A DNA stretch of 64,000 bases from contig JBBCJC010000005.1 in assembly GCA_037189525.1 (NCBI GenBank), positions 1,024,001 through 1,088,000 of the forward strand, read 5' to 3'. Within the stretch, counting starts at the first letter, position 1. The number at the start of each line of letters is the position of its first letter. Below, one piece after another: positions 1 to 64,000 of this stretch. The position numbers and the translations under genes are program-made. The DNA comes from Gemmatimonadales bacterium. GTDB lineage: Bacteria > Gemmatimonadota > Gemmatimonadetes > Gemmatimonadales > GWC2-71-9. Under the pieces are notes generated by a model that saw nothing but the letters and a program-made list of their open reading frames with translations, ran no database searches and had not been told where the DNA came from.

Positions 1-1
1 C

Positions 2-466
2 GACCTCTACCTCAAGTCACGCCGCTACTACTGGAACAACCCGCCGTCACGCGAGCTCCGGGCCCGCTACGTCGAGATCCGGAACCGCTTGGTGCGCGCG
101 TTTGCCGACTCGGGAGGTAAGATTATGGCGGGGTCGGACGGGCCCGGCGGCCTGATGGGCTACGGCTGGATGATGCACCGCGAGTTGGAGGGATTGGTAC
201 GCGCCGGACTCACACCAGCTGAAGCCCTGCGCGCCGCGACGGTCGTGCCCACCGAGTTTCTCGGCCAGTCGGCCGAGGTTGGGACCATCGAGCCCGGCAA
301 ACGAGCGGACCTGGTGCTCCTCGCCGGCAACCCGCTCGCCGACATCCGCCACACCAGCCGCATTGAGGGCGTGGTAGTGGGCGGCCGCTGGCTCGACCGC
401 CCCACACTCGACGGCATGATCGACGCCGCCGGGCGACGCCTCAACCCAGGCGGCTATCGACCGTGA
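2..466 (+). CDS. Amidohydrolase family protein, C-terminal part (runs off the left edge)
   Basis: Open frame from window start; GSDG...HRELE..V.AGLTPAEALRAAT and GTIEPGKRADLVLL are typical amidohydrolase C-terminal motifs. Confidence 0.85.
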   Translation, partial: DLYLKSRRYYWNNPPSRELRARYVEIRNRLVRAFADSGGKIMAGSDGPGGLMGYGWMMHRELEGLVRAGLTPAEALRAATVVPTEFLGQSAEVGTIEPGKRADLVLLAGNPLADIRHTSRIEGVVVGGRWLDRPTLDGMIDAAGRRLNPGGYRP

Positions 467-481
467 GCCTGACCGCGGTTG

Positions 482-2422
482 CTACCGGCTGCGGGGCTCG
501 ATCGAAGGAGCGCGGTCGAGGGTGCCCTCGATCCGGTCCATCCCGTCGACCACGAGCCGCACCGTGGGCGACGTACCTGACGCGAAGGGATCGGCCGCTT
601 CGACGATCAGCGTGAAGGCACGCTCCTCACCGGACGAGGCGAGCCGGGCCATCCCGGTAATCGATGCCCAGCCGGCGGCGGTCTGGAGCGTACCGAGCGA
701 GGTCGCTTCGAGCGCAGCCCCAGCCGGCGCGGTGAGGCGCAGGGTGCCCGCGGCGCGCTGACTCTGGCGCGCCTGGCGAATGTCGAGGGTGAGCGTGCCG
801 CGGCTTTCACCGCTCAGGACCGCGAAGCCACCCGAAGCACGGACCCGTCGGGCGGCATTCAGGTCCATGGGCCGGCTCGGCATGTTGCCGGTGCGCCGGA
901 GGATCCGGCCGCCGCGTTCGCCAGTCGCCTTGCCGTCGCGGAACGCGATGGCGCCGTTCACCAGCACGTGACGGATCCCCTCCGACGGCGCGCCAGGGTT
1001 TTCGAAGGTCGCGTGGTCGATCACCGTGGCCGTGTCGAAGACCACGACATCGGCCGCCATGCCGGGTGCGATGAGACCGCGATCGACCAACCCCATCATC
1101 GCCGCGGGCAACCCGCTCATCTTCCGGATCGCGTCTTCCCAGGTCAGCACTCGCTGCTCGCGCACGTAGCGGCCGAGCACCCGCGGATACGTACCAAACG
1201 CTCTCGGGTGACCGCGCTCGTTGGTGGTCGCGCCGCAGTCGCAGGCCACCGCGGTCGAGTGATACTGGAACAGCTTGACCAGATCCGCCTCGATTCCGAA
1301 GCCGAGAATCGCCCACGGGCTTTCCGTTTCCAGCACCTTGACGACGGCCTCGCCGGGCGTAGCGACACCCTGCTCGCGCATGATGTCGGAGAGCTTGCGA
1401 GTGCCGAGTACCAGGATGGTTTCGGGACCGTTGAACCGGGCTTTGATGGCCTCGTTGGACTCCTGGATGATCCGGGCCCGAAGGGCGGGATCACGAAACC
1501 GGGCTCGCATCGAATCGGTGCCGCCGTCGGCTGCCCAGCCGGGAATGATCAGTGCGCCGAGCCCGGTTTGTCCCGCCAGGTACGGATACACGTCCGTTGC
1601 AATCCAGCGTCCTTCGGCCGAATGGCGGTTCATCATCTCGAGCACGATGTCGGCGCTGCCCTGCTCATGCCCCTGCACCTTCATGTGCGTAAAGGTCGGG
1701 ACGAGCCCTGCGCGGAACCCGATGTCACGGGTTTCTTCGACACCGGCGCGCGCGCTGAACCCGGTTTCGGGAATGACCCGATCGTGATTGGGAAAGAAGG
1801 TCCGCCAGCGCCGGGCCGGTTCGAGCACGGCGACAACCTCGTCGGTCTTGGCGTAGTAAGCCGGCTTGTAGTCGAGCCCGGCCGATACCCCGAACGCGCC
1901 ACGCGCCAGGTTCGCAGCGACCAGTCCCTGCATCTTTTCGATCTCGGCCGCCGTGGGACGCCGATCGGACAACCCGACCACCTCGCGCCAGATCGAATTG
2001 AATCCGATGCTCGCCGCCACGTTGACTGCGAGCCCGTTCGGCTCGAGCGCGGCAAACTGTCCGTTGAGATCGATGGGACCGGCGCCATCGGCGTTGAGCA
2101 ATTCCGTCGTGACACCCTGGGTCAGCATGTTGACCGCCGTGGGCAGCGCCGATGGCTGCGCATGGCTGTGCACGTTGATGAACCCGGGCGCCACCATCAA
2201 GCCGCGCGCATCGATTTCGGTGGCCGCCTGCACCCGGCCCAGCTGTCCGATCCGCACGATCCTCCCGTCGCGGACCGCCACATCGGCCACGAAGCGGCGA
2301 GCCCCGGTCCCGTCGACCACGAGCCCGCCGCGAAGCACGACGTCATAGCCGGGCTGCTGCCCGGTCGGGACGCTCACGAACAGCGCCGCCATGGCAAGCA
2401 TACCCGAACGCACCACCGTCAT
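482..2422 (-). CDS. D-aminoacylase-like amidohydrolase with signal peptide and C-terminal extension
   Basis: APGFINVHSH metal motif, HPRAFGTYPRVLG, DRGLIAPGMAADVVVFD; N-terminal signal-like segment. Confidence 0.85.
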   Translation of the reverse strand: MTVVRSGMLAMAALFVSVPTGQQPGYDVVLRGGLVVDGTGARRFVADVAVRDGRIVRIGQLGRVQAATEIDARGLMVAPGFINVHSHAQPSALPTAVNMLTQGVTTELLNADGAGPIDLNGQFAALEPNGLAVNVAASIGFNSIWREVVGLSDRRPTAAEIEKMQGLVAANLARGAFGVSAGLDYKPAYYAKTDEVVAVLEPARRWRTFFPNHDRVIPETGFSARAGVEETRDIGFRAGLVPTFTHMKVQGHEQGSADIVLEMMNRHSAEGRWIATDVYPYLAGQTGLGALIIPGWAADGGTDSMRARFRDPALRARIIQESNEAIKARFNGPETILVLGTRKLSDIMREQGVATPGEAVVKVLETESPWAILGFGIEADLVKLFQYHSTAVACDCGATTNERGHPRAFGTYPRVLGRYVREQRVLTWEDAIRKMSGLPAAMMGLVDRGLIAPGMAADVVVFDTATVIDHATFENPGAPSEGIRHVLVNGAIAFRDGKATGERGGRILRRTGNMPSRPMDLNAARRVRASGGFAVLSGESRGTLTLDIRQARQSQRAAGTLRLTAPAGAALEATSLGTLQTAAGWASITGMARLASSGEERAFTLIVEAADPFASGTSPTVRLVVDGMDRIEGTLDRAPSIEPRSR

Positions 2423-2545
2423 GAGAGCATCCTCGATCGGAGAGGGTGACATCAACTAGTTGAAAACGCTGACAGAGAATAATGCCGTGGGGCGAGCGAT
2501 GGGACGAACCTGAAGGGCGACGACCGGCGGGTGTCGCCCCTGAGC

Positions 2546-2986
2546 TCAACACGATAGGGAGATTGCAGGAAACCAGTTTTCGACGAGAAGACCGGGCACC
2601 CGCTCGAACTCGCGGACGTTGCCGGTGGCCACGACGAATCCGTTGGCGCGCGCGATACTGGCGATGACGAGATCCCGCTCGCCGATCGGTGAGGCCCGAA
2701 GCGCCAACCGAATCTCGGCGTGATGCGACGCCGCGGCTCGATCGAAGTCGAGCAGGAGGATACCGGTTGCCAGGATCGAGTCGACCTGGTTCAGGCTCGC
2801 CTCGGGATCGCGGCTCCGAAGCGCGCCGTACCTGAGTTCCGCCTCGGTCATCGCCGTGATCGCGAGGTCGCCGGGCGACAGCGCGCGGAGCCGCTCGGGA
2901 ATGCCACGCCGGCGGCGGAGCCACTCGATACAGATATCGGTATCGAGGACCCACGGCCCCGCGCCGGCCACGACGTCAGGCTTCAT
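2546..2986 (-). CDS. vapC: VapC PIN-domain toxin
   Basis: VLDTDICI, AELRYG, IGERDLVIASIA, TGNVREFERVPGL; overlaps the upstream antitoxin. Confidence 0.9.
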   Translation of the reverse strand: MKPDVVAGAGPWVLDTDICIEWLRRRRGIPERLRALSPGDLAITAMTEAELRYGALRSRDPEASLNQVDSILATGILLLDFDRAAASHHAEIRLALRASPIGERDLVIASIARANGFVVATGNVREFERVPGLLVENWFPAISLSC

Positions 2987-3251
2987 CGCTCCATTGCTCG
3001 ATGGCGCGATCCCGATGCGGCGTGGGAGGCAGGGGCTCGGGCACCGTGAAGTCGTCACTGACAGGACCGGCCTTGTCGAACCAACTCCAGAACGCCGCAG
3101 GCCACTTGGGCTTTTCCAAAGGCTCCAGAATCACTCGATTACCCTCCCTTCTGATGCGAACGTATCGTCCCGGGAAACGAAAGGCGGCCGGAAGCCGAAC
3201 GGCCTGACTGCCTCCGGTCATGAACAGAGCCGCGCGAAGTTCTTCGGCCAT
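2976..3251 (-). CDS. vapB: VapB antitoxin (AbrB/MazE-type DNA-binding domain)
   Basis: LFMTGGSQAVRLPAAFRF...IRREGNRVILEP; GGAGG RBS before ATG at 3251. Confidence 0.9.
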   Translation of the reverse strand: MAEELRAALFMTGGSQAVRLPAAFRFPGRYVRIRREGNRVILEPLEKPKWPAAFWSWFDKAGPVSDDFTVPEPLPPTPHRDRAIEQWSDEA

Positions 3252-3260
3252 CCGGACACC

Positions 3261-3310
3261 TCCCCTTGACGTATCTACAGTAGATACATCACCGGGATGC
3301 GTCAAGGGGA
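3261..3310 (-). promoter_or_regulatory. vapBC sigma70 promoter with palindromic operator
   Basis: Minus strand TTGACG-17 nt-TACTGT; perfect palindrome GTATCTAC-A-GTAGATAC (3271-3287) over the -10; outer inverted repeat 3261-3271/3300-3310. Confidence 0.75.
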
Positions 3311-3434
3311 AAGCGACAGATCGGGAGCGCGGCGGCAGCGCAGAAAGGATCGGCATAGTCATGCTGGCAACCTATCGAGGTGGGACCCCTGCCAAGTAGC
3401 CGAAAAAACGCAGACATCATCTTTTTTACGCTAG

Positions 3435-5468
<2,034 letters not shown>

Positions 5469-5485
5469 CCTCCTTTCCCAGCAAG

Positions 5486-5523
5486 CAAAGAGGCCCCGCC
5501 GTCAGGCGGGGCCTCTTTTTTTC
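5486..5523 (+). terminator. Intrinsic terminator after dnaK (possibly bidirectional)
   Basis: AAAGAGGCCCCGCC-GTCA-GGCGGGGCCTCTTTTTTT. Confidence 0.9.
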
Positions 5524-5548
5524 CTCTCGACGATCCTGTTGACCGACT

Positions 5549-6796
5549 CTACAGCGCCGCCGGCTCCGTCGAGACCACCATGTTGCCGATGGTCACGTTG
5601 GCATTGTTCGTCTTGACGAAGTTGAGCTTCCCGGTCACATACGGCACGCTCCAGATCGAAGCCGTCGTCGGATCGGTGCTGCTGTCATAGAGCGCGCGAT
5701 CCAGCGTGAGTGTCGCCCGCTCCGCGCAGTTGGCTCCGTTGGCACCCGTTGCCCAATAGACCAGCCGGGCCGTTCCGTCGTCGTTGGCGCCCGTGTCGAA
5801 GCAGATCGTCGACGGCCCCGCCGTGAAGAGCGCGTTGCCTCCCGCAGTGTAGCTGTACTGCGTGGTCGAGCCGGTGTTGAAGCGGAACCAGGTCCACGAG
5901 GAACCGGAGTTCGAGCGTCCACCCGTCAAAATCAGCTTACCCGCGGACTGCGCCGGGTTGCCCGTCGGGTTGGCATCCTGGCCGAGCACGGTGTAGAAGT
6001 AGCTGTTGTTGGCGGAGGCCTGGACGCCTTCGAGGCGGACATGGCGAACGGTGCCCACGGCCGGCGTGCACAACTGCTGCCAGTCCGTATTGGTCGCCCA
6101 CGCGGCCGAGCACGTCGTGGCGGCCGCGATGGCGGACGCTTCGAGCACGTGCTCGGTCGACAACGTGACCTTGGGCGAGGTCCCCGCGCTGCTCGATTGC
6201 CGGAAATACGCCTTTGCTTGCTTCGCAACTGCGCCGGTGGTTCCCTGCCAGGTGGCCTGCGCGGCGAAGGCCGTGGCGGCCGTCAGTGTACTGCGGGTCT
6301 CGCAGTCGGCGCCCCGCTGCCCGTCGACCCACAGTACGAAGGCCGGCGCCGTGGTGGCGCTGCCGTCGTGGAGGTCGAAGCAGACCGTCGCACCTGCATT
6401 GATGAATGCGGCGCTGCCATCGAGTACGGCATCGACCGATCCGAAGCTCGCCTGCACCAGCGCCGCAGGAGCGGGCACGCCGCCCCCGTAAAAGAGGACC
6501 CGGAACTGGCCGGCGCCGAGCGCGGCGGTCGGGCTAGTCGGCGCGGCGGTAAAGCCGAAGACGATCTGCGCCGAGGCGTGAGTGGCCGGCGCGCGAAGGT
6601 TTTCGATCCGAACATGCCGCACCGGCCCATCGAGCGCGCAGAGTTCGACGAAGGCGTCGCCCTGCGAAATATCGGTGCTACAGCGGGTCAGGTCGGCGGG
6701 ATCATCCGGGCCAGCGGGGTCGTCGCTGCACCCGATAACCAGCGTAGCCAGACCAATCAGGGCAAGCCTGGCGTACGAAACGGCCGGTAAGTTCAC
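5549..6796 (-). CDS. Hypothetical lipoprotein with two tandem homologous Cys-containing domains
   Basis: Lipobox LVIGC; repeated LC...VRHVR(I/L)E, T(V/I)CFD, GA(D/N)C..R.TLT motifs. Confidence 0.7.
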   Translation of the reverse strand: MNLPAVSYARLALIGLATLVIGCSDDPAGPDDPADLTRCSTDISQGDAFVELCALDGPVRHVRIENLRAPATHASAQIVFGFTAAPTSPTAALGAGQFRVLFYGGGVPAPAALVQASFGSVDAVLDGSAAFINAGATVCFDLHDGSATTAPAFVLWVDGQRGADCETRSTLTAATAFAAQATWQGTTGAVAKQAKAYFRQSSSAGTSPKVTLSTEHVLEASAIAAATTCSAAWATNTDWQQLCTPAVGTVRHVRLEGVQASANNSYFYTVLGQDANPTGNPAQSAGKLILTGGRSNSGSSWTWFRFNTGSTTQYSYTAGGNALFTAGPSTICFDTGANDDGTARLVYWATGANGANCAERATLTLDRALYDSSTDPTTASIWSVPYVTGKLNFVKTNNANVTIGNMVVSTEPAAL

Positions 6797-6992
6797 AGAG
6801 TCCTCTGGGTACGGAGTACGGGGTATGACGTGGTTGCACGGCTAAAATAGAGAAGCGCCGCAGTCCCGTTAACCGTAGAAATACGGCCCTCCGGCGCGAG
6901 ACCCGGCAGAACCGTGACGACCGATACCCAAACACCCTCGTAGCCCTATCTTCGTTTCTCCCCCTCTCCCGAACCACGGAAGGTCCTGACCC

Positions 6993-7514
6993 GTGAACGA
7001 CTTACGCTATCCCGTCGGCCGGTTCCATCACTCCGGCAACGTCTCACATCAGCAGCTGGCTGCGTGGATCGACGAGATCAGCGCGCTCCCGGTTGCCCTG
7101 CGCCGAGCGGTCGAACCGCTGAATGACGACCAGCTCGACACGGCCTATCGCCCCGGGGGCTGGACCCTGCGCCAGGTCGTCCACCACATCCCGGACAGCC
7201 ACCTCAATTGCTACGTCCGGTTCAAGCTGGCACTGACGGAGGACGAACCGACCATCAAGCCCTACGATGAGGCCCGTTGGGCCGAATTGCCTGATTCACG
7301 GGCGTCGATCGGAGTGAGTCTCTCGTTGACCGAAGCCGTGCATGCGCGGTGGACTATGATGCTCCGCGCGATGTCGGATGCGGACTGGCGCAGACGGTTC
7401 ATCCATCCGGATTCGGGCCCGACCGACCTGGACCGCGCCGTCGGCTTATATGCCTGGCACGGGCGACACCATCTCGCGCACATTACCGGCACGGTGACTC
7501 GACACGGTTGGTAA
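6993..7514 (+). CDS. YfiT/BstA-like DinB-superfamily thiol transferase
   Basis: DLRYPVG, YRPGGWTLRQVVHHIPDSH, LYAWHGRHHLAHI. Confidence 0.9.
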   Translation: MNDLRYPVGRFHHSGNVSHQQLAAWIDEISALPVALRRAVEPLNDDQLDTAYRPGGWTLRQVVHHIPDSHLNCYVRFKLALTEDEPTIKPYDEARWAELPDSRASIGVSLSLTEAVHARWTMMLRAMSDADWRRRFIHPDSGPTDLDRAVGLYAWHGRHHLAHITGTVTRHGW

Positions 7515-7687
7515 CTTGATCGGACAAGCTGCGACGGTCTATCGGGCCGCAGCTTGGCATGGCATCACGCAAGTCCGATCATCGAAGGCCATGCGTAGCT
7601 GCCGCGCAAACCGAGATACGACGGACTGAGCGCCGAGTACGGGGCGCGCACTAGATTGGAAACACGATCCAAGCTGGGGAGACGGGG

Positions 7688-8065
7688 ATGAAACTCTGGA
7701 CTGGTGTCATTACGGAACGGGTGATCGAATCCCGCGACTTCTATGTCCGCCTGTTCGGCTGCTCCGTCCTCTTCGACAGCGACTGGTTCGTCCTGCTCGA
7801 ACTGGGCGGCGGCGAACTGGGATTCCTCAAGCCGGACCTTCCCGCCCAGGCCACGCCCTTCCGGGGAGCCTACCCCGGCCAGGGAATGTGGGTCACGATC
7901 GACGTCGACGATGTCGAGGCGCACCATGCGCGCCTGGTGTCGCTCGGCGTTCCGATCGAACTGGACCTGCGCACCGAGGAGTGGGGCGACCGGCACTTCG
8001 TGATCCGTGACCCCAACGGGATCGGGGTCGACATCGTCACTCGAGCGGCTGCACCTCCCTCCTGA
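7688..8065 (+). CDS. VOC/glyoxalase family protein
   Basis: SRDFY, VDDVEA, EEWGDRHFVIRDPNG. Confidence 0.88.
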   Translation: MKLWTGVITERVIESRDFYVRLFGCSVLFDSDWFVLLELGGGELGFLKPDLPAQATPFRGAYPGQGMWVTIDVDDVEAHHARLVSLGVPIELDLRTEEWGDRHFVIRDPNGIGVDIVTRAAAPPS

Positions 8066-8087
8066 TCTGCCCCGGTCGCGATGCTGC

Positions 8088-9131
8088 TCAGCGGAGCGAC
8101 CGCACCGGTTGCGTCCAGGCTCTCCGGCCGCTCGAATCCGTCACACGGGCGCGAACATACCCCTCGCTGCCACTCGGCCGGTAGCGCGCCGTGAGGCCGT
8201 CGACGGTGGCCAGCACCCGCCCACCCGACCCGATGAATTCGGTCCGGTAGCGTCGATCGGCACTCGGCAGCATCTCGATCAGAATCTCGCCTGCGGTAAC
8301 CTGATAATCGCGCAGCGTCACACCCGTCGAACTATAGAAATCGCCTCGGTGCAATGCGCGCACGATGGCCGGCGCCGTCAGGGTATCGGCGCGGACCATG
8401 ATCCATCCGCGCCCAGGCCTCGCCAGGTCCGCATTCTCGGCGTGTTCCGGCCGGAAGCTGTGGCTGTCGTCGTCGGCCACGCCCCAGATTTGTTTGCCGC
8501 GCGACAGGAGGGAATCCCAGACCGCTTCGGCCGACGGCATCGTCCGCCCGGCTCCGTCGCTCCCGCCCAGGTTATTGACCAGGGGATGACCGTTCCAGAT
8601 CTCGAGCAGCGTCGAATCGGGCAAGCCAACCAGCTCACCAAGCGAAACCGACCAACGAAAGTTGGGATGGTTGACCTGGGCCACCCCTCCGGCCTCTCGT
8701 ACTGCCCGCAGGTGGCGCTCATAGGTCGCGGCAATGGAGGTGCCCGTCGCGATGTTCCGCTCGCCCAACGGACGGATGACCCTGGTAGCACCCAGCGCAT
8801 TCACGTGCGCCTGGCGCATTTTGTCGGGATGGGTCGAGTCGGCCACGCGCTGCGTGATCTCCTGCCCCGAGATGACGAGAAAACGATCGGCCGCACCGAG
8901 CAGCGCATCGAGCGGCGCCACATCGGTGATGAACTCGTGATCGGTGATGAAGGTGAAATGGTATCCGTGATCGCGATACCAGCGCACCACGACGTCCGGC
9001 GGACTGTCGCCATCGGTGTTGAGGGTGTGGGCGTGGGTGTTGCCGCGGTACCAGCGTCCCGGCGTGGCGCTCTGAGCCGCGAGGGGCGCCGCGAACAGGA
9101 TCAGGACGGCGAAGCGAAGCAGACTGGGCAT
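8088..9131 (-). CDS. Secreted PHP-domain metallohydrolase (CehA/McbA-like)
   Basis: Signal peptide; GNTHAHT, ITDHE, NHP, DDSH metal-binding motifs. Confidence 0.85.
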   Translation of the reverse strand: MPSLLRFAVLILFAAPLAAQSATPGRWYRGNTHAHTLNTDGDSPPDVVVRWYRDHGYHFTFITDHEFITDVAPLDALLGAADRFLVISGQEITQRVADSTHPDKMRQAHVNALGATRVIRPLGERNIATGTSIAATYERHLRAVREAGGVAQVNHPNFRWSVSLGELVGLPDSTLLEIWNGHPLVNNLGGSDGAGRTMPSAEAVWDSLLSRGKQIWGVADDDSHSFRPEHAENADLARPGRGWIMVRADTLTAPAIVRALHRGDFYSSTGVTLRDYQVTAGEILIEMLPSADRRYRTEFIGSGGRVLATVDGLTARYRPSGSEGYVRARVTDSSGRRAWTQPVRSLR

Positions 9132-9180
9132 GGTCCTAATCTGGACCGCGGCGACAACCGCGTCCAGCCGGGCCGATCGG

Positions 9181-9363
9181 TCAGTCCCGGCGCGGGCACT
9201 GCTGATGCGGGAGCCGGACCGTGACCATCATCCAGGACTCGAGCCGCTGCGCTGCGGAAGATCCCGGCATCGGCAACACCTCCGCAACCGGCGCGGGCTG
9301 GCATGCCGAAGCCAGGAGAACGAACCCAACGGCGAGGAACGGGAAACGCCCTGGCGCGGTCAT
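9181..9363 (-). CDS. Short putative lipoprotein or truncated gene
   Basis: Signal peptide with LASAC lipobox, only 60 aa. Confidence 0.3.
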   Translation of the reverse strand: MTAPGRFPFLAVGFVLLASACQPAPVAEVLPMPGSSAAQRLESWMMVTVRLPHQQCPRRD

Positions 9364-9439
9364 GTCGGATCAACCAGCAAACTCCATTCCGATCAAGAGG
9401 AAGTGACCAGAAATGGGCCACGGACGGGCCGGGCCGAGC

Positions 9440-9823
9440 CTAACGCTTCCCGGACTCCGCGTGGAAATAGCTGTCCGTATGGTTGATCCAGTCCTGCCGA
9501 GGCGGCGAGAAGATATCCATATCGAGCGTGTCTTCGAGAGCCTCGGCGCGGTGCCAGACCATCGACGGAATGTGCAGGACCTCTCCAGCGCCGACGACGA
9601 CCGTCTCGGCGCCGTCCTCGCCCAGGAAAAACCGCAAGGCTCCGCTGACAATGTAGGTGAACTGCTCGTTCTCATGCTGATGCTTGGGGACGACGCATCC
9701 CTGCTTGAGAAAGACTTGCGCCAGCATGATCCGATCACCGGTAATCAGCTTTCGGTCGAGTTGATCGGTCACCTTCTCGAGCGGGATATCCGACCAGCGG
9801 GACAGGGTGCATCCGGCAGACAT
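9440..9823 (-). CDS. Cupin-domain protein
   Basis: VPKHQHENEQ...GEVLHIPSMVWH...DIFSPPRQDW. Confidence 0.9.
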   Translation of the reverse strand: MSAGCTLSRWSDIPLEKVTDQLDRKLITGDRIMLAQVFLKQGCVVPKHQHENEQFTYIVSGALRFFLGEDGAETVVVGAGEVLHIPSMVWHRAEALEDTLDMDIFSPPRQDWINHTDSYFHAESGKR

Positions 9824-9992
9824 ATAGCAGATCCTTGGTTCGGGAAGTCGACCCGCGTCAACCGTTCGGGGGCGGGGTCAATGGAAGATCTCTCCTCCCC
9901 CCAAAAGACGACAGTCCGGGTTCGGGCCTCGCGGAGGATGCGGCAACGGCCCGGCTACGGAACCTCAGTCTGGACCGGCGGAAGGAGGGGAG

Positions 9993-10021
9993 TGGGGGTA
10001 GCCTGCCGGTTCGATCGTCTA
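9993..10021 (+). promoter_or_regulatory. ECF-type promoter of the leu operon (copy 1)
   Basis: TGGGGGTAGCCTGCCGGTTCGATCGTCTA; 25/29 identical to the copy at 22022-22050(-); GGGGTA-N15-CGTCTA. Confidence 0.7.
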
Positions 10022-10031
10022 GTATACTGAT

Positions 10032-10142
10032 ATGGTGAACACGCTCAATCACTCCCCCCGACTTATTAGCGTCGTCGGACTGGCCGCAGGGCTCCTCCTT
10101 GCGGTCATTCTTCTCGTCGTTATCGGGACGGGCTGGGTTTAG
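10032..10142 (+). CDS. Leu/Ile/Val-rich attenuator leader peptide of the leu operon
   Basis: MVNTLNHSPRLISVVGLAAGLLLAVILLVVIGTGWV* (36 aa, below the ORF-track cutoff); followed by hairpins and a terminator. Confidence 0.8.
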   Translation: MVNTLNHSPRLISVVGLAAGLLLAVILLVVIGTGWV

Positions 10143-10159
10143 CGCACCATCAAAACCCC

Positions 10160-10234
10160 TGCCCCTCCGAGGTGATCCGGACAGGGGCAACGCAACACGA
10201 CGCGAGGCTCCTTCCGATGGAAGGGGCCTTTTTT
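10160..10234 (+). terminator. leu attenuator: alternative hairpin plus intrinsic terminator
   Basis: Terminator AGGCTCCTTCC-GAT-GGAAGGGGCCT-TTTTT (10205-10234); upstream GCCCCTCC can pair with the terminator 3' arm or with AGGGGCA (10183-10189). Confidence 0.8.
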
Positions 10235-10265
10235 CATTGCTCGCGTCGTGAGGCTGAAAAGGGTC

Positions 10266-10553
10266 ATGCGCCACACCGTCAATCTGCTCGTCGAAGAGTT
10301 GCCTGCCGCCCTCCGGCGGACCGCCGATTTCCTGGGTGAGAGCCCCCTTCGACTCGAGCACCTGACCCTTACGCTCGGACGTCCCGCCCGTCTGACGGCG
10401 GTCTTTGCCCCGAATGCAGCCACCGCCGCAGTCGATCGGTTTGCCCAGGCCGTGGGTGGGCGCCCGATCTCGAACGAGGCGACACCGGCAGACACGAGAC
10501 CGGCCCCGTTTCATTGGCAAGCCGACGGCGCGGGAGACGAACATGTCGGCTGA
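10266..10553 (+). CDS. Small ACT-like domain protein, first gene of the leu operon
   Basis: HTVNLLVEELPAALRRTADFL resembles the ACT beta1-alpha1 of IlvN/H; stop overlaps the leuA start. Confidence 0.5.
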   Translation: MRHTVNLLVEELPAALRRTADFLGESPLRLEHLTLTLGRPARLTAVFAPNAATAAVDRFAQAVGGRPISNEATPADTRPAPFHWQADGAGDEHVG

Positions 10554-11748
10554 GCCTCCGGTCCCGGTCGTCCAGATTTTCGATACGACGTTGCGCGACG
10601 GCGAACAGGCCCCCGGATGCACGCTGCAGCCCGAATCCAAGATTGCTGTGGCACGTCAGCTCGCCCGCCTGGGCGTGGACATCATCGAAGCCGGCTTTCC
10701 CGCCGCCTCCGACGCGGAGTGGCGGGCCATCAAGACCATCGCCACCTCGTTCGGATCAAAAGGGCCAACCGTCTGCGGCATGGCCCGCGCCATCGAGTCC
10801 GACGTCGACCGGGCAGCGCAGGCATTGCGACCCGCCGCCCGACCCAGAATCCATACCTTCCTGGCAACCTCCGATATCCACCTCGAACACAAGCTCCGCA
10901 TGACCCGAGCGGCTGCCCTCGAACGGGTCGCCTCGATCGTGCGATATGCGCGGAACCAGGTTTCGGAAATCCAATTCTCACCCGAGGACGCGACCCGCTC
11001 CGACCGCGATTTCATGTTTGCGGTCCTCGACTGCGCCGTCGAGTCCGGCGCCACGATCCTCAATATCCCCGACACCGTCGGCTACGCAACGCCCGATGAA
11101 TACGGCAACCTGATCGACGCCGTCGTTTCCCGCTACGCCTCGGCAGGCGTCACCGTTTCGGTCCACTGCCACGACGACCTGGGTCTCGCCGTCGCCAATA
11201 CCATTGCGGGCATCGCCGCCGGTGCACGGCAAGCGGAATGCACCATCAACGGCATCGGAGAACGCGCCGGCAATGCGGCGCTCGAAGAAGTCGTGATGGC
11301 GCTGCGTACCCGGCAGGATCGCCTCAGGCTCGACACCAGGATCGAAGCACGGGAACTGGTTCGTGCCTCACGCCTGGTCGAGCGACGAACCCGGATTCAG
11401 GTCCCGCCCAATAAGGCGGTGGTCGGCCGGAACGCTTTTGCGCACCAGTCGGGAATCCATCAGGCGGGCGTGCTCCGCCATCGCGCCACCTATGAGATCA
11501 TGACCCGGGAAAGCGTCGGGTTCGACCGGGAATCCATCGTGCTCGGTAAGCATTCGGGCCGCCATGCCCTCCGCGCCCGGCTCGAGCGGCTGGGCGTGGT
11601 CCTCGACGACGAGACCCTCGATCAGGTTTTCCCGCGCTTCAAAGCGGTTGCCGATACCAAGCGTACCGTTTCGGATCGGGATCTACGCGACCTGCTCGCC
11701 GCCGCCAACCTCGAGTCCGCCGATGAGGTGGCCGCGCATGCCGGTTGA
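10543..11748 (+). CDS. leuA: 2-isopropylmalate synthase, short form (no C-terminal regulatory domain)
   Basis: [39 protein letters not shown]; ends at ~401 aa. Confidence 0.93.
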
Positions 11749-13192
11749 TCCGACACCGAACCATCCCCGCACCCTGGTCGAAAAGATCTGGGACCGGCAT
11801 ATCGTCGTGCCGGAACGGGATGATACGCCGGCCGTGCTATATGTGGATCTCCATCTGATCCATGAGGTCACGTCGCCACAGGCGTTTGCTGCGCTGGCTG
11901 CGCGCGGACTACGGGTGCGCAGCCCCGACCGGACCATCGCAACCGCCGACCATTCGATCCCGACGTTACCCGGAACCCACGCCGGCACGCTGCCGATCGC
12001 CGACTCGGCCGCCCGCGCCCAGGTCGATCGTCTCACCACCAACTGCCGCGAGTACGGTATCCGCCTCTACGGGCAGGGTCACGGTCAGCAGGGCATCGTC
12101 CATGTGATCGGCCCCGAGCAGGGCTTCACGCAGCCGGGCATGACCATCGTGTGCGGCGACAGCCATACCAGTACCCATGGAGCTCTGGGCGCGCTCGCGT
12201 TCGGCATCGGCACCTCCGAGGTGTCGCACGTGCTGGCCACCCAGTGCCTGTTGCAGCGCAAGCCGCGCTTCATGGAGGTGCGCATCGAAGGCGCCCTCCC
12301 GCCTGGCATCGCTGCAAAGGACGTGATCCTCGCCGTGATTGCCCAGGTCGGCGTGGCCGGCGGTGCCGGACATGTCTTCGAGTATCGCGGCCGAGCCGTC
12401 GAAGCTCTCACGGTCGACCAGCGACTCACCCTCTGCAACATGTCGATCGAAGCCGGCGCCCGCGCAGGTCTGGTCGCGCCGGACGACACGACGTTCGAGT
12501 ATCTGAGCGGACGCGCCGAAGCGCCCAAAGGCGCCGCATGGGATACTGCCCTGGCCCGATGGCGCACGCTTCCGAGCGATGATGGCGCGCGCTGGGATCG
12601 CTCCGTCACGATCGATGCCGCGCGTCTCGCCCCCATGATCACCTACGGGACCACACCGGCGATGGCCATGCCGATCGATTGGGCCATTCCCGAACCGGAC
12701 CAGCTGCCGAACCATGCGGACCGGCAGGCGGTGTCTCAGGCGCTCCGCTATATGGCGCTCCAGCCCGGCCGCCCGCTGATCGGCCATCCGGTCGACGTCG
12801 TGTTTGTGGGAAGCTGCACCAACTCGCGGATCGACGATCTGCGTGATGCGGCCCGCCTGGTGCGCGGACGATCGGTTGCAAACGGTGTGCGGATGCTGGT
12901 CGTGCCAGGTTCGCAGGAAGTGAAGCGCGCCGCCGAAGCGGAAGGCCTCCACCACACCTTCATCGGCGCGGGCGCCGAGTGGCGGGAACCCGGGTGCTCG
13001 ATGTGCATCGCGATGAACGGCGACATGCTCGAGCCTGGGCAATACGCCGTCAGCACCAGTAACCGGAACTTCGAAGGTCGCCAGGGACGCGGCAGCCGCA
13101 CCTTCCTCGCCAGCCCCGCCACCGCCGCGGCCGCAGCCGTGACCGGCCGGGTCACCGATCCGCGCACCTTGCTGGAAGGACGATTCTCATGA
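11738..13192 (+). CDS. leuC: 3-isopropylmalate dehydratase large subunit
   Basis: [46 protein letters not shown]. Confidence 0.97.
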
Positions 13193-13776
13193 CGCGATGG
13201 ACGTCCCCCTGGACCGGTCGGGCCACGTTACTGGCCGCGGATGATGTCGACACGGACCAGATCATCCCCGCGCGCTTTCTCAAAGCCACCACGCGCGACG
13301 GGCTCGGTGCCCACCTGTTTGCCGACTGGCGCAATCAGGCCGACGGCACGCCGAAGTCCGACTTTCCGCTCAATCGCCCTGGCGCTGCCAGCCGGCCTAT
13401 CCTGGTCGCGGGGCGGAACTTCGGCTGCGGCTCGTCCCGCGAGCATGCTCCCTGGGCACTCACCGATTTCGGCATCAGCGCCATCGTAGCGAAATCGTTT
13501 GGCGACATCTTCCGCTCGAACGCGCTCAAGAACGGTCTGCTCCCGATTGCCATCGACGGTGACGACTGGGCCGCAATGGCCCAGACGCTGGAGCAGGCGC
13601 CCGAGACGGAGCTCACCGTCGATCTGCCAGCTCGGCAGCTTCGCATCGGCACCTGGTCTACCACCTTTCCCATCGACCCTTTTGCCCGTTTCTGCCTGAT
13701 CGAGGGCGTCGACGAACTCGGCTTCCTGCTGCAGCAGGAGGCGGCTATCCAGGCATTCGAGGAACAGCACGTATGA
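13189..13776 (+). CDS. leuD: 3-isopropylmalate dehydratase small subunit
   Basis: [34 protein letters not shown]. Confidence 0.97.
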
Positions 13777-14879
13777 AGGCCACCATCGTGACCCTGCCGG
13801 GCGACGGCATCGGCCCGGACGTAACGGCGGAAGCAATCCGGATCCTCTCGACGGTTGCTGATCTGTTCGGGCACCAGTTCTCGTTCGAAAGCGCTCTGAT
13901 CGGCGGCGCCGCCATCGACACGACCGGCACCGCACTCCCGAGCGCCACACTCGACGCTTGCCGCGCATCAGACGCCGTCCTGCTCGGCGCGGTCGGCGGC
14001 CCGCAGTGGGATGCGCCCGATGCGGTCGTTCGACCCGAGCAGGGTCTGCTGGCCCTCCGGAAGGGGCTCTGCGTCTTTGCCAATCTGCGCCCGGTCCGCG
14101 TCGCCGATTGCCTCGCCGACCGATCGACGTTGCGTCCCGAGGTGGTCCGCGGCGTCGACCTCGTCGTGGTGCGCGAACTGACCGGCGGAATGTACTTCGG
14201 CGACAAATCGCGCGGCCCCGGTGAGGGCGGACAGGAGGCCATCGACGTCTGCCGCTACTCCACGGCCGAGATCGAACGTGTGGCGCGACGAGCCGGCCAG
14301 TTGGCGCGCAGCCGGCGGGGTCGGCTCGCCTCGGTCGACAAGGCCAACGTCCTCGAGACCTCCCGGCTCTGGCGTGAAACGGTGACGCGCGTCATGGCGG
14401 AGGAATTTCCCGACCTGATCGTCGAGCACGTCCTGGTGGACGCCTGCGCCATGCATCTGATCCGGAACCCCGGAGGGTTCGATGTCATCCTCACGGAAAA
14501 TCTGTTCGGCGACATCCTGACCGACGAGGCCGCGATGCTGGCCGGGTCGATCGGCCTGCTCCCGTCGGCATCGCTTGGTGCGCCCGGGTCGCCCGGGCTG
14601 TTCGAACCGATCCACGGGTCCGCGCCGACCCTTGCCGGCCGCGATCTCGCCAATCCGTACGGCGCCATCCTCTCCGCCGCCATGCTGCTCCGGCACGGCC
14701 TCGCCCTCGACGCCGAGGCAGACGCCGTCGAACGCGCCGTCGAACAGGCCTGGGTCACCGGCTTCATACCGGCCGACCTGACGGATTCGTCGACCGCCCC
14801 ATATGGAACCCGAGCCATCGGCAGCGCGGTTGCTGCGCTCCTGTCGGAGGCCGCCACCCCCGCCACGACCGCCAGGTGA
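13773..14879 (+). CDS. leuB: 3-isopropylmalate dehydrogenase
   Basis: [43 protein letters not shown]. Confidence 0.97.
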
Positions 14880-15421
14880 GTGAGGACAGTTTGTTACAGC
14901 GTTTGCAGGACTCCGACCGGACCGCATTCGACGAGATCGTCCGCTCCCATGATGCTCGGCTCCGAGCCGTTGCGCATCGCGTCGTCGGATGCCCCGACAC
15001 CGCGGCGGAGGTGGTTCAGGACGTGTTCTTTCGCCTCTGGCGCGACCGCAGCACCATCGAGATTCGCGATCACCTGGGTGGCTATCTCGCACGCGCCGTG
15101 CGGAATCGCGCCCTCGACCGTCAGAAGCGCCTGCGACTCGAGTATCGCTGGCTCGAACGGGAAGTGATGGAAACCGAACAGGCCGAGATCGAACGGATCG
15201 CCGGCAGCCTGACCGACTCGGCAGGCCACGATCGTAGCAGTCAGTTGATGCAGGCGCTGGACCAGCTGCCGGAACGTCGCAGGGAGATCATGCTGCTCCG
15301 GTGGCGGGAGGGCCTCAGCTACAACGAGATCGCCTCTCGACTCGGGCTCTCCGTCAAAACGGTGGAGAACCAGATCAGTCGCGGACTCAAAACGCTCCGT
15401 GCGCTTCTGATGCCCGACTGA
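14876..15421 (+). CDS. ECF sigma-70 factor, translationally coupled to leuB, no adjacent anti-sigma
   Basis: Region 2 [13 protein letters not shown]...[12 protein letters not shown]; region 4 [29 protein letters not shown] overlap with the leuB stop. Confidence 0.92.
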
Positions 15422-15509
15422 AGCTGCTGCCGTTTGCGGCCTGGTCGGATCGCTGGGGCCGGAGGCGCGTCTGTATCTCCCCACGGAAGGGCCAGAGGCA
15501 TCACGCCTG

Positions 15510-16991
15510 CTACGGTAGCGCAAGAACGACCGCCAGCCGATGACTGGTGACGCGCAGTCCGTCCATGGCAAGCTTGGTGGACGGCGCCGCAATAACACCA
15601 GGGGGATCCAAGACCGTGACATCATCGCCGCCATCGATCAGGCCGAAGTCGAACAGGTTGCCCAGCCGAGTTGCCGTGACGCGCCCGCGATAGTGAAGGT
15701 CGACCCGCCCCAGCCGAAGGGTGACCCCCCAGGAGGGCGTCCACTCGACCCATCGCTCCTGCTGCGACCGATCCACGCCGGACAGATAGTTTCGCTGCTC
15801 CAGATCGTAGTTCACCGAGTACGCCGAAAGACCGAAACGGACCGTTGCGAGGCTACCGTCCGTACCGAGCGGAATTCGGTGAGCTGAGCCAGCCCGAATC
15901 ACGACATTGTGGAACCGGAAACGATTGTCGACGGTTCTCCCGCCGGCCGGAATGACCCTACCCCCTGCCGATGGCACGTCTGTCTCCGCTTCGCCCCAGG
16001 TATGACTGCGAACCGGCTCGAAGACGAACTCGATCCCGGCATCCGACCGCGGCCCATTGTTCCAGAGTCCGAGGCCGAGATTGAAGGCGCTCGTATTCCC
16101 CGGATCTCGTGGGATGTTCTGGAGGACATAGTTGGGAATCTTCGGGTGCCACATCAAGTTCGATGTCGCAATCGCACCGATATGCCAGCGCGTGTCCGGC
16201 AGCGGCTGGCGATACCGCAGGTGCGCACCCCAGACCTCGGTCTGATCGTCGTTCGTCTCCAATCGTGGGACCAGGGCGCCGGCGCGGACTTCCGGGAACA
16301 CCACATCGTGCGACGCCTTGAAACGATTGTGGAGGACCACGGCATCCAGGGTCCGTCCGCCCCACCATTTGGTCATTCCGAGGCGGGCATCGAGCTGGTC
16401 ACCGCGATGCTCGATCCGGTAGCTACCTGCGTACAACAGGTCCACGCCATGAACCCACTGCAGGTCGCTCGCCTGCAAGCGGAAACCGACGGCCAGTTCC
16501 TGCTCTACGAACTGACGGCCAACCGAGGCAGTGAGATATTTGTTACGTCGAGATGGATGGGACGCCGAGAGGAGAAAGCCCCGGTCCAGACAACCCTGAC
16601 AGGCCACTGGCAAGGAGCCACCGACCCACTCGGCATCGACATCCTGCACGGCAACCCCGACGGCGGCAAACCAGGCCCCAAACGAGAACAACCCGCCAAT
16701 CGGGAGCGACGACCCCTGACCCGTGGAACCAAGCACCCGATCGAAGCCGGGAGACAGAAATACCTGCTTGCCCCGGATCATGGCGCCGCGAGCCGGGTTG
16801 ACGAAGGGATCGCGCAGCGAGTCGTCGACGGCGATCGCGAGATCGCCCATCGCCGCATTGAACGACGGGAACAAATCGAACTGATGATGCCTCGGCACCG
16901 GCACTGACCGGACCGAGATCAATTGAGCATGGGCCGGCCCCCCCGGTATCCCGAGCAGCACGACAAGCAGAGCAAGCAGGCGAAGCGCCAT
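15510..16991 (-). CDS. Hypothetical exported, probable outer-membrane beta-barrel protein
   Basis: Signal peptide ending AHA-Q; FVNPARGA motif and alternating aromatic beta-strands. Confidence 0.65.
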   Translation of the reverse strand: MALRLLALLVVLLGIPGGPAHAQLISVRSVPVPRHHQFDLFPSFNAAMGDLAIAVDDSLRDPFVNPARGAMIRGKQVFLSPGFDRVLGSTGQGSSLPIGGLFSFGAWFAAVGVAVQDVDAEWVGGSLPVACQGCLDRGFLLSASHPSRRNKYLTASVGRQFVEQELAVGFRLQASDLQWVHGVDLLYAGSYRIEHRGDQLDARLGMTKWWGGRTLDAVVLHNRFKASHDVVFPEVRAGALVPRLETNDDQTEVWGAHLRYRQPLPDTRWHIGAIATSNLMWHPKIPNYVLQNIPRDPGNTSAFNLGLGLWNNGPRSDAGIEFVFEPVRSHTWGEAETDVPSAGGRVIPAGGRTVDNRFRFHNVVIRAGSAHRIPLGTDGSLATVRFGLSAYSVNYDLEQRNYLSGVDRSQQERWVEWTPSWGVTLRLGRVDLHYRGRVTATRLGNLFDFGLIDGGDDVTVLDPPGVIAAPSTKLAMDGLRVTSHRLAVVLALP

Positions 16992-17070
16992 GGAGTTCCC
17001 CCCATTGGATCTCCGCCAAGCTAGCTCTTTCGTCACCGCGCCACAGTGACGGCCCTCACACTCACCGCCA

Positions 17071-18120
17071 TCAGGCCACGGCGCCCACTGGTCTGCTGGC
17101 GGCATTGGCGGTCAGGAACCGCATCATCTGCCGGAGCCGTGCCCCCACGACCTCGATCTGATGTTCACCCTGACGCCGTCGTTCGGCCAACAGCCGAGTC
17201 CGACCGGACCGATGCTCCGCGAGCCACTCCCGGCTGAACTGCCCGCTGCGCACTTCGGCCAGAATCGCGCGCATCGTGTCGCGGGTCCGCTCGTCGACCA
17301 CCCGTGGGCCAGCCACGTAGTCGCCATACTCCGCGGTGTCGGAGACGGAGTACCGCATCAGACCCAGCCCGCCCCGGTACATCAGGTCGACGATCAACTT
17401 GAGTTCGTGCAGACACTCGAAGTACGCAACCTCCGGCTGGTAGCCCGCTTCCACCAGGGTGTCGAATCCCGCCTGCACCAGCGCCGTTACACCGCCGCAG
17501 AGTACGGCCTGCTCACCAAAAAGGTCCGTCTCCGCTTCCTCGGCAAAGGTCGTGAGCAGGACACCCGCGCGGGTGCATCCGATCGCCTTGGCATACGCCA
17601 GTGCATCGGCCAGCGCGCTCCCAGACGCATCCGCTTCCACCGCGACCAGCGCCGGGACGCCTTCCTCGCTCACAAACAGCTCGCGCAGACGGTGACCGGG
17701 ACACTTCGGCGCCACCAGACTGACATCGACGCCTTTCGGAGCCTGGATCTCGCCGAACCGCACGCTGAACCCGTGCGCAAACATCAGGGTTTGTCCGGGC
17801 CGTAGGTGGGGCTCGATTTCGCGCTCGTAGAGGGCGCGCTGATCCGGATCGGGCACCAGCACCATGATGATCGACGCCGATCGGGTCGCGTCCGCGGTGG
17901 TCGCCACCTCGAGCCCGGCCGATCGCGCCAGATCCCAGCGCGGCGATCCGGGGCGCAAACCGACGACGACCTCGACGCCGCTGTCCGCCAGGTTCTGGGC
18001 ATGCGCGTGCCCCTGGCTCCCGAACCCGATCACCGCCACCCGCCGGCCGCGCAGACGGGACAGGTCGGCATCCTGATCGTAAAACAGCGTCGGCCCGGTG
18101 ACTTCAGGCGGCTTCGTCAT
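17071..18120 (-). CDS. ilvC: Ketol-acid reductoisomerase
   Basis: [43 protein letters not shown]. Confidence 0.97.
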
Positions 18121-18370
18121 GAAGGATCTCCTCGATATCCGTTTGAGAAAGAACGTCGATCAGCCGGGCCAACTGGCGCCGGACCTGATCATGATTGGCA
18201 CTCGTGATCGTCAGCATGAGACGACTGCGCTCGATTCGCTCCGCCGGGTGCACCGCAAATCCTTCGACGTTCACCCGGCGGCGCCGCAACAGACCGATGA
18301 CCCGCTCCAGACCGAGCAAGCCGCCACCCACGCTGACCAGATAGGTTCGTTTGGATAGAGTTTTCATCAC
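18104..18370 (-). CDS. ilvN: Acetolactate synthase small (ACT-only) subunit
   Basis: [17 protein letters not shown]...[10 protein letters not shown]; lies between ilvB and ilvC. Confidence 0.75.
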
Positions 18371-20088
18371 ACCACCTCCACGGCAGGCCCGATCATGGCA
18401 TCGATGGCTGCGCCAGGAGGCACCATCGGAAAGACGTTGGCTTCCCGCTCGACCCGGAAGTCGATCAGCACCGACCCACGGACCCCGCTCACATGATCGA
18501 GGACCGAAGCCAATTCCTCGGTATGCTCGACAGCCACGGCCTCGAGGCCATACGAACGGGCCAGAGCGGGAAAATCAGGACCGGACAGCGGCGTCCCGGA
18601 GTAGCGCCGGTCATGGAAGAGCTGCTGCCACTGCCGCACCATGCCCAGGTACCCATTATTGATGACGGCAATGCGGAGGTTGCAAACGCCCTCCTGAACC
18701 ACGGTCGCGAGCTCCTGATTGGTCATCTGAAATCCTCCGTCGCCGACGATGGCCCAGACCGTGGCATCCGGACGCGCGATTGCCGCGCCCAGCGCTGCCG
18801 GCACCGCAAACCCCATCGTACCCGCGCCTCCACTGGTCAGTTGCGTACCTGGCGTGTGCCATGAGAGCCACTGCGCCGCCCACATCTGATGCTGGCCGAC
18901 ATCGGAGACGACTAGCACCGGCTCACCTCCCTGCCACGCAGCATCCAGTGCCCGATAGACCTCCCGAGGGGGCAACGTCCCGCCAGGTCCGGCGTTCTCT
19001 TCCGAACGCCCGCGAGCAACTGCCGTCCCCTCGATTTCCTGCAACCAATCCGAATCACGCCGAACTGGAGCCTGCTCGAGCATCGATTCGAGCACGCTGC
19101 GCGCGTCGCCCACCAGCTCGATTGCGGTTGGGATCGTCTTCCCGATCTGCGAGGGCTCGATATCGAGGTGGATGACAGTTGCGCGCGGAGCAAAGCGCGC
19201 GGCGGGGCCGGTTACCCGATCGTCGAAGCGTGCGCCGATCGAAAAGAGCACGTCGCACGTTTGCAGCGCACGGTTGACCGCAACCGAGCCGTGCATCCCC
19301 GCCAGGCCAATCGAGAGACGATGCTCCTGCGGAATCGCCCCGAGACCGAGCAGCGTCGTGGCCACCGGCAGATCCATCCGCTCCGCGAGCGCGACGACCT
19401 GCCGTGCCGCACCGGACTGAATCACCCCGTGCCCTGCAAGCACGACCGGTCGTTTACCCTGGGCCAACAGCGCAAGCGCTTCCTGGAGGAAGCGTGCGCC
19501 GGGAACCGGCGACCGGCTCCGCTCGACCGCAGCTCGGGATATCAGACGGTCGGTGGACGGACGAGATTGCGCCCGGCCCTGCTGCGCATCTTTCGTGATA
19601 TCGAGCAGCACAGGCCCCGGCCGGCCCTCGGTGGCAATTCGAATCGCCTCCGACACGGCATCCTCGATTTCATCGGCTGCGCACACCAACCGGCTGTGCT
19701 TGACGATCGGCAGGGTGATCCCGATGATGTCGATTTCCTGGAACGCATCCGTACCAAGCAGATGGCTCGGCACCTGACCGGTGATTGCCAGGAGCGGGGT
19801 CCCATCCATCCAGGCGTCGGCAATCGGTGTCACCAGGTTGGTTGCCCCGGGCCCGCTGGTCGCAATGCAGACCCCGATCCGCCCGCTGGCCCGCGCATAT
19901 CCCTGCGCCGCATGACCGGCCCCCTGCTCGTGCCGGCACAATACGTGGCGAAGACCGGCATCCGGCGCACCCAGCGCGTGGTAGAACGGCATGATGGCGC
20001 CGCCCGGGATACCGAAGACCACCTCGACCCCATGCCTGCGTAGCGCTCGGCACAGCAACTCGGCGCCGGTCAGCGTGTCGCCAGCCAT
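18367..20088 (-). CDS. ilvB: Acetolactate synthase large subunit
   Basis: [29 protein letters not shown]...[12 protein letters not shown]. Confidence 0.96.
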
Positions 20089-21797
20089 GCATCCTCCGAA
20101 GGCTGCGGTGCAGGTACAGCGCCAAGCACCGCACCGTCGCTCGCGCTGCCGACCAGGGCCGCGTAGCGCGCCAGCCATCCTCGCCGCGGCATGGGACGGT
20201 CGGAACGGGCCGCCGGGCGCGCAGCAAGCAAAGCTTCACCCCCATCGATATCGATGCGGTGAGACGAGAGATCAATCCGGACCACGTCGCCATCCACCAG
20301 ACGACCGATCGGACCGCCGACCGCCGCCTCCGGACTGATGTGACCGACACAAAACCCACGTGTGCCACCCGAGAACCGGCCATCGGTGATCAACGCGACC
20401 GACGTCGACAGCGGCGACCCCTTGAGGAAGCTGGTCAGCGCAAGCATCTCCCGCATGCCGGGCCCGCCGCGCGGACCTTCGAATCGCACCACTACGACGT
20501 CGCCGGGCTGGATGACACCCGATCGCGCAGCCTCCAGCGCATCTTCTTCGCTCTCGAACACGCGGGCCGGCCCCGCAAACCCTTTGCACCCGGGTTCCAG
20601 CGCACCGGTCTTGATCACCGCGCCATCCGGTGCGAGGTCCCCAAACAGGATCTCCAGCCCACCCGTTCTGGAATGCGGCTCGTCGATCGTACGAACGGCT
20701 CCGTTGCCAGGGCGATCGACCGACTCGAACCGGCTTCGAAGTGGTTCGCCGCTGATGGTCATGGTATCCGGCTCGACCAAACCGGGCTCACGCGACAGTT
20801 CGGCCAGCACGGCGCTGACGCCGCCGGCCAGATGGAGATCCTCGATATGCCACTGCCGATTGCCATCCCAGGCAGGCGCAAGCTTGGCAAGGTGTGGCGT
20901 CCGTCGCGCCACCTGATCGAAGCGGGCCATCGGATACGGGATCTCGGCCTCGCGCGCCAGAGCGAGCAGGTGGAGCACCGTGTTCGAGGACCCGCCAAGC
21001 GCCGCATCCAGCGCCACCGCGTTATCGAGCGACGCCGCCGTCACCACGTCGCGAAAGCGTCGCCCCTCCCGCACTGCCGCGAGCAACGCCTCCGCCGAGC
21101 GGCTCAACAATCCTCGACGCTCATCCGAGATCGCCAGCGCGGTACCGCTGCCGGGCAACCCGAGGCCGAGCGCTTCGACGATGCAGTTCATCGAGTTGGC
21201 GGTGAACATGCCGCTGCAACTGCCACAGGTCGGACAAGCGGAGCGTTCGAGGTCCAGCAGGTCCGCATCATCGATCCGTCCCGCGGCATGCGCGCCAACT
21301 CCTTCGAACACCGAGACTAAGTCGATCGCCTGGCCAGTCCGGCTTCGTCCGGCTTTCATCGGACCACCCGAGACGAACACAGTGGGCAGATCGACGCGCG
21401 CCGCCCCCATCAGCATCCCGGGGACGATCTTGTCACAGTTGGGCAGGCAGATGAGTCCATCGAAACAATGCGCGGCAACCATGGTCTCGACGGCGTCTGC
21501 AATCAGTTCACGCGAAGGCAGCGAATACCGCATACCCTCGTGGCCCATCACGATCCCGTCGTCGACACCGATGGTATTGAACTCGAACGGAATCCCGCCG
21601 GCGGCACGGATCGCCTCTTTGACCAGGCGGCCGAATTCCTGGAGATGGGTGTGCCCCGGGACGATCTCGACGTAGGAATTACAGACGGCAATGAAGGGCC
21701 GCTCGAAATCGGCCTCGCTCTGGATCGCGCCCGTGGCGCGCAGCAGACTGCGATGGGGCGCGCGCGAAGCCCCACGCTTGATACGGTCCGACAACAT
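20070..21797 (-). CDS. ilvD: Dihydroxy-acid dehydratase
   Basis: [35 protein letters not shown]. Confidence 0.97.
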
Positions 21798-21835
21798 GAC
21801 TGAGCCTCGGAGAGCCGGAGCTCCCGGAAACGCGA

Positions 21836-21902
21836 ACGGCCCCTCCGATATCTCCGAGAGGGGCCGTGTCGACTGCTCACCCCTCCCGAAACCGGGGAGG
21901 GG
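21836..21902 (-). terminator. ilv attenuator hairpins
   Basis: Minus strand CCCCTCCC/GGGAGGGG hairpin (21880-21902), then ACGGCCCCTC...GAGGGGCCGT stem (21836-21867) with a weak U tail. Confidence 0.65.
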
Positions 21903-21916
21903 ACTGGCTCGCTACG

Positions 21917-22015
21917 TTAGCACAAGCTCGTCTCCGCTCCCCATTGGCCAATGCCAACGACGAGTCCGACGACGAGAATGATGACGGCACCAAGCCGGGC
22001 GCGAATGACGTTCAT
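21917..22015 (-). CDS. Ile/Val/Leu-rich attenuator leader peptide of the ilv operon
   Basis: MNVIRARLGAVIILVVGLVVGIGQWGAETSLC* (32 aa); ATG lies 6 nt after the CGTCTA element. Confidence 0.8.
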   Translation of the reverse strand: MNVIRARLGAVIILVVGLVVGIGQWGAETSLC

Positions 22016-22021
22016 GTCCAA

Positions 22022-22050
22022 TAGACGATCGAACCGGGCCGCAACCCCCA
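22022..22050 (-). promoter_or_regulatory. ECF-type promoter of the ilv operon (copy 2)
   Basis: TGGGGGTTGCGGCCCGGTTCGATCGTCTA, same 15-nt spacer as copy 1. Confidence 0.7.
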
Positions 22051-22058
22051 TCCGATCA

Positions 22059-23222
22059 CTACGGGACAATCATGACCCCGGCTCGGCCGCCAAACGAATC
22101 CTCGGTGGTCGATAGCCCGGCAGGAACCTCCAACGACTGGCCATCGACGCGCAGATTGATCAGGTAGACTCCTGACATGAGCCTTAAATGAGCTTCCCAG
22201 CCCTCCGAGCGGCGAACCATGGGAACCGGTTGCCAGGCGGAAAAGTCGCCCACCAACTCCACCTGCACCGCGCTCGGATGGCGAACCCGGATCAGCTGTC
22301 CTTCGGGCAGGGCCTCGAGCTCGAAGCTGGCGACTCGGGCAGCGGGAGACACCGCCGTATCGCGACGCGCAGCGCGACGGCCGCGGTCGACCAACGACAG
22401 GCCGAACGACAACTGACGCGTAAACGGGAGGTAGACGCTGGGACCAGCCGGCGCTCGGCCGGCCGAGAAATGCACGCGGATACCGGCCCACGGTTCGACC
22501 GCCGCGCCGAGCTGCCACCCGCCCCGTCCCCCCGCGGCTCCGGCGCTGACCTCGGCGAGCGGCGAGCGCCGAATCATGCGACCGGACAACTCGAGCACCC
22601 CCAGCGAGAACTGTCCATCGACCAAAACATGGCTGAACGCCTTCGGCTTGCCCCCGGCGGGTGGGACCGGTGTCATCAGCGAGTCCCCAACCGGTAGGCT
22701 GCCTGCGCGATCGCGGGATCCACCAAGTCCGGCAAAGCGACCGAGTTCGCCGGCCAATCGCATCCGCCCGAGAATCAGCCGCGCAGTCGTGATGCCGCCG
22801 ACCGAGGAGCCCGGAGCTCCCACATACGCAGCAGCGCCCGCGCCAGCGCTGAATCCTCCGCGGCGGATCATCAGTCCCAACCCATTGAGCCACTCGCCGT
22901 CGAGACCACCGTGAAGTCGCCGTTCCAGAACCCCACGACCATCGACAAACGCAGCCAGCCCGCGCCCAACCCCACGCTCCCAGCGAACCGCACCGAACGC
23001 CTCGCCACTCCAGGAGCCGTGGGTCGCCGGCGCTCCCGATGCCGAGAGGTCGAGCAGCATCGACGGCCGCTCGCTGCGGAGCTGGCCACCCAGCCAGACC
23101 GCCGGCCCGTTCCAGCCCCAGGCACGATCCAGCAACCGGGTACGTGCCGTCAGCGCGACCTCGTCCTGCGCAGCGAGAGGAGCCACACCGAGGAGGATCG
23201 CCAGCAGCACCCGGGTCCTCAT
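22059..23222 (-). CDS. Exported beta-rich protein with C-terminal CBM48/AMPK-type glycogen-binding domain
   Basis: Signal peptide; VELVGDFSAWQPVPM...GVYLINLRVDG...DSFGG. Confidence 0.75.
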   Translation of the reverse strand: MRTRVLLAILLGVAPLAAQDEVALTARTRLLDRAWGWNGPAVWLGGQLRSERPSMLLDLSASGAPATHGSWSGEAFGAVRWERGVGRGLAAFVDGRGVLERRLHGGLDGEWLNGLGLMIRRGGFSAGAGAAAYVGAPGSSVGGITTARLILGRMRLAGELGRFAGLGGSRDRAGSLPVGDSLMTPVPPAGGKPKAFSHVLVDGQFSLGVLELSGRMIRRSPLAEVSAGAAGGRGGWQLGAAVEPWAGIRVHFSAGRAPAGPSVYLPFTRQLSFGLSLVDRGRRAARRDTAVSPAARVASFELEALPEGQLIRVRHPSAVQVELVGDFSAWQPVPMVRRSEGWEAHLRLMSGVYLINLRVDGQSLEVPAGLSTTEDSFGGRAGVMIVP

Positions 23223-23821
23223 GGCAGGCCCCGATTGACCGTCAGGCGAGTCACTTCGGCGCGGACCGTCGGCAGTACGCCGGCGCCGTCCCGCACCGCC
23301 GCGGCCACCTGATCGCGCAACGACAGAAATCCGGCATCGGACAAACGCGCCGAAAAGAGGCGACCCAAGGCATCGGTGGCTTCGTCGGGCGGCCACCCCT
23401 TGCCCAGCAACTCCGCAGCAACCGCGACCGGCACAGCCACCCCTCGTCCTCCCGCCGACCGATGGACTTGGGCCAGGTGTGCCTCGTTGCCGCCCGATCG
23501 AAGCCAGAGCACGCCGGCCTGCAGTTCCTCAGCCGACGCACCTGCCCCGAGCCCGCGCCGGGCCCGCGCCAGGTCGCCCAAGAGCGCAGCAACCGCGGCC
23601 GCGATCCGATCGCCGGTGGCGCCCTTGGTCTGGCCTTCGAGAGCTTTCTGGATCAGCGGCTCGGTGGGCAACCCGATCCGGCGGGCGGAATCGGTCAGTT
23701 GATCCACTGCCCGGACAGTGACGGCATCGAGCCGGCTTCGCAGCCGGGGATCCTGCGCTTCGAGCCGAGCCGAGCAGGCCACAACCAGCACGATCAGCGC
23801 GCCAATCAATCGCGTCGTCAT
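23219..23821 (-). CDS. Hypothetical exported helical protein
   Basis: Signal peptide; ARRIGLPTEPLIQKALEGQTKG; coupled to both neighbours; paralog at 63391-63963. Confidence 0.7.
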   Translation of the reverse strand: MTTRLIGALIVLVVACSARLEAQDPRLRSRLDAVTVRAVDQLTDSARRIGLPTEPLIQKALEGQTKGATGDRIAAAVAALLGDLARARRGLGAGASAEELQAGVLWLRSGGNEAHLAQVHRSAGGRGVAVPVAVAAELLGKGWPPDEATDALGRLFSARLSDAGFLSLRDQVAAAVRDGAGVLPTVRAEVTRLTVNRGLP

Positions 23822-24282
23822 TGGACCGTCACCATCGAAACCGACTGGCCATAGTCACTGTCGACCGAGAACGGTTGCTGCGGATCGGCTAGCCAGCGCC
23901 GCCCGTCGACGAGAAACGCGTAGTGATAGACGCCGCCGGCCAACACGACCCGGGCACTCCATCGGGTGCCATCCGCGCTACGCATCAGGGGCGTCCTGGC
24001 CCGATCCCAATCGTTGAAATCGCCGACGACGGTTACCGCGGAGGCCGCCGGGAGATCGATGGCAAACTCGACCTCGGTGCCGGGCGCCGGCGCGCGCAGC
24101 AGCTGCGCAGCGCCGGCCAGTGCAAGCGCGACCACACCGAGCCCTGCCCCGAACCCAGCCCACCGGCGACGCCGCACCGAGCGGCGGACGGCACCGAGTA
24201 CCCGCCGGTCGAAGTCCGCGTCGCTTCCGGCCGACGAACGGAGTTCGGCCGAGACGCGCTCGAGCCACTGTTGATCGCTCAT
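23818..24282 (-). CDS. Putative anti-sigma factor: TM helix + CBM48-like domain
   Basis: DFDRRVL, TM segment, VTVVGDFNDW...GVYHYAFLVDGRRWLADP; overlaps the sigma stop. Confidence 0.75.
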   Translation of the reverse strand: MSDQQWLERVSAELRSSAGSDADFDRRVLGAVRRSVRRRRWAGFGAGLGVVALALAGAAQLLRAPAPGTEVEFAIDLPAASAVTVVGDFNDWDRARTPLMRSADGTRWSARVVLAGGVYHYAFLVDGRRWLADPQQPFSVDSDYGQSVSMVTVQ

Positions 24283-24809
24283 ACGGACTCTCCCAGCAGA
24301 TCGCGCATCCGCCCGCAGGCACGGCTGACGCGCATCTTGAGTGCCGCGACCGACGCCCCCGTGATGGCGCTCATCTCGTGATAGCTCAGATCGTCGACGT
24401 GCTTGAGCAGGAACGCCTCCCTTTGCTCCGCGGTGAGCAGCGCGACGGCACGGTCGATCTCCTCGCGCCACGCCGCGCCCGCCGCCGGATGCGGTATCCC
24501 GACCTCCGCGGCCTGCTGCAGCCCGGAGATCCTGAGCCGCCACCAGCGCCGCCGGCGCGCCGCCGTCCGACACCGATTGACCACGATACGGTAGCTCCAG
24601 GCTCCGAATCGCTCCGGCTCGCACTGGGCCAGCGCCCGATGGACCCGCACGAAGGCGTCCTGGACAGCCTCCTCCGCATCTTCGTGCGAACCAAGCATAT
24701 GCCTGGCGTATCGGAGGAACCGGTCCCGATAGCGCGCGACGAGGACGGCAAAGGCGTCGAGGTCGCCTCGTCGGGCCTGGAGTACCAGGTCCACGTCAGA
24801 GGACGCCAC
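24279..24809 (-). CDS. ECF sigma factor (sigma-24-like)
   Basis: ARRGDLDAF, DAEEAVQDAFVR, WSYRIVVNRC, LSYHEMSAITG; probable GTG start. Confidence 0.92.
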   Translation of the reverse strand: MASSDVDLVLQARRGDLDAFAVLVARYRDRFLRYARHMLGSHEDAEEAVQDAFVRVHRALAQCEPERFGAWSYRIVVNRCRTAARRRRWWRLRISGLQQAAEVGIPHPAAGAAWREEIDRAVALLTAEQREAFLLKHVDDLSYHEMSAITGASVAALKMRVSRACGRMRDLLGESV

Positions 24810-24818
24810 ATGAGAGGT

Positions 24819-24872
24819 GACCCGCCGATCGGCGCAAAGGTAACGCGTGACCTCGGGGCCGGCGCTCGGGTC
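24819..24872. promoter_or_regulatory. Back-to-back ECF-type promoters GCGT(T/G)ACC-N16-GGTCA
   Basis: Minus: GTTACC (24839-44)-16-GGTC; plus: GTGACC (24847-52)-16-GGTC. Confidence 0.55.
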
Positions 24873-24926
24873 AATAGGGACGGACCGCATCGGTCGCTTT
24901 CGATGACGACGACACTGGAGCTTCCC

Positions 24927-25640
24927 ATGGCGACACCCCGCTCGCGAATTACCCTTGCCACCGCCCTCATCCTGCTCGGCGCCTGCACCGATCGCATCAC
25001 GGAACCCGGTCCTCCCGGGTCGACCGCCGAACTCCGCATCGTCCACGTCCGCCAGGGGGTGGGTACGGTCGATGTCGAAGTGGACGGACAGGTCGCGATC
25101 CGCGGAGTGGCCTACGGCTCCAGTTCCTCCGCGGTCCTGGTCAAAAGCGGCGCCCGGCGCCTGACGATCCGGGCAAACGGCGGGGTCGTCGGCACCCTCG
25201 ATGCGAATCTCGACTCCGAACGTCTCAACCATCTGGTTGTCGCGACTCGCGGTCCGCAACTGAGTTCGCGCGTGGAACCAGACACCACCTGGAGCAACGG
25301 CGAATCCGGATCGACCAATCCCAATCGCGCCTACGTGCGCATGATCGAAGTCGCCACCGACAATTCCGCTCCCCCCGTTCAGTTGCAGGCGCTGCTCGTG
25401 GCCCCCGGTACCCGGGCCGACTCGGTGATGCGCTTCGGGATCGACGCCACCGTCGGCCGGCACGGCAGTCTGATGGCCTTCGACCCCGGCACCTTTTTCT
25501 GGAAGTACGTCGCCGCCGGAACGTCGGCCCCGGTGCTCGCTGAAGCCACCTTCGACATCGCCGGAGGCCAGACCAAGGCCATCGTCCTGAGCCGGCGGCC
25601 CGGCGGGGAATACCAGGTCGACGTCGTGACCGAGCCCTAA
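24927..25640 (+). CDS. DUF4397-like lipoprotein
   Basis: GGAG RBS; lipobox LLGAC; AELRIVH...VDVEVDG...GVAYG. Confidence 0.7.
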   Translation: MATPRSRITLATALILLGACTDRITEPGPPGSTAELRIVHVRQGVGTVDVEVDGQVAIRGVAYGSSSSAVLVKSGARRLTIRANGGVVGTLDANLDSERLNHLVVATRGPQLSSRVEPDTTWSNGESGSTNPNRAYVRMIEVATDNSAPPVQLQALLVAPGTRADSVMRFGIDATVGRHGSLMAFDPGTFFWKYVAAGTSAPVLAEATFDIAGGQTKAIVLSRRPGGEYQVDVVTEP

Positions 25641-25791
25641 AACTTCCCACGTCCCAACTTGCGACCCCCTTCCCTAGTGGAGCATCCAATGCTTGATATA
25701 CTTAGGGAGGTAGGGGCCCCTCAGGATGAGCGCCGCAGCCCCGACCGGCCCAGATCATCCGCCGGCGCACTATTTGGGACGTGGAACGCCT

Positions 25792-27396
25792 ATGTCCGTA
25801 CGTTCGTTGAATTGGCTCAAGTTCGGTGGCCTGGTGGCCTTTGCCTTCGTCATTGGCCTGCTGTTCGCCAGCCTCCTCGATGTTCCAACGACCAGCCTCG
25901 CCCAGGAGCGAAAACCAGTCACGGGCGAAGTCATTCAAGCCTCCAACCCTCAGTCCGCTGAACGGGTCGCCAACAGCTCGTCGGCCGCGTCGCTGATCAC
26001 CCTTTCCGATGCCTTTGCCGACGTGGCGGAAACGGTCCGGCCGAGTGTCGTGTACATCCGGGCCCGGCGGACCGAACGGGTCATCGATCAGCGCCGGGTG
26101 CCGCAGGGATTCGAGGAGTTTTTCGGGGTCCCCCGCAACCGGGGCCGTAACGAGCCGCAGGTCGAAACCGGATCGGGCTCGGGATTCGTCGTCTCGAAAG
26201 ACGGCTACATCCTGACCAATAACCACGTCGTCGATGGCGCCGACCAGGTCATGGTTCGGATGCTCGACCGGCGGGAATACCCGGCCAAGGTCATCGGGAC
26301 CGATCCGACCACCGACGTCGCCGTGATCAAGATCGAAGCCGCCCGCGGCACCACGCTCCGCCCGGTCCAGCTGGGTTCGAGCACCCGCTCCCGGGTCGGC
26401 GAGTGGGTCCTGGCCGTCGGGAACCCGCTCTCGGAGAACCTGAGCTTCACGGTCACCTCCGGCATCATCAGCGCCAAGGGGCGCGGTCAGTTGCCGCTGC
26501 CCGGCTGGTCCGAACGCTCGATCCAGGACTTCATCCAGACCGATGCGGCCATCAACCGTGGCAACAGCGGCGGCCCGCTGCTCAACGTCCGCGGCGAAGT
26601 GATCGGGATCAACTCCGCGATCTTCAGCCCGACCGGTGTCAGCGCCGGGTACGCCTTTGCGATTCCGATCGACCTGGCGCGCCAGGTGATGGACCAGCTG
26701 ATCTCCAAGGGTAAGGTCGAGCGCGCCGCACTCGGCGTGACGGTCACCGATGCGTCGCCGGAGGACGCGGAGTGGGCCGGACTCGACGGCGTCTACGGCG
26801 CCAAGATCAACGATTTCCCGCCCAACTCCCCCGCGCGGAACGCCGGGCTGCAACAGGGCGACATCGTGATCGGCATCGAAGGTCAGCGGGTCGAGTACGT
26901 GGCCCAGCTGCAGCAGCTGGTGGGCTTCCGGCGGGCCGGTGAATCGGTCAAAGTCGAGGTCGCGCGGAAGGGTGGTACCCGTCGCACCTTCGACGTCCGG
27001 CTGATCGGTCAGGACGCCACCGCGCCCGAAACCCAGGTCGCGGGTGGTACCGCCGAGCCCGGCAACAATGCCTCCTCGGTGCTGCGCGACCGGCTCGGGA
27101 TCAACGGCTCGGCCCTGTCGAGCGAGATGGCCCAGCAGCTCCGGCTGCCCGCGACGGCCAAGGGTGTCGTGGTCGAGTCGGTCGACCCCTATGGTCCGGC
27201 GGATGGCCTGCTGATCAGCGGCGGTCTGATCAACATCATTACGGCGGTCGAAGACAAGTCGGTCGGGACCGAGGCCGAGTTGAGCACGGTGCTCCGGTCC
27301 TACCCGCCGGGCACGGTGGTGTCGCTCAACGTGCTGCAGTACGGTCGGGGCGACGAACGGCCGACCACCAGGATCGTTCGGATCCGGCTCAAGTAG
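25792..27396 (+). CDS. degP: DegP/HtrA serine protease with two PDZ domains
   Basis: GSGSGF, LTNNHVV, DVAVIKI, QTDAAINRGNSGGPL. Confidence 0.93.
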   Translation: MSVRSLNWLKFGGLVAFAFVIGLLFASLLDVPTTSLAQERKPVTGEVIQASNPQSAERVANSSSAASLITLSDAFADVAETVRPSVVYIRARRTERVIDQRRVPQGFEEFFGVPRNRGRNEPQVETGSGSGFVVSKDGYILTNNHVVDGADQVMVRMLDRREYPAKVIGTDPTTDVAVIKIEAARGTTLRPVQLGSSTRSRVGEWVLAVGNPLSENLSFTVTSGIISAKGRGQLPLPGWSERSIQDFIQTDAAINRGNSGGPLLNVRGEVIGINSAIFSPTGVSAGYAFAIPIDLARQVMDQLISKGKVERAALGVTVTDASPEDAEWAGLDGVYGAKINDFPPNSPARNAGLQQGDIVIGIEGQRVEYVAQLQQLVGFRRAGESVKVEVARKGGTRRTFDVRLIGQDATAPETQVAGGTAEPGNNASSVLRDRLGINGSALSSEMAQQLRLPATAKGVVVESVDPYGPADGLLISGGLINIITAVEDKSVGTEAELSTVLRSYPPGTVVSLNVLQYGRGDERPTTRIVRIRLK

Positions 27397-27484
27397 CCCC
27401 CGGACCAACGGCAAAGAGGGCAGCTCGGCGATGCCGGGCTGCCCTCTTCGTTTTCTCCCCGAGCCGGACGACGCCGGCGCCGGC

Positions 27485-27841
27485 TTACTTCGGCTTGGCG
27501 ACCGGAATGCCGTTGGCCGAGGCCACCGAGTCCCAGAAGTTCCAGCCCCAACCGGCCAGCTTGCCGTTCACGACCACGAGCGGCGACATCTTGCGGTCCT
27601 CGAGATCCTCGGGATCGGTCTTGCCGATCCGGGGATAGAACATCGTCTCGATGTACTGCCCCTGGTAGAGGTAGGGATCGGTGCGCTTGGGCGCGACCCC
27701 ACCCATGACAGCCGAGGCGCTGTCCTTGGAAATGCCGACAGTCAGATCCTTCAGGCGGCGGTCACCCCGCTCGCATCCAATCATCGTCACCACTGCCACC
27801 GCGACCAGCGCTCGAACGGACCACCGGACTGTGATGCGCAT
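27485..27841 (-). CDS. Small hypothetical lipoprotein (BamE/DUF3192-like fold possible)
   Basis: Lipobox MIGC; LTVGISKDSASAVMG...PLVVVNGKLAGWG. Confidence 0.65.
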   Translation of the reverse strand: MRITVRWSVRALVAVAVVTMIGCERGDRRLKDLTVGISKDSASAVMGGVAPKRTDPYLYQGQYIETMFYPRIGKTDPEDLEDRKMSPLVVVNGKLAGWGWNFWDSVASANGIPVAKPK

Positions 27842-27976
27842 CACCATTTCCAACGTTGGAAGTCGAAGTCGAACAACCACTTACAGGGCGATGAATCTAA
27901 CACCACCCTCAAGCTTTCCTAGTCCGAGCCGATCCTTGAGGAGATTACGCGCATCCATCACCCTGGATGGGATCTC

Positions 27977-28351
27977 ATGGCTCTGGAACTCAACAGCTCC
28001 CGCACGATCATCGATGCGAACATCCTCGATGGCTATCGGACCCTGCAGAGCGAGAGCGATCCCGACATCGTGACCGAGCTGATCGACATGTTCCTTGCCG
28101 ACCTATCGTCCCGCGTGGCAGTGCTGCGCCAGGCAGTGGAGATGGGTGAAGCCGTAGCCGCTCAACGCGCCGCGCATGCGCTCAAGGGCGCGGCCGCTAC
28201 GCTGGGCGCGACCGGGCTGGCCGGCATGTGCAACGAGATTGAGGTCACGGCGCGAACCGGAACCGTGGCAACCGCCGTGGAACTGCTGGATGAGGTAGCC
28301 GCCGAAAGCGAGCGATGCCGAACCGCCCTGCTCCAACATCGCCGGAGCTGA
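27977..28351 (+). CDS. Stand-alone Hpt phosphotransfer protein
   Basis: ELIDMFL...AAHALKGAAATLGA...CNEIE. Confidence 0.9.
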   Translation: MALELNSSRTIIDANILDGYRTLQSESDPDIVTELIDMFLADLSSRVAVLRQAVEMGEAVAAQRAAHALKGAAATLGATGLAGMCNEIEVTARTGTVATAVELLDEVAAESERCRTALLQHRRS

Positions 28352-28449
28352 ACGAGCCTCCCGGTCTTCGAGTTTTTCGCGAAGGTTGCAGGGCGAAACG
28401 ACCTCTCGCGGACACTCATCAAAGCTTGTACTGTTCGAAGACACATCTC

Positions 28450-28531
28450 GCGAACGTGGCGAAACTGGCAGACGCGCAGGACTTAGGATCCTGTCCTTTA
28501 CGGGGTGCGGGTTCAACTCCCGCCGTTCGCA
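28450..28531 (+). tRNA. tRNA-Leu(TAG)
   Basis: Acceptor GCGAACG/CGTTCGC; anticodon arm CAGGA-CTTAGGA-TCCTG; long variable arm; GGTTCAACTCC; CCA not encoded. Confidence 0.95.
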
Positions 28532-28600
28532 TCGCCGGGCCCTTCTCGCCGCATAACGAAGACAGATTACGAAGCAGGATTCCTCGTCCGGAGGTGACCA

Positions 28601-28885
28601 TTGGACGCGTTTGCTGAGGGAATCGGAGCATTCGGTACCACGGTGTTTCGGCTGGCAGCCGTTGCCTTCCTGGTGCTCAACGGGGCGGCCATAACCGCGG
28701 TATTCCTGACCCGTAACCGGGAGCTGGTCAATCGCTGGACCGGACGGGTTCTTGCCGCCAACCTCTTGTTGCTGGGTGTCGGGCTCGGGACGCCGGCCGT
28801 GACCTTCTGCCTCAAGATGGTGGTTCAAGCGGTGAGCAGCAGTCAGCCGACCCCCGCCGCGGCCCGAGAGGCACTCGACCCCTGA
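28601..28885 (+). CDS. Small hypothetical membrane protein
   Basis: GGAGG RBS before TTG; two hydrophobic segments. Confidence 0.6.
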   Translation: MDAFAEGIGAFGTTVFRLAAVAFLVLNGAAITAVFLTRNRELVNRWTGRVLAANLLLLGVGLGTPAVTFCLKMVVQAVSSSQPTPAAAREALDP

Positions 28886-28967
28886 CCGGCAGCTCCCGGG
28901 CCTGACCCGGAAAGCCCGACCAAGTGGCCCCCCCGGCCCGGGCCCTGTCCCATTATGTTTCCGGGCT

Positions 28968-30215
28968 ATGTCCGACATCACTATCGTAAAGACGGCCGAA
29001 GACGCGGCCTCCAAAGCATTTCAAGTCACGGTACCGGTCGAGCGGGTCAAGGCCGCCGAGGATCGGGCCGTCGTCCAGTACAGCCGGCAGGTTCGCCTTC
29101 CCGGTTTCCGCCAGGGCAAGGCCCCGCTGGCCGTAGTGCGGAAGCGGTTCGGCGAGGCGATCAAGCAGTACGTGGTCGAGGAAGTGCTCCGCGAAAGCTG
29201 GGAGCAGGCTCGTACTACGGAAGACCTCAAGCCGATTGCCGATCCGAGTGTCCGGAACCTCAAGTTCGAAGAGGGCCAGCCGGTCGAGTTCGAGCTGCAG
29301 GTCGAGGTACGGCCCGAGATCAAGGTCGAGCAGTTGAGCGGCTTCTCGGTCCAGCGCACCGTGGCGCCGGTCAGCGACGACATGGTCAACGAGCAGCTCG
29401 ACCAGCTCCGCGAGAGCAAGGCGGCGTGGCTCCCGGTCGAGGATACCGCCCCGGTCGAGGGCAACATGGTCCGCGTGGAAGTCGCCGCGCTCGAAGACGG
29501 CGAGCGGAAGCCGGCCCAGCCCTACACCATCGTGATCGGACAGGGCCAGGCGCTCCCGGCGCTCGAGGAGCAGATCCTCAAGCTCAAGCCCGGCGAGTCG
29601 GCCGAGACCGAGATTCGTTTTCCCGACGATCATCCGGACGAATCACGCCGCGGACAGGCGCGCAGCGTGCATATCACCGTACATGAGGTCAAGCGCCAGG
29701 AACTGCCCGAGCTCGACGACGCGTTTGCCAAGTCCGTCGGCGATTTCGACGATGTCGCGGCCCTGAAGGCGGCGGTGCGCACCGACCTGGAACGGTCGGC
29801 CGAGCGCGAAGCGGATCAGGGTGTTCGCGAAGCATTGATCGAGCAGGTCGTCAGCCGCAACAATATCGAAGCACCGCGTTCGATGGTCGACCGCGCGCTG
29901 CACGCCTACCTGCACGCGTACAACATTCCGCACGAGCAGGAAGAGCGCTTCTACGGCGAGTTCCGCCCGGTGGCCGAGCGTCAGGTCCGGCGTGAACTGG
30001 CGCTGGGCGCCATCGCCGAGGCCAACAAGCTGTTTGCCAATGAAGCGGAGATGGACGAGCGGATCAAAGCGCTGGCCGATGCGCGCGGCGTGTCGTTCGG
30101 CGAAGTGTATGGACAGCTCGAAAAGGCCAAGCGTCTGGGCGAACTCGAGCGCAGCATCACGGAAGACAAGGTGTTTGCCTTCCTGATCGGTCAATCCACC
30201 ATCGACAAGGGTTGA
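28968..30215 (+). CDS. tig: Trigger factor
   Basis: [10 protein letters not shown] ribosome-binding motif, FKBP-like domain, [11 protein letters not shown]; precedes clpP. Confidence 0.95.
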
Positions 30216-30217
30216 GC

Positions 30218-30835
30218 ATGAGCACGACCATGCTGTATCCCCCGTATATCATCGAGCGCTCGCCCCGCGGCGAGCGGAGCTACGATATCTTCTCGCGGCT
30301 CCTGATGGATCGGATCGTCTTTCTGGGCGCCCCGATCAATGACGATGTTGCCAACATCATCATTGCGCAACTGCTCTTTCTCGACGCCGACAATCCCGAG
30401 AAAGACATCTACATGTACATCAACTCGCCGGGCGGTCACGTCCACAGCGGCATCGCGATCTACGACACGATGCAGCATCTGCGGGCGCCGGTGAATACGA
30501 TCTGCATGGGGATGGCGGCCTCGATGGGCGCGTTCCTGCTCGCCACCGGCACCAAGGGCAAGCGGGCTGCGCTGCCGCACGCCCGGATCATGATCCACCA
30601 GCCCTCGGGCGGCTCTCAAGGTACTGCGGCCGATATCGAGATTGCGGCGCGGGAGATCCTGCATACCCGGCATACGATGAACCGCCTGTTTGCCAAGCAC
30701 ACCGGGCAGCCGATCGAAGTGATCGAGCGCGACTCGGACCGCGACCGGTACATGTCAGCCGAAGAGGCCAAGGCGTACGGGATTATCGATCAGATCTTCG
30801 AGCCTCGCGCGGGGTCGACGCCGGACGCTCGATAG
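30218..30835 (+). CDS. clpP: ClpP protease proteolytic subunit
   Basis: [27 protein letters not shown]. Confidence 0.98.
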
Positions 30836-30857
30836 CTCCGCTCTCAACAGCAGATCA

Positions 30858-30893
30858 GAGGCCCGGCAGAGCTCACGCTCTGCCGGGCTTTTG
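30858..30893 (+). terminator. Intrinsic terminator after clpP
   Basis: GGCCCGGCAGAGC-TCAC-GCTCTGCCGGGCTTTT. Confidence 0.85.
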
Positions 30894-31109
30894 TTCTTGC
30901 TACGCACCCCAAGCATCAACCACGACAGCTCCTCTCGTTACCGCGTAGCACACGTAGTGGCAAGGTCCTGCCGAACGACGCCATCACAATCCCATTTATA
31001 GCCTTACTGCCTCTTGACGCTCGGCGCAGCAAGCCGTAGCGTGAAAAATGCGAATCTAGCGTCGTGGGGCTTCCGCAGCCCACCTGGCACCGTGACCTCC
31101 GAGGACTCT

Positions 31110-34100
31110 ATGCGCACCATGCTAGTGCTCACATGCGGCACGCTGGTCGGAGCTGCAGCTCTAGGGCGGGTATCTCGACACCTCACCCAGGTCCCCATGG
31201 CGCCGGCGCTCAACGTCGATTCGGTCAACAGCGGCCCGGTTGATCGCCGCGACCTCTGCCTGACGATCCCCCTTACAGTGGACGTGGCCTCGGAATGTGG
31301 TGACCTTCGGATCACGCACACTCTTCCAGCATTCCGCACCATGAATGCAAACCGTGCTCCCACACTCCTCTACAACGCGCAGTTTGCCCACCCGTACCCT
31401 CTGTTTCGCGCGCTCGTCACCTTGCCGGTCGGAGCAGCTGTCCCGGACAGCGTGGTTGCCCGGCTGTGGACGTGCGTCAGCGGCACCTGCACGTTACGAC
31501 AGACGGGCAAGTGGGCCGGTACCGACTGGACGGCGGGAGCGACGCGGCAAGTGGCGTTAAGTTTCAATGGGATTGCCGATTCTACCGGAATCTGGAAAGA
31601 CTCCGTTACCGTCACCAACTGGTACGCAGGCTCGCCGCAAACCACGAGTCGGACACTCGAACGGGTTATCGTGAATCGCTTCAACAGTCCGTTCGGCTTC
31701 GGGTGGTGGATCGCGGGTCTCGAGATGCTGTCGCTGCCCTCCATGACGTGGGTAAGCGGCCGCGGCGACGTGCATCGCTATCAAACTGCTGGTACGAATC
31801 GGTGGGTTGGGCCCAGTATCACCCACCCCGATACCCTTGCCTGGAATCCATCGCTTTCACGCTACATCCGGTTTGCCCCGGGAGGTCTCCAAGTTCATTT
31901 CGATGCGACCGGGCGCCACATTCGAACCGTGAATCGGCAGGGGGATTCCACCTTCTTTACCTATAGCGGCGGCCTGTTGACGGGCATCGGGCTCTCCGGC
32001 CCCAATCGAACTGCCGTCAGATCCTATACCCTTGCCTATACATCGGGCATCCTCTCCAGTGTTTCGGCGGCAACGCCGGGCGGTGCAACACGGACTACGA
32101 GCTTCACTCGCAGCAGTGCATCAACGATCATTACGGACCCCGATGGCTTCACCACGACTTATCAGCATCTGTTGTCGAATCCGGAACTGATTCAATACCG
32201 CTTTGACAGGCGGGGCACTCAGACTCAATTCAGCTACCAGAGTTGGGGAGGGCTCAAAATCCAGTGGGCAACGACGACGATGGGCGTTGGCCTGCCGACT
32301 ATTACCACGACGCTCCGACCACAACAGACCCTTGGCCTCCCAACCGCACCTGTCCCGAACGCGGTCGATACAGCCAAACTCTATACTTTCATCGACGGTC
32401 CGCGGACGGATGTGGCCGACACGACAACCGTTCGGTTGAACCGTTATGGCGCGCCTAAGGTCATCATAGGACGCTTGGGCTTGATTGCACATCTCAACCG
32501 GCAGGACACTCGGCTTCCCGGGCTCGTAACCGAAACGATACAGCCGAACGGGTGGCGTGTCACTCTTGCCTATGATATTCGTGGCAACGATTCGGTGCGG
32601 ACGGACTACTCATTCAGTCCGCCCGCAGTAACGCGCTACCGATGGGATGGCCGATTTGATCAGATGACAAGGATTGAACCCCCAATGGGGAACAATCTCA
32701 TTTTCTACGTCAATTCGACGACGGGCAACCGCGATTCGATGGCAGATGCCCGTTCCATCCCCCGCGTGGTTCGTTACGGCTACAATGCCAACCGCCAGCT
32801 CACACAAATCACCGCACCGGGACAGGGTACGGAGGTCTATAGTTACGATCCGCGGCTCGGCAACCTCAGCCAGACAATCACACCGCGAGGACTAGCGACC
32901 GAATACTATGTGGATTCAATCGGACGCAACCGCCTGATCCGCGTCCCCATTGATACCGTGTTCCCCACCCGCTACTACGATCAACGGCTGGGCTACGACG
33001 TATTGGACCGCATCATAGCCGATTCGCTGATTGCCGCAGCGGTCACCGGAGCGACGGCTGAGACCTTGTTCGTCACTCGGGCGTACAACCGGAACGGCCA
33101 GGACTCAACCATAACGCGACGGCAGGTGCCCAATCCATCCGGCGTCTCCACGCTGACCACATTGTGGTACTACGATCGCGCAGGACGGCCCGTGAAGGAA
33201 GTGGCTCCCGACGGCGCGAAGGATAGCACGGAGTATGATCGCGCAGGAAATCCCATCAAGATTCTGACGCGACGCGGACACGCCATTGTGCAGCGGTACG
33301 ATGAGCTCAACCGGCTCGATCGACGTATCACTCCGCCGGTTACACGCAGCGACACCACCTGGCCGTATTCCCGGCCTCCGGCACCGATCGACACATTGCT
33401 GTATTACCCATATACGATTCCCGGCGATACGGCCACGTTCACATACGACTTGAGCGGAAACATCCTGACGGCCAATAACAGCGCGAGCCGTATTACCAGA
33501 TCGGTCGCGGGCGATGGACGCATCCTCTCTGAAACGCAGCAAATCGTACGGGTCGACCGGACGTTCTCAGGGCACGTGTATACCGTCAATTACGCCTATG
33601 ACCAAGGCGGGCGTCGGACGGGCATCAAAGCACCCGCGCTCTTCGCCGTCGCGGGGCGCGACAGCATCAACTATACCTGGGATCCGGCAACAGGGTTTCT
33701 TACTTCGGTCCGCGACGTTGGGAATCACACTGTGGCATTCACGGTAGGTCGCCAGAACCTCGATTCTATCGTCACCTACCCCGGCGGCTACATTCGACAT
33801 TTGCGATGGAATATCAATGACGGGCTCGTGAGAGATAGTGTCGCCAATACGTCGACCGCGCCCCCTCGCTGGCAGTACGCTATTCTGAGGAACATTCCGG
33901 GAATTACCTATGACGCGCGCGACAAAGTCTTGCGCCTGCGCAGCACGGCCTTGTACCCGGATACGACCTTCGCAGAGTACAACGGCGCCGGACGTGTCAT
34001 CCGATCTGGAAATCAGCAGTCGGGGCGCAATGCCCTTGGATCGCAAACACAGTTCCGTGCAGGCGGTACGTTTACTTACGACCCCACGGGCAACCTCCTC

Positions 34101-35630
34101 ACTCAGGTGAGCAGAGATACGATCTCAGCAGGAGGCTCGATGCAGATCGGCGGCCAGACGCTGAGCTACACGTATCAGGCCGCGACAGCACGGTTGCTCA
34201 GCATGACACAGAGTTATCCGGGAACAACCAACTGGAATTTCGCCTACGACCCATCCGGCAACACCCGGTTTGAAGCCAAAGGGGGTATCGCAGGCGTACC
34301 GACGATACAGCGGGCAAGCCTTTATGACGCCCAGAACCAGCTCCGCATCGTCGACCTCTGGACCGGATTCGCGGGTTGGCTCCCGGCCCAACCTACCCAC
34401 CATTTCGTCGACGAGTTTCGTTATGACGCCCTGGGCCGGCGGGTATGGAATCGGATGCAGGCTATCTGTTGGGCTTCGACCGATGGACGGTGTGCCTCGC
34501 CTTACGTGCGTCGCGTGATATGGGACGGCTGGCAGATACTCGGCGAGATTCAAGCCCCGGGCAGCAAAGCTCAGAGCACACTGTGGGAACAGGATACGGG
34601 CGGGACGACGATTCCCTATTCCAATTCCGGCAGTGGCGGAACCTCGCCCGACCCCAACCGGTTCTACGGTCAGGTTCTGTACGCGCATGGGAATGCGACC
34701 GACCAACCCGTCACAATTACGCGCTACAGCTATACCGATACCCCAACGACGACACAGGTCACGTGGCCCGGCGTACAGACGATCGTACCGTTCTGGACAT
34801 GGGACGGCGTTCCGGCACTGGGAGCCTTCGCTGACGGTGTCGTAGATCGAGCGTTCAATGGTGCCTCAACATGCGTTCCGTTCGGAACCGGCGCCAATCG
34901 CTGCTACCTTATCGCCTGGCAGGGTACACAATCAGCCTATAGCCAACGCAACGGGCTTCAAGGTGACCAGTATTATTGGCACGGATCACTGTTCCAGGCC
35001 CAGCGCGGGGCGACGGGGCAAGACTATCGCCGATTTCGGTACTATAATCCGACAATCGGACGGTTTACACAAGAAGATCCCATCGGGCTGGCGGGCGGGC
35101 TCAACCTCTACGGCTTTGCCAATGGGGACCCGGTCAACTTCTCTGATCCCTTCGGACTCTGCACGCCGCCGGACTCTCCCGAATGTCGCTTGATCATGAT
35201 GGTGGCGTCACGGACTCGGGGGCTTATGCATCTTCGGCCCGTGATGCTTGCAGTCGCGTCGCTACCTACGATGGGGATGGGTAGCGGAGCACTCACCCTC
35301 ACGAGTCTCGGGGAAGCAGCTGGCGCAGCAACTGTCACCGCCACGGCACGGATTATTGGTTCCTATCCGGGGTATCTGCAGGCGGGAGAAGCCCTTGGAG
35401 CCAAGGTCTTCGACGTTCCGGCGAAGGTCTGGAGTACAATGTCGGAGGCAGCTCAGTGGGCGGCAAACCAAAGATTTCTGGATCGAGGGATCAAGGAGGG
35501 AGCGGAGTTTATCCTGTCTACTCTTCGATCTGAAATTCGTCGTGGATCCGCCCTTGAGAGAGAGGTGAATTATCTCTTGGCGAACGGATACCGGTGGGCA
35601 GAAAGTGGCATGAGCCTGATACCGAAGTGA
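31110..35630 (+). CDS. Rhs/YD-repeat polymorphic toxin
   Basis: Many YD repeats; core end RYYNPTIGRFTQEDPIGLAGGLNLYGFANGDPVNFSDPFGL followed by ~155 aa C-terminal tip; GAGGA RBS. Confidence 0.93.
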   Translation: MRTMLVLTCGTLVGAAALGRVSRHLTQVPMAPALNVDSVNSGPVDRRDLCLTIPLTVDVASECGDLRITHTLPAFRTMNANRAPTLLYNAQFAHPYPLFRALVTLPVGAAVPDSVVARLWTCVSGTCTLRQTGKWAGTDWTAGATRQVALSFNGIADSTGIWKDSVTVTNWYAGSPQTTSRTLERVIVNRFNSPFGFGWWIAGLEMLSLPSMTWVSGRGDVHRYQTAGTNRWVGPSITHPDTLAWNPSLSRYIRFAPGGLQVHFDATGRHIRTVNRQGDSTFFTYSGGLLTGIGLSGPNRTAVRSYTLAYTSGILSSVSAATPGGATRTTSFTRSSASTIITDPDGFTTTYQHLLSNPELIQYRFDRRGTQTQFSYQSWGGLKIQWATTTMGVGLPTITTTLRPQQTLGLPTAPVPNAVDTAKLYTFIDGPRTDVADTTTVRLNRYGAPKVIIGRLGLIAHLNRQDTRLPGLVTETIQPNGWRVTLAYDIRGNDSVRTDYSFSPPAVTRYRWDGRFDQMTRIEPPMGNNLIFYVNSTTGNRDSMADARSIPRVVRYGYNANRQLTQITAPGQGTEVYSYDPRLGNLSQTITPRGLATEYYVDSIGRNRLIRVPIDTVFPTRYYDQRLGYDVLDRIIADSLIAAAVTGATAETLFVTRAYNRNGQDSTITRRQVPNPSGVSTLTTLWYYDRAGRPVKEVAPDGAKDSTEYDRAGNPIKILTRRGHAIVQRYDELNRLDRRITPPVTRSDTTWPYSRPPAPIDTLLYYPYTIPGDTATFTYDLSGNILTANNSASRITRSVAGDGRILSETQQIVRVDRTFSGHVYTVNYAYDQGGRRTGIKAPALFAVAGRDSINYTWDPATGFLTSVRDVGNHTVAFTVGRQNLDSIVTYPGGYIRHLRWNINDGLVRDSVANTSTAPPRWQYAILRNIPGITYDARDKVLRLRSTALYPDTTFAEYNGAGRVIRSGNQQSGRNALGSQTQFRAGGTFTYDPTGNLLTQVSRDTISAGGSMQIGGQTLSYTYQAATARLLSMTQSYPGTTNWNFAYDPSGNTRFEAKGGIAGVPTIQRASLYDAQNQLRIVDLWTGFAGWLPAQPTHHFVDEFRYDALGRRVWNRMQAICWASTDGRCASPYVRRVIWDGWQILGEIQAPGSKAQSTLWEQDTGGTTIPYSNSGSGGTSPDPNRFYGQVLYAHGNATDQPVTITRYSYTDTPTTTQVTWPGVQTIVPFWTWDGVPALGAFADGVVDRAFNGASTCVPFGTGANRCYLIAWQGTQSAYSQRNGLQGDQYYWHGSLFQAQRGATGQDYRRFRYYNPTIGRFTQEDPIGLAGGLNLYGFANGDPVNFSDPFGLCTPPDSPECRLIMMVASRTRGLMHLRPVMLAVASLPTMGMGSGALTLTSLGEAAGAATVTATARIIGSYPGYLQAGEALGAKVFDVPAKVWSTMSEAAQWAANQRFLDRGIKEGAEFILSTLRSEIRRGSALEREVNYLLANGYRWAESGMSLIPK

Positions 35631-35637
35631 GGGAAAA

Positions 35638-36057
35638 ATGGCTAAGGACTTACTGCGCTTGGTGCAGACGTATTTGGTGCCGACCGTTGCTCAGGATCGC
35701 ATGCAGATCCTCAGTCATGAGGAATCAGACTCATTCGACAACGCCTTCGTTATTCTGGAGTGGCGAGGCGTGCGGGTACGAGTACTTCGGGAACGTAGCC
35801 AGGTCTTCGTGGACTTTGGTTCTTCGGTCGAGCCAGCGGTTTGGTTTGACTCTGCTGTTGTGATGGAATATTTGGGGCTCTCCGAGACAGCTGGGTGGCA
35901 CGACCGAGACGGTGCCGTGGTCCTGAAAGGTTTGGCCGACTTTCTCCGAACATTCGCATCTGAACTGGCAGCGCGTTTTAACCCGGCGAACTTCACGGTG
36001 GCTAAGCAGGAGCTAACACGAGTGCGCAAAGACCAAGCAGCCCGACGGTTTGGATAG
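35638..36057 (+). CDS. Putative cognate immunity protein
   Basis: 139 aa ORF 7 nt after the Rhs stop, with RBS; followed by a terminator. Confidence 0.7.
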   Translation: MAKDLLRLVQTYLVPTVAQDRMQILSHEESDSFDNAFVILEWRGVRVRVLRERSQVFVDFGSSVEPAVWFDSAVVMEYLGLSETAGWHDRDGAVVLKGLADFLRTFASELAARFNPANFTVAKQELTRVRKDQAARRFG

Positions 36058-36077
36058 GATTTCAGCCACCAATGTAA

Positions 36078-36113
36078 GCGAAGGGGTTCGGTCCACTCGA
36101 GCCCCTTTGTTTA
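36078..36113 (+). terminator. Terminator after the Rhs-immunity pair
   Basis: AAGGGGTTCG-GTCCACT-CGAGCCCCTT-TGTTT. Confidence 0.65.
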
Positions 36114-37166
36114 TTACTTAGGCCCAGTTCGCTGGCAGGTTTCCACGAGGGCCTCGACGAATGCAGGAGGAGCGCCTCGCATTGAGAGCCAAACCGACCC
36201 ATGGGTCGACTGTCGAAACGACTACCTGGAGGCATGTCCAGGGCACTTCGAAGTGCACACTGGCCTGCAGTTTCCCGGTGGGAACACTGACCGTGGTCAA
36301 TGCTGGGTTATTCGCTCCCACAGGCCGAGGTGCATGTTGAGATCATGCAGTACTGGGTCGCTCATGACCTCAGGGACGAGCCTGATCCTTTAGCTCCCTT
36401 GTGCTCATCAGAGGACTGAGACCCGTTTCCTATCCCGAACCCCTTCCGTGGTCGGCGTGGTCTTCTTATATCGGCGGGCACGAGTCGCCACCAGATCACT
36501 TCAGGCTGAAAGTTTCTACACCAAAGGAAGCTGGCGATTTCGTAAGTATTAAGTTCAAGGAAGATGACCGTGGCGAATACCCGGATTGAGGATCATCCGC
36601 CCTTCGGTCTTCATGCTAGTATCCAGGTGTGGGGGAATGGGGCTCAGACGTTGCCTCAGACATGTTATGCCGTAGCGAAGATTCAATGCGGGAGTTTCTA
36701 GTTTATTTTCGATGCGGAATCGCAGGATGAGATTCAACTTCCGAACCATCGATACGTCGGATGCAAATACCGAATCGATGTCGACGAAGTGGTAGGGTGG
36801 ATATGCTTAAGGACCGCGATAGCCTGCTCTACTTAGCGAAGATCCTTGTCCGCTGTGCGCTCGGCAAGCATGTTGCTGGCTTTCACTGAAGGTGGGCGTT
36901 GCCAGCAGACCTGACATCACAGGGCTCCTGAGTTGACGGTATATTCGACCGCCACCGGCGCGTAGGTAACGACTAGGACGTCACACACGGAAGCACTTTG
37001 TCCCCGGATCGGGGTTCTGTTAAAGTCAAAGTTGGTAGACTACGCTATAAGGCGCGACGGCAGACTCTGCGCGTAGTAGCGGCATTGGTGTTGTCTGAAT
37101 TCGCTCGAAACGCGGCAAAGCGACCCATGGAGAATCGATGGGTCGCTTCGTTTTCAAGGAACGGCA

Positions 37167-38369
37167 ATGAACGATCTGCTGCCTGAAAAGGTTCAGCGGG
37201 GCAACATCTGGCGCCTGTCCATCGCGCAAGCGCTGGCGGGCGCCAACTCCGTAGTCGTGTATGCCACAGGCGCCATCATCGGCGCCAAGCTGGCCCCGTC
37301 GCCGATGCTGGCCACACTGCCCATTTCCATCTTCGTGGTCGGCATGGCGGCGTGCATCCTCCCCATGGGTGCCATCGCTCGGCGGCATGGCCGACGGGCC
37401 GCGTTCATGGCGGGCACAGGGACCGGGATCCTGGCCGGTATACTCGCCATGATCGCCGTGATCATGGACGGGTTCTGGTTGTTCTGCCTGGCGACTTTCT
37501 TCGGCGGCAGCTATGCAGCCGTGGTGCAGTCGTTCCGTTTCGCAGCCGCCGACGGTGTAGCGCCGGCGCGGCGCGCGCGGGCGCTGTCGCTGGTGATGGC
37601 CGGGGGTGTGGCCGCCGGCATAGTAGGTCCGCAACTGGTGACATGGACGATGGATCTGTGGCCTCCGCACCTGTTCGCGGCCACCTTCCTCGTGCAAGCA
37701 CTGGTTGCCGGCGCCGCTGCCGTCATCCTGCTGGGCGTGCAGCTGCCCATGCCCACGGCGGAGGAGATTGCCGGAGGGCGGCCGCTCTCGGTGATTGCGC
37801 GCCAACCGCGCTTCGTCGCCGCCGCCATTGGCGGGGCTGTGTCGTACATGCTGATGAACTTCCTGATGACGGCCGCGCCGCTTGCCATGCACAACCAGGG
37901 GCACTCGCAGGTATCGGCCAACCTGGGCCTGCAATGGCACGTCATCGCGATGTTCGCCCCCAGTTTCTTTACCGGCGGTCTGATCACACGCTTCGGCGCC
38001 GGACGCGTGGCGACCGTCGGGTTGATTCTGACCGGACTCTCCGCCGCCATCGGACTGGGAGGCGTGGACGTCGCGCACTTCTGGGCCACCCTGATCCTGC
38101 TCGGCCTGGGTTGGAATTTCGGCTTCCTCGGTGCGTCCACCCTGGTGCTGGAATCCCATCGGCCCGAGGAGAAGACCCGGGTGCAGTCGCTCAACGACTT
38201 CATCGTCTTCGGCCTGATGGTCATCGGCTCGTTTTCGTCGGGCGGCCTGCTCTCTGCGTATGGCTGGAGCACGGTGCTCTGGGTGTCCTTCGTGCCGCTG
38301 GCGCTCGCCGCCGTGGCGCTGGCCAGGGCGATGTCGAGAGACAGCTCTCGCCTGGCTTCCTCGAGATAG
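37167..38369 (+). CDS. MFS transporter
   Basis: ~12 hydrophobic segments; GRRAAF, FRFAAAD, QWHVIAMFAPSFFTG, GWNFG. Confidence 0.92.
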   Translation: MNDLLPEKVQRGNIWRLSIAQALAGANSVVVYATGAIIGAKLAPSPMLATLPISIFVVGMAACILPMGAIARRHGRRAAFMAGTGTGILAGILAMIAVIMDGFWLFCLATFFGGSYAAVVQSFRFAAADGVAPARRARALSLVMAGGVAAGIVGPQLVTWTMDLWPPHLFAATFLVQALVAGAAAVILLGVQLPMPTAEEIAGGRPLSVIARQPRFVAAAIGGAVSYMLMNFLMTAAPLAMHNQGHSQVSANLGLQWHVIAMFAPSFFTGGLITRFGAGRVATVGLILTGLSAAIGLGGVDVAHFWATLILLGLGWNFGFLGASTLVLESHRPEEKTRVQSLNDFIVFGLMVIGSFSSGGLLSAYGWSTVLWVSFVPLALAAVALARAMSRDSSRLASSR

Positions 38370-38527
38370 GCGCCGGCTAGTTCATACCAGGCCCTAACAG
38401 CCCCCCAAAGCGTTGATCTACTGTCCCCAAGGGACGGGATTCGCGTTATGTACCGCGACGTGGCGGCAGCACCTCATCCCCACCGAACCATCGACAACGT
38501 CTATTACTTCACTATATTCCATAGTAC

Positions 38528-39448
38528 ATGTCGATCAATCTCCGCGACCTCGCCATCCGGGACCTCTACGCCATCACCCTGCTGGCGCGTCACCGGCATT
38601 TCGGCCGGGCCGCGGCCGAAGCCGGGATCACCCAGCCCTCGCTGTCCGCCCTGGTTCGACGGGTCGAGTCCGCGCTCGGCACGACACTATTCCACCGGAC
38701 CTCTCGGCGATGCGACATCACCGAGGCCGGCCTGACCGTCGTCGAGACCTTCGAGCGCATGCTCAAGGAACTCGACCACCTGACGACGCCGCCAAGCGCC
38801 GCCGTCATCGAGGGGCCGCTCCGCTTGGGCTTCATCCCGACGCTTGGTCCGTATCTCATTCCCCACCTGCTGGCGCCCGTCCGCAAAGCATTCCCCGCGG
38901 CGCGGCCGTTTTTCTATGAGGAACAGACGGCCTCGCTGGTCGCCATGGTGCGGTCGGGAAAACTCGACTGCGCCATCCTCTCGCTACCGACCGAGTCCGA
39001 AGGCCTCGTGGAGTTACCGCTCTTCGAGGAGGAATTGGTACTCGCCGTCCCGGAGACGCATCCGCTGGCCGCCAAAGACGTCCTGGCCCTGACGGACGTG
39101 GCCCGGACCGAACTGATCCTGATGGAGAACGGCCATTGCCTGCGCGATCAGACCATCGCGCTCTGCGGCCGAGGTGAACTGGATGTGGTGCCGTTCCATG
39201 CCACCGGCCTCGAGACGCTGCGAGGCATGGTCGGGGCCGGCGTCGGGTGCGCGGTATTCCCTGCCCTGGCGGCCCTGGCCGACACCGGCCAGAGCCAGAT
39301 CCGCTATCTCCGGTTCCGGGCCCCCGAGCCGGGACGAACGGTCGGGATCCTGACGCGGCACGACCCAGAGCGTCTGCGGGTCGCCCGAGCCTTCCAAGCC
39401 ATGATGACAACCGTCCCCCTGACGACCTCCTATCGAGCGGCCGCGTAG
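38528..39448 (+). CDS. oxyR: OxyR-like LysR regulator
   Basis: HFGRAA...TQPSLS HTH; GFIPTLGPYLIP; GHCLRDQTIALC with the OxyR C199/C208 spacing. Confidence 0.8.
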   Translation: MSINLRDLAIRDLYAITLLARHRHFGRAAAEAGITQPSLSALVRRVESALGTTLFHRTSRRCDITEAGLTVVETFERMLKELDHLTTPPSAAVIEGPLRLGFIPTLGPYLIPHLLAPVRKAFPAARPFFYEEQTASLVAMVRSGKLDCAILSLPTESEGLVELPLFEEELVLAVPETHPLAAKDVLALTDVARTELILMENGHCLRDQTIALCGRGELDVVPFHATGLETLRGMVGAGVGCAVFPALAALADTGQSQIRYLRFRAPEPGRTVGILTRHDPERLRVARAFQAMMTTVPLTTSYRAAA

Positions 39449-39636
39449 GGCAAACCGGGGGTTAGCGGCTACCTCCTTGTTACTCAAGCAGTTACCGCCC
39501 GACTCTCCCGACGCAACCCGAAACAAAACCTTGACTCTCGACCGCCGTCCGGCCCACTTTTAGCGGTATCGCCAGACGGCAGGGGTACGCTTCGTCGGCC
39601 CCGTCCCAGTACTCACCTCCGTCACCGACTGAAGGT

Positions 39637-40890
<1,254 letters not shown>

Positions 40891-40906
40891 ACACGGCCAT
40901 CCACCC

Positions 40907-41527
40907 GTGGCCATAACCACGCTGTTCTCGGAACTGCCGGTCGAATTCATCGGCAGCTTTCCCGACCCCCGCCATCCGCTCGAACCGCCCCTGGCCGAAC
41001 TGATCTTTCTCGGCCGGTCCAACGTCGGGAAATCGAGCCTGATCAATGCGCTGGCCGGACGTCGGATTGCCAAGACCAGCGGCACCCCCGGCAAGACCCA
41101 GTACCTGAACGCGTTCCGGTTCCCCGGCTTCTACCTGATCGACCTGCCGGGCTACGGCTACGCCAAGCTTGGCCGAGCCGAACGCACCCGGCTACGCAAG
41201 CTGGTCGACGATGTCATCAAAACCAGAAACCGGCGCGGCGCCGTCGTCTGGCTGCTCGACATCCGGCACCCGCCATCCGACGACGATCTGACGATGGCCG
41301 ATCTGCTGGCCGAGGCAGGGCGCGAAACCATCATCGTGCTCACCAAGGGCGACAAGCTGTCGCAAGCCCAGCGGCACGCCGCGGCCAAGGCCCGCGCCGA
41401 CGACCTCGGCCTCGACCCCGACGATCTGCTGCTGACCAGCAGCGCCAAAGGATTCGGTATCGCCGAACTCGCAGAACACCTCGACGAGACCGCTCGAGAC
41501 CCGAACCTGGGACGCGGCACCGGCTGA
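40907..41527 (+). CDS. engB: Ribosome biogenesis GTPase YihA/EngB
   Basis: GRSNVGKSSLIN, DLPGYGY, TKGDK; follows clpX. Confidence 0.93.
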   Translation: MAITTLFSELPVEFIGSFPDPRHPLEPPLAELIFLGRSNVGKSSLINALAGRRIAKTSGTPGKTQYLNAFRFPGFYLIDLPGYGYAKLGRAERTRLRKLVDDVIKTRNRRGAVVWLLDIRHPPSDDDLTMADLLAEAGRETIIVLTKGDKLSQAQRHAAAKARADDLGLDPDDLLLTSSAKGFGIAELAEHLDETARDPNLGRGTG

Positions 41528-41573
41528 CGGCCAATCAGGCACAGCACCTCCTCTCGCCCGACGGCGGAGTCCG

Positions 41574-41675
41574 ATGATGGGCGACCCGATCATTCTGTAT
41601 CTCGCCCTCGGCGTCATCGCGTTCCTGTACGCGTCGGTGGGACATGCCGGCGCCAAGCTCACCTTCGGGATCTAG
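41574..41675 (+). pseudogene. Internally deleted TauE/SafE (sulfite exporter) gene remnant
   Basis: GGAG RBS; MMGDPIILYLALGVIAFLYASVGHAGAKLTFGI*; FLYASVGHAGA matches the TauE N-terminal motif. Confidence 0.6.
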
Positions 41676-41738
41676 CGGGGTTGGGAGGGCAGACCGGCGC
41701 GCCTAGATTGCCGACCGGTCCCCGATTCGAGGTCTCCC

Positions 41739-42575
41739 ATGCCCCTCCTCCCGCTCAAGAAACTCGACCTGCCTGGTGTTGCACGGCAGCGGATCGACCA
41801 ATGGCTGGCCGATCTGGATGAAAGGCTCTCGGGTCCCGAACAGGAATGGGGCCGGGTCTGCCGGGACACGCTCTTTCCCCTCTACTATCCCGGCCAGGGC
41901 ACCTACGATGAGGCCCGGGAGCGGTCGGCGACCTCGCCGGGTGCGCAACTGGCCCTCGATGCCCTCGATCCCGCCAATATCACGCTCGAACCCGAGTATT
42001 ACGCCGATTGTGACACGGCCAGTTTTGCCCGCGTCAAACCGCTGCTTTGGCTCTGGTACTCGTTCGATCGGACCCCACTCGGCGGGCAGAACATCCAGCT
42101 CGGGATCGAACTCCGGCGGCTCCTGGCACGCAGGATTTTCCGGCGCTGCGGCGCCAACTTCAAGTGCTTCCAGCATACCGAATTTTCGTTCGGCTACAAT
42201 ATGGAGGTGGGCGACGACGTCGTGGTCCATCGCCACGTCCTGCTCGACGACCGGGGCGGCATCGTCCTCGGTAACCGCGTCAGTATCTCGGATTACGCCA
42301 ACATCTACAGCCATACCCACAGTATCGTCGATCAGCGGGACGTGACGAACGCCGTCACCACCCTCGAAGACGATGTCCGTATTACCTACCATGCGACCGT
42401 GCTGGCCGGCACCCGGGTGGCCCACAACGGCATGGTGGGCGCCATGGCTCTGGCGACGAAAGATGTGAAGTCCTATCACGTCAACGTCGGGATTCCCGCC
42501 AAATCCGTCCGGGTCAAACCCAACGCCCCGCGCGAAACCTACGTCACGGAACGGGTCGCCCGCCGAGGCGAGTAG
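41739..42575 (+). CDS. Hexapeptide-repeat (LbH) acyltransferase
   Basis: IVLGNRVSISDYANIYSH, LEDDVRI, VGAMALATKDV...VGIPAK. Confidence 0.85.
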   Translation: MPLLPLKKLDLPGVARQRIDQWLADLDERLSGPEQEWGRVCRDTLFPLYYPGQGTYDEARERSATSPGAQLALDALDPANITLEPEYYADCDTASFARVKPLLWLWYSFDRTPLGGQNIQLGIELRRLLARRIFRRCGANFKCFQHTEFSFGYNMEVGDDVVVHRHVLLDDRGGIVLGNRVSISDYANIYSHTHSIVDQRDVTNAVTTLEDDVRITYHATVLAGTRVAHNGMVGAMALATKDVKSYHVNVGIPAKSVRVKPNAPRETYVTERVARRGE

Positions 42576-42627
42576 TCCGTCCCGGCGGCGCCGAGACGGG
42601 CCGCCGACAGCCGGTTCCAGCCCCCGC

Positions 42628-42710
42628 CCGTGACCGGTTCGTCGCCAAACCGTCGCCAGACGGGGCGGCCGTGACACAACCGTTGCAACTTCGTCCCAAA
42701 TCAGAGACGC
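42628..42710 (+). promoter_or_regulatory. Pho-box-like 11-bp direct repeats
   Basis: GT(C/G)(A/G)C-like units at 42630, 42641, 42652 and 42671, 42682, 42693, 42704. Confidence 0.45.
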
Positions 42711-42789
42711 ACGACCGGCAGGTTTGATCGCGTCGAGGGGTCCATGTGGGACAGCCTCGACCCGAATTCCCTAACGACCGGTCGAGACG

Positions 42790-45552
42790 ATGACGCGTTT
42801 CACGAGATGGTGGCTGGCACTGGCCTCGCTGGCCTTGCTTTCGAATCTGTCTTCCCCGCTGTTTGCCCAGGAACCGACCGGCCGAGTCACCGGACGAGTG
42901 GTCGACGCTGCGCAGGGAGCGCCGATCGCCGGCGCCGTGGTGGAGTTGGTGGGCACCGCGACGCCGCATCGCACATCGACAGCTTTGGACGGACGGTTCA
43001 CCTTCGTCAACGTCCCCGCCGGCGAAGTCGGAGTCCGGGTACGGATGATCGGCTACGGGCCGAAGCTCGTCACCGGTATCCGCATTCCGATCAACGGAGT
43101 CGCGACGCAAGACGTTTCGCTCAACGCCGAGACGGTTCAGCTGGAGGAGCTCAACGTCACGGCCGCGGCGGAACGCGGCTCCGTAGCTGACGCACTCAAC
43201 GAGCAGCGCAACGCCAGCAACATCCTCAATGCCATCACCGCCGAGCAGATCTCCAAAAGCCCGGACGGCGACGCGGGCCAGGCCGTCCAGCGGGTCAGCG
43301 GCGTCACGGTCCAGGACGGCAAGTACGTCATCGTCCGGGGGTTGGGCGAACGGTACACCACGACGGCGCTCAACGGCGCCCGGATCCCGAGCCCCGAGCC
43401 GGAACGAAAGGTCGTCCCGCTCGATCTCTTCCCCGCCGGCCTGCTCGAGGGCATCACGACCTCGAAGACCTTCACGCCGGACCAGCCTGGCGACTTCAGT
43501 GGCGCTTCGGTCAACCTCAAGACCCGGGAGTTTCCCGCCAACCGGGTGGTGACTCTGTCGGTCTCGACCGGAATCAATGCGTCGGCGACCGGGAAAATCC
43601 TCCCGAAAGCACCCTCCGTGGGACGCGAGTGGCTTGGCTTTGCGGGCTCGGCGCGCAGCCTTCCCAGCGGGCTGGCGGATGCCGGCAATCTGTCGGGCAT
43701 ATCGCCCAGCGAGATGAACTCCATGATCGCCTCCTTCCGCAACGCCTGGAGCGCCGATCGCGGCAAGGGTACGCAAAACGGATCGTTCGGGATCTCGGTG
43801 GGAGGCGAAGATCCGATCTTCGGACAGCGGATCGGGTACCTGGCCTCGTTCACCTATTCCAACGGGCAGGAAATCCGCGCCGACGAGCACAAGAGTTCGG
43901 CCAAGAACAGCGGTACGCCCGGCAGCGCGCTCCCGGTCAACGGCTACGATGGCACGACGGCGCGCAACAGCGTGCTCTGGGGCGGCCTGGCGAATCTCAG
44001 CACGGCGATCGGCTCGACCACGCGGATTTCCTTCAACAACACCTACACCCGCGGCGCCGATAACGAAGCGAGCGTGCTGACCGGCGAGAATGAGGAGTTC
44101 GGACAGGACTTCCAGTTCACCCGGCTCACCTTCGTGGAGCGTACCATCCGCTCCCACCAACTCGCGGGCGAGCACCTGTTTGGCGGACGCCATCTGATCA
44201 ACTGGACCGCGACGTTCTCGGACGTATCGCGGAATGAACCCGACCGCTCGGACATCGGATACCTCGTCGAGCGCCAGGGCAACTCGGTGGTGCCGACCGC
44301 GTGGTTCGGCCAGCCGCGCTTTGCGACCCGCACCTTCAGCGACGTTACCGAAACCGGCAAAGACTTCGGGGCGACCTACAACCTGGCGCTGGGAAGGAAG
44401 AGCAACCCCGTCGTAGTCAAGGTGGGCGGCGCCTACCGAGCCGTCGAACGCGTTGCCAACACCCGCGCCTACGACATCATGAACCTGTCGCTCAACCAGA
44501 GCGACCTGCAGCGCAGCCCCGAAGCCATCTTTGACGGAACCGCGGCGCTGGCCGGGCAGTTGCTGCTCAGCGCCAACGCGAACGGCGGGCGTTACACGGC
44601 CAACGACGAGATCGTCGCCGGCTTCGCAATGGTGGAGGCGCCGATCGGCAAGCACGTCAAAGTGATCGGCGGCAGCCGGGTCGAGCAGTGGGCTCTCGAC
44701 GTCTTCACCCGCACCTCGCTCGGCGTCGAAGTGCCGGCCAGTCCGCGCAGCACGGACATCCTGCCCTCACTCGCCGTCAACATCGCCCTGACCGGCCAGC
44801 AGAACCTCCGGCTCTCGGCGAGTCAGACGCTCTCGCGCCCCGAGTACCGCGAGCTCTCGCCGGTGCCGTACTTCGAACAGGTCGGCCTGATGACCACGTT
44901 CGGCAATCCGGACCTCCGACGCTCCCTGATCCAGAACTACGACATCCGCTGGGAGCTGTTCCCCACCCCGGGAGAGGTCGTGAGCATCGGCGTATTCGCC
45001 AAGCGCTTCGACGGCCCGATCGAAAAGGTCATCGTACCACAGGCGGGGACGGCCGGCCTGAGCTACGTCAATGCGAACGGCGCCGACAACTTCGGCGTGG
45101 AGCTCGAGTTCCGGAAAAATCTCGGCAGCCTGAGCGAGGCCCTGCTGCCGGTCTCCCTCTTTGCCAACTCGACCATCATGCGGAGCCGGATCGAGCCCGG
45201 CAACATCGTGGCCACCAACGCCGATCGGCCGATGGTGGGCCAGTCGGGCTACATCGTCAACGGCGGGCTCAGCTACCTCCATCCGTCGGGCCGATTCAGC
45301 ACGACGGCGCTCTACAACGTGGCCGGGCGCCGGATCGTGGAAGCGGGCGCTGCCGGGCTGCCTGACACCTACGAGGAGCCGCGCCATGTGTTCGACATCA
45401 CGGCCCAGGCATCGCTCTTCGGCGGCGTGTCGCTCAAGATCGACGCCAAGAACCTGACCGACGCGCCGTACCAGTACAACCAGGCTGAGGTACAGCGGCT
45501 CCGCTACAAGGCCGGACGGGTCTTTTCCCTCGGGCTGACCTGGCGGCCGTGA
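42790..45552 (+). CDS. TonB-dependent receptor with N-terminal carboxypeptidase-regulatory-like domain
   Basis: Signal peptide, plug VRGLGERY...LDLFP, barrel SRPEYREL...GNPDL, C-terminal SLGLTW. Confidence 0.93.
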   Translation: MTRFTRWWLALASLALLSNLSSPLFAQEPTGRVTGRVVDAAQGAPIAGAVVELVGTATPHRTSTALDGRFTFVNVPAGEVGVRVRMIGYGPKLVTGIRIPINGVATQDVSLNAETVQLEELNVTAAAERGSVADALNEQRNASNILNAITAEQISKSPDGDAGQAVQRVSGVTVQDGKYVIVRGLGERYTTTALNGARIPSPEPERKVVPLDLFPAGLLEGITTSKTFTPDQPGDFSGASVNLKTREFPANRVVTLSVSTGINASATGKILPKAPSVGREWLGFAGSARSLPSGLADAGNLSGISPSEMNSMIASFRNAWSADRGKGTQNGSFGISVGGEDPIFGQRIGYLASFTYSNGQEIRADEHKSSAKNSGTPGSALPVNGYDGTTARNSVLWGGLANLSTAIGSTTRISFNNTYTRGADNEASVLTGENEEFGQDFQFTRLTFVERTIRSHQLAGEHLFGGRHLINWTATFSDVSRNEPDRSDIGYLVERQGNSVVPTAWFGQPRFATRTFSDVTETGKDFGATYNLALGRKSNPVVVKVGGAYRAVERVANTRAYDIMNLSLNQSDLQRSPEAIFDGTAALAGQLLLSANANGGRYTANDEIVAGFAMVEAPIGKHVKVIGGSRVEQWALDVFTRTSLGVEVPASPRSTDILPSLAVNIALTGQQNLRLSASQTLSRPEYRELSPVPYFEQVGLMTTFGNPDLRRSLIQNYDIRWELFPTPGEVVSIGVFAKRFDGPIEKVIVPQAGTAGLSYVNANGADNFGVELEFRKNLGSLSEALLPVSLFANSTIMRSRIEPGNIVATNADRPMVGQSGYIVNGGLSYLHPSGRFSTTALYNVAGRRIVEAGAAGLPDTYEEPRHVFDITAQASLFGGVSLKIDAKNLTDAPYQYNQAEVQRLRYKAGRVFSLGLTWRP

Positions 45553-45639
45553 GCGAAATGTGACGTAGGCGTGATCGGTTCGAGGCCAAGACATGCGTGA
45601 TTTCAGCGTCGCTGAAACCTCCATTACACACGAAGGACA

Positions 45640-47388
45640 TTGACCATGTTGATTCGCAGGACATCGAGGACTTCGATCGTTGCCGGACTGGCGCTTCCGC
45701 TGCTCCTCCTCGCCGGCTGCGGTGACAACGGCACTGAACCGCCGCCTCCGCCTCCGCCGCCACCCGCGGCTCCGCCGGTTCCCGCGAACCTGGCGGCTAC
45801 GCAGCTGACGCTGACCTCGGTGCGGGTAAGCTGGGGCGCGTCCACCGGCGCCACCAGCTACGTCCTCGAGCGGGCCTCGGCGACCAGCCCGGGTGTCTTC
45901 ACCGCCGTTGGCGGAAGCATCAGCGGCACCTCGTTCGACGACACCGGGTTGACCCAGGGCGTTGCCTATAGCTATCGGGTGGCGGCCAGGACCGGTGATC
46001 TGACCAGCGCGTTCGCGACGCCGGTGTCGATCACCACCGGCCTCGCGGAGGCGGTCATCCAAGCCAACATCACGGCGAACCGGACGCTCTACAAAGACAC
46101 GGTGTACACCCTCAAGGGTTACATCAAGGTCACCAACAACGCGACCCTGACGATCCAGCCGGGCACCAAGATCATTGGCGACCTGGCCACGCCGGGCTCA
46201 TCACTCTGGATCCTGCGCGGATCGAAGATCGACGCCCAGGGCACGGCCCAAGAGCCGATCGTCTTCACGTCCGGCGCAGCTCCCGGTCAGCGCCGTCCCG
46301 GCGACTGGGGCGGGATCGTGATCATCGGCAACGGCATCATCAACCGCGCCTCGCCGGTCGAGACCGAGGGCGCCGCGGCCGGCGTTCAGGAGAACTACGC
46401 CGGCGGCACCAACAATGCCGACAACAGCGGCATCCTGCGCTACGTGCGGATCGAGTTCGCCGGCTACGACGTCTCGAACGGCGGCGGCCAGGAGCTCAAC
46501 AGCCTTTCGATGTACGCCGTCGGAAGCGGCACCCGGATCGAGTACGTCCAGACCGTCTCCGGCCTCGATGACTCGTTCGAGTGGTGGGGCGGCGCGGTCG
46601 ATGCCCGCTACCTGGTCTCCTACGAGTCGGGCGACGATCACTTCGACTGGACCGAAGGCTTCTCCGGCCGAGTGCAGTTCCTGATCGGCCTGCAGACCCA
46701 GCGCCAGGTGCCGCGACCGGGTACCGGTACGTTCTCGAGCGACCCGCGCGGCTTCGAGGCCGACGGCTGTGAACCTACCTCCTCGTCCGACTGCGTTCTC
46801 ACGCCAACCGCCACCAGCGCGCCCTACTCGCGGCCCGTGATCGCCAATTTCACCCTGGTGGGCCCGGGTCAGCTCGGCGGGTTCCCAACCGACGGCAACG
46901 GTATCGTACTGCGCCGCGGAACGGGCGGTCACCTCACCAACGGGATCGTGGCGCGGTGGCCCGGCATCGGCCTGCAGATGCGTGATGCCTTCACCGATTC
47001 GCTCCGCCTCCGCGATTCGCTCTCGGTCACCAACCTCATTCTGGCCGAGAACGGCCCGCTCGCGGCGCCGACCAACTATGACTCCGATGCGTCGACCGAC
47101 CGGTATGCGCAGGCGGCGAAGTTCACTACCTCGAACCATCGGGTCGGCACCCAGGCAGCCGCGCTGTTCACCAGCCTGAACCCGGCAGGTCTCGACTGGA
47201 CGCCGGTCGCGACGACCGGTCAGCCCGATCCGACCACGGGCGGCAGCCAGGTGATCCCGGCAACGTTGCAAGCCCGGGTAGCCGGCTATCCGTATTCCGG
47301 CGGCTGGTCGACCACCGACTATGTCGGCGCCGCTTCGCCCACTGGTCCGAAGTGGTGGGCCGGCTGGACCGTCTACCTCGCCAACTAA
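45640..47388 (+). CDS. FN3-containing beta-helix lipoprotein (type often paired with TonB receptors)
   Basis: Lipobox LAGC, poly-Pro linker, FN3, TLTIQPGT...PIVFTS...GDWGGI...DNSGILRYVRIEFAG. Confidence 0.8.
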   Translation: MTMLIRRTSRTSIVAGLALPLLLLAGCGDNGTEPPPPPPPPPAAPPVPANLAATQLTLTSVRVSWGASTGATSYVLERASATSPGVFTAVGGSISGTSFDDTGLTQGVAYSYRVAARTGDLTSAFATPVSITTGLAEAVIQANITANRTLYKDTVYTLKGYIKVTNNATLTIQPGTKIIGDLATPGSSLWILRGSKIDAQGTAQEPIVFTSGAAPGQRRPGDWGGIVIIGNGIINRASPVETEGAAAGVQENYAGGTNNADNSGILRYVRIEFAGYDVSNGGGQELNSLSMYAVGSGTRIEYVQTVSGLDDSFEWWGGAVDARYLVSYESGDDHFDWTEGFSGRVQFLIGLQTQRQVPRPGTGTFSSDPRGFEADGCEPTSSSDCVLTPTATSAPYSRPVIANFTLVGPGQLGGFPTDGNGIVLRRGTGGHLTNGIVARWPGIGLQMRDAFTDSLRLRDSLSVTNLILAENGPLAAPTNYDSDASTDRYAQAAKFTTSNHRVGTQAAALFTSLNPAGLDWTPVATTGQPDPTTGGSQVIPATLQARVAGYPYSGGWSTTDYVGAASPTGPKWWAGWTVYLAN

Positions 47389-47439
47389 ATGCTTCGGCGT
47401 CCCGACTCGCTCTCCGCGGGTCGGGACGCACTTTCTTCG

Positions 47440-48060
47440 ATGCGTATCTACCATACTATTCGCTGGCTCGCTCTTAGCCTGTCGTTCTCCCTCGCCTTTA
47501 CGAGTTGCCAGGACGGCGATGTCTCTCCTCCGGAGGACGTCTCGATGGCCACTCGGGTGACTGTCGATAGCACCTTGACACGAGAGGAAGCACTCCGCCG
47601 TTTCCGGGTCGGGCTCGATTCGATCGGTGACCTCGCGAACGGATCAACCGATCAGACCGACTTGGTCAAGCGTTTCGTCGCTGCAATCGGCGCGCGCGAT
47701 ACGGCAGCGCTCGGTGAGCTCGCCCTCACCAAACAAGAGTTCGCCTGGATCTACTATCCTACGACCCCGCAAGGTCTCCCGCCCTACGACCTGGCCCCGA
47801 GCCTGTTATGGTTCCTGGTGGAAGGGCGCGGCTCGCAAGGTCTCGCCCGTGCGCTGCGTACCTTGGGTGGACAGCCCATCATTTATAGCAGCCACAGTTG
47901 CGATACGGAGCCTTCGATCGAAGGCAACAATCGAATCTGGGGACCCTGCCAGGTGACCATACGCACCAATGGAACGACGTCCACCTTACCGCTCATCGGC
48001 CAAATCATCGAGAGAAATGGTCGATTCAAGTTCCTGAACTACACCAACAAACTCGACTGA
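47440..48060 (+). CDS. Hypothetical lipoprotein
   Basis: Signal peptide with FTSC; C-terminal GQIIERNGRFKFLNYTNKL. Confidence 0.65.
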   Translation: MRIYHTIRWLALSLSFSLAFTSCQDGDVSPPEDVSMATRVTVDSTLTREEALRRFRVGLDSIGDLANGSTDQTDLVKRFVAAIGARDTAALGELALTKQEFAWIYYPTTPQGLPPYDLAPSLLWFLVEGRGSQGLARALRTLGGQPIIYSSHSCDTEPSIEGNNRIWGPCQVTIRTNGTTSTLPLIGQIIERNGRFKFLNYTNKLD

Positions 48061-48386
48061 GGCCGGATCATCTGTCCCCGACGACTGATTCGGCCCCCGA
48101 AAGCCCCGCATCCCTGTCACCTGCCTATCGGCAAGCGAAACCTGCAGATTACCTGCGAAAGCTGCTGGATCAGGCGCGATAAATTAGTTTTCACGCCGCT
48201 GTGCAGTGGAAACGTGCACTATACCCCCTGCTGACTCGTCTCCCTCCATTGCCACGTGACGCACGATTCGATCCCGACGGCCGCTCATGCTCCACTCATC
48301 TGGCAACCTCGGACCGATCGATGTCAGGTCGCGCCCGTCGGTGGCGTGTCGGAGGCGGACATTACACCTAACGTGGGAGTCGCAAC

Positions 48387-50528
48387 GTGAGTCTCAGACG
48401 TTCAGCTGCACCAGCCCTCGATACCTGGCGAGGCGGCGTAGCATGTGAGCTCACGGCGCTTCTCGGCACCAGAAGGCGACAGATCGCGGTCGAGTGGGGT
48501 GAGGAATCCCTCAGCTACGCCGCGCTGGAAACGCATGCCGCCATCATCGGCGGACGGCTCAAACAGGCCGGGCTCGGCCCCGGCAGCGTGGTCGGCCTGT
48601 ACCTCGATCGCACCGACGAGATCGTTCCGGCCATCCTGGGGATCCTACGCATCGGCGCCGCCTGGCTGCCGCTGGACCCGGCGTATCCGCTCGACCGCAC
48701 CCTCTGGATCCTCGGGGACGCCGGCGCAGCCGCGACGCTCACGACGCGTAAGCTGGCCCGCCAGCTTTCCGAAGCCGGCGTTCCTGCCGTCCTCATCGAC
48801 GATCCGGTCGTACCGCCGCCGGCCCAGCTGGAAACCGTACCCCCTGACGCCCTGGCATATCTGATCTACACCTCAGGGTCGACTGGCCACCCGAAGGGGG
48901 TGGCAATCACGCACGGCAACCTGTGCCACTACGCCAGAGCCATCGGCGAGCGGGTCGGCCTGGGCCCCCGCGATCGATACCTTCATACCGCGTCGTTTGC
49001 CTTTTCCTCCTCGGTTCGCCAGGTCTTCGCCCCGCTCTTTGCCGGCGCGCGTATCCTGCTCGCCGGCCGCGAAGACATTGCCAACCCGCGGACGCTCCTG
49101 GAACTGGCCCGCGAGCGGCGAGCGACGGTCGTCGACCTGGTGCCATCGTATTGGGCACAGATCGTTGCGGCCGGTGTCAATGACCGCTCCCTTTTGCGCG
49201 GGTCCAGCCTCCGACTGGCGCTGTCCGCCAGTGAGCCCCTGCCGAACCGGCTGGTTGCAGACTGGTACGCCCTGACCGGCAAGCGTGCCCGATTCATCAA
49301 CATGTTCGGGCAGACCGAAACGACCGGCATCATCAGCACGGCCGCGCTGACCCCCGAATCCGTGCTGGAAGATGGCATCGCCCCGATCGGCGAAGCCCTC
49401 GCGGGCAATACCCTGTATCTCCTCGACGAGCATGACCGCGTCATCGAGGATGATCGTGTCGGAGAGCTGTGCATCAGCGGAGCCGGCATCGGCGCGGGGT
49501 ACTGGCACCAGCCCGAGCTGACCGAAGCGCGATTCACCGACCATGCCGATCTGGGCCGGATCTACCGCACCGGCGACCTCGGCCGCCGCCGTCCCGATGG
49601 GCAGTTCACCTTCCGAGGGCGGGGAGACGGCCAAGTCAAAATCCGGGGCCATCGGGTCGAGGTCGAAGAGATCGAGGCCGCGCTGCATACCCATCCCGAC
49701 GTGGCGGCGGCCGCGGTCTACGGCATCGACCGCGGCGATGAAGTCGTGCTCACCGCGGCCGTCGTCGGCCGGGCAGGACGACGCCCGTTGGTTCGCGAGC
49801 TGCGGCGGTACCTTCAGCGGATCACACCGGATTACATGGTCCCGACGACCATCCATCTGGTTGCCCAGCTGCCGCGCACGACAAACGGCAAGTTGGATCG
49901 CACGGCCCTCGCCGACCTGACCTCGGACGGATTCGACCCGGAGCCGGAACCCGATACGGCAATGCACGACCGGCCCGAGATCCCGTTGCCGGACCTCGAG
50001 GTCGTCGAACACGCGCTCGCCAAGCACGATGCGGTGCGTCACGTCTGCCTGGCTGCGCAGAATGCCCCGACCGGGCAGACCCGGCTGACCGCCTATGTCG
50101 TCTTCGAACCGGGCAAGACGGCCACCGGATCAGATCTGCGTCGCTTCCTCAAGCAGCTCGTTCCCGATGCGCCTGCTCCGCAGCACGTCGTCGAGCTCGA
50201 TGCCCTGCCGGTGGCTCCGAACGGCGCCATCGACCGCGACGCGCTGCCCGACCCCTTCTCCGATGCCGAGAGCAGTATCGCACCCCGCACTCCGACCGAA
50301 CAGCTCATTGCGGAGATCTGGGCTCAACGGCTGGGCATCGACCAGATTGGCATCCACGACAACTTCATCGACGTGGGCGGCCACTCGCTGGCTGCGATGC
50401 AGGCCATCGCGATCATCGAACGCCGGATCGGCGTCCGCCTGCAGCCGCGCGACATGGTCTACCATACGCTGGAGCAGATCGCCGCCAAGTGCGATGCGCG
50501 GGTTCGCCGTATCAAGCAGCCGACCTGA
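48387..50528 (+). CDS. Stand-alone NRPS: adenylation domain + extra A-subdomain + PCP
   Basis: YLIYTSGSTGHPKG, YRTGD, KIRGHRVE, PRTTNGKLDR, DNFIDVGGHSL; start uncertain. Confidence 0.88.
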   Translation: MSLRRSAAPALDTWRGGVACELTALLGTRRRQIAVEWGEESLSYAALETHAAIIGGRLKQAGLGPGSVVGLYLDRTDEIVPAILGILRIGAAWLPLDPAYPLDRTLWILGDAGAAATLTTRKLARQLSEAGVPAVLIDDPVVPPPAQLETVPPDALAYLIYTSGSTGHPKGVAITHGNLCHYARAIGERVGLGPRDRYLHTASFAFSSSVRQVFAPLFAGARILLAGREDIANPRTLLELARERRATVVDLVPSYWAQIVAAGVNDRSLLRGSSLRLALSASEPLPNRLVADWYALTGKRARFINMFGQTETTGIISTAALTPESVLEDGIAPIGEALAGNTLYLLDEHDRVIEDDRVGELCISGAGIGAGYWHQPELTEARFTDHADLGRIYRTGDLGRRRPDGQFTFRGRGDGQVKIRGHRVEVEEIEAALHTHPDVAAAAVYGIDRGDEVVLTAAVVGRAGRRPLVRELRRYLQRITPDYMVPTTIHLVAQLPRTTNGKLDRTALADLTSDGFDPEPEPDTAMHDRPEIPLPDLEVVEHALAKHDAVRHVCLAAQNAPTGQTRLTAYVVFEPGKTATGSDLRRFLKQLVPDAPAPQHVVELDALPVAPNGAIDRDALPDPFSDAESSIAPRTPTEQLIAEIWAQRLGIDQIGIHDNFIDVGGHSLAAMQAIAIIERRIGVRLQPRDMVYHTLEQIAAKCDARVRRIKQPT

Positions 50529-50561
50529 CGCCATATTGCGAGCGCCGGCGCGCGCTTGGGT

Positions 50562-51056
50562 TTATCTGGAGGAATCGGAAGGAAGATCGAGCGGAAGGCG
50601 CAGCACATCCTCGAGCGGACCAGCCGATCCATCCCGCAGCAGCACCCGAACATCCGCCAGAGCACGACGCTCCCGGGGCCACGCCACCCGCTCGATGGCC
50701 TGATCGATCGGCAACCAGCAGCAGAGGTCGTGCTCGTGGGAAAGGACCGGCGACGCGCCGGGATCCACCACGACGGCAAACGCCGGAATCAAAGCCACTT
50801 CATCCGTCAGATGCAGATAGAACGATTCGACCCGGCTCAGATTGTAATAGCGCAGGGGTGTAAGGGAGGTCTCTTCCTGCAGTTCGCGAAGGGCTGCTGC
50901 GACCGGCGTCTCACCTGCTTCGATCCGGCCATGCACCGCTTCCCACGCACCGGTGCAGCGAACGCCCGCCGCTCGGCGGAGGACCAGCGCTTCCAGCCCG
51001 TCCGTGCCGATCCGGACCGGATAGATATCGACGAATTTGACCGCCGCGCCCGTCAA
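50562..51056 (-). CDS. NUDIX hydrolase
   Basis: GRIEAGETPVAAALRELQEETSL Nudix box; LSHEH. Confidence 0.9.
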   Translation of the reverse strand: MTGAAVKFVDIYPVRIGTDGLEALVLRRAAGVRCTGAWEAVHGRIEAGETPVAAALRELQEETSLTPLRYYNLSRVESFYLHLTDEVALIPAFAVVVDPGASPVLSHEHDLCCWLPIDQAIERVAWPRERRALADVRVLLRDGSAGPLEDVLRLPLDLPSDSSR

Positions 51057-53335
51057 TGACCCCGTGACCGCGCCAGCGCCGTCTGGAGCCGCGCAGCAAG
51101 CGCGCGGGCCCGAAACGGCTTGGTCAGAAAATCGTCGGCCCCCAGTTCGAGAACCCGCACCTCGTTCTCTTCGTCGCCTTTGGCCGTCAGGACCACGATC
51201 GGCAGGTTGCGGGTCGCCTCGCGAGAGCGCACCTGCGACAGCACAGTGTATCCGTCGACCCCAGGCAAATTCAGGTCGAGCAGCATCAGATCCGGATTCG
51301 TCCGATCGATCTCGGCCAGCGCTTCGGCCCCGTCGCGCGCCTCGAGCACGGTGTATCCCTGACGTTCGAGCAGATCCCGCATGACGCGCCGGAGCTGGTC
51401 CTCATCGTCGACCAGCAACACCACCGCACCCCGCCGAGTGACCTCGAATTTGGCCGGAGGCAGGTCGATCTCATCGACCAGTTCGAAGCCGTCGAGCGGG
51501 TCCGGCACCGCGCGCCGATCGAACGGAGATGGCGTCAGGCGATCCCGCGAGGACGGCGTGATGCGGTCACGGGACGGCGCCGGCTCGGGCGAGGCCGATA
51601 ACGCGGGCAACGATCGCGGAGTCGGTCGCGGCGGGGGCGGCTCGGGCAGAGGCTCCCTGGGAGGATCGGTCACCCGGAGCACCTCCTCGATCGAGGTGGT
51701 ACCGAGGAGCACGTGCCGCAAAGCACTCTCGAAGAGCGATCGCATTCCGTCGGCACGGGCCGCAATGGCGATCTTGTCGGCGGTGGCGCCGGAGGCAATC
51801 AACCGTTCGAGCGTTTCGGTCATCACCAGGACCTCGACGATGGCAAATCGCCCGCGGTAGCCGGTCTGCGAGCACTCCGAACACCCGACCGCCTTGAAGC
51901 GCGGCGCATCGGGCGCAACGTAGGCTTTGATCTTGCTCGGCAGCGGATCGGTGTCCTGTGCGCGGCAGGCGGTACAGAGCCGCCGCATCAGTCGCTGCGC
52001 AACGATGCCCCGGAGGGCCGACCCGATCTTGTAGGCCTCCATCCCGATGTCGAGCAGACGGGTAATCGTGTTCGGCGCATCGTTGGTGTGCAGGGTCGAC
52101 AGCACCAAATGGCCCGTCAGAGAGGCCTGCACCGCAATCTGCGCCGTCTCCCGATCGCGGATTTCGCCGATCAGCACGACGTCGGGGTCCTGCCGGAGGA
52201 TCGAACGCAGCGCCGACGGAAAGGTCAGACCGGCTCGCTCGTTGATCTGCACCTGCACGATGTTCTGACCGAGCCGATACTCGACCGGGTCCTCGACCGT
52301 CACGATGTTGACGCCGGTGTTCTGCACCGTGCGGAGCGCGGCATAGAGCGTGGTGGTCTTGCCGGAACCCGTCGGCCCGGTCACCAGCAGAATCCCTTCC
52401 TTGTTCTGCAGCAGGCCCAGGATCACATCCTGCTCATCCTGCTCGTACCCCAACGCCTCGAGATCCAGGACCGTCGCCTTGGCATTGAGAATTCGGATCA
52501 CGACCTTCTCGCCCAGCGACGCAGGCAGCGTCGACACACGGAGATCGACCGGCTGACCGTTGACGGCGACCCGACACCGGCCGTCCTGCGGCCGGAGACG
52601 ATCGGCAATGTCCATCCCGGACATGATCTTGATCCGGGAAATGAGCGGAATGCCCGCCGAGCGCGGGATCTTCATGACCTCGCGCAGCACGCCGTCGATC
52701 CGGTAGCGAACGATCACGCCGCCTTCCGTCGGCTCGACATGCACGTCGCTGGCCCGGCTGGTAATCCCGTCGGCGAGCAAGGTGTCGACCAGCTTGATGA
52801 TCGGGCGAGCGCGCGCTTCGTCGGCCGTGGCCGTCAGATCATCCGGCTCGTCCGCCAGCTGCTGCACATCCGCATCGTCCGCGATCCCATCGAGCAACTT
52901 TTCGACCAGATCATCCGGCCGGTAGACCTCATCGATCTTGTCGCGAATCTTGCTCGGCGAGGCCAGCATCAGACGCACTTCGAGCCCGGTCGCAAACGCG
53001 AGCATCTTCTCGGCGTCGATGTCGAACGGATTGGCGGTGGCAATCTCGACCCAGCTGTTGGTCGCGCGAATCGGGAAGACGCTGTACTTGCGCGCGACCT
53101 GCTCAGGAACCTGCTCGATCACCCGGCGATCGACCTGCGCCAGATCGGCAACCGGCATGCGGAAGCGTTCCGAAACCGCCCGAAGCACCTGGTCATCGGA
53201 CAGGATGCGGCGGTCGATGATCATCTGCCATACCGAGGGCGTCGGACCGGAGGCTTGTCGGCGGAGATCGTCCAGCGTCGCTTCCGGCACCAGTGCCGTC
53301 AAGGCGGGGACGAGCCATTCATCCGCAAATTGCAT
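51053..53335 (-). CDS. GspE/PilB-family secretion ATPase with C-terminal receiver domain
   Basis: GPTGSGKTTT, EDPVE, LRQDPD, GEIRD, TLHTN, CxxC pairs; REC with DD, D, T and K residues. Confidence 0.92.
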   Translation of the reverse strand: MQFADEWLVPALTALVPEATLDDLRRQASGPTPSVWQMIIDRRILSDDQVLRAVSERFRMPVADLAQVDRRVIEQVPEQVARKYSVFPIRATNSWVEIATANPFDIDAEKMLAFATGLEVRLMLASPSKIRDKIDEVYRPDDLVEKLLDGIADDADVQQLADEPDDLTATADEARARPIIKLVDTLLADGITSRASDVHVEPTEGGVIVRYRIDGVLREVMKIPRSAGIPLISRIKIMSGMDIADRLRPQDGRCRVAVNGQPVDLRVSTLPASLGEKVVIRILNAKATVLDLEALGYEQDEQDVILGLLQNKEGILLVTGPTGSGKTTTLYAALRTVQNTGVNIVTVEDPVEYRLGQNIVQVQINERAGLTFPSALRSILRQDPDVVLIGEIRDRETAQIAVQASLTGHLVLSTLHTNDAPNTITRLLDIGMEAYKIGSALRGIVAQRLMRRLCTACRAQDTDPLPSKIKAYVAPDAPRFKAVGCSECSQTGYRGRFAIVEVLVMTETLERLIASGATADKIAIAARADGMRSLFESALRHVLLGTTSIEEVLRVTDPPREPLPEPPPPRPTPRSLPALSASPEPAPSRDRITPSSRDRLTPSPFDRRAVPDPLDGFELVDEIDLPPAKFEVTRRGAVVLLVDDEDQLRRVMRDLLERQGYTVLEARDGAEALAEIDRTNPDLMLLDLNLPGVDGYTVLSQVRSREATRNLPIVVLTAKGDEENEVRVLELGADDFLTKPFRARALAARLQTALARSRGH

Positions 53336-53393
53336 CGGCAGGACCTGTAGGAGTGCGTTGGGTGCTCAACGCAAAATAGGTGTAAGGCCATCG

Positions 53394-55418
53394 CTATAGA
53401 ATCGGCCACCAGGCTCGGGCGACATCCACCGACAGGGAAAGCCCTCCCTGACCCCGAAGCCCCTGTCCGACTTCGACACGGAGGAGACGATCGAACGCCT
53501 CGACGGCGACCCCGAGCGTCGGGCGAACTCCCGCCGAAGCGCGCCAGGGCATTCCCGCCAGCTCCCCACCGGCAACCCCGGCCCCGACGACGGGTCCGAC
53601 CCAAAGGCGGGAGCCGGTCCGTCCGAACGCACCCAGCCGCACCGACGGTCCCGGCAGCGGGTAGAGCCACTCGGCGGCGCCCCAACTCGCCCGCCGCCCC
53701 CCGAATGCCCGAAACGGTTCACCCGGCAGCGAGCCGGACCCGCCGAACACGAAGGCCCGATGATTCGGCAGCTCCGCAGTCCCGACGCCGGCCACGATCC
53801 GGCCCCCGAGTTCACCGCCGGCCAAAGGTCGCGCCACCGCGGCCATGCCGACCACTCGGCCGTAGGTCACGCCCCCCGCCCCCGCCTCGGCGCGTAGCGT
53901 GACGCGCCCGCGGCGTCCCGACGGGCGATCGGACGAATACTCGAGTTCCATCCGCCCGACCCAATCCGCCCCGCCTCCGAGCGCCGGATTGGGACGATAG
54001 CTGTTCCGCGCCGGTTCCGCCCCTGTCGCCACCGACCGGGCTCGTTCGCGCGCCACCTCGAACCCCGCCATCGTTGCGCCGCCGAGGGCCACCCGGGCGC
54101 CCAGCCCGACCCGATCGAGCAGCACGTAGTCGCCCAAGTCGCGGCCGCCCTCTTGCGCGGCAATCGAATTGATCACGCCGCTCGTGGCCGGAACGTCACC
54201 GATATCCGCTACCGTATGCTGCGCAAAGGCCGACCAGCGAACGCCGCCCGCCTCTCGGGCCGCGTCGACCCGCCAGGTCAGGCGCCGGTCGGCCATCCCA
54301 TACCCCGCGGCCACACCGAGCCGGTCGATCGGACCCACTCGGGCGCTGACGCCGGCCCCCAGGCGCAGACCTTCGACCCGGTTGACCCGGATCACGTCAC
54401 TCACCCGGGACGCCGCCAGCCGGCCGCGCGGCAAGCCGATCAGGCCGCGCGCGCGAACCAACCGCGCCGCCTGCGCGCGCAAGCCCTCCAACCCCGACTC
54501 AGACCGGCGCACCAGGGCGGAATCGAGCGCAGCAAGCAGGGTTCCCGGCAGCGCCTGCCCGCCCGGCCGAGCCAGACCGCCCACCGAGCCCGGAGCGCCC
54601 TCGACCGGGATCGCGGCCTGGTTGAGCTGGTGCGCATCGATGTCCCACTGCCCGCGAATGATGCCGCGGAACGGGAAGTCCATCACCGCCGATCCACGCC
54701 GGATTTCGATGTCCTGGCGGAGCGGCAGCCAATAGCGGCCGTCGACCAAGGTCCGCTCGAATCGGACGGTGATGTCCTCGATGGCACGGTCCCGATAGGC
54801 CGCCGGTGTAAACGAGAGCTCGGTCCGCACCGCCGCTCCGCGAGCGCGGTCGATGTAGAACGTTCCCACCACCCCGGGCGCCGATGGCACCTTGGGCCGA
54901 ACCTCCAGCGCCATCACCGTAATCTGCTCGGCAGGCAGCGTGATGCGGATCGAATCCCGGAGACGATACTCGTACAGATCGAATCCGGCCGGCGAGAGGG
55001 GATGGATGACGCCCGCCACTTCGTCGCCGTGCCCGATCCAGATCGCGGCGCCAAACTCGTCCGGAATGATGGCCAGATGATCGCGATGGTAGTCGAGGGG
55101 CGTCGGCGCCAGTGTGGTATCGCGCCAGGAGCGAATCAGTTGCTTGCTCCGGTCCGGCCTCTCCCAATACACTTCGACCGCGAGTTCGTCCGCTCTGATG
55201 AGACGCGACGCCAGCCCTTCCGGGCCCAACGCCGCCAGAAAGGTCACCACGCCGTGCGCCCGCGCCGAGTACGCCAGGAGGGAGGAGTCCGCCACCAGCG
55301 CCATCCGACTGCCGATGGCATGCTCGGCCAGGCGCAAAGCGGCCGGGTCATTCCACTCCTGGGCTCCGAGCGGCGCCACCGCGCCGAGCAGCCCGATCAG
55401 CATCCACGCCCTGGCCAT
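53394..55418 (-). CDS. Hypothetical exported/outer-membrane protein
   Basis: Signal peptide; RVNRVEG motif and C-terminal amphipathic beta-strands. Confidence 0.7.
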   Translation of the reverse strand: MARAWMLIGLLGAVAPLGAQEWNDPAALRLAEHAIGSRMALVADSSLLAYSARAHGVVTFLAALGPEGLASRLIRADELAVEVYWERPDRSKQLIRSWRDTTLAPTPLDYHRDHLAIIPDEFGAAIWIGHGDEVAGVIHPLSPAGFDLYEYRLRDSIRITLPAEQITVMALEVRPKVPSAPGVVGTFYIDRARGAAVRTELSFTPAAYRDRAIEDITVRFERTLVDGRYWLPLRQDIEIRRGSAVMDFPFRGIIRGQWDIDAHQLNQAAIPVEGAPGSVGGLARPGGQALPGTLLAALDSALVRRSESGLEGLRAQAARLVRARGLIGLPRGRLAASRVSDVIRVNRVEGLRLGAGVSARVGPIDRLGVAAGYGMADRRLTWRVDAAREAGGVRWSAFAQHTVADIGDVPATSGVINSIAAQEGGRDLGDYVLLDRVGLGARVALGGATMAGFEVARERARSVATGAEPARNSYRPNPALGGGADWVGRMELEYSSDRPSGRRGRVTLRAEAGAGGVTYGRVVGMAAVARPLAGGELGGRIVAGVGTAELPNHRAFVFGGSGSLPGEPFRAFGGRRASWGAAEWLYPLPGPSVRLGAFGRTGSRLWVGPVVGAGVAGGELAGMPWRASAGVRPTLGVAVEAFDRLLRVEVGQGLRGQGGLSLSVDVARAWWPIL

Positions 55419-56063
55419 CACCGGCGCAATATACCGATCCTGCTCGCGCTGCTGGCAGCGGTCGGCGGCTGCGGCATCCCCGACCCGGCCCCGCCAATCC
55501 CGAATCGCGGCCCGGCCGTGATTCCGCCGCCGCAGCCCGGCCGGCTCGAGAGCACGTTCATTCTCGAATCCACCGGCACGCCGCCGGACGACACGACCCT
55601 GGTGATTCCCGGAGGCCAGCGGCGCATCATCAGCTTGCGGCGCGGGCCGCCCGACAACAGTCTCTTTGCCGTGGTCATCATCGCCGACTCCACGCTCACA
55701 TCGCTGGCCGATACGACGACACCGCCTGCCAAGCCGGACACCACACGTGCTACGCCAGCTGCGGACTCGATCCGGATCAGCGTCAATGTCCTGCCCGGCC
55801 GCTATGGTATCGATCTCGACATCCAGGGCGGGCGGCTGACGTCACTGGTGACGGTGGCGATGAGTTACGCCCTCGACTTCGTCGCCCCGGCCGGCGCGCG
55901 CGAACGATACGGCGGCGATCTGGGTTACGAGGCGGCACTCTTCCTGGCCCGGCTCGAACCCGACGGACGAGTCGTCTATCTGCCGACCTCTCGCCCAGGG
56001 TCCGATCTCCTGGCGGCGCGCGTTCCCGGTCCGGGGCGCTACGTCGTCGCCGCGCCGCAATGA
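55320..56063 (+). CDS. Hypothetical lipoprotein (start uncertain)
   Basis: RRNIPILLALLAAVGGC lipobox; stop overlaps the cyclase start; nearest in-frame ATG lies inside the divergent gene. Confidence 0.6.
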   Translation: MLGQAQSGRVIPLLGSERRHRAEQPDQHPRPGHHRRNIPILLALLAAVGGCGIPDPAPPIPNRGPAVIPPPQPGRLESTFILESTGTPPDDTTLVIPGGQRRIISLRRGPPDNSLFAVVIIADSTLTSLADTTTPPAKPDTTRATPAADSIRISVNVLPGRYGIDLDIQGGRLTSLVTVAMSYALDFVAPAGARERYGGDLGYEAALFLARLEPDGRVVYLPTSRPGSDLLAARVPGPGRYVVAAPQ

Positions 56064-57583
56064 CGACGGCCGCGCACACCCTGATCGGCGTCGGGCACAG
56101 CGAGCGGATCGTCGTTTCGCAGGGACAGCCGCTCATCCTTGGCCGGTCGCCCGATTGCGACGCCGTCCTGCCGGACCCGACCGTGTCCCGCCGCCATGCG
56201 GAGCTGACGGCAACGCCGCACAGCCTGGTCGTTCGCGATCTGGGCAGTTCCAATGGGACGACGATCAACGGTGTGCGGGTCTCGACCGGCGAACTCTTCC
56301 CGGGTGATTCCGTCCTGTTCGGCAAGGTGGCCTTCCGCTTCGACCAGCCCGCCAATCCGCACGATGCGCACGCCGATCAGGCGCCCGAAGGCACCGTGGT
56401 GCGATCACTCCCCGGCGCGGCGAATCTCGATGCCAGCCTGCCGGCGCAACGCCTGGCCCGCATCCTGGACGTCGCGACGCGGCTCTCGGGTGAGTTCGAA
56501 ACGGATAAGCTGATCGAAGCGATCGTCGATCTGTCGTTCGACCTGCTGCCGGTCGATCGCGTCTCGCTGCTCCTGCTCGACGCCGCCTCCGGAGAACTCG
56601 TCCCGGCCCGGCAGAAGAGCCGCCTGGGCGACGAAGCAGCCATGCGTGTCCCCCGTTCGATCGCGCAGCGCGCCGTCACCGACCGGGTCCCGATCCTGAC
56701 CGAAAATGCCGAAGCCGACGAGCGATTCCGCAGCGGCTCGGTCATCCTGCAGCGGGTCCGCGCGGCGATCTCGACCCCACTCCTCGCCTCGCGCGACCGT
56801 GTGTTAGGCGTGCTCTACGTCGACACACTCACGGCCACCCGCCCGTTCGAGGACGAAGAGGCCGCCATGCTCTTTGCCTTTGGCGGGCTCGCGGCCGTGA
56901 GCCTGGGCAAGCTGGCGTACGCCGAAGAGAACCGGCGCGAAGCGCAGATCCGCGCCAACTTCGAGCGGTTCTTCGCGCCCGAAGTGGCCGCGCGCATCGC
57001 ACGGGAGCCCACCGCCATCCAGTTGGCCGGCGATCGCCGCCCGGCGACCGTGCTCTTCAGCGACATCCGCGGCTTTACCGCCATTGCCGAAACCATGGCG
57101 CCGGATGCACTGAGCCGGCTCCTGACCGACTACTTCACCGAAATGGTCGATGTGGTGTTCGAGTGGGGTGGCACGCTCGACAAATTCATCGGCGATGCCA
57201 TCCTGGCCGTCTGGGGTGTTCCGCTCGGCGGCCCCGACGATGCCGCGCAGGCCATCGGCGCCGCGCGCGCCATGCAGGCCCGGCTCGACGCGTTCAATCG
57301 CCGCTCGATGCAGATCGGTCGCCCCGCGCTCGCCATCGGCATCGGTATCAATCACGGTGAGGTCTTTGCCGGATACTTGGGCAGCGAGCGCCGCCTGGAA
57401 TACAGCGTCATCGGCGATACGGTCAACGTGGCGTCCCGCCTGGCCGATGCCGCGGCCGCGGGAGAAATTCGGGTGGCCGAGGCGGTGATTCGCCAGCTCC
57501 GTACCCCGCCGCCGCTCGAGCAGGTCACCAGCCTCGAGCTGCGCGGCAAGCGAAATCCCGTGCCGGTCTACCGCCTCAGCTGA
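56060..57583 (+). CDS. FHA-GAF class III adenylate cyclase
   Basis: FHA GR/SRRH/SSNGT; FSDIRGFT, DKFIGD, YSVIGDTVNVASRL. Confidence 0.92.
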   Translation: MTTAAHTLIGVGHSERIVVSQGQPLILGRSPDCDAVLPDPTVSRRHAELTATPHSLVVRDLGSSNGTTINGVRVSTGELFPGDSVLFGKVAFRFDQPANPHDAHADQAPEGTVVRSLPGAANLDASLPAQRLARILDVATRLSGEFETDKLIEAIVDLSFDLLPVDRVSLLLLDAASGELVPARQKSRLGDEAAMRVPRSIAQRAVTDRVPILTENAEADERFRSGSVILQRVRAAISTPLLASRDRVLGVLYVDTLTATRPFEDEEAAMLFAFGGLAAVSLGKLAYAEENRREAQIRANFERFFAPEVAARIAREPTAIQLAGDRRPATVLFSDIRGFTAIAETMAPDALSRLLTDYFTEMVDVVFEWGGTLDKFIGDAILAVWGVPLGGPDDAAQAIGAARAMQARLDAFNRRSMQIGRPALAIGIGINHGEVFAGYLGSERRLEYSVIGDTVNVASRLADAAAAGEIRVAEAVIRQLRTPPPLEQVTSLELRGKRNPVPVYRLS

Positions 57584-58157
57584 CGGGCGCCGTAAACCGG
57601 TAGGGGCGCCCGGCCTGGGCCAGCAGGTCGATCACCAGACGGACCGGCAACCCCATCACGCCGAAAAAGTCGCCTTCGATCCGCTCGACCAGCGCGGCTC
57701 CGTACCCCTGGATACCGTAACTGCCCGCCTTGTCCATCGGCTCCCCGGTGGCGACATACGACCGGAGCCAATCGGTCGTCGCCGGGCGAAAGAAGACCGC
57801 GGTCACATCCTGCGCCTGCAACTCGACCCCATCGGCAATCAGGCAGATCGAGGTGATGACGTCGTGCCGGCGGCCCTGGAGCCGTTCCAGCATCCGGACT
57901 GCGTCGTCGGCATCGGCCGGCTTTTCGAGGATGGCATCGTCGATCACGACGATGGTATCCGCACCAAGCACGAACTGTCCGGGCACGGCCCGCGCCTTGT
58001 CGCGCGCCAGACGAGCGGAGTACGCGCCAGGACGCTCTCTGGGCAGAGGAATTTCCTGGACATCCGCCGCGGATACGATGACCGGAATGCCCAGCATCTC
58101 GAGCAGCTGCCTGCGACGCGGCGATTTGGACGCGAGAACGATCGGCCGGTCAGGCAT
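57576..58157 (-). CDS. maf: Maf nucleotide pyrophosphatase
   Basis: LASKSPRR, GADT, DKAGSYGIQ, VMGLP. Confidence 0.95.
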   Translation of the reverse strand: MPDRPIVLASKSPRRRQLLEMLGIPVIVSAADVQEIPLPRERPGAYSARLARDKARAVPGQFVLGADTIVVIDDAILEKPADADDAVRMLERLQGRRHDVITSICLIADGVELQAQDVTAVFFRPATTDWLRSYVATGEPMDKAGSYGIQGYGAALVERIEGDFFGVMGLPVRLVIDLLAQAGRPYRFTAPVS

Positions 58158-58596
58158 GTTCACGCTCGAGCATCAGGGTCACCGGGCCGTCGTTATGAAT
58201 TTCGACCAGCATGTCGGCGCCGAACTGCCCGGTGCCGACGTGAAAGCCCCGCGCCGCGAGCTGCGCGCAGAACGATTCGTAGAGCGGAATGGCCTGCTCC
58301 GGACGGGCCGCCTCGATGAAGGACGGCCGGCGGCCTTTGGCCGCGTCGCCATACAGCGTGAATTGCGAGACGACGAGAAAGCCGCCGCCGACGTCGCTCA
58401 GCCCCAGATTCATCTTCCCTTCGGCATCGGCAAAGAGCCGGAGGCCGATCACCTTGTCGACCATCCAGCTCACTTCGTCGGGTGTATCGGAATGGGTGAA
58501 TCCGACCAGGAGACAGAACCCGCGGTCGACCTGCCCCACGACCTCGCCGCCGATCGACACCGACGCCCGCGCCACCCGCTGCAACAGCACTCGCAT
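58150..58596 (-). CDS. dtd: D-aminoacyl-tRNA deacylase
   Basis: LQRV, VSQFTL, GRRPSF, NDGPVT. Confidence 0.97.
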   Translation of the reverse strand: MRVLLQRVARASVSIGGEVVGQVDRGFCLLVGFTHSDTPDEVSWMVDKVIGLRLFADAEGKMNLGLSDVGGGFLVVSQFTLYGDAAKGRRPSFIEAARPEQAIPLYESFCAQLAARGFHVGTGQFGADMLVEIHNDGPVTLMLEREHA

Positions 58597-58718
58597 TCCG
58601 TTTTCCTTGCGCCAACGATCAGACCCGGAGACTCACGACGTCACGAAAGTCGCTGGCCCGATCGTGGTTGACAAGGGAATGCCGAGAGCGGACGAATGCC
58701 CGCTCCCGCGCCGATTTA

Positions 58719-59261
58719 CTACTTGGTGAGCGTCGCCTGCACCTCGAGCACGACCTTGAGATCGTTACCGACCAAGACCCCGCCCGTTTCCAAGGTCTGA
58801 TTGAAGGTCAGACCGAAGTCTCGACGATCAATCTTGGTAGCCGCGCTGAAGCTGATCCGTTCGCCGCCCCACGGGTCCCGGCCTCGGCCCTCGTAGGTCG
58901 CGGCCAGCGCCACTTCCCGCGTGGTGCCGTGAATGGTCAGATCACCGACCACGGTGAATTCATCTCCGGGCGCGGCGAAGGCGCCTTCGATTCGGCGGCT
59001 GGCGAAGGTAATCACCGGGTACTTCTCGACTTCCAGGAAGTCGGCCGAACGGAGGTGGTCATCACGCTGCTGAGCCCGGGTATCGATCGACGCCGCCTGA
59101 ATCTCGACCTCGACTTTGGATTGGGCGCCGTCCTGCACGATGGTACCGGACACGGCATCAAACCGGCCTTTGACTGTCGTGATCATCAGGTGCTTGGTGG
59201 AAAACTCGACGACGGTATGGCTCGGATCGATCGTCCAGGTCGTAGCGGTGGTGGCGGACAT
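58719..59261 (-). CDS. YceI family protein
   Basis: WTIDPSHT, RDDHLRSADF, GDLTIHG, RRDFG. Confidence 0.93.
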   Translation of the reverse strand: MSATTATTWTIDPSHTVVEFSTKHLMITTVKGRFDAVSGTIVQDGAQSKVEVEIQAASIDTRAQQRDDHLRSADFLEVEKYPVITFASRRIEGAFAAPGDEFTVVGDLTIHGTTREVALAATYEGRGRDPWGGERISFSAATKIDRRDFGLTFNQTLETGGVLVGNDLKVVLEVQATLTK

Positions 59262-59323
59262 GAGATGTGCTCCTTCCAAGGGTAATCGTTGTTGAGATGA
59301 ATTCACTGTGTCGGCGGCGGCCG

Positions 59324-59962
59324 TCACGCCACACGCATCAACTGATCGAGCGGCAATCGGTGATGCGGAAACCCGGACTCCGCCCCACGTCCGATCGCTA
59401 CCAGCGCCACCACCCGGGCATGCGCCGGAAGGTCGAGCAGTTGTTTGACCGCCTCGGCGTCGAACCCGGCCATGGGAGAGGTCTGGTAACCATGCGCCTC
59501 CGCGGTCAGGAGCAGATAGCCAAGAGCGATGAATCCCTGCTCCGCACCCCACGCCTCCCGTTCCGCGTCGGACATCTTCGCAAAGACGCCCTGGATGTGG
59601 GTCTGGGCCTGGGCCTGCCGCTCCGCGGGCATGTCGGGATGGACCACCCGGTCCAGCGTGGCCAGCGTGGCCTGCATGTCGGTGTAGAGCACCAGCACCG
59701 CCGGGGCCGACCGGACCTGCCGCTGGTTGTGCGCAGCTGACGTCAACGCCTCCCGCAGCTCGGCCGACTCGACCGTCACGAAACGCCACGGTTGGAGATT
59801 GAAGGCCGACGGCGCCAAACGCACCACATCCAGAATCGCTTCGAGCTCGTGGGCCGGAATCGGATCGGTGCGATAGGTACGAATCGAACGGCGCGCCCGG
59901 GCCGCAGCATCGACAGTCAGGATGTCGGTCGTCGCAAGATCACTCACTGGGTGTTCCTCCAT
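59324..59962 (-). CDS. Nitroreductase family protein
   Basis: RRSIR, APSAFNLQPWRF, PMAGFD. Confidence 0.93.
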   Translation of the reverse strand: MEEHPVSDLATTDILTVDAAARARRSIRTYRTDPIPAHELEAILDVVRLAPSAFNLQPWRFVTVESAELREALTSAAHNQRQVRSAPAVLVLYTDMQATLATLDRVVHPDMPAERQAQAQTHIQGVFAKMSDAEREAWGAEQGFIALGYLLLTAEAHGYQTSPMAGFDAEAVKQLLDLPAHARVVALVAIGRGAESGFPHHRLPLDQLMRVA

Positions 59963-59998
59963 CTGGTGTTACAACATCTATTCTCAGAAAAAAAGCCC

Positions 59999-60466
59999 TC
60001 ACGGCCTCGCGCGCACCTCGGCCAGAAGGTCGATCAACGCCCGCAGTCGCTCCGCGCCCAGGTGGCCCAGCAGGCGCTGGTTCCCGGCAGCCACGACCGG
60101 ATCGAGCTCCGCCAGGAGCGTCGCACCGGCCTCGGTGAGGCGGGCGGTGACGTAGCGCCGATCGGGCGTATCCCGATCTCGAGTGACCAGGCCCAGGAAT
60201 ACCAGACGATCCAGCAGGCGCGTGGCATCGGGCACGGGCGCCACCATCCTGTCCCGCACTTCGTTCCGGCAGAGGCCCTGAGGCCCCGCTCCCCGGAGGA
60301 TCCGCAGCACGTTGTACTGCGTGGCCGTGATCCCGTACGGCCGAAGCATCTCCGCCGTCGCATGGTCGAGACACGCCGCCGTCCGAGCAAGACTCACCGC
60401 CGCCTCAGCCTCGGGCGAGGGGAACGGCTTGCTCTGGCGAAGCTCTTCCTGCAACGTTATGGACAT
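59999..60466 (-). CDS. MarR family regulator
   Basis: GITATQYNVLRILRG, PDATRLLDRL, DRR...LT..G. Confidence 0.92.
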   Translation of the reverse strand: MSITLQEELRQSKPFPSPEAEAAVSLARTAACLDHATAEMLRPYGITATQYNVLRILRGAGPQGLCRNEVRDRMVAPVPDATRLLDRLVFLGLVTRDRDTPDRRYVTARLTEAGATLLAELDPVVAAGNQRLLGHLGAERLRALIDLLAEVRARP

Positions 60467-60502
60467 AATTGTAATATTAAGTGTTACAACACTTATTGTC
60501 AA
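60467..60502 (-). promoter_or_regulatory. marR sigma70 promoter with palindromic operator, probably leaderless
   Basis: TTGACA-17-TAATAT, ATG 7 nt downstream; TAAGTGTT-AC-AACACTTA palindrome (60478-60495). Confidence 0.8.
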
Positions 60503-60526
60503 GAGTGCCGGGATAGACTCGCCCGT

Positions 60527-61471
60527 TTACGACCGAGGACGCGCCACCAGGGCGAGCGGCACCCGGCGAAGTCCCGACCACACCAGCGCATCGCCCGACG
60601 AACGCACCATCATCTGCCCCGAAATCCCGCCGTCGAGCGCCACGGCGTTCTGCGCGCCGAGCGCACCCATCACCGCTGCCATCTCGGGAGTCGTCAGGCC
60701 CAGCGGCACGAAACCCAGCTGATCGCCGAGCCCGTCGAACCGGGTCATTGCGACGAGGATCCGGCCATCCGGTTCGATCCCGATTGCCACCCGCGCATCG
60801 CGATGCGCCAGGTCCACCCCCCGCCCCGGCTGGCGCAGCGGCTCCGGCACCTGGCCGTTCCGGAGCAGGGTCGGATACGACTGGAAGGCAAAGCGCACCT
60901 TGCCGCCGCGCCGATGCGCAGGCAGCGAGTCGCCGACAATCCATCCGACCTCTCCCTCCCGATCGATGGTGATGGCCGTCGACAACGGACCCACGCCGGG
61001 CGAGAGCCGCTCGACACCGTCCAGCACCAGCCAGCCCCACGGGCTGGTCCGCACGAACTGCCCCGCATTGACCGCGAACAGGACATCGCGATCGACCCGT
61101 TCGACTTGCCAGCTGGGCATCCCGTCGGCGCCATGTCCCGTTTCGAGACTCAGCCTGACCTTCGCGGGGTCCAGACGAACGACAATCAGACGGGTTCGCC
61201 ACGCTTCCCGGCGACCGGCCAGCTTGAGCTGCGCCATCTCGACGCCCGCCGCCGTTGCGGACCAGACGAGCCCCGACGCCAGCACTCGCTGTTCCCGGGA
61301 CCACGCCTCGGGAGCGCGATCCGACCGCCACCAGGTCTGCCAGCGACCGTTCTGCCACCGAGCGAGAGAAGACGCCGGGAGCGCGGACCCATCGCCGCCT
61401 GGAAAGGCGGGGCCGCCCGACGCAACCGTCAGGGTCACGCCGAGCAGCGGCAAGAGGCGGGCAACCTGCAT
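60527..61471 (-). CDS. Phosphodiester glycosidase (NAGPA-like) exported protein
   Basis: Signal peptide; NAGQF, ARVAIG, AVALDGGISGQ. Confidence 0.8.
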   Translation of the reverse strand: MQVARLLPLLGVTLTVASGGPAFPGGDGSALPASSLARWQNGRWQTWWRSDRAPEAWSREQRVLASGLVWSATAAGVEMAQLKLAGRREAWRTRLIVVRLDPAKVRLSLETGHGADGMPSWQVERVDRDVLFAVNAGQFVRTSPWGWLVLDGVERLSPGVGPLSTAITIDREGEVGWIVGDSLPAHRRGGKVRFAFQSYPTLLRNGQVPEPLRQPGRGVDLAHRDARVAIGIEPDGRILVAMTRFDGLGDQLGFVPLGLTTPEMAAVMGALGAQNAVALDGGISGQMMVRSSGDALVWSGLRRVPLALVARPRS

Positions 61472-61475
61472 GGGA

Positions 61476-62384
61476 TCAGAAGTAACGCTGTAAATCGGTG
61501 CGGCGACCGGCCAGATTGGTCCGTTCCGCCGGGCTGAATCCGCCCGCGGGGCGGTCCGTGGGCGCCGAGAGGAACAGGAGGATCCGTTCCCGCGCCATGC
61601 CCAGCTGGCGCTGTTCGAGTCCGCTGGCCCTGACTTCTTCACTGGAGGCACGCTCCTCCATGCTGCGAATGGTCTGAGCCGCCCGACGCTCACGCGCCTC
61701 CAGCGAATCGATCGTCGCGAGCACCGCGGGCGCGGCCGGCATCCGGCCGCAGCGGGCATCGATCGCCGCCGAGTCGGCGGGAGTGGCGACGACCCGGGCT
61801 GCTTCCTGAAGCCGCTGATGGACTCGGCGCATCGCGACGGTATCACCCGCCTGCGTGGCTGCCGCGAGTTCCTGCGACAGCGCCATCACGACCTGCTGGA
61901 GCGCCCGATCATTGGCCACGCGCTCGGTATACCGATCCCGCTGCGCCTGCTCGATGGCGCCGAAGGCATCGTCACGGCATTCCCGAATCCGCGACGAGTT
62001 CTGCCGGTAACGCTCGATGGCGGCACTATTCGCGTCGTACAGGCGCACCCGCTCGTCGATGGTCCGATCCCGCTCCGCACTGAGCGAGGCCAGACTCGGC
62101 GCCCCTGCCTCACCGTCGAGCACGCGGCGCCCCGCCTCCAGACCGGCCACGACCTGGGCCAGGCGCGTGTCGGTCAACTCCAGAATGACCTCGTCGAACG
62201 GCACCGGCGCTTCGCTCGGCGTGCCGGCGACCGTCTGCTCCACCTGCTTCTTCGCTTTCTTGAGCAGCCCGCCGATCTGCGCTTCTGCAGTCGACGCCGC
62301 AATCGTAGCCACCGCGGCCGCCAGTGCTGCCGCACGGCAGGTCAGCAGCACGGTCGGATCCAGCCGGGTGTCAGTGCGCGCCAT
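61476..62384 (-). CDS. Hypothetical exported helical protein
   Basis: GGAGG RBS; signal peptide AEA-QIGGLLKKAKK. Confidence 0.65.
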   Translation of the reverse strand: MARTDTRLDPTVLLTCRAAALAAAVATIAASTAEAQIGGLLKKAKKQVEQTVAGTPSEAPVPFDEVILELTDTRLAQVVAGLEAGRRVLDGEAGAPSLASLSAERDRTIDERVRLYDANSAAIERYRQNSSRIRECRDDAFGAIEQAQRDRYTERVANDRALQQVVMALSQELAAATQAGDTVAMRRVHQRLQEAARVVATPADSAAIDARCGRMPAAPAVLATIDSLEARERRAAQTIRSMEERASSEEVRASGLEQRQLGMARERILLFLSAPTDRPAGGFSPAERTNLAGRRTDLQRYF

Positions 62385-63252
62385 GGTGCCCTCCCTTGGC
62401 CTTAGCCTGAGCCTGCGGAGCGCCGACGCTGAACTGCCTGACCATACCGTGATGGATGTGTTCGCGGCCATCCTTGGCGTCCGGCACGAAACAGTACCAT
62501 GCGTAGGTACCGTCCTCGAGCGAGACAACCATCTTCTGGCTGTCCCCCGGCTCGATCCCGGTGATTCCGCCGAGCGGCATCGCCGGAGGCGGACCCTGAG
62601 GCTTCCGCATCCACTGGAGCAAGTCCGCCGCCGTTTTGCCCGGCGCCAGCTTGGCCAGAAATGCCTCGTGCAACTGGCCCGACCGATTCGAGAACTCGAT
62701 CACGTGCTGCCCGGGCGTCAGCGCATCGGCAAAGACAAAGTCATAGTCCGTCAATGCCGCGCGCGCGGTCACCGGCAGGTCGAGCGGCGGCAGCGGTGCT
62801 CCGGCCACCTCGACGGGCTTGACCATGCCCTTCATGATATGTGGAACACCGTCGGGCGACGGGATATAGCAGACGATTGCGTAGCTGCCGGGCGCCAGAT
62901 CGACCACCGCCACCGACTCGCCCCCGGGCACGGGCGAATTCGGGCCGCCCAGATTCTTGACCCATGGCGGCAGCGGCGTACCCGCGCGGAGCGAAGCAAT
63001 CAGATCGGCCACCGTCTTGCCCTGTTCGAGACGCATCACCCAGACGTGGTGCATCTCCTGGCCGGCGTTGACCAGCCGGATCCGATGCTGACCGGGCCGG
63101 AGCGTAATGGGCATCTCGAAGGCGTAGTCCATCGCCTTGATGACCAGATCCGGCCGATCGGCCGAGGCTTCGGCAACGGGGCGCGTTTCGAAGGAGCGGT
63201 ACAGAGGTACGGCGCCGGCGGCGACCAGTACGAGAAGAGAGACAACGCGCAT
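62371..63252 (-). CDS. Exported tandem cupredoxin-like protein
   Basis: Two repeats DY.F...PG.H...N...H and C-X9/10-H-X4-M. Confidence 0.75.
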   Translation of the reverse strand: MRVVSLLVLVAAGAVPLYRSFETRPVAEASADRPDLVIKAMDYAFEMPITLRPGQHRIRLVNAGQEMHHVWVMRLEQGKTVADLIASLRAGTPLPPWVKNLGGPNSPVPGGESVAVVDLAPGSYAIVCYIPSPDGVPHIMKGMVKPVEVAGAPLPPLDLPVTARAALTDYDFVFADALTPGQHVIEFSNRSGQLHEAFLAKLAPGKTAADLLQWMRKPQGPPPAMPLGGITGIEPGDSQKMVVSLEDGTYAWYCFVPDAKDGREHIHHGMVRQFSVGAPQAQAKAKGGHHGAH

Positions 63253-63390
63253 AAACAACTCCGCAAAGATTTGGGTTTCGCATCACTCGAAACCAAATCT
63301 CTGCGGCGGCAATTACCGGAAGCTTATCGCCGGGATACCGACCCTATTACGGCAGCGGCCCTCTGCTTACGGCCGTTCCGGCAATGTCTC

Positions 63391-63963
63391 TTAATTCTTT
63401 GAGATTGTTGAGGTTAGCAGCATTGCAATGGTTTGGTCATCGGCCCCGGTGGCCAGTTGCCGGCCCACCTGCTCCACCGCCCGGCCCGGCTCGGTACCGC
63501 GCGCGGTGAGGCGAGCCATGACGTCGAGCGGAATCATCAGCGATCGCGCCGGTGAGACGGCGCGCACCAGGAACGAGAGCTGCGCCGGGGTGCCGCCCTG
63601 TTCGAGGACCAACGCTGCCAGAACGATCTCGCGCTGATCAGCTAGGCGGCCGGCCTCCCGAAACTCCCGGCTCACCAGCTCGAGCCGGGTCATCGCCGCC
63701 TCCGCAGCGGCCACGAGCTGCGGAGCGGGAACCCGCCGCGCCTGACCGGCTTCGACCCGATCGACGATCGGCTGCGTGGGGAGACCTGCAACACGGGCCT
63801 CGTGCAACAATGCTTCGATCCGAGCCCGCGCATCAGGCCCCAGCCGGCCGAGCACTTGTACTTCCCGATTGGCCTCGGCTTCAGTCAGCAGAGGATCACC
63901 CTGAGCCAAGCCAAGATCCGAGCCTCCCAGGACGACCAGAATAGCGAGGGCGACGCTGCGCAT
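63391..63963 (-). CDS. Hypothetical exported protein, paralog of 23219-23821
   Basis: ARVAGLPTQPIVDRVEAGQARR versus ARRIGLPTEPLIQKALEGQTKG; GAGGAGG RBS. Confidence 0.65.
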   Translation of the reverse strand: MRSVALAILVVLGGSDLGLAQGDPLLTEAEANREVQVLGRLGPDARARIEALLHEARVAGLPTQPIVDRVEAGQARRVPAPQLVAAAEAAMTRLELVSREFREAGRLADQREIVLAALVLEQGGTPAQLSFLVRAVSPARSLMIPLDVMARLTARGTEPGRAVEQVGRQLATGADDQTIAMLLTSTISKN

Positions 63964-64000
63964 GTTTCCTCCTCACTTCGGGCGTATCGCGCGTCATGCA

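Follow-up and report, generated by a model that had tools for sequence, protein, structure and literature searches.

Leader-peptide attenuators are described for the leu, ilvGMEDA and ilvBN operons of enterobacteria and also, in the available text of one report, for Actinobacteria (PMC1262725). FecI-like ECF sigma factors, together with FecR and a TonB-dependent receptor, make up the cell-surface signalling systems of groups ECF239-243, ECF240 being that of Bacteroidetes, and the portion of the study at hand describes the family as not autoregulated (Casas-Pastor 2021, PMC7826278). Some ECFs lack an anti-sigma and are controlled via their own transcription; those named in the accessible sections of two sources are HrpL (ECF32), SigE of S. 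coelicolor (ECF39), SigH of P. gingivalis (ECF114) and sigma-AntA (ECF282) (PMC8999054, PMC7826278). WhiB7/WblC of Actinobacteria combines uORF-dependent attenuation with positive autoregulation, according to the part of its description that we drew on (PMC10274678).

Here, we analyzed convergent leu and ilv operons in a 64,000-nucleotide stretch of DNA (the window) from an uncultured member of the Gemmatimonadota. As in the enterobacterial attenuators, a short ORF rich in the regulating amino acids, putatively alternative hairpins and a predicted terminator lie ahead of biosynthetic genes; unlike there, the predicted promoter belongs to the ECF type, the leader ORF would be leaderless or nearly so, and the leu operon under predicted attenuation encodes a sigma that would read its promoter. 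This sigma resembles the FecI-like/FecR systems in scoring over the TIGR02985 cut-off and in the GGGGT(A) -35 and [T/C]GTC -10 boxes of its putative promoters. It differs in lacking both the +1 FecR and the +2 receptor, in its predicted targets, which are cytoplasmic biosynthetic enzymes, and, judged against the systems in the available portion of that literature, in the place of its gene at the 3' end of leuACDB, behind its own promoter type. With HrpL, SigE, SigH and sigma-AntA it shares the apparent lack of a cognate anti-sigma, and its amount would likewise be the control point; those factors, as far as the accessible sections describe them, are controlled by transcription factors, two-component systems or ClpXP. 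The closest analogue is WhiB7, whose circuit logic, in the part of the description used here, would be the same: a translated leader and a terminator gate a self-activating initiation factor in an amino-acid starvation response. However, WhiB7 is no sigma factor but an Fe-S protein and a binding partner of the primary sigma; it is encoded outside a biosynthetic operon, controls a stress and resistance regulon and is unrelated in sequence. In the sections at hand of the review of anti-sigma-less ECFs, 'attenuat' and 'leader' have 0 occurrences (PMC8999054, PMC7826278), and our literature searches found no described case of such a sigma/attenuator system for branched-chain amino acids. The leu/ilv system is a new wiring of known parts.

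Two operons and a leuB-linked sigma factor

The original prediction had named the genes of both operons and placed an ECF sigma gene, coupled to leuB, at the end of the leu operon. NCBIfam and Pfam profiles confirmed these identities, and the sigma gene is indeed the last of its operon, its start and the leuB stop overlapping as GTGA. The genes are as follows.

10266..10553, plus strand: ACT-like ORF, 95 aa, which comes first behind the attenuator and shares 11 nt with the start of leuA
10543..11748, plus strand: leuA, 401 aa; the C-terminal regulatory domain LeuA_dimer is missing
11738..13192, plus strand: leuC (NCBIfam/Pfam)
13189..13776, plus strand: leuD (NCBIfam/Pfam)
13773..14879, plus strand: leuB (TIGR00169, 459.8 bits)
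14876..15421, plus strand: ECF sigma factor gene, 181 aa; GTG start overlaps the leuB TGA stop
17071..18120, minus strand: ilvC (NCBIfam/Pfam)
18104..18370, minus strand: ilvN, short form, 88 aa, one ACT domain
18367..20088, minus strand: ilvB (NCBIfam/Pfam); start taken at the ATG behind GGAGG
20070..21797, minus strand: ilvD (NCBIfam/Pfam)

A 531-aa ORF lies 3' of ilvC, and an unrelated ECF sigma and a CBM48 membrane protein are encoded 2 kb upstream of the ilv promoter.

Within its 181 residues, the leuB-linked sigma carries a Sigma70_r2 domain (residues 22-87) and a Sigma70_r4_2 domain (residues 123-174). It belongs to the ECF (group IV) sigma-70 family (TIGR02937, 95.5 bits against a cut-off of 42.9), and its classification as an ECF could be narrowed to the FecI-like, Bacteroidota-type ECFs (TIGR02985, 133.8 bits against a curated cut-off of 126.4). 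Among 40 relatives, 3 have an ortholog (identities of 90, 90 and 60%), and the match ranking after these is 41% identical; the sigma-bearing set is thus G000 (this genome), G005, G021 and G019, all uncultured Gemmatimonadota, with dS of ~1 between them. In each of these three relatives, the sigma gene comes after leuB and overlaps it at a GTGA or ATGA. The dN/dS values of the three ortholog comparisons (0.07, 0.07 and 0.21) indicate that the sigma gene is under purifying selection.

Each of the four sigma-bearing genomes has the conserved 95-aa ORF in its leu operon (dN/dS 0.17-0.35), whereas the five sigma-less leu/ilv loci examined are without it. Its PDB profile match was 2pc6_A (E=0.019), and its AF2 model has a beta-alpha-beta-beta-alpha order for which the top weak Foldseek matches were ACT domains.

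A predicted ECF-type promoter element shared by leu and ilv

Each operon had been predicted to start with a near-identical 29-bp element, and this proved accurate: the two copies are identical at 25/29 positions (25/30 with one more base) and unique in the genome.

9993..10021, plus strand: leu promoter element; -35 TGGGGGT at 9993-9999, 16-nt spacer, -10 CGTCTA at 10016-10021
22022..22050, minus strand: ilv promoter element; -35 TGGGGGT at 22050-22044, 16-nt spacer, -10 CGTCTA at 22027-22022

As a control for similarity, we compared 1500 random pairs of 250-nt genome segments; none reached 25 matches (0/1500), and the maximum was 22. TGGGGGT-N16-CGTCTA has exactly 2 copies in the 4.65-Mb genome. 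The shorter GGGGT-N16-CGTCTA also has exactly 2 matches in the 4,653,185-base assembly, both at leu/ilv, the same number as its reversed control pattern (2). With up to one mismatch, this pattern matched 3 times in the window against 0.93 expected. Look-alike sites elsewhere were set aside as chance, among them one in proC, which is coding sequence, and one at csbD, where the -35 is not conserved.

A canonical sigma-70 promoter is absent at both operons. TTGACn-N16-18-TAnnnT does not occur in the 700 nt upstream of leuA or of ilvD, and a sigma-70 consensus scan of the sense strands gave a single weak internal match. The housekeeping promoters of this genome are ordinary: TTGnnn-N16-18-TAnnnT lies within 120 nt upstream of 19 of the 58 tRNA genes, in many cases with TTGAC[A/C/G].

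The element had been read as an ECF promoter from its CGTC-type -10 box. From 157 paralog loci with 31 sites, we derived a family promoter, GGGGTA-N15-[T/C]GTC, which has the same two boxes as the leu/ilv element, GGGGT(A) and [T/C]GTC. At 31/157 paralog loci, the interval separating the sigma gene from fecR contains GGGGT-N14-17-[CT]GTC, 39-94 nt past the sigma gene, compared with 86/20000 random windows (0.43%). Among the 11 closest paralogs (41-43% identity), 8 have the motif and the other 3 have TGGGGGC-N15-CATC. The ORF after the paralog sigma is FecR in all 22 loci tested, and in 19 of these FecR starts 7-17 nt after the -10 core, the same geometry as at the leu/ilv leader ORFs. The recurrence of the motif at paralog loci therefore suggests that the leu/ilv element is a target promoter of the TIGR02985 family. 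The match is not exact: the spacer is 16 nt in 7/8 leu/ilv sites versus 15 nt in 30/31 family sites, and the first -10 base is C in the leu/ilv sites versus T in 28/31 family sites.

The motif and the sigma go together across relatives. The leuB-sigma synteny and the motif co-occur in 4/4 genomes, with the motif, in place of the usual promoter, at 8/8 leu/ilv leaders; G019 has it even though its ilv operon begins with ilvB and carries a different leader peptide. The 8 sites read GGGG[T/G]-N15/16-CGTCT, in which GGGG and TCGTCT are invariant and the spacer is variable, despite the dS of ~1 between the genomes. Homologous operons that keep the motif without the sigma, a finding that would have spoken against the original prediction, were not found: all five sigma-less relatives with homologous leader-peptide attenuators use TTGAC[A/G]-N16-18-TAnnnT. 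Because the four sigma-bearing genomes form one sub-clade, the co-occurrence counts as one evolutionary origin and not four independent ones.

Leader ORFs and predicted ribosome-dependent attenuators

Behind each element we found the Leu/Ile/Val-rich leader ORF and the hairpins that had been predicted there.

10032..10142, plus strand: leu leader ORF, 36 aa (MVNTLNHSPRLISVVGLAAGLLLAVILLVVIGTGWV), Leu/Ile/Val at 18/36 residues; peptide conserved in 4 genomes
10156..10188, plus strand: leu pre-terminator hairpin; its 3' arm can pair instead with the terminator 5' arm (modelled antiterminator)
10204..10236, plus strand: leu attenuator intrinsic terminator, 12-pair stem followed by TTTTTT, from the terminator scan
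21917..22015, minus strand (22015-21917): ilv leader ORF, 32 aa (MNVIRARLGAVIILVVGLVVGIGQWGAETSLC), Leu/Ile/Val at 14/32 residues
21880..21902, minus strand: first ilv hairpin (CCCCTCCCC/GGGAGGGG), which in the antiterminator model pairs through its 3' arm with the 5' arm of the terminator
21826..21865, minus strand: ilv terminator-like hairpin with a weak U-tail (GTTCGCGTTTCC)

The leader ORFs start 6-10 nt after CGTCTA (10 leu, 6 ilv). The leu leader ORF is predicted to be near-leaderless because it starts at that distance and has no Shine-Dalgarno sequence, and the ilv leader ORF is predicted to be leaderless. Both ORFs are conserved in the 4 sigma-bearing genomes, with analogous ORFs in 5 relatives. 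The terminator scan did not list an ilv leader terminator; the ilv leader has two G+C-rich hairpins but a poor U-run. The hairpins of both leaders are conserved across the sigma-bearing genomes compared, and the leu pre-terminator hairpin has one compensatory pair in G019. Covariation is thin, at 5/66 pairs among 4 leu sequences and 0/66 among 3 ilv sequences, and no Rfam family matches the leaders.

We then modelled folding in a kinetic style, with the RNA cut after the terminator 5' arm and a ribosome placed on successive leader codons. In this truncated-RNA model, the ilv terminator 5' arm was paired with P 0.70-0.82 when the ribosome sat on codons 10-20 and with P 0.32-0.59 on codons 24-33. 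For leu, most codons up to 28 gave 0.7-0.8, codons 20-21 being lower (0.48-0.55), and codons 31-37 gave 0.36-0.43. Equilibrium folding of the full-length leaders gave the terminator nearly always, and the antiterminator appears in the truncated model only. As modelled, then, antitermination would depend on ribosome position.

A predicted starvation circuit and its alternatives

Judged by sequence, the leu and ilv operons are probably transcribed from two ECF-type promoters read by the leuB-linked sigma and then pass through ribosome-dependent Leu/Ile/Val attenuators. On the points amenable to computation, the reading of the locus as an ECF-sigma-driven, attenuation-gated regulon is supported in silico. 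RNA polymerase with this sigma would initiate ~6-8 nt after CGTCTA, which would leave the leader ORF leaderless or nearly so. While charged tRNA-Leu, -Ile and -Val are plentiful, the ribosome would translate the whole leader ORF, the upstream hairpin would form along with the terminator, and little leuACDB-sigma or ilvDBNC mRNA would be made. A ribosome stalled on the Leu/Ile/Val run would instead leave the terminator 5' arm sequestered and allow read-through. The promoters are likely read by the sigma from the end of the leu operon, so starvation, by stalling the ribosome, would switch on the sigma and both operons. Read-through of the leu leader would yield more sigma and more initiation at both promoters, a positive feedback that would couple the leucine signal to the ilv genes, the source of the leucine precursor. 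The positive-feedback switch, with the ribosome in place of an anti-sigma, is what we infer from this architecture.

That no anti-sigma adjoins the sigma gene, as originally stated, holds: leuB lies upstream, and the convergent ORF downstream is without FecR, leaving +1 empty of it. No TonB-dependent receptor occurs at +2 or elsewhere in the locus. In G005 and G021 an MFS transporter is next to the sigma gene instead. A cognate anti-sigma of the FecR class elsewhere had been named as a finding that would count against the prediction; no orphan FecR was found in the 98%-complete assembly, four of its FecR genes adjoining other sigmas (the four other FecI-like sigmas with FecR partners in G000) and the fifth lying on a foreign-looking contig. 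Neither FecR nor another recognisable anti-sigma is linked to the leuB-linked sigma, and its attenuation-set amount would therefore be the main control.

E. coli FecI requires FecR for activity, and an orphan sigma of this family could need a partner. It is conceivable, if unlikely, that the leuB-linked sigma reads both promoters while an unlinked partner mainly sets its activity, with attenuation as one of two gates; the partner might be an anti-sigma of another class, a pro-sigma fragment, proteolysis or the 95-aa ACT-like protein. The family is normally FecR-controlled, the closest non-ortholog (L063) sits in a sigma-FecR-TonB receptor unit, FecR is next in 22/22 paralog loci, and the 95-aa ORF is found in 4/4 sigma-bearing leu operons and 0/5 sigma-less loci. 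However, the search of the assembly found no orphan FecR gene, no result here indicates a partner, and the 95-aa protein is more simply a regulatory subunit of LeuA or of acetolactate synthase, since this LeuA is without its own regulatory domain.

We give little credence to a reading in which another ECF, either a FecR-coupled FecI-like paralog or the ECF 2 kb upstream of ilv, recognizes GGGGT/CGTCTA and the leuB-linked sigma has other targets. G000 does contain 34 ECF-model matches, of which 31 exceed the cut-off for the family. Its FecR-coupled paralogs have the sigma-4.2 helix SVKTVENQ in common with the rest of the family and might also read the element, and 11 nt separate the end of the second ECF operon from the ilv -35 box. 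Yet genus members that lack the cluster encode orthologs of that second ECF (59-72% identity), and none was found in G005, where both motif sites are present. Identity between the four FecR-coupled paralogs and the leuB-linked sigma does not exceed 36%, and no GGGGT-type motif lies near the genes of these paralogs. Only the leuB-linked sigma matches the distribution of the motif, which precedes its own operon.

Least probable of all is that the element is a repressor or activator operator or a relic of leader duplication, with the sigma as a passenger: the 3' half of the spacer (CCGGTTCGAT) is conserved in 5/8 sites, beyond promoter needs, and VVGL occurs in both leader peptides, which may therefore be paralogs, but only two separated, non-palindromic blocks are invariant over the 8 sites, no other promoter is present at leu/ilv, the element stands in for the TTGACA/TAnnnT promoter that relatives have at this position, both boxes recur before fecR in 31/157 paralog loci, and the sigma is under strong purifying selection.

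The reading in which the leuB-linked sigma drives both operons behind attenuators raises a question of its own, since a purely autoregulated sigma with no basal promoter must somehow restart its circuit; transcripts of the upstream operon might run on into the ilv leader. The sigma itself would be a descendant of FecR-controlled cell-surface-signalling sigmas. More tentatively, since LeuA has lost its allosteric domain, the 95-aa ACT-like protein may supply amino-acid sensing. Equally tentatively, we propose that an anti-sigma-free descendant of a cell-surface-signalling sigma may have captured a primary-metabolic pathway, with the ribosome stalled on Leu/Ile/Val codons as its sole input; the leu attenuator would then play the 'anti-sigma' in a starvation switch for leu and ilv that amplifies itself and is possibly hysteretic.

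Organization and leaders of the two operons

In the source genome, an assembly of 4.65 Mb that is 98% complete, the ilv operon is convergent on the leu operon, and each begins with a promoter-like element and a leader ORF.

Features of the leu and ilv operons (positions within the window)
9993-10021, +, leu promoter-like element (from sequence)
10032-10142, +, leu leader ORF of 36 codons (from sequence)
10156-10188, +, leu hairpin before the terminator (from folding)
10204-10236, +, leu intrinsic terminator (from terminator scan)
10266-10553, +, 95-codon ORF between the leu attenuator and leuA
10543-11748, +, leuA (401 aa), then leuC, leuD and leuB
14876-15421, +, ECF sigma gene after leuB, its GTG start overlapping the leuB TGA stop
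22050-22022, -, ilv promoter-like element
22015-21917, -, ilv leader ORF of 32 codons, then two hairpins, ilvD, ilvB, short ilvN and ilvC
18104-18370, -, short ilvN (88 aa) with a single ACT domain
15510-17105, -, 531-codon ORF after ilvC, without a match in Pfam or NCBIfam

The original prediction held that the two elements are near-identical, and 25 of their 29 positions indeed agree; among 1500 random pairs of 250-nt genome segments, none reached 25 matches (maximum 22). A scan for GGGGT-N16-CGTCTA returned two matches in the entire genome, both ahead of leu or ilv. The leader peptides are rich in Leu, Ile and Val, as had been claimed (18/36 residues for leu and 14/32 for ilv), and the ECF sigma gene is the last of the leu operon, coupled to leuB through a GTGA overlap. 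The 88-aa IlvN corresponds to the first half of the small subunit, which is usually 160 aa long. The 531-codon ORF has an internal start resembling a signal peptide (MALRLLALLVVLLGIPGGPAHAQ); in two sigma-bearing relatives (G005 and G021), its place is taken by an MFS transporter gene 3' of the sigma gene and on the same strand.

Attenuator hairpins had been proposed for both leaders. The leu terminator is of textbook form; the ilv hairpin is strong, but its U-tail is weak and the terminator scan did not list it. The hairpins are conserved, both leaders are more stably folded than shuffled sequences (z = -4.4 for leu and -3.0 for ilv), and an Rfam search of the leaders matched no family. When full leaders were folded at equilibrium, the terminator nearly always won, and masking a ribosome footprint produced no antiterminator, save at leu codons 14-15. 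We also used a kinetic-style fold, in which the transcript stops short of the terminator 3' arm and a 30-nt ribosome footprint is masked. Here, the terminator 5' arm was sequestered with P 0.70-0.82 when the ribosome stood on ilv codons 10-20, and with P ~0.7-0.8 on most leu codons up to 28. A ribosome at the end of the ORF freed the arm, P falling to 0.36-0.43 on leu codons 31-37 and to 0.32-0.59 on ilv codons 24-33. The predicted folding of both leaders fits classical attenuation, with thin support from covariation.

The shared element and candidate promoters of the sigma family

Housekeeping promoters can be recognized in this genome: TTGnnn-N16-18-TAnnnT lies within 120 nt upstream of 19 of the 58 tRNA genes, many tRNA -35 boxes read TTGACA, TTGACC or TTGACG, and one promoter is TTGACC-N17-TATAAT. 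Within 700 nt upstream of leuA or ilvD, there is no TTGACn-N16-18-TAnnnT, and a scan with the sigma-70 consensus found no sense-strand site ahead of either operon. Judged from sequence, the leu/ilv element is not the housekeeping promoter, and we infer that transcription of both operons starts from it.

The leuB-linked sigma scores above the curated cut-off of TIGR02985, the Bacteroidota-type FecI-like ECF family, and its closest non-ortholog lies in a unit of sigma, FecR (the anti-sigma normally encoded beside such sigmas) and TonB receptor. We collected 157 usable paralog loci, 30-43% identical to the sigma, from genomes and metagenomes. GGGGT-N14-17-[CT]GTC was found 39-94 nt 3' of the sigma gene in 31/157, compared with 86 of 20000 windows of 180 nt placed at random in these loci. 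The 31 sites give the consensus (A/G)T(A/G)GGGGTA-N14-TTGTCAT, with a 15-nt spacer in all but one. At 41-43% identity, eight of 11 paralogs have the GGGGT motif and the remaining three have TGGGGGC-N15-CATC; sigma-4.2 identity to the leuB-linked sigma (66% for motif-positive vs 62% for motif-negative paralogs) does not discriminate. A GGGGT-type motif upstream of the paralog sigma genes was also considered and none was there; the motif lies downstream, ahead of fecR.

FecR was the next ORF in all 22 paralog loci tested, and the fecR start falls 7-17 nt past the -10 core in 19 of them. These positions place a candidate target promoter for the whole family in the interval from the sigma gene to fecR, and behind it fecR would be near-leaderless. 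Given these boxes, and a start codon a few bases past the -10, the leu/ilv element has the boxes and geometry of the family. It differs in its C-type -10 box, shared by only 3/31 family sites, and in a spacer one base longer in seven of eight sites. For ECF240 sigma factors, the accessible part of the 2021 ECF classification gives no predicted promoter motif as conserved (PMC7826278), and the family GGGGT motif was found neither in the accessible part of its supplement nor in two Bacteroidetes papers.

Among 40 relatives of the same order, just three have an ortholog of the sigma: G005 and G021 at 90% identity and G019 at 60%; the best match after these was 41%. The ortholog directly follows leuB in all three, with start and stop overlapping as GTGA or ATGA, and the element stands ahead of each of the eight leu and ilv leaders in the four sigma-bearing genomes. 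Synonymous divergence among these genomes is ~1, and in the eight-site alignment invariance is limited to GGGG, one spacer G and TCGTCT. The G019 ilv operon has ilvB as its first gene and a different leader peptide, rich in Val/Leu, and its element is still TGGGGGT-N16-CGTCTA-N6-ATG. The co-occurrence traces to a single ancestor and thus represents one origin, not four.

Homologous leu or ilv leader-peptide attenuators without a linked sigma occur in G024, G029, G031, G035 and locus L115 from a further relative. The original prediction had named retention of the motif without the sigma as evidence against it; at that place, all five have TTGAC[A/G]-N16-18-TAnnnT. Because these sigma-less relatives have the same attenuators with ordinary promoters, the comparison indicates that the attenuators are old and that the exchange of promoters at two operons and the insertion of the sigma gene are derived changes that go together. 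Upstream of ilvD in G029 (L039), the ilv leader ORF begins 7 nt past a TAAGCT -10 box, and thus leaderless leader peptides seem to occur in this order behind ordinary promoters too.

In wider searches, genome contigs gave only the 90% and 59% orthologs, with all others at or below 43%; metagenome contigs gave nothing above 43%, and 400 genomes drawn across the phylum, with the best eight candidates per genome scored, gave no further ortholog. As far as the collections show, the system is confined to a small Gemmatimonadota sub-clade. Protein database clusters related to the sigma have 68, 62, 61, 60, 59, 57, 57, 55, 51 and 49% identity, and more divergent orthologs are present in metagenomes. 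G005, G021 and G019 are also the sole genus members with leuA of the source-genome type and with leuB above the curated cut-off. Across the 41 sampled genomes of the order, leuB above the TIGR00169 cut-off was found in only seven and this type of leuA in eight; many of the relatives may be without leucine synthesis or use divergent enzymes.

Possible alternative readers and partners

Five FecR matches were found in the source genome; four adjoin other sigmas, and the fifth is on contig C9 (29,446 bases), flanked by genes for a histidine kinase and a response regulator. C9 also encodes an AraC-type regulator and an autotransporter-like protein, its genes look proteobacterial, its G+C is 0.61 vs 0.66 in the assembly, and it probably entered the bin as contamination. 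An anti-sigma of another class, encoded elsewhere in the genome, could conceivably control the leuB-linked sigma, which would otherwise act without a partner.

A second, unrelated ECF sigma gene (24279-24809) lies 2 kb upstream of the ilv promoter, within an operon (22059-24809, -) on the ilv strand that ends 11 nt before the ilv -35. It is followed by genes for a 155-aa membrane protein with a CBM48/AMPK1_CBM domain, likely its anti-sigma, a 200-aa ORF and a 445-aa CBM48-like protein; a DegP/HtrA-like protease gene (25726-27396, +) is divergent to this operon. Despite its position, we consider it very improbable that this sigma, or one of the four FecR-coupled paralogs, reads the leu/ilv elements: the second sigma has orthologs, at 59-72% identity, in genus members that lack the leu/ilv cluster, a search of G005, where both motif sites are present, did not find it, and no GGGGT-type motif lies near the four paralogs. 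The interpretation that the leuB-linked sigma reads both elements is supported in all available in-silico tests.

Relaxed genome scans for further regulon members gave chance-like sites only. A site at csbD (G000:C3:138275-138302, -; L257/L258) was rejected, as GGGGG is present in the source genome only; the promoter look-alike, of ECF type, at this csbD-like stress gene has conserved boxes GGAC-N16/17-CGTC in G005 and G021, and is therefore probably read by another ECF, outside this regulon. A site kept in three genomes was rejected because it sits inside proC.

The 401-aa LeuA lacks the LeuA_dimer regulatory domain; the whole genome contains no PF08502 match, and 14/14 control genomes have one. 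The 95-aa ORF upstream of leuA is conserved, has a predicted ACT-like beta-alpha-beta-beta-alpha fold and matches the profile of the acetolactate synthase small subunit weakly (2pc6_A, E=0.019); hhalign found no similarity to IlvN of the same locus. Its product may be a trans-acting amino-acid-sensing subunit. A modelled complex with the sigma scored 0.31, against a mark of 0.32, and speaks neither for nor against binding.

A proposed circuit and its precedents

In the circuit suggested by these parts and their distribution, leucine shortage would cause read-through at the leu leader and raise the amount of sigma, which would in turn increase initiation at ilv, the source of leucine precursor, closing a positive feedback. 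Basal expression to restart the loop could come from attenuator leak or from read-through from the operon upstream of ilv. ECF sigmas are envelope and stress regulators restrained by anti-sigmas, and amino-acid biosynthesis operons lie behind housekeeping promoters. Both textbook rules appear to be broken together at leu and ilv.

The system would join two known kinds of control, an ECF sigma and leader-peptide attenuation. Among papers open without subscription, we found none in which an ECF sigma is connected with leu/ilv genes or with leader-peptide attenuation. ECFs that lack an anti-sigma and are controlled via their own transcription include HrpL, SigE of S. coelicolor, SigH of P. gingivalis and sigma-AntA; none of these is described as attenuation-controlled in the accessible portions of the sources (PMC8999054, PMC7826278). 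The closest analogue in logic is WhiB7, which, as far as the available text of its source describes it, combines uORF attenuation with positive autoregulation but is not a sigma factor (PMC10274678).

If the circuit operates as proposed, it would provide the first case of an ECF sigma devoted to a core biosynthetic pathway and the first of one whose level depends on leader-peptide attenuation, and would be a natural, sigma-based counterpart of the WhiB7 circuit. Being compact, lacking a linked anti-sigma and having a defined promoter unique in its genome, this ECF is also the type of orthogonal part used in synthetic circuits. As a by-product, the large Bacteroidota-type FecI-like family gains a candidate promoter consensus ahead of a near-leaderless fecR. 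Finally, the series of relatives, with the same attenuators, ordinary promoters and no sigma, shows the route by which these operons would have been rewired: two promoter swaps and one gene insertion.
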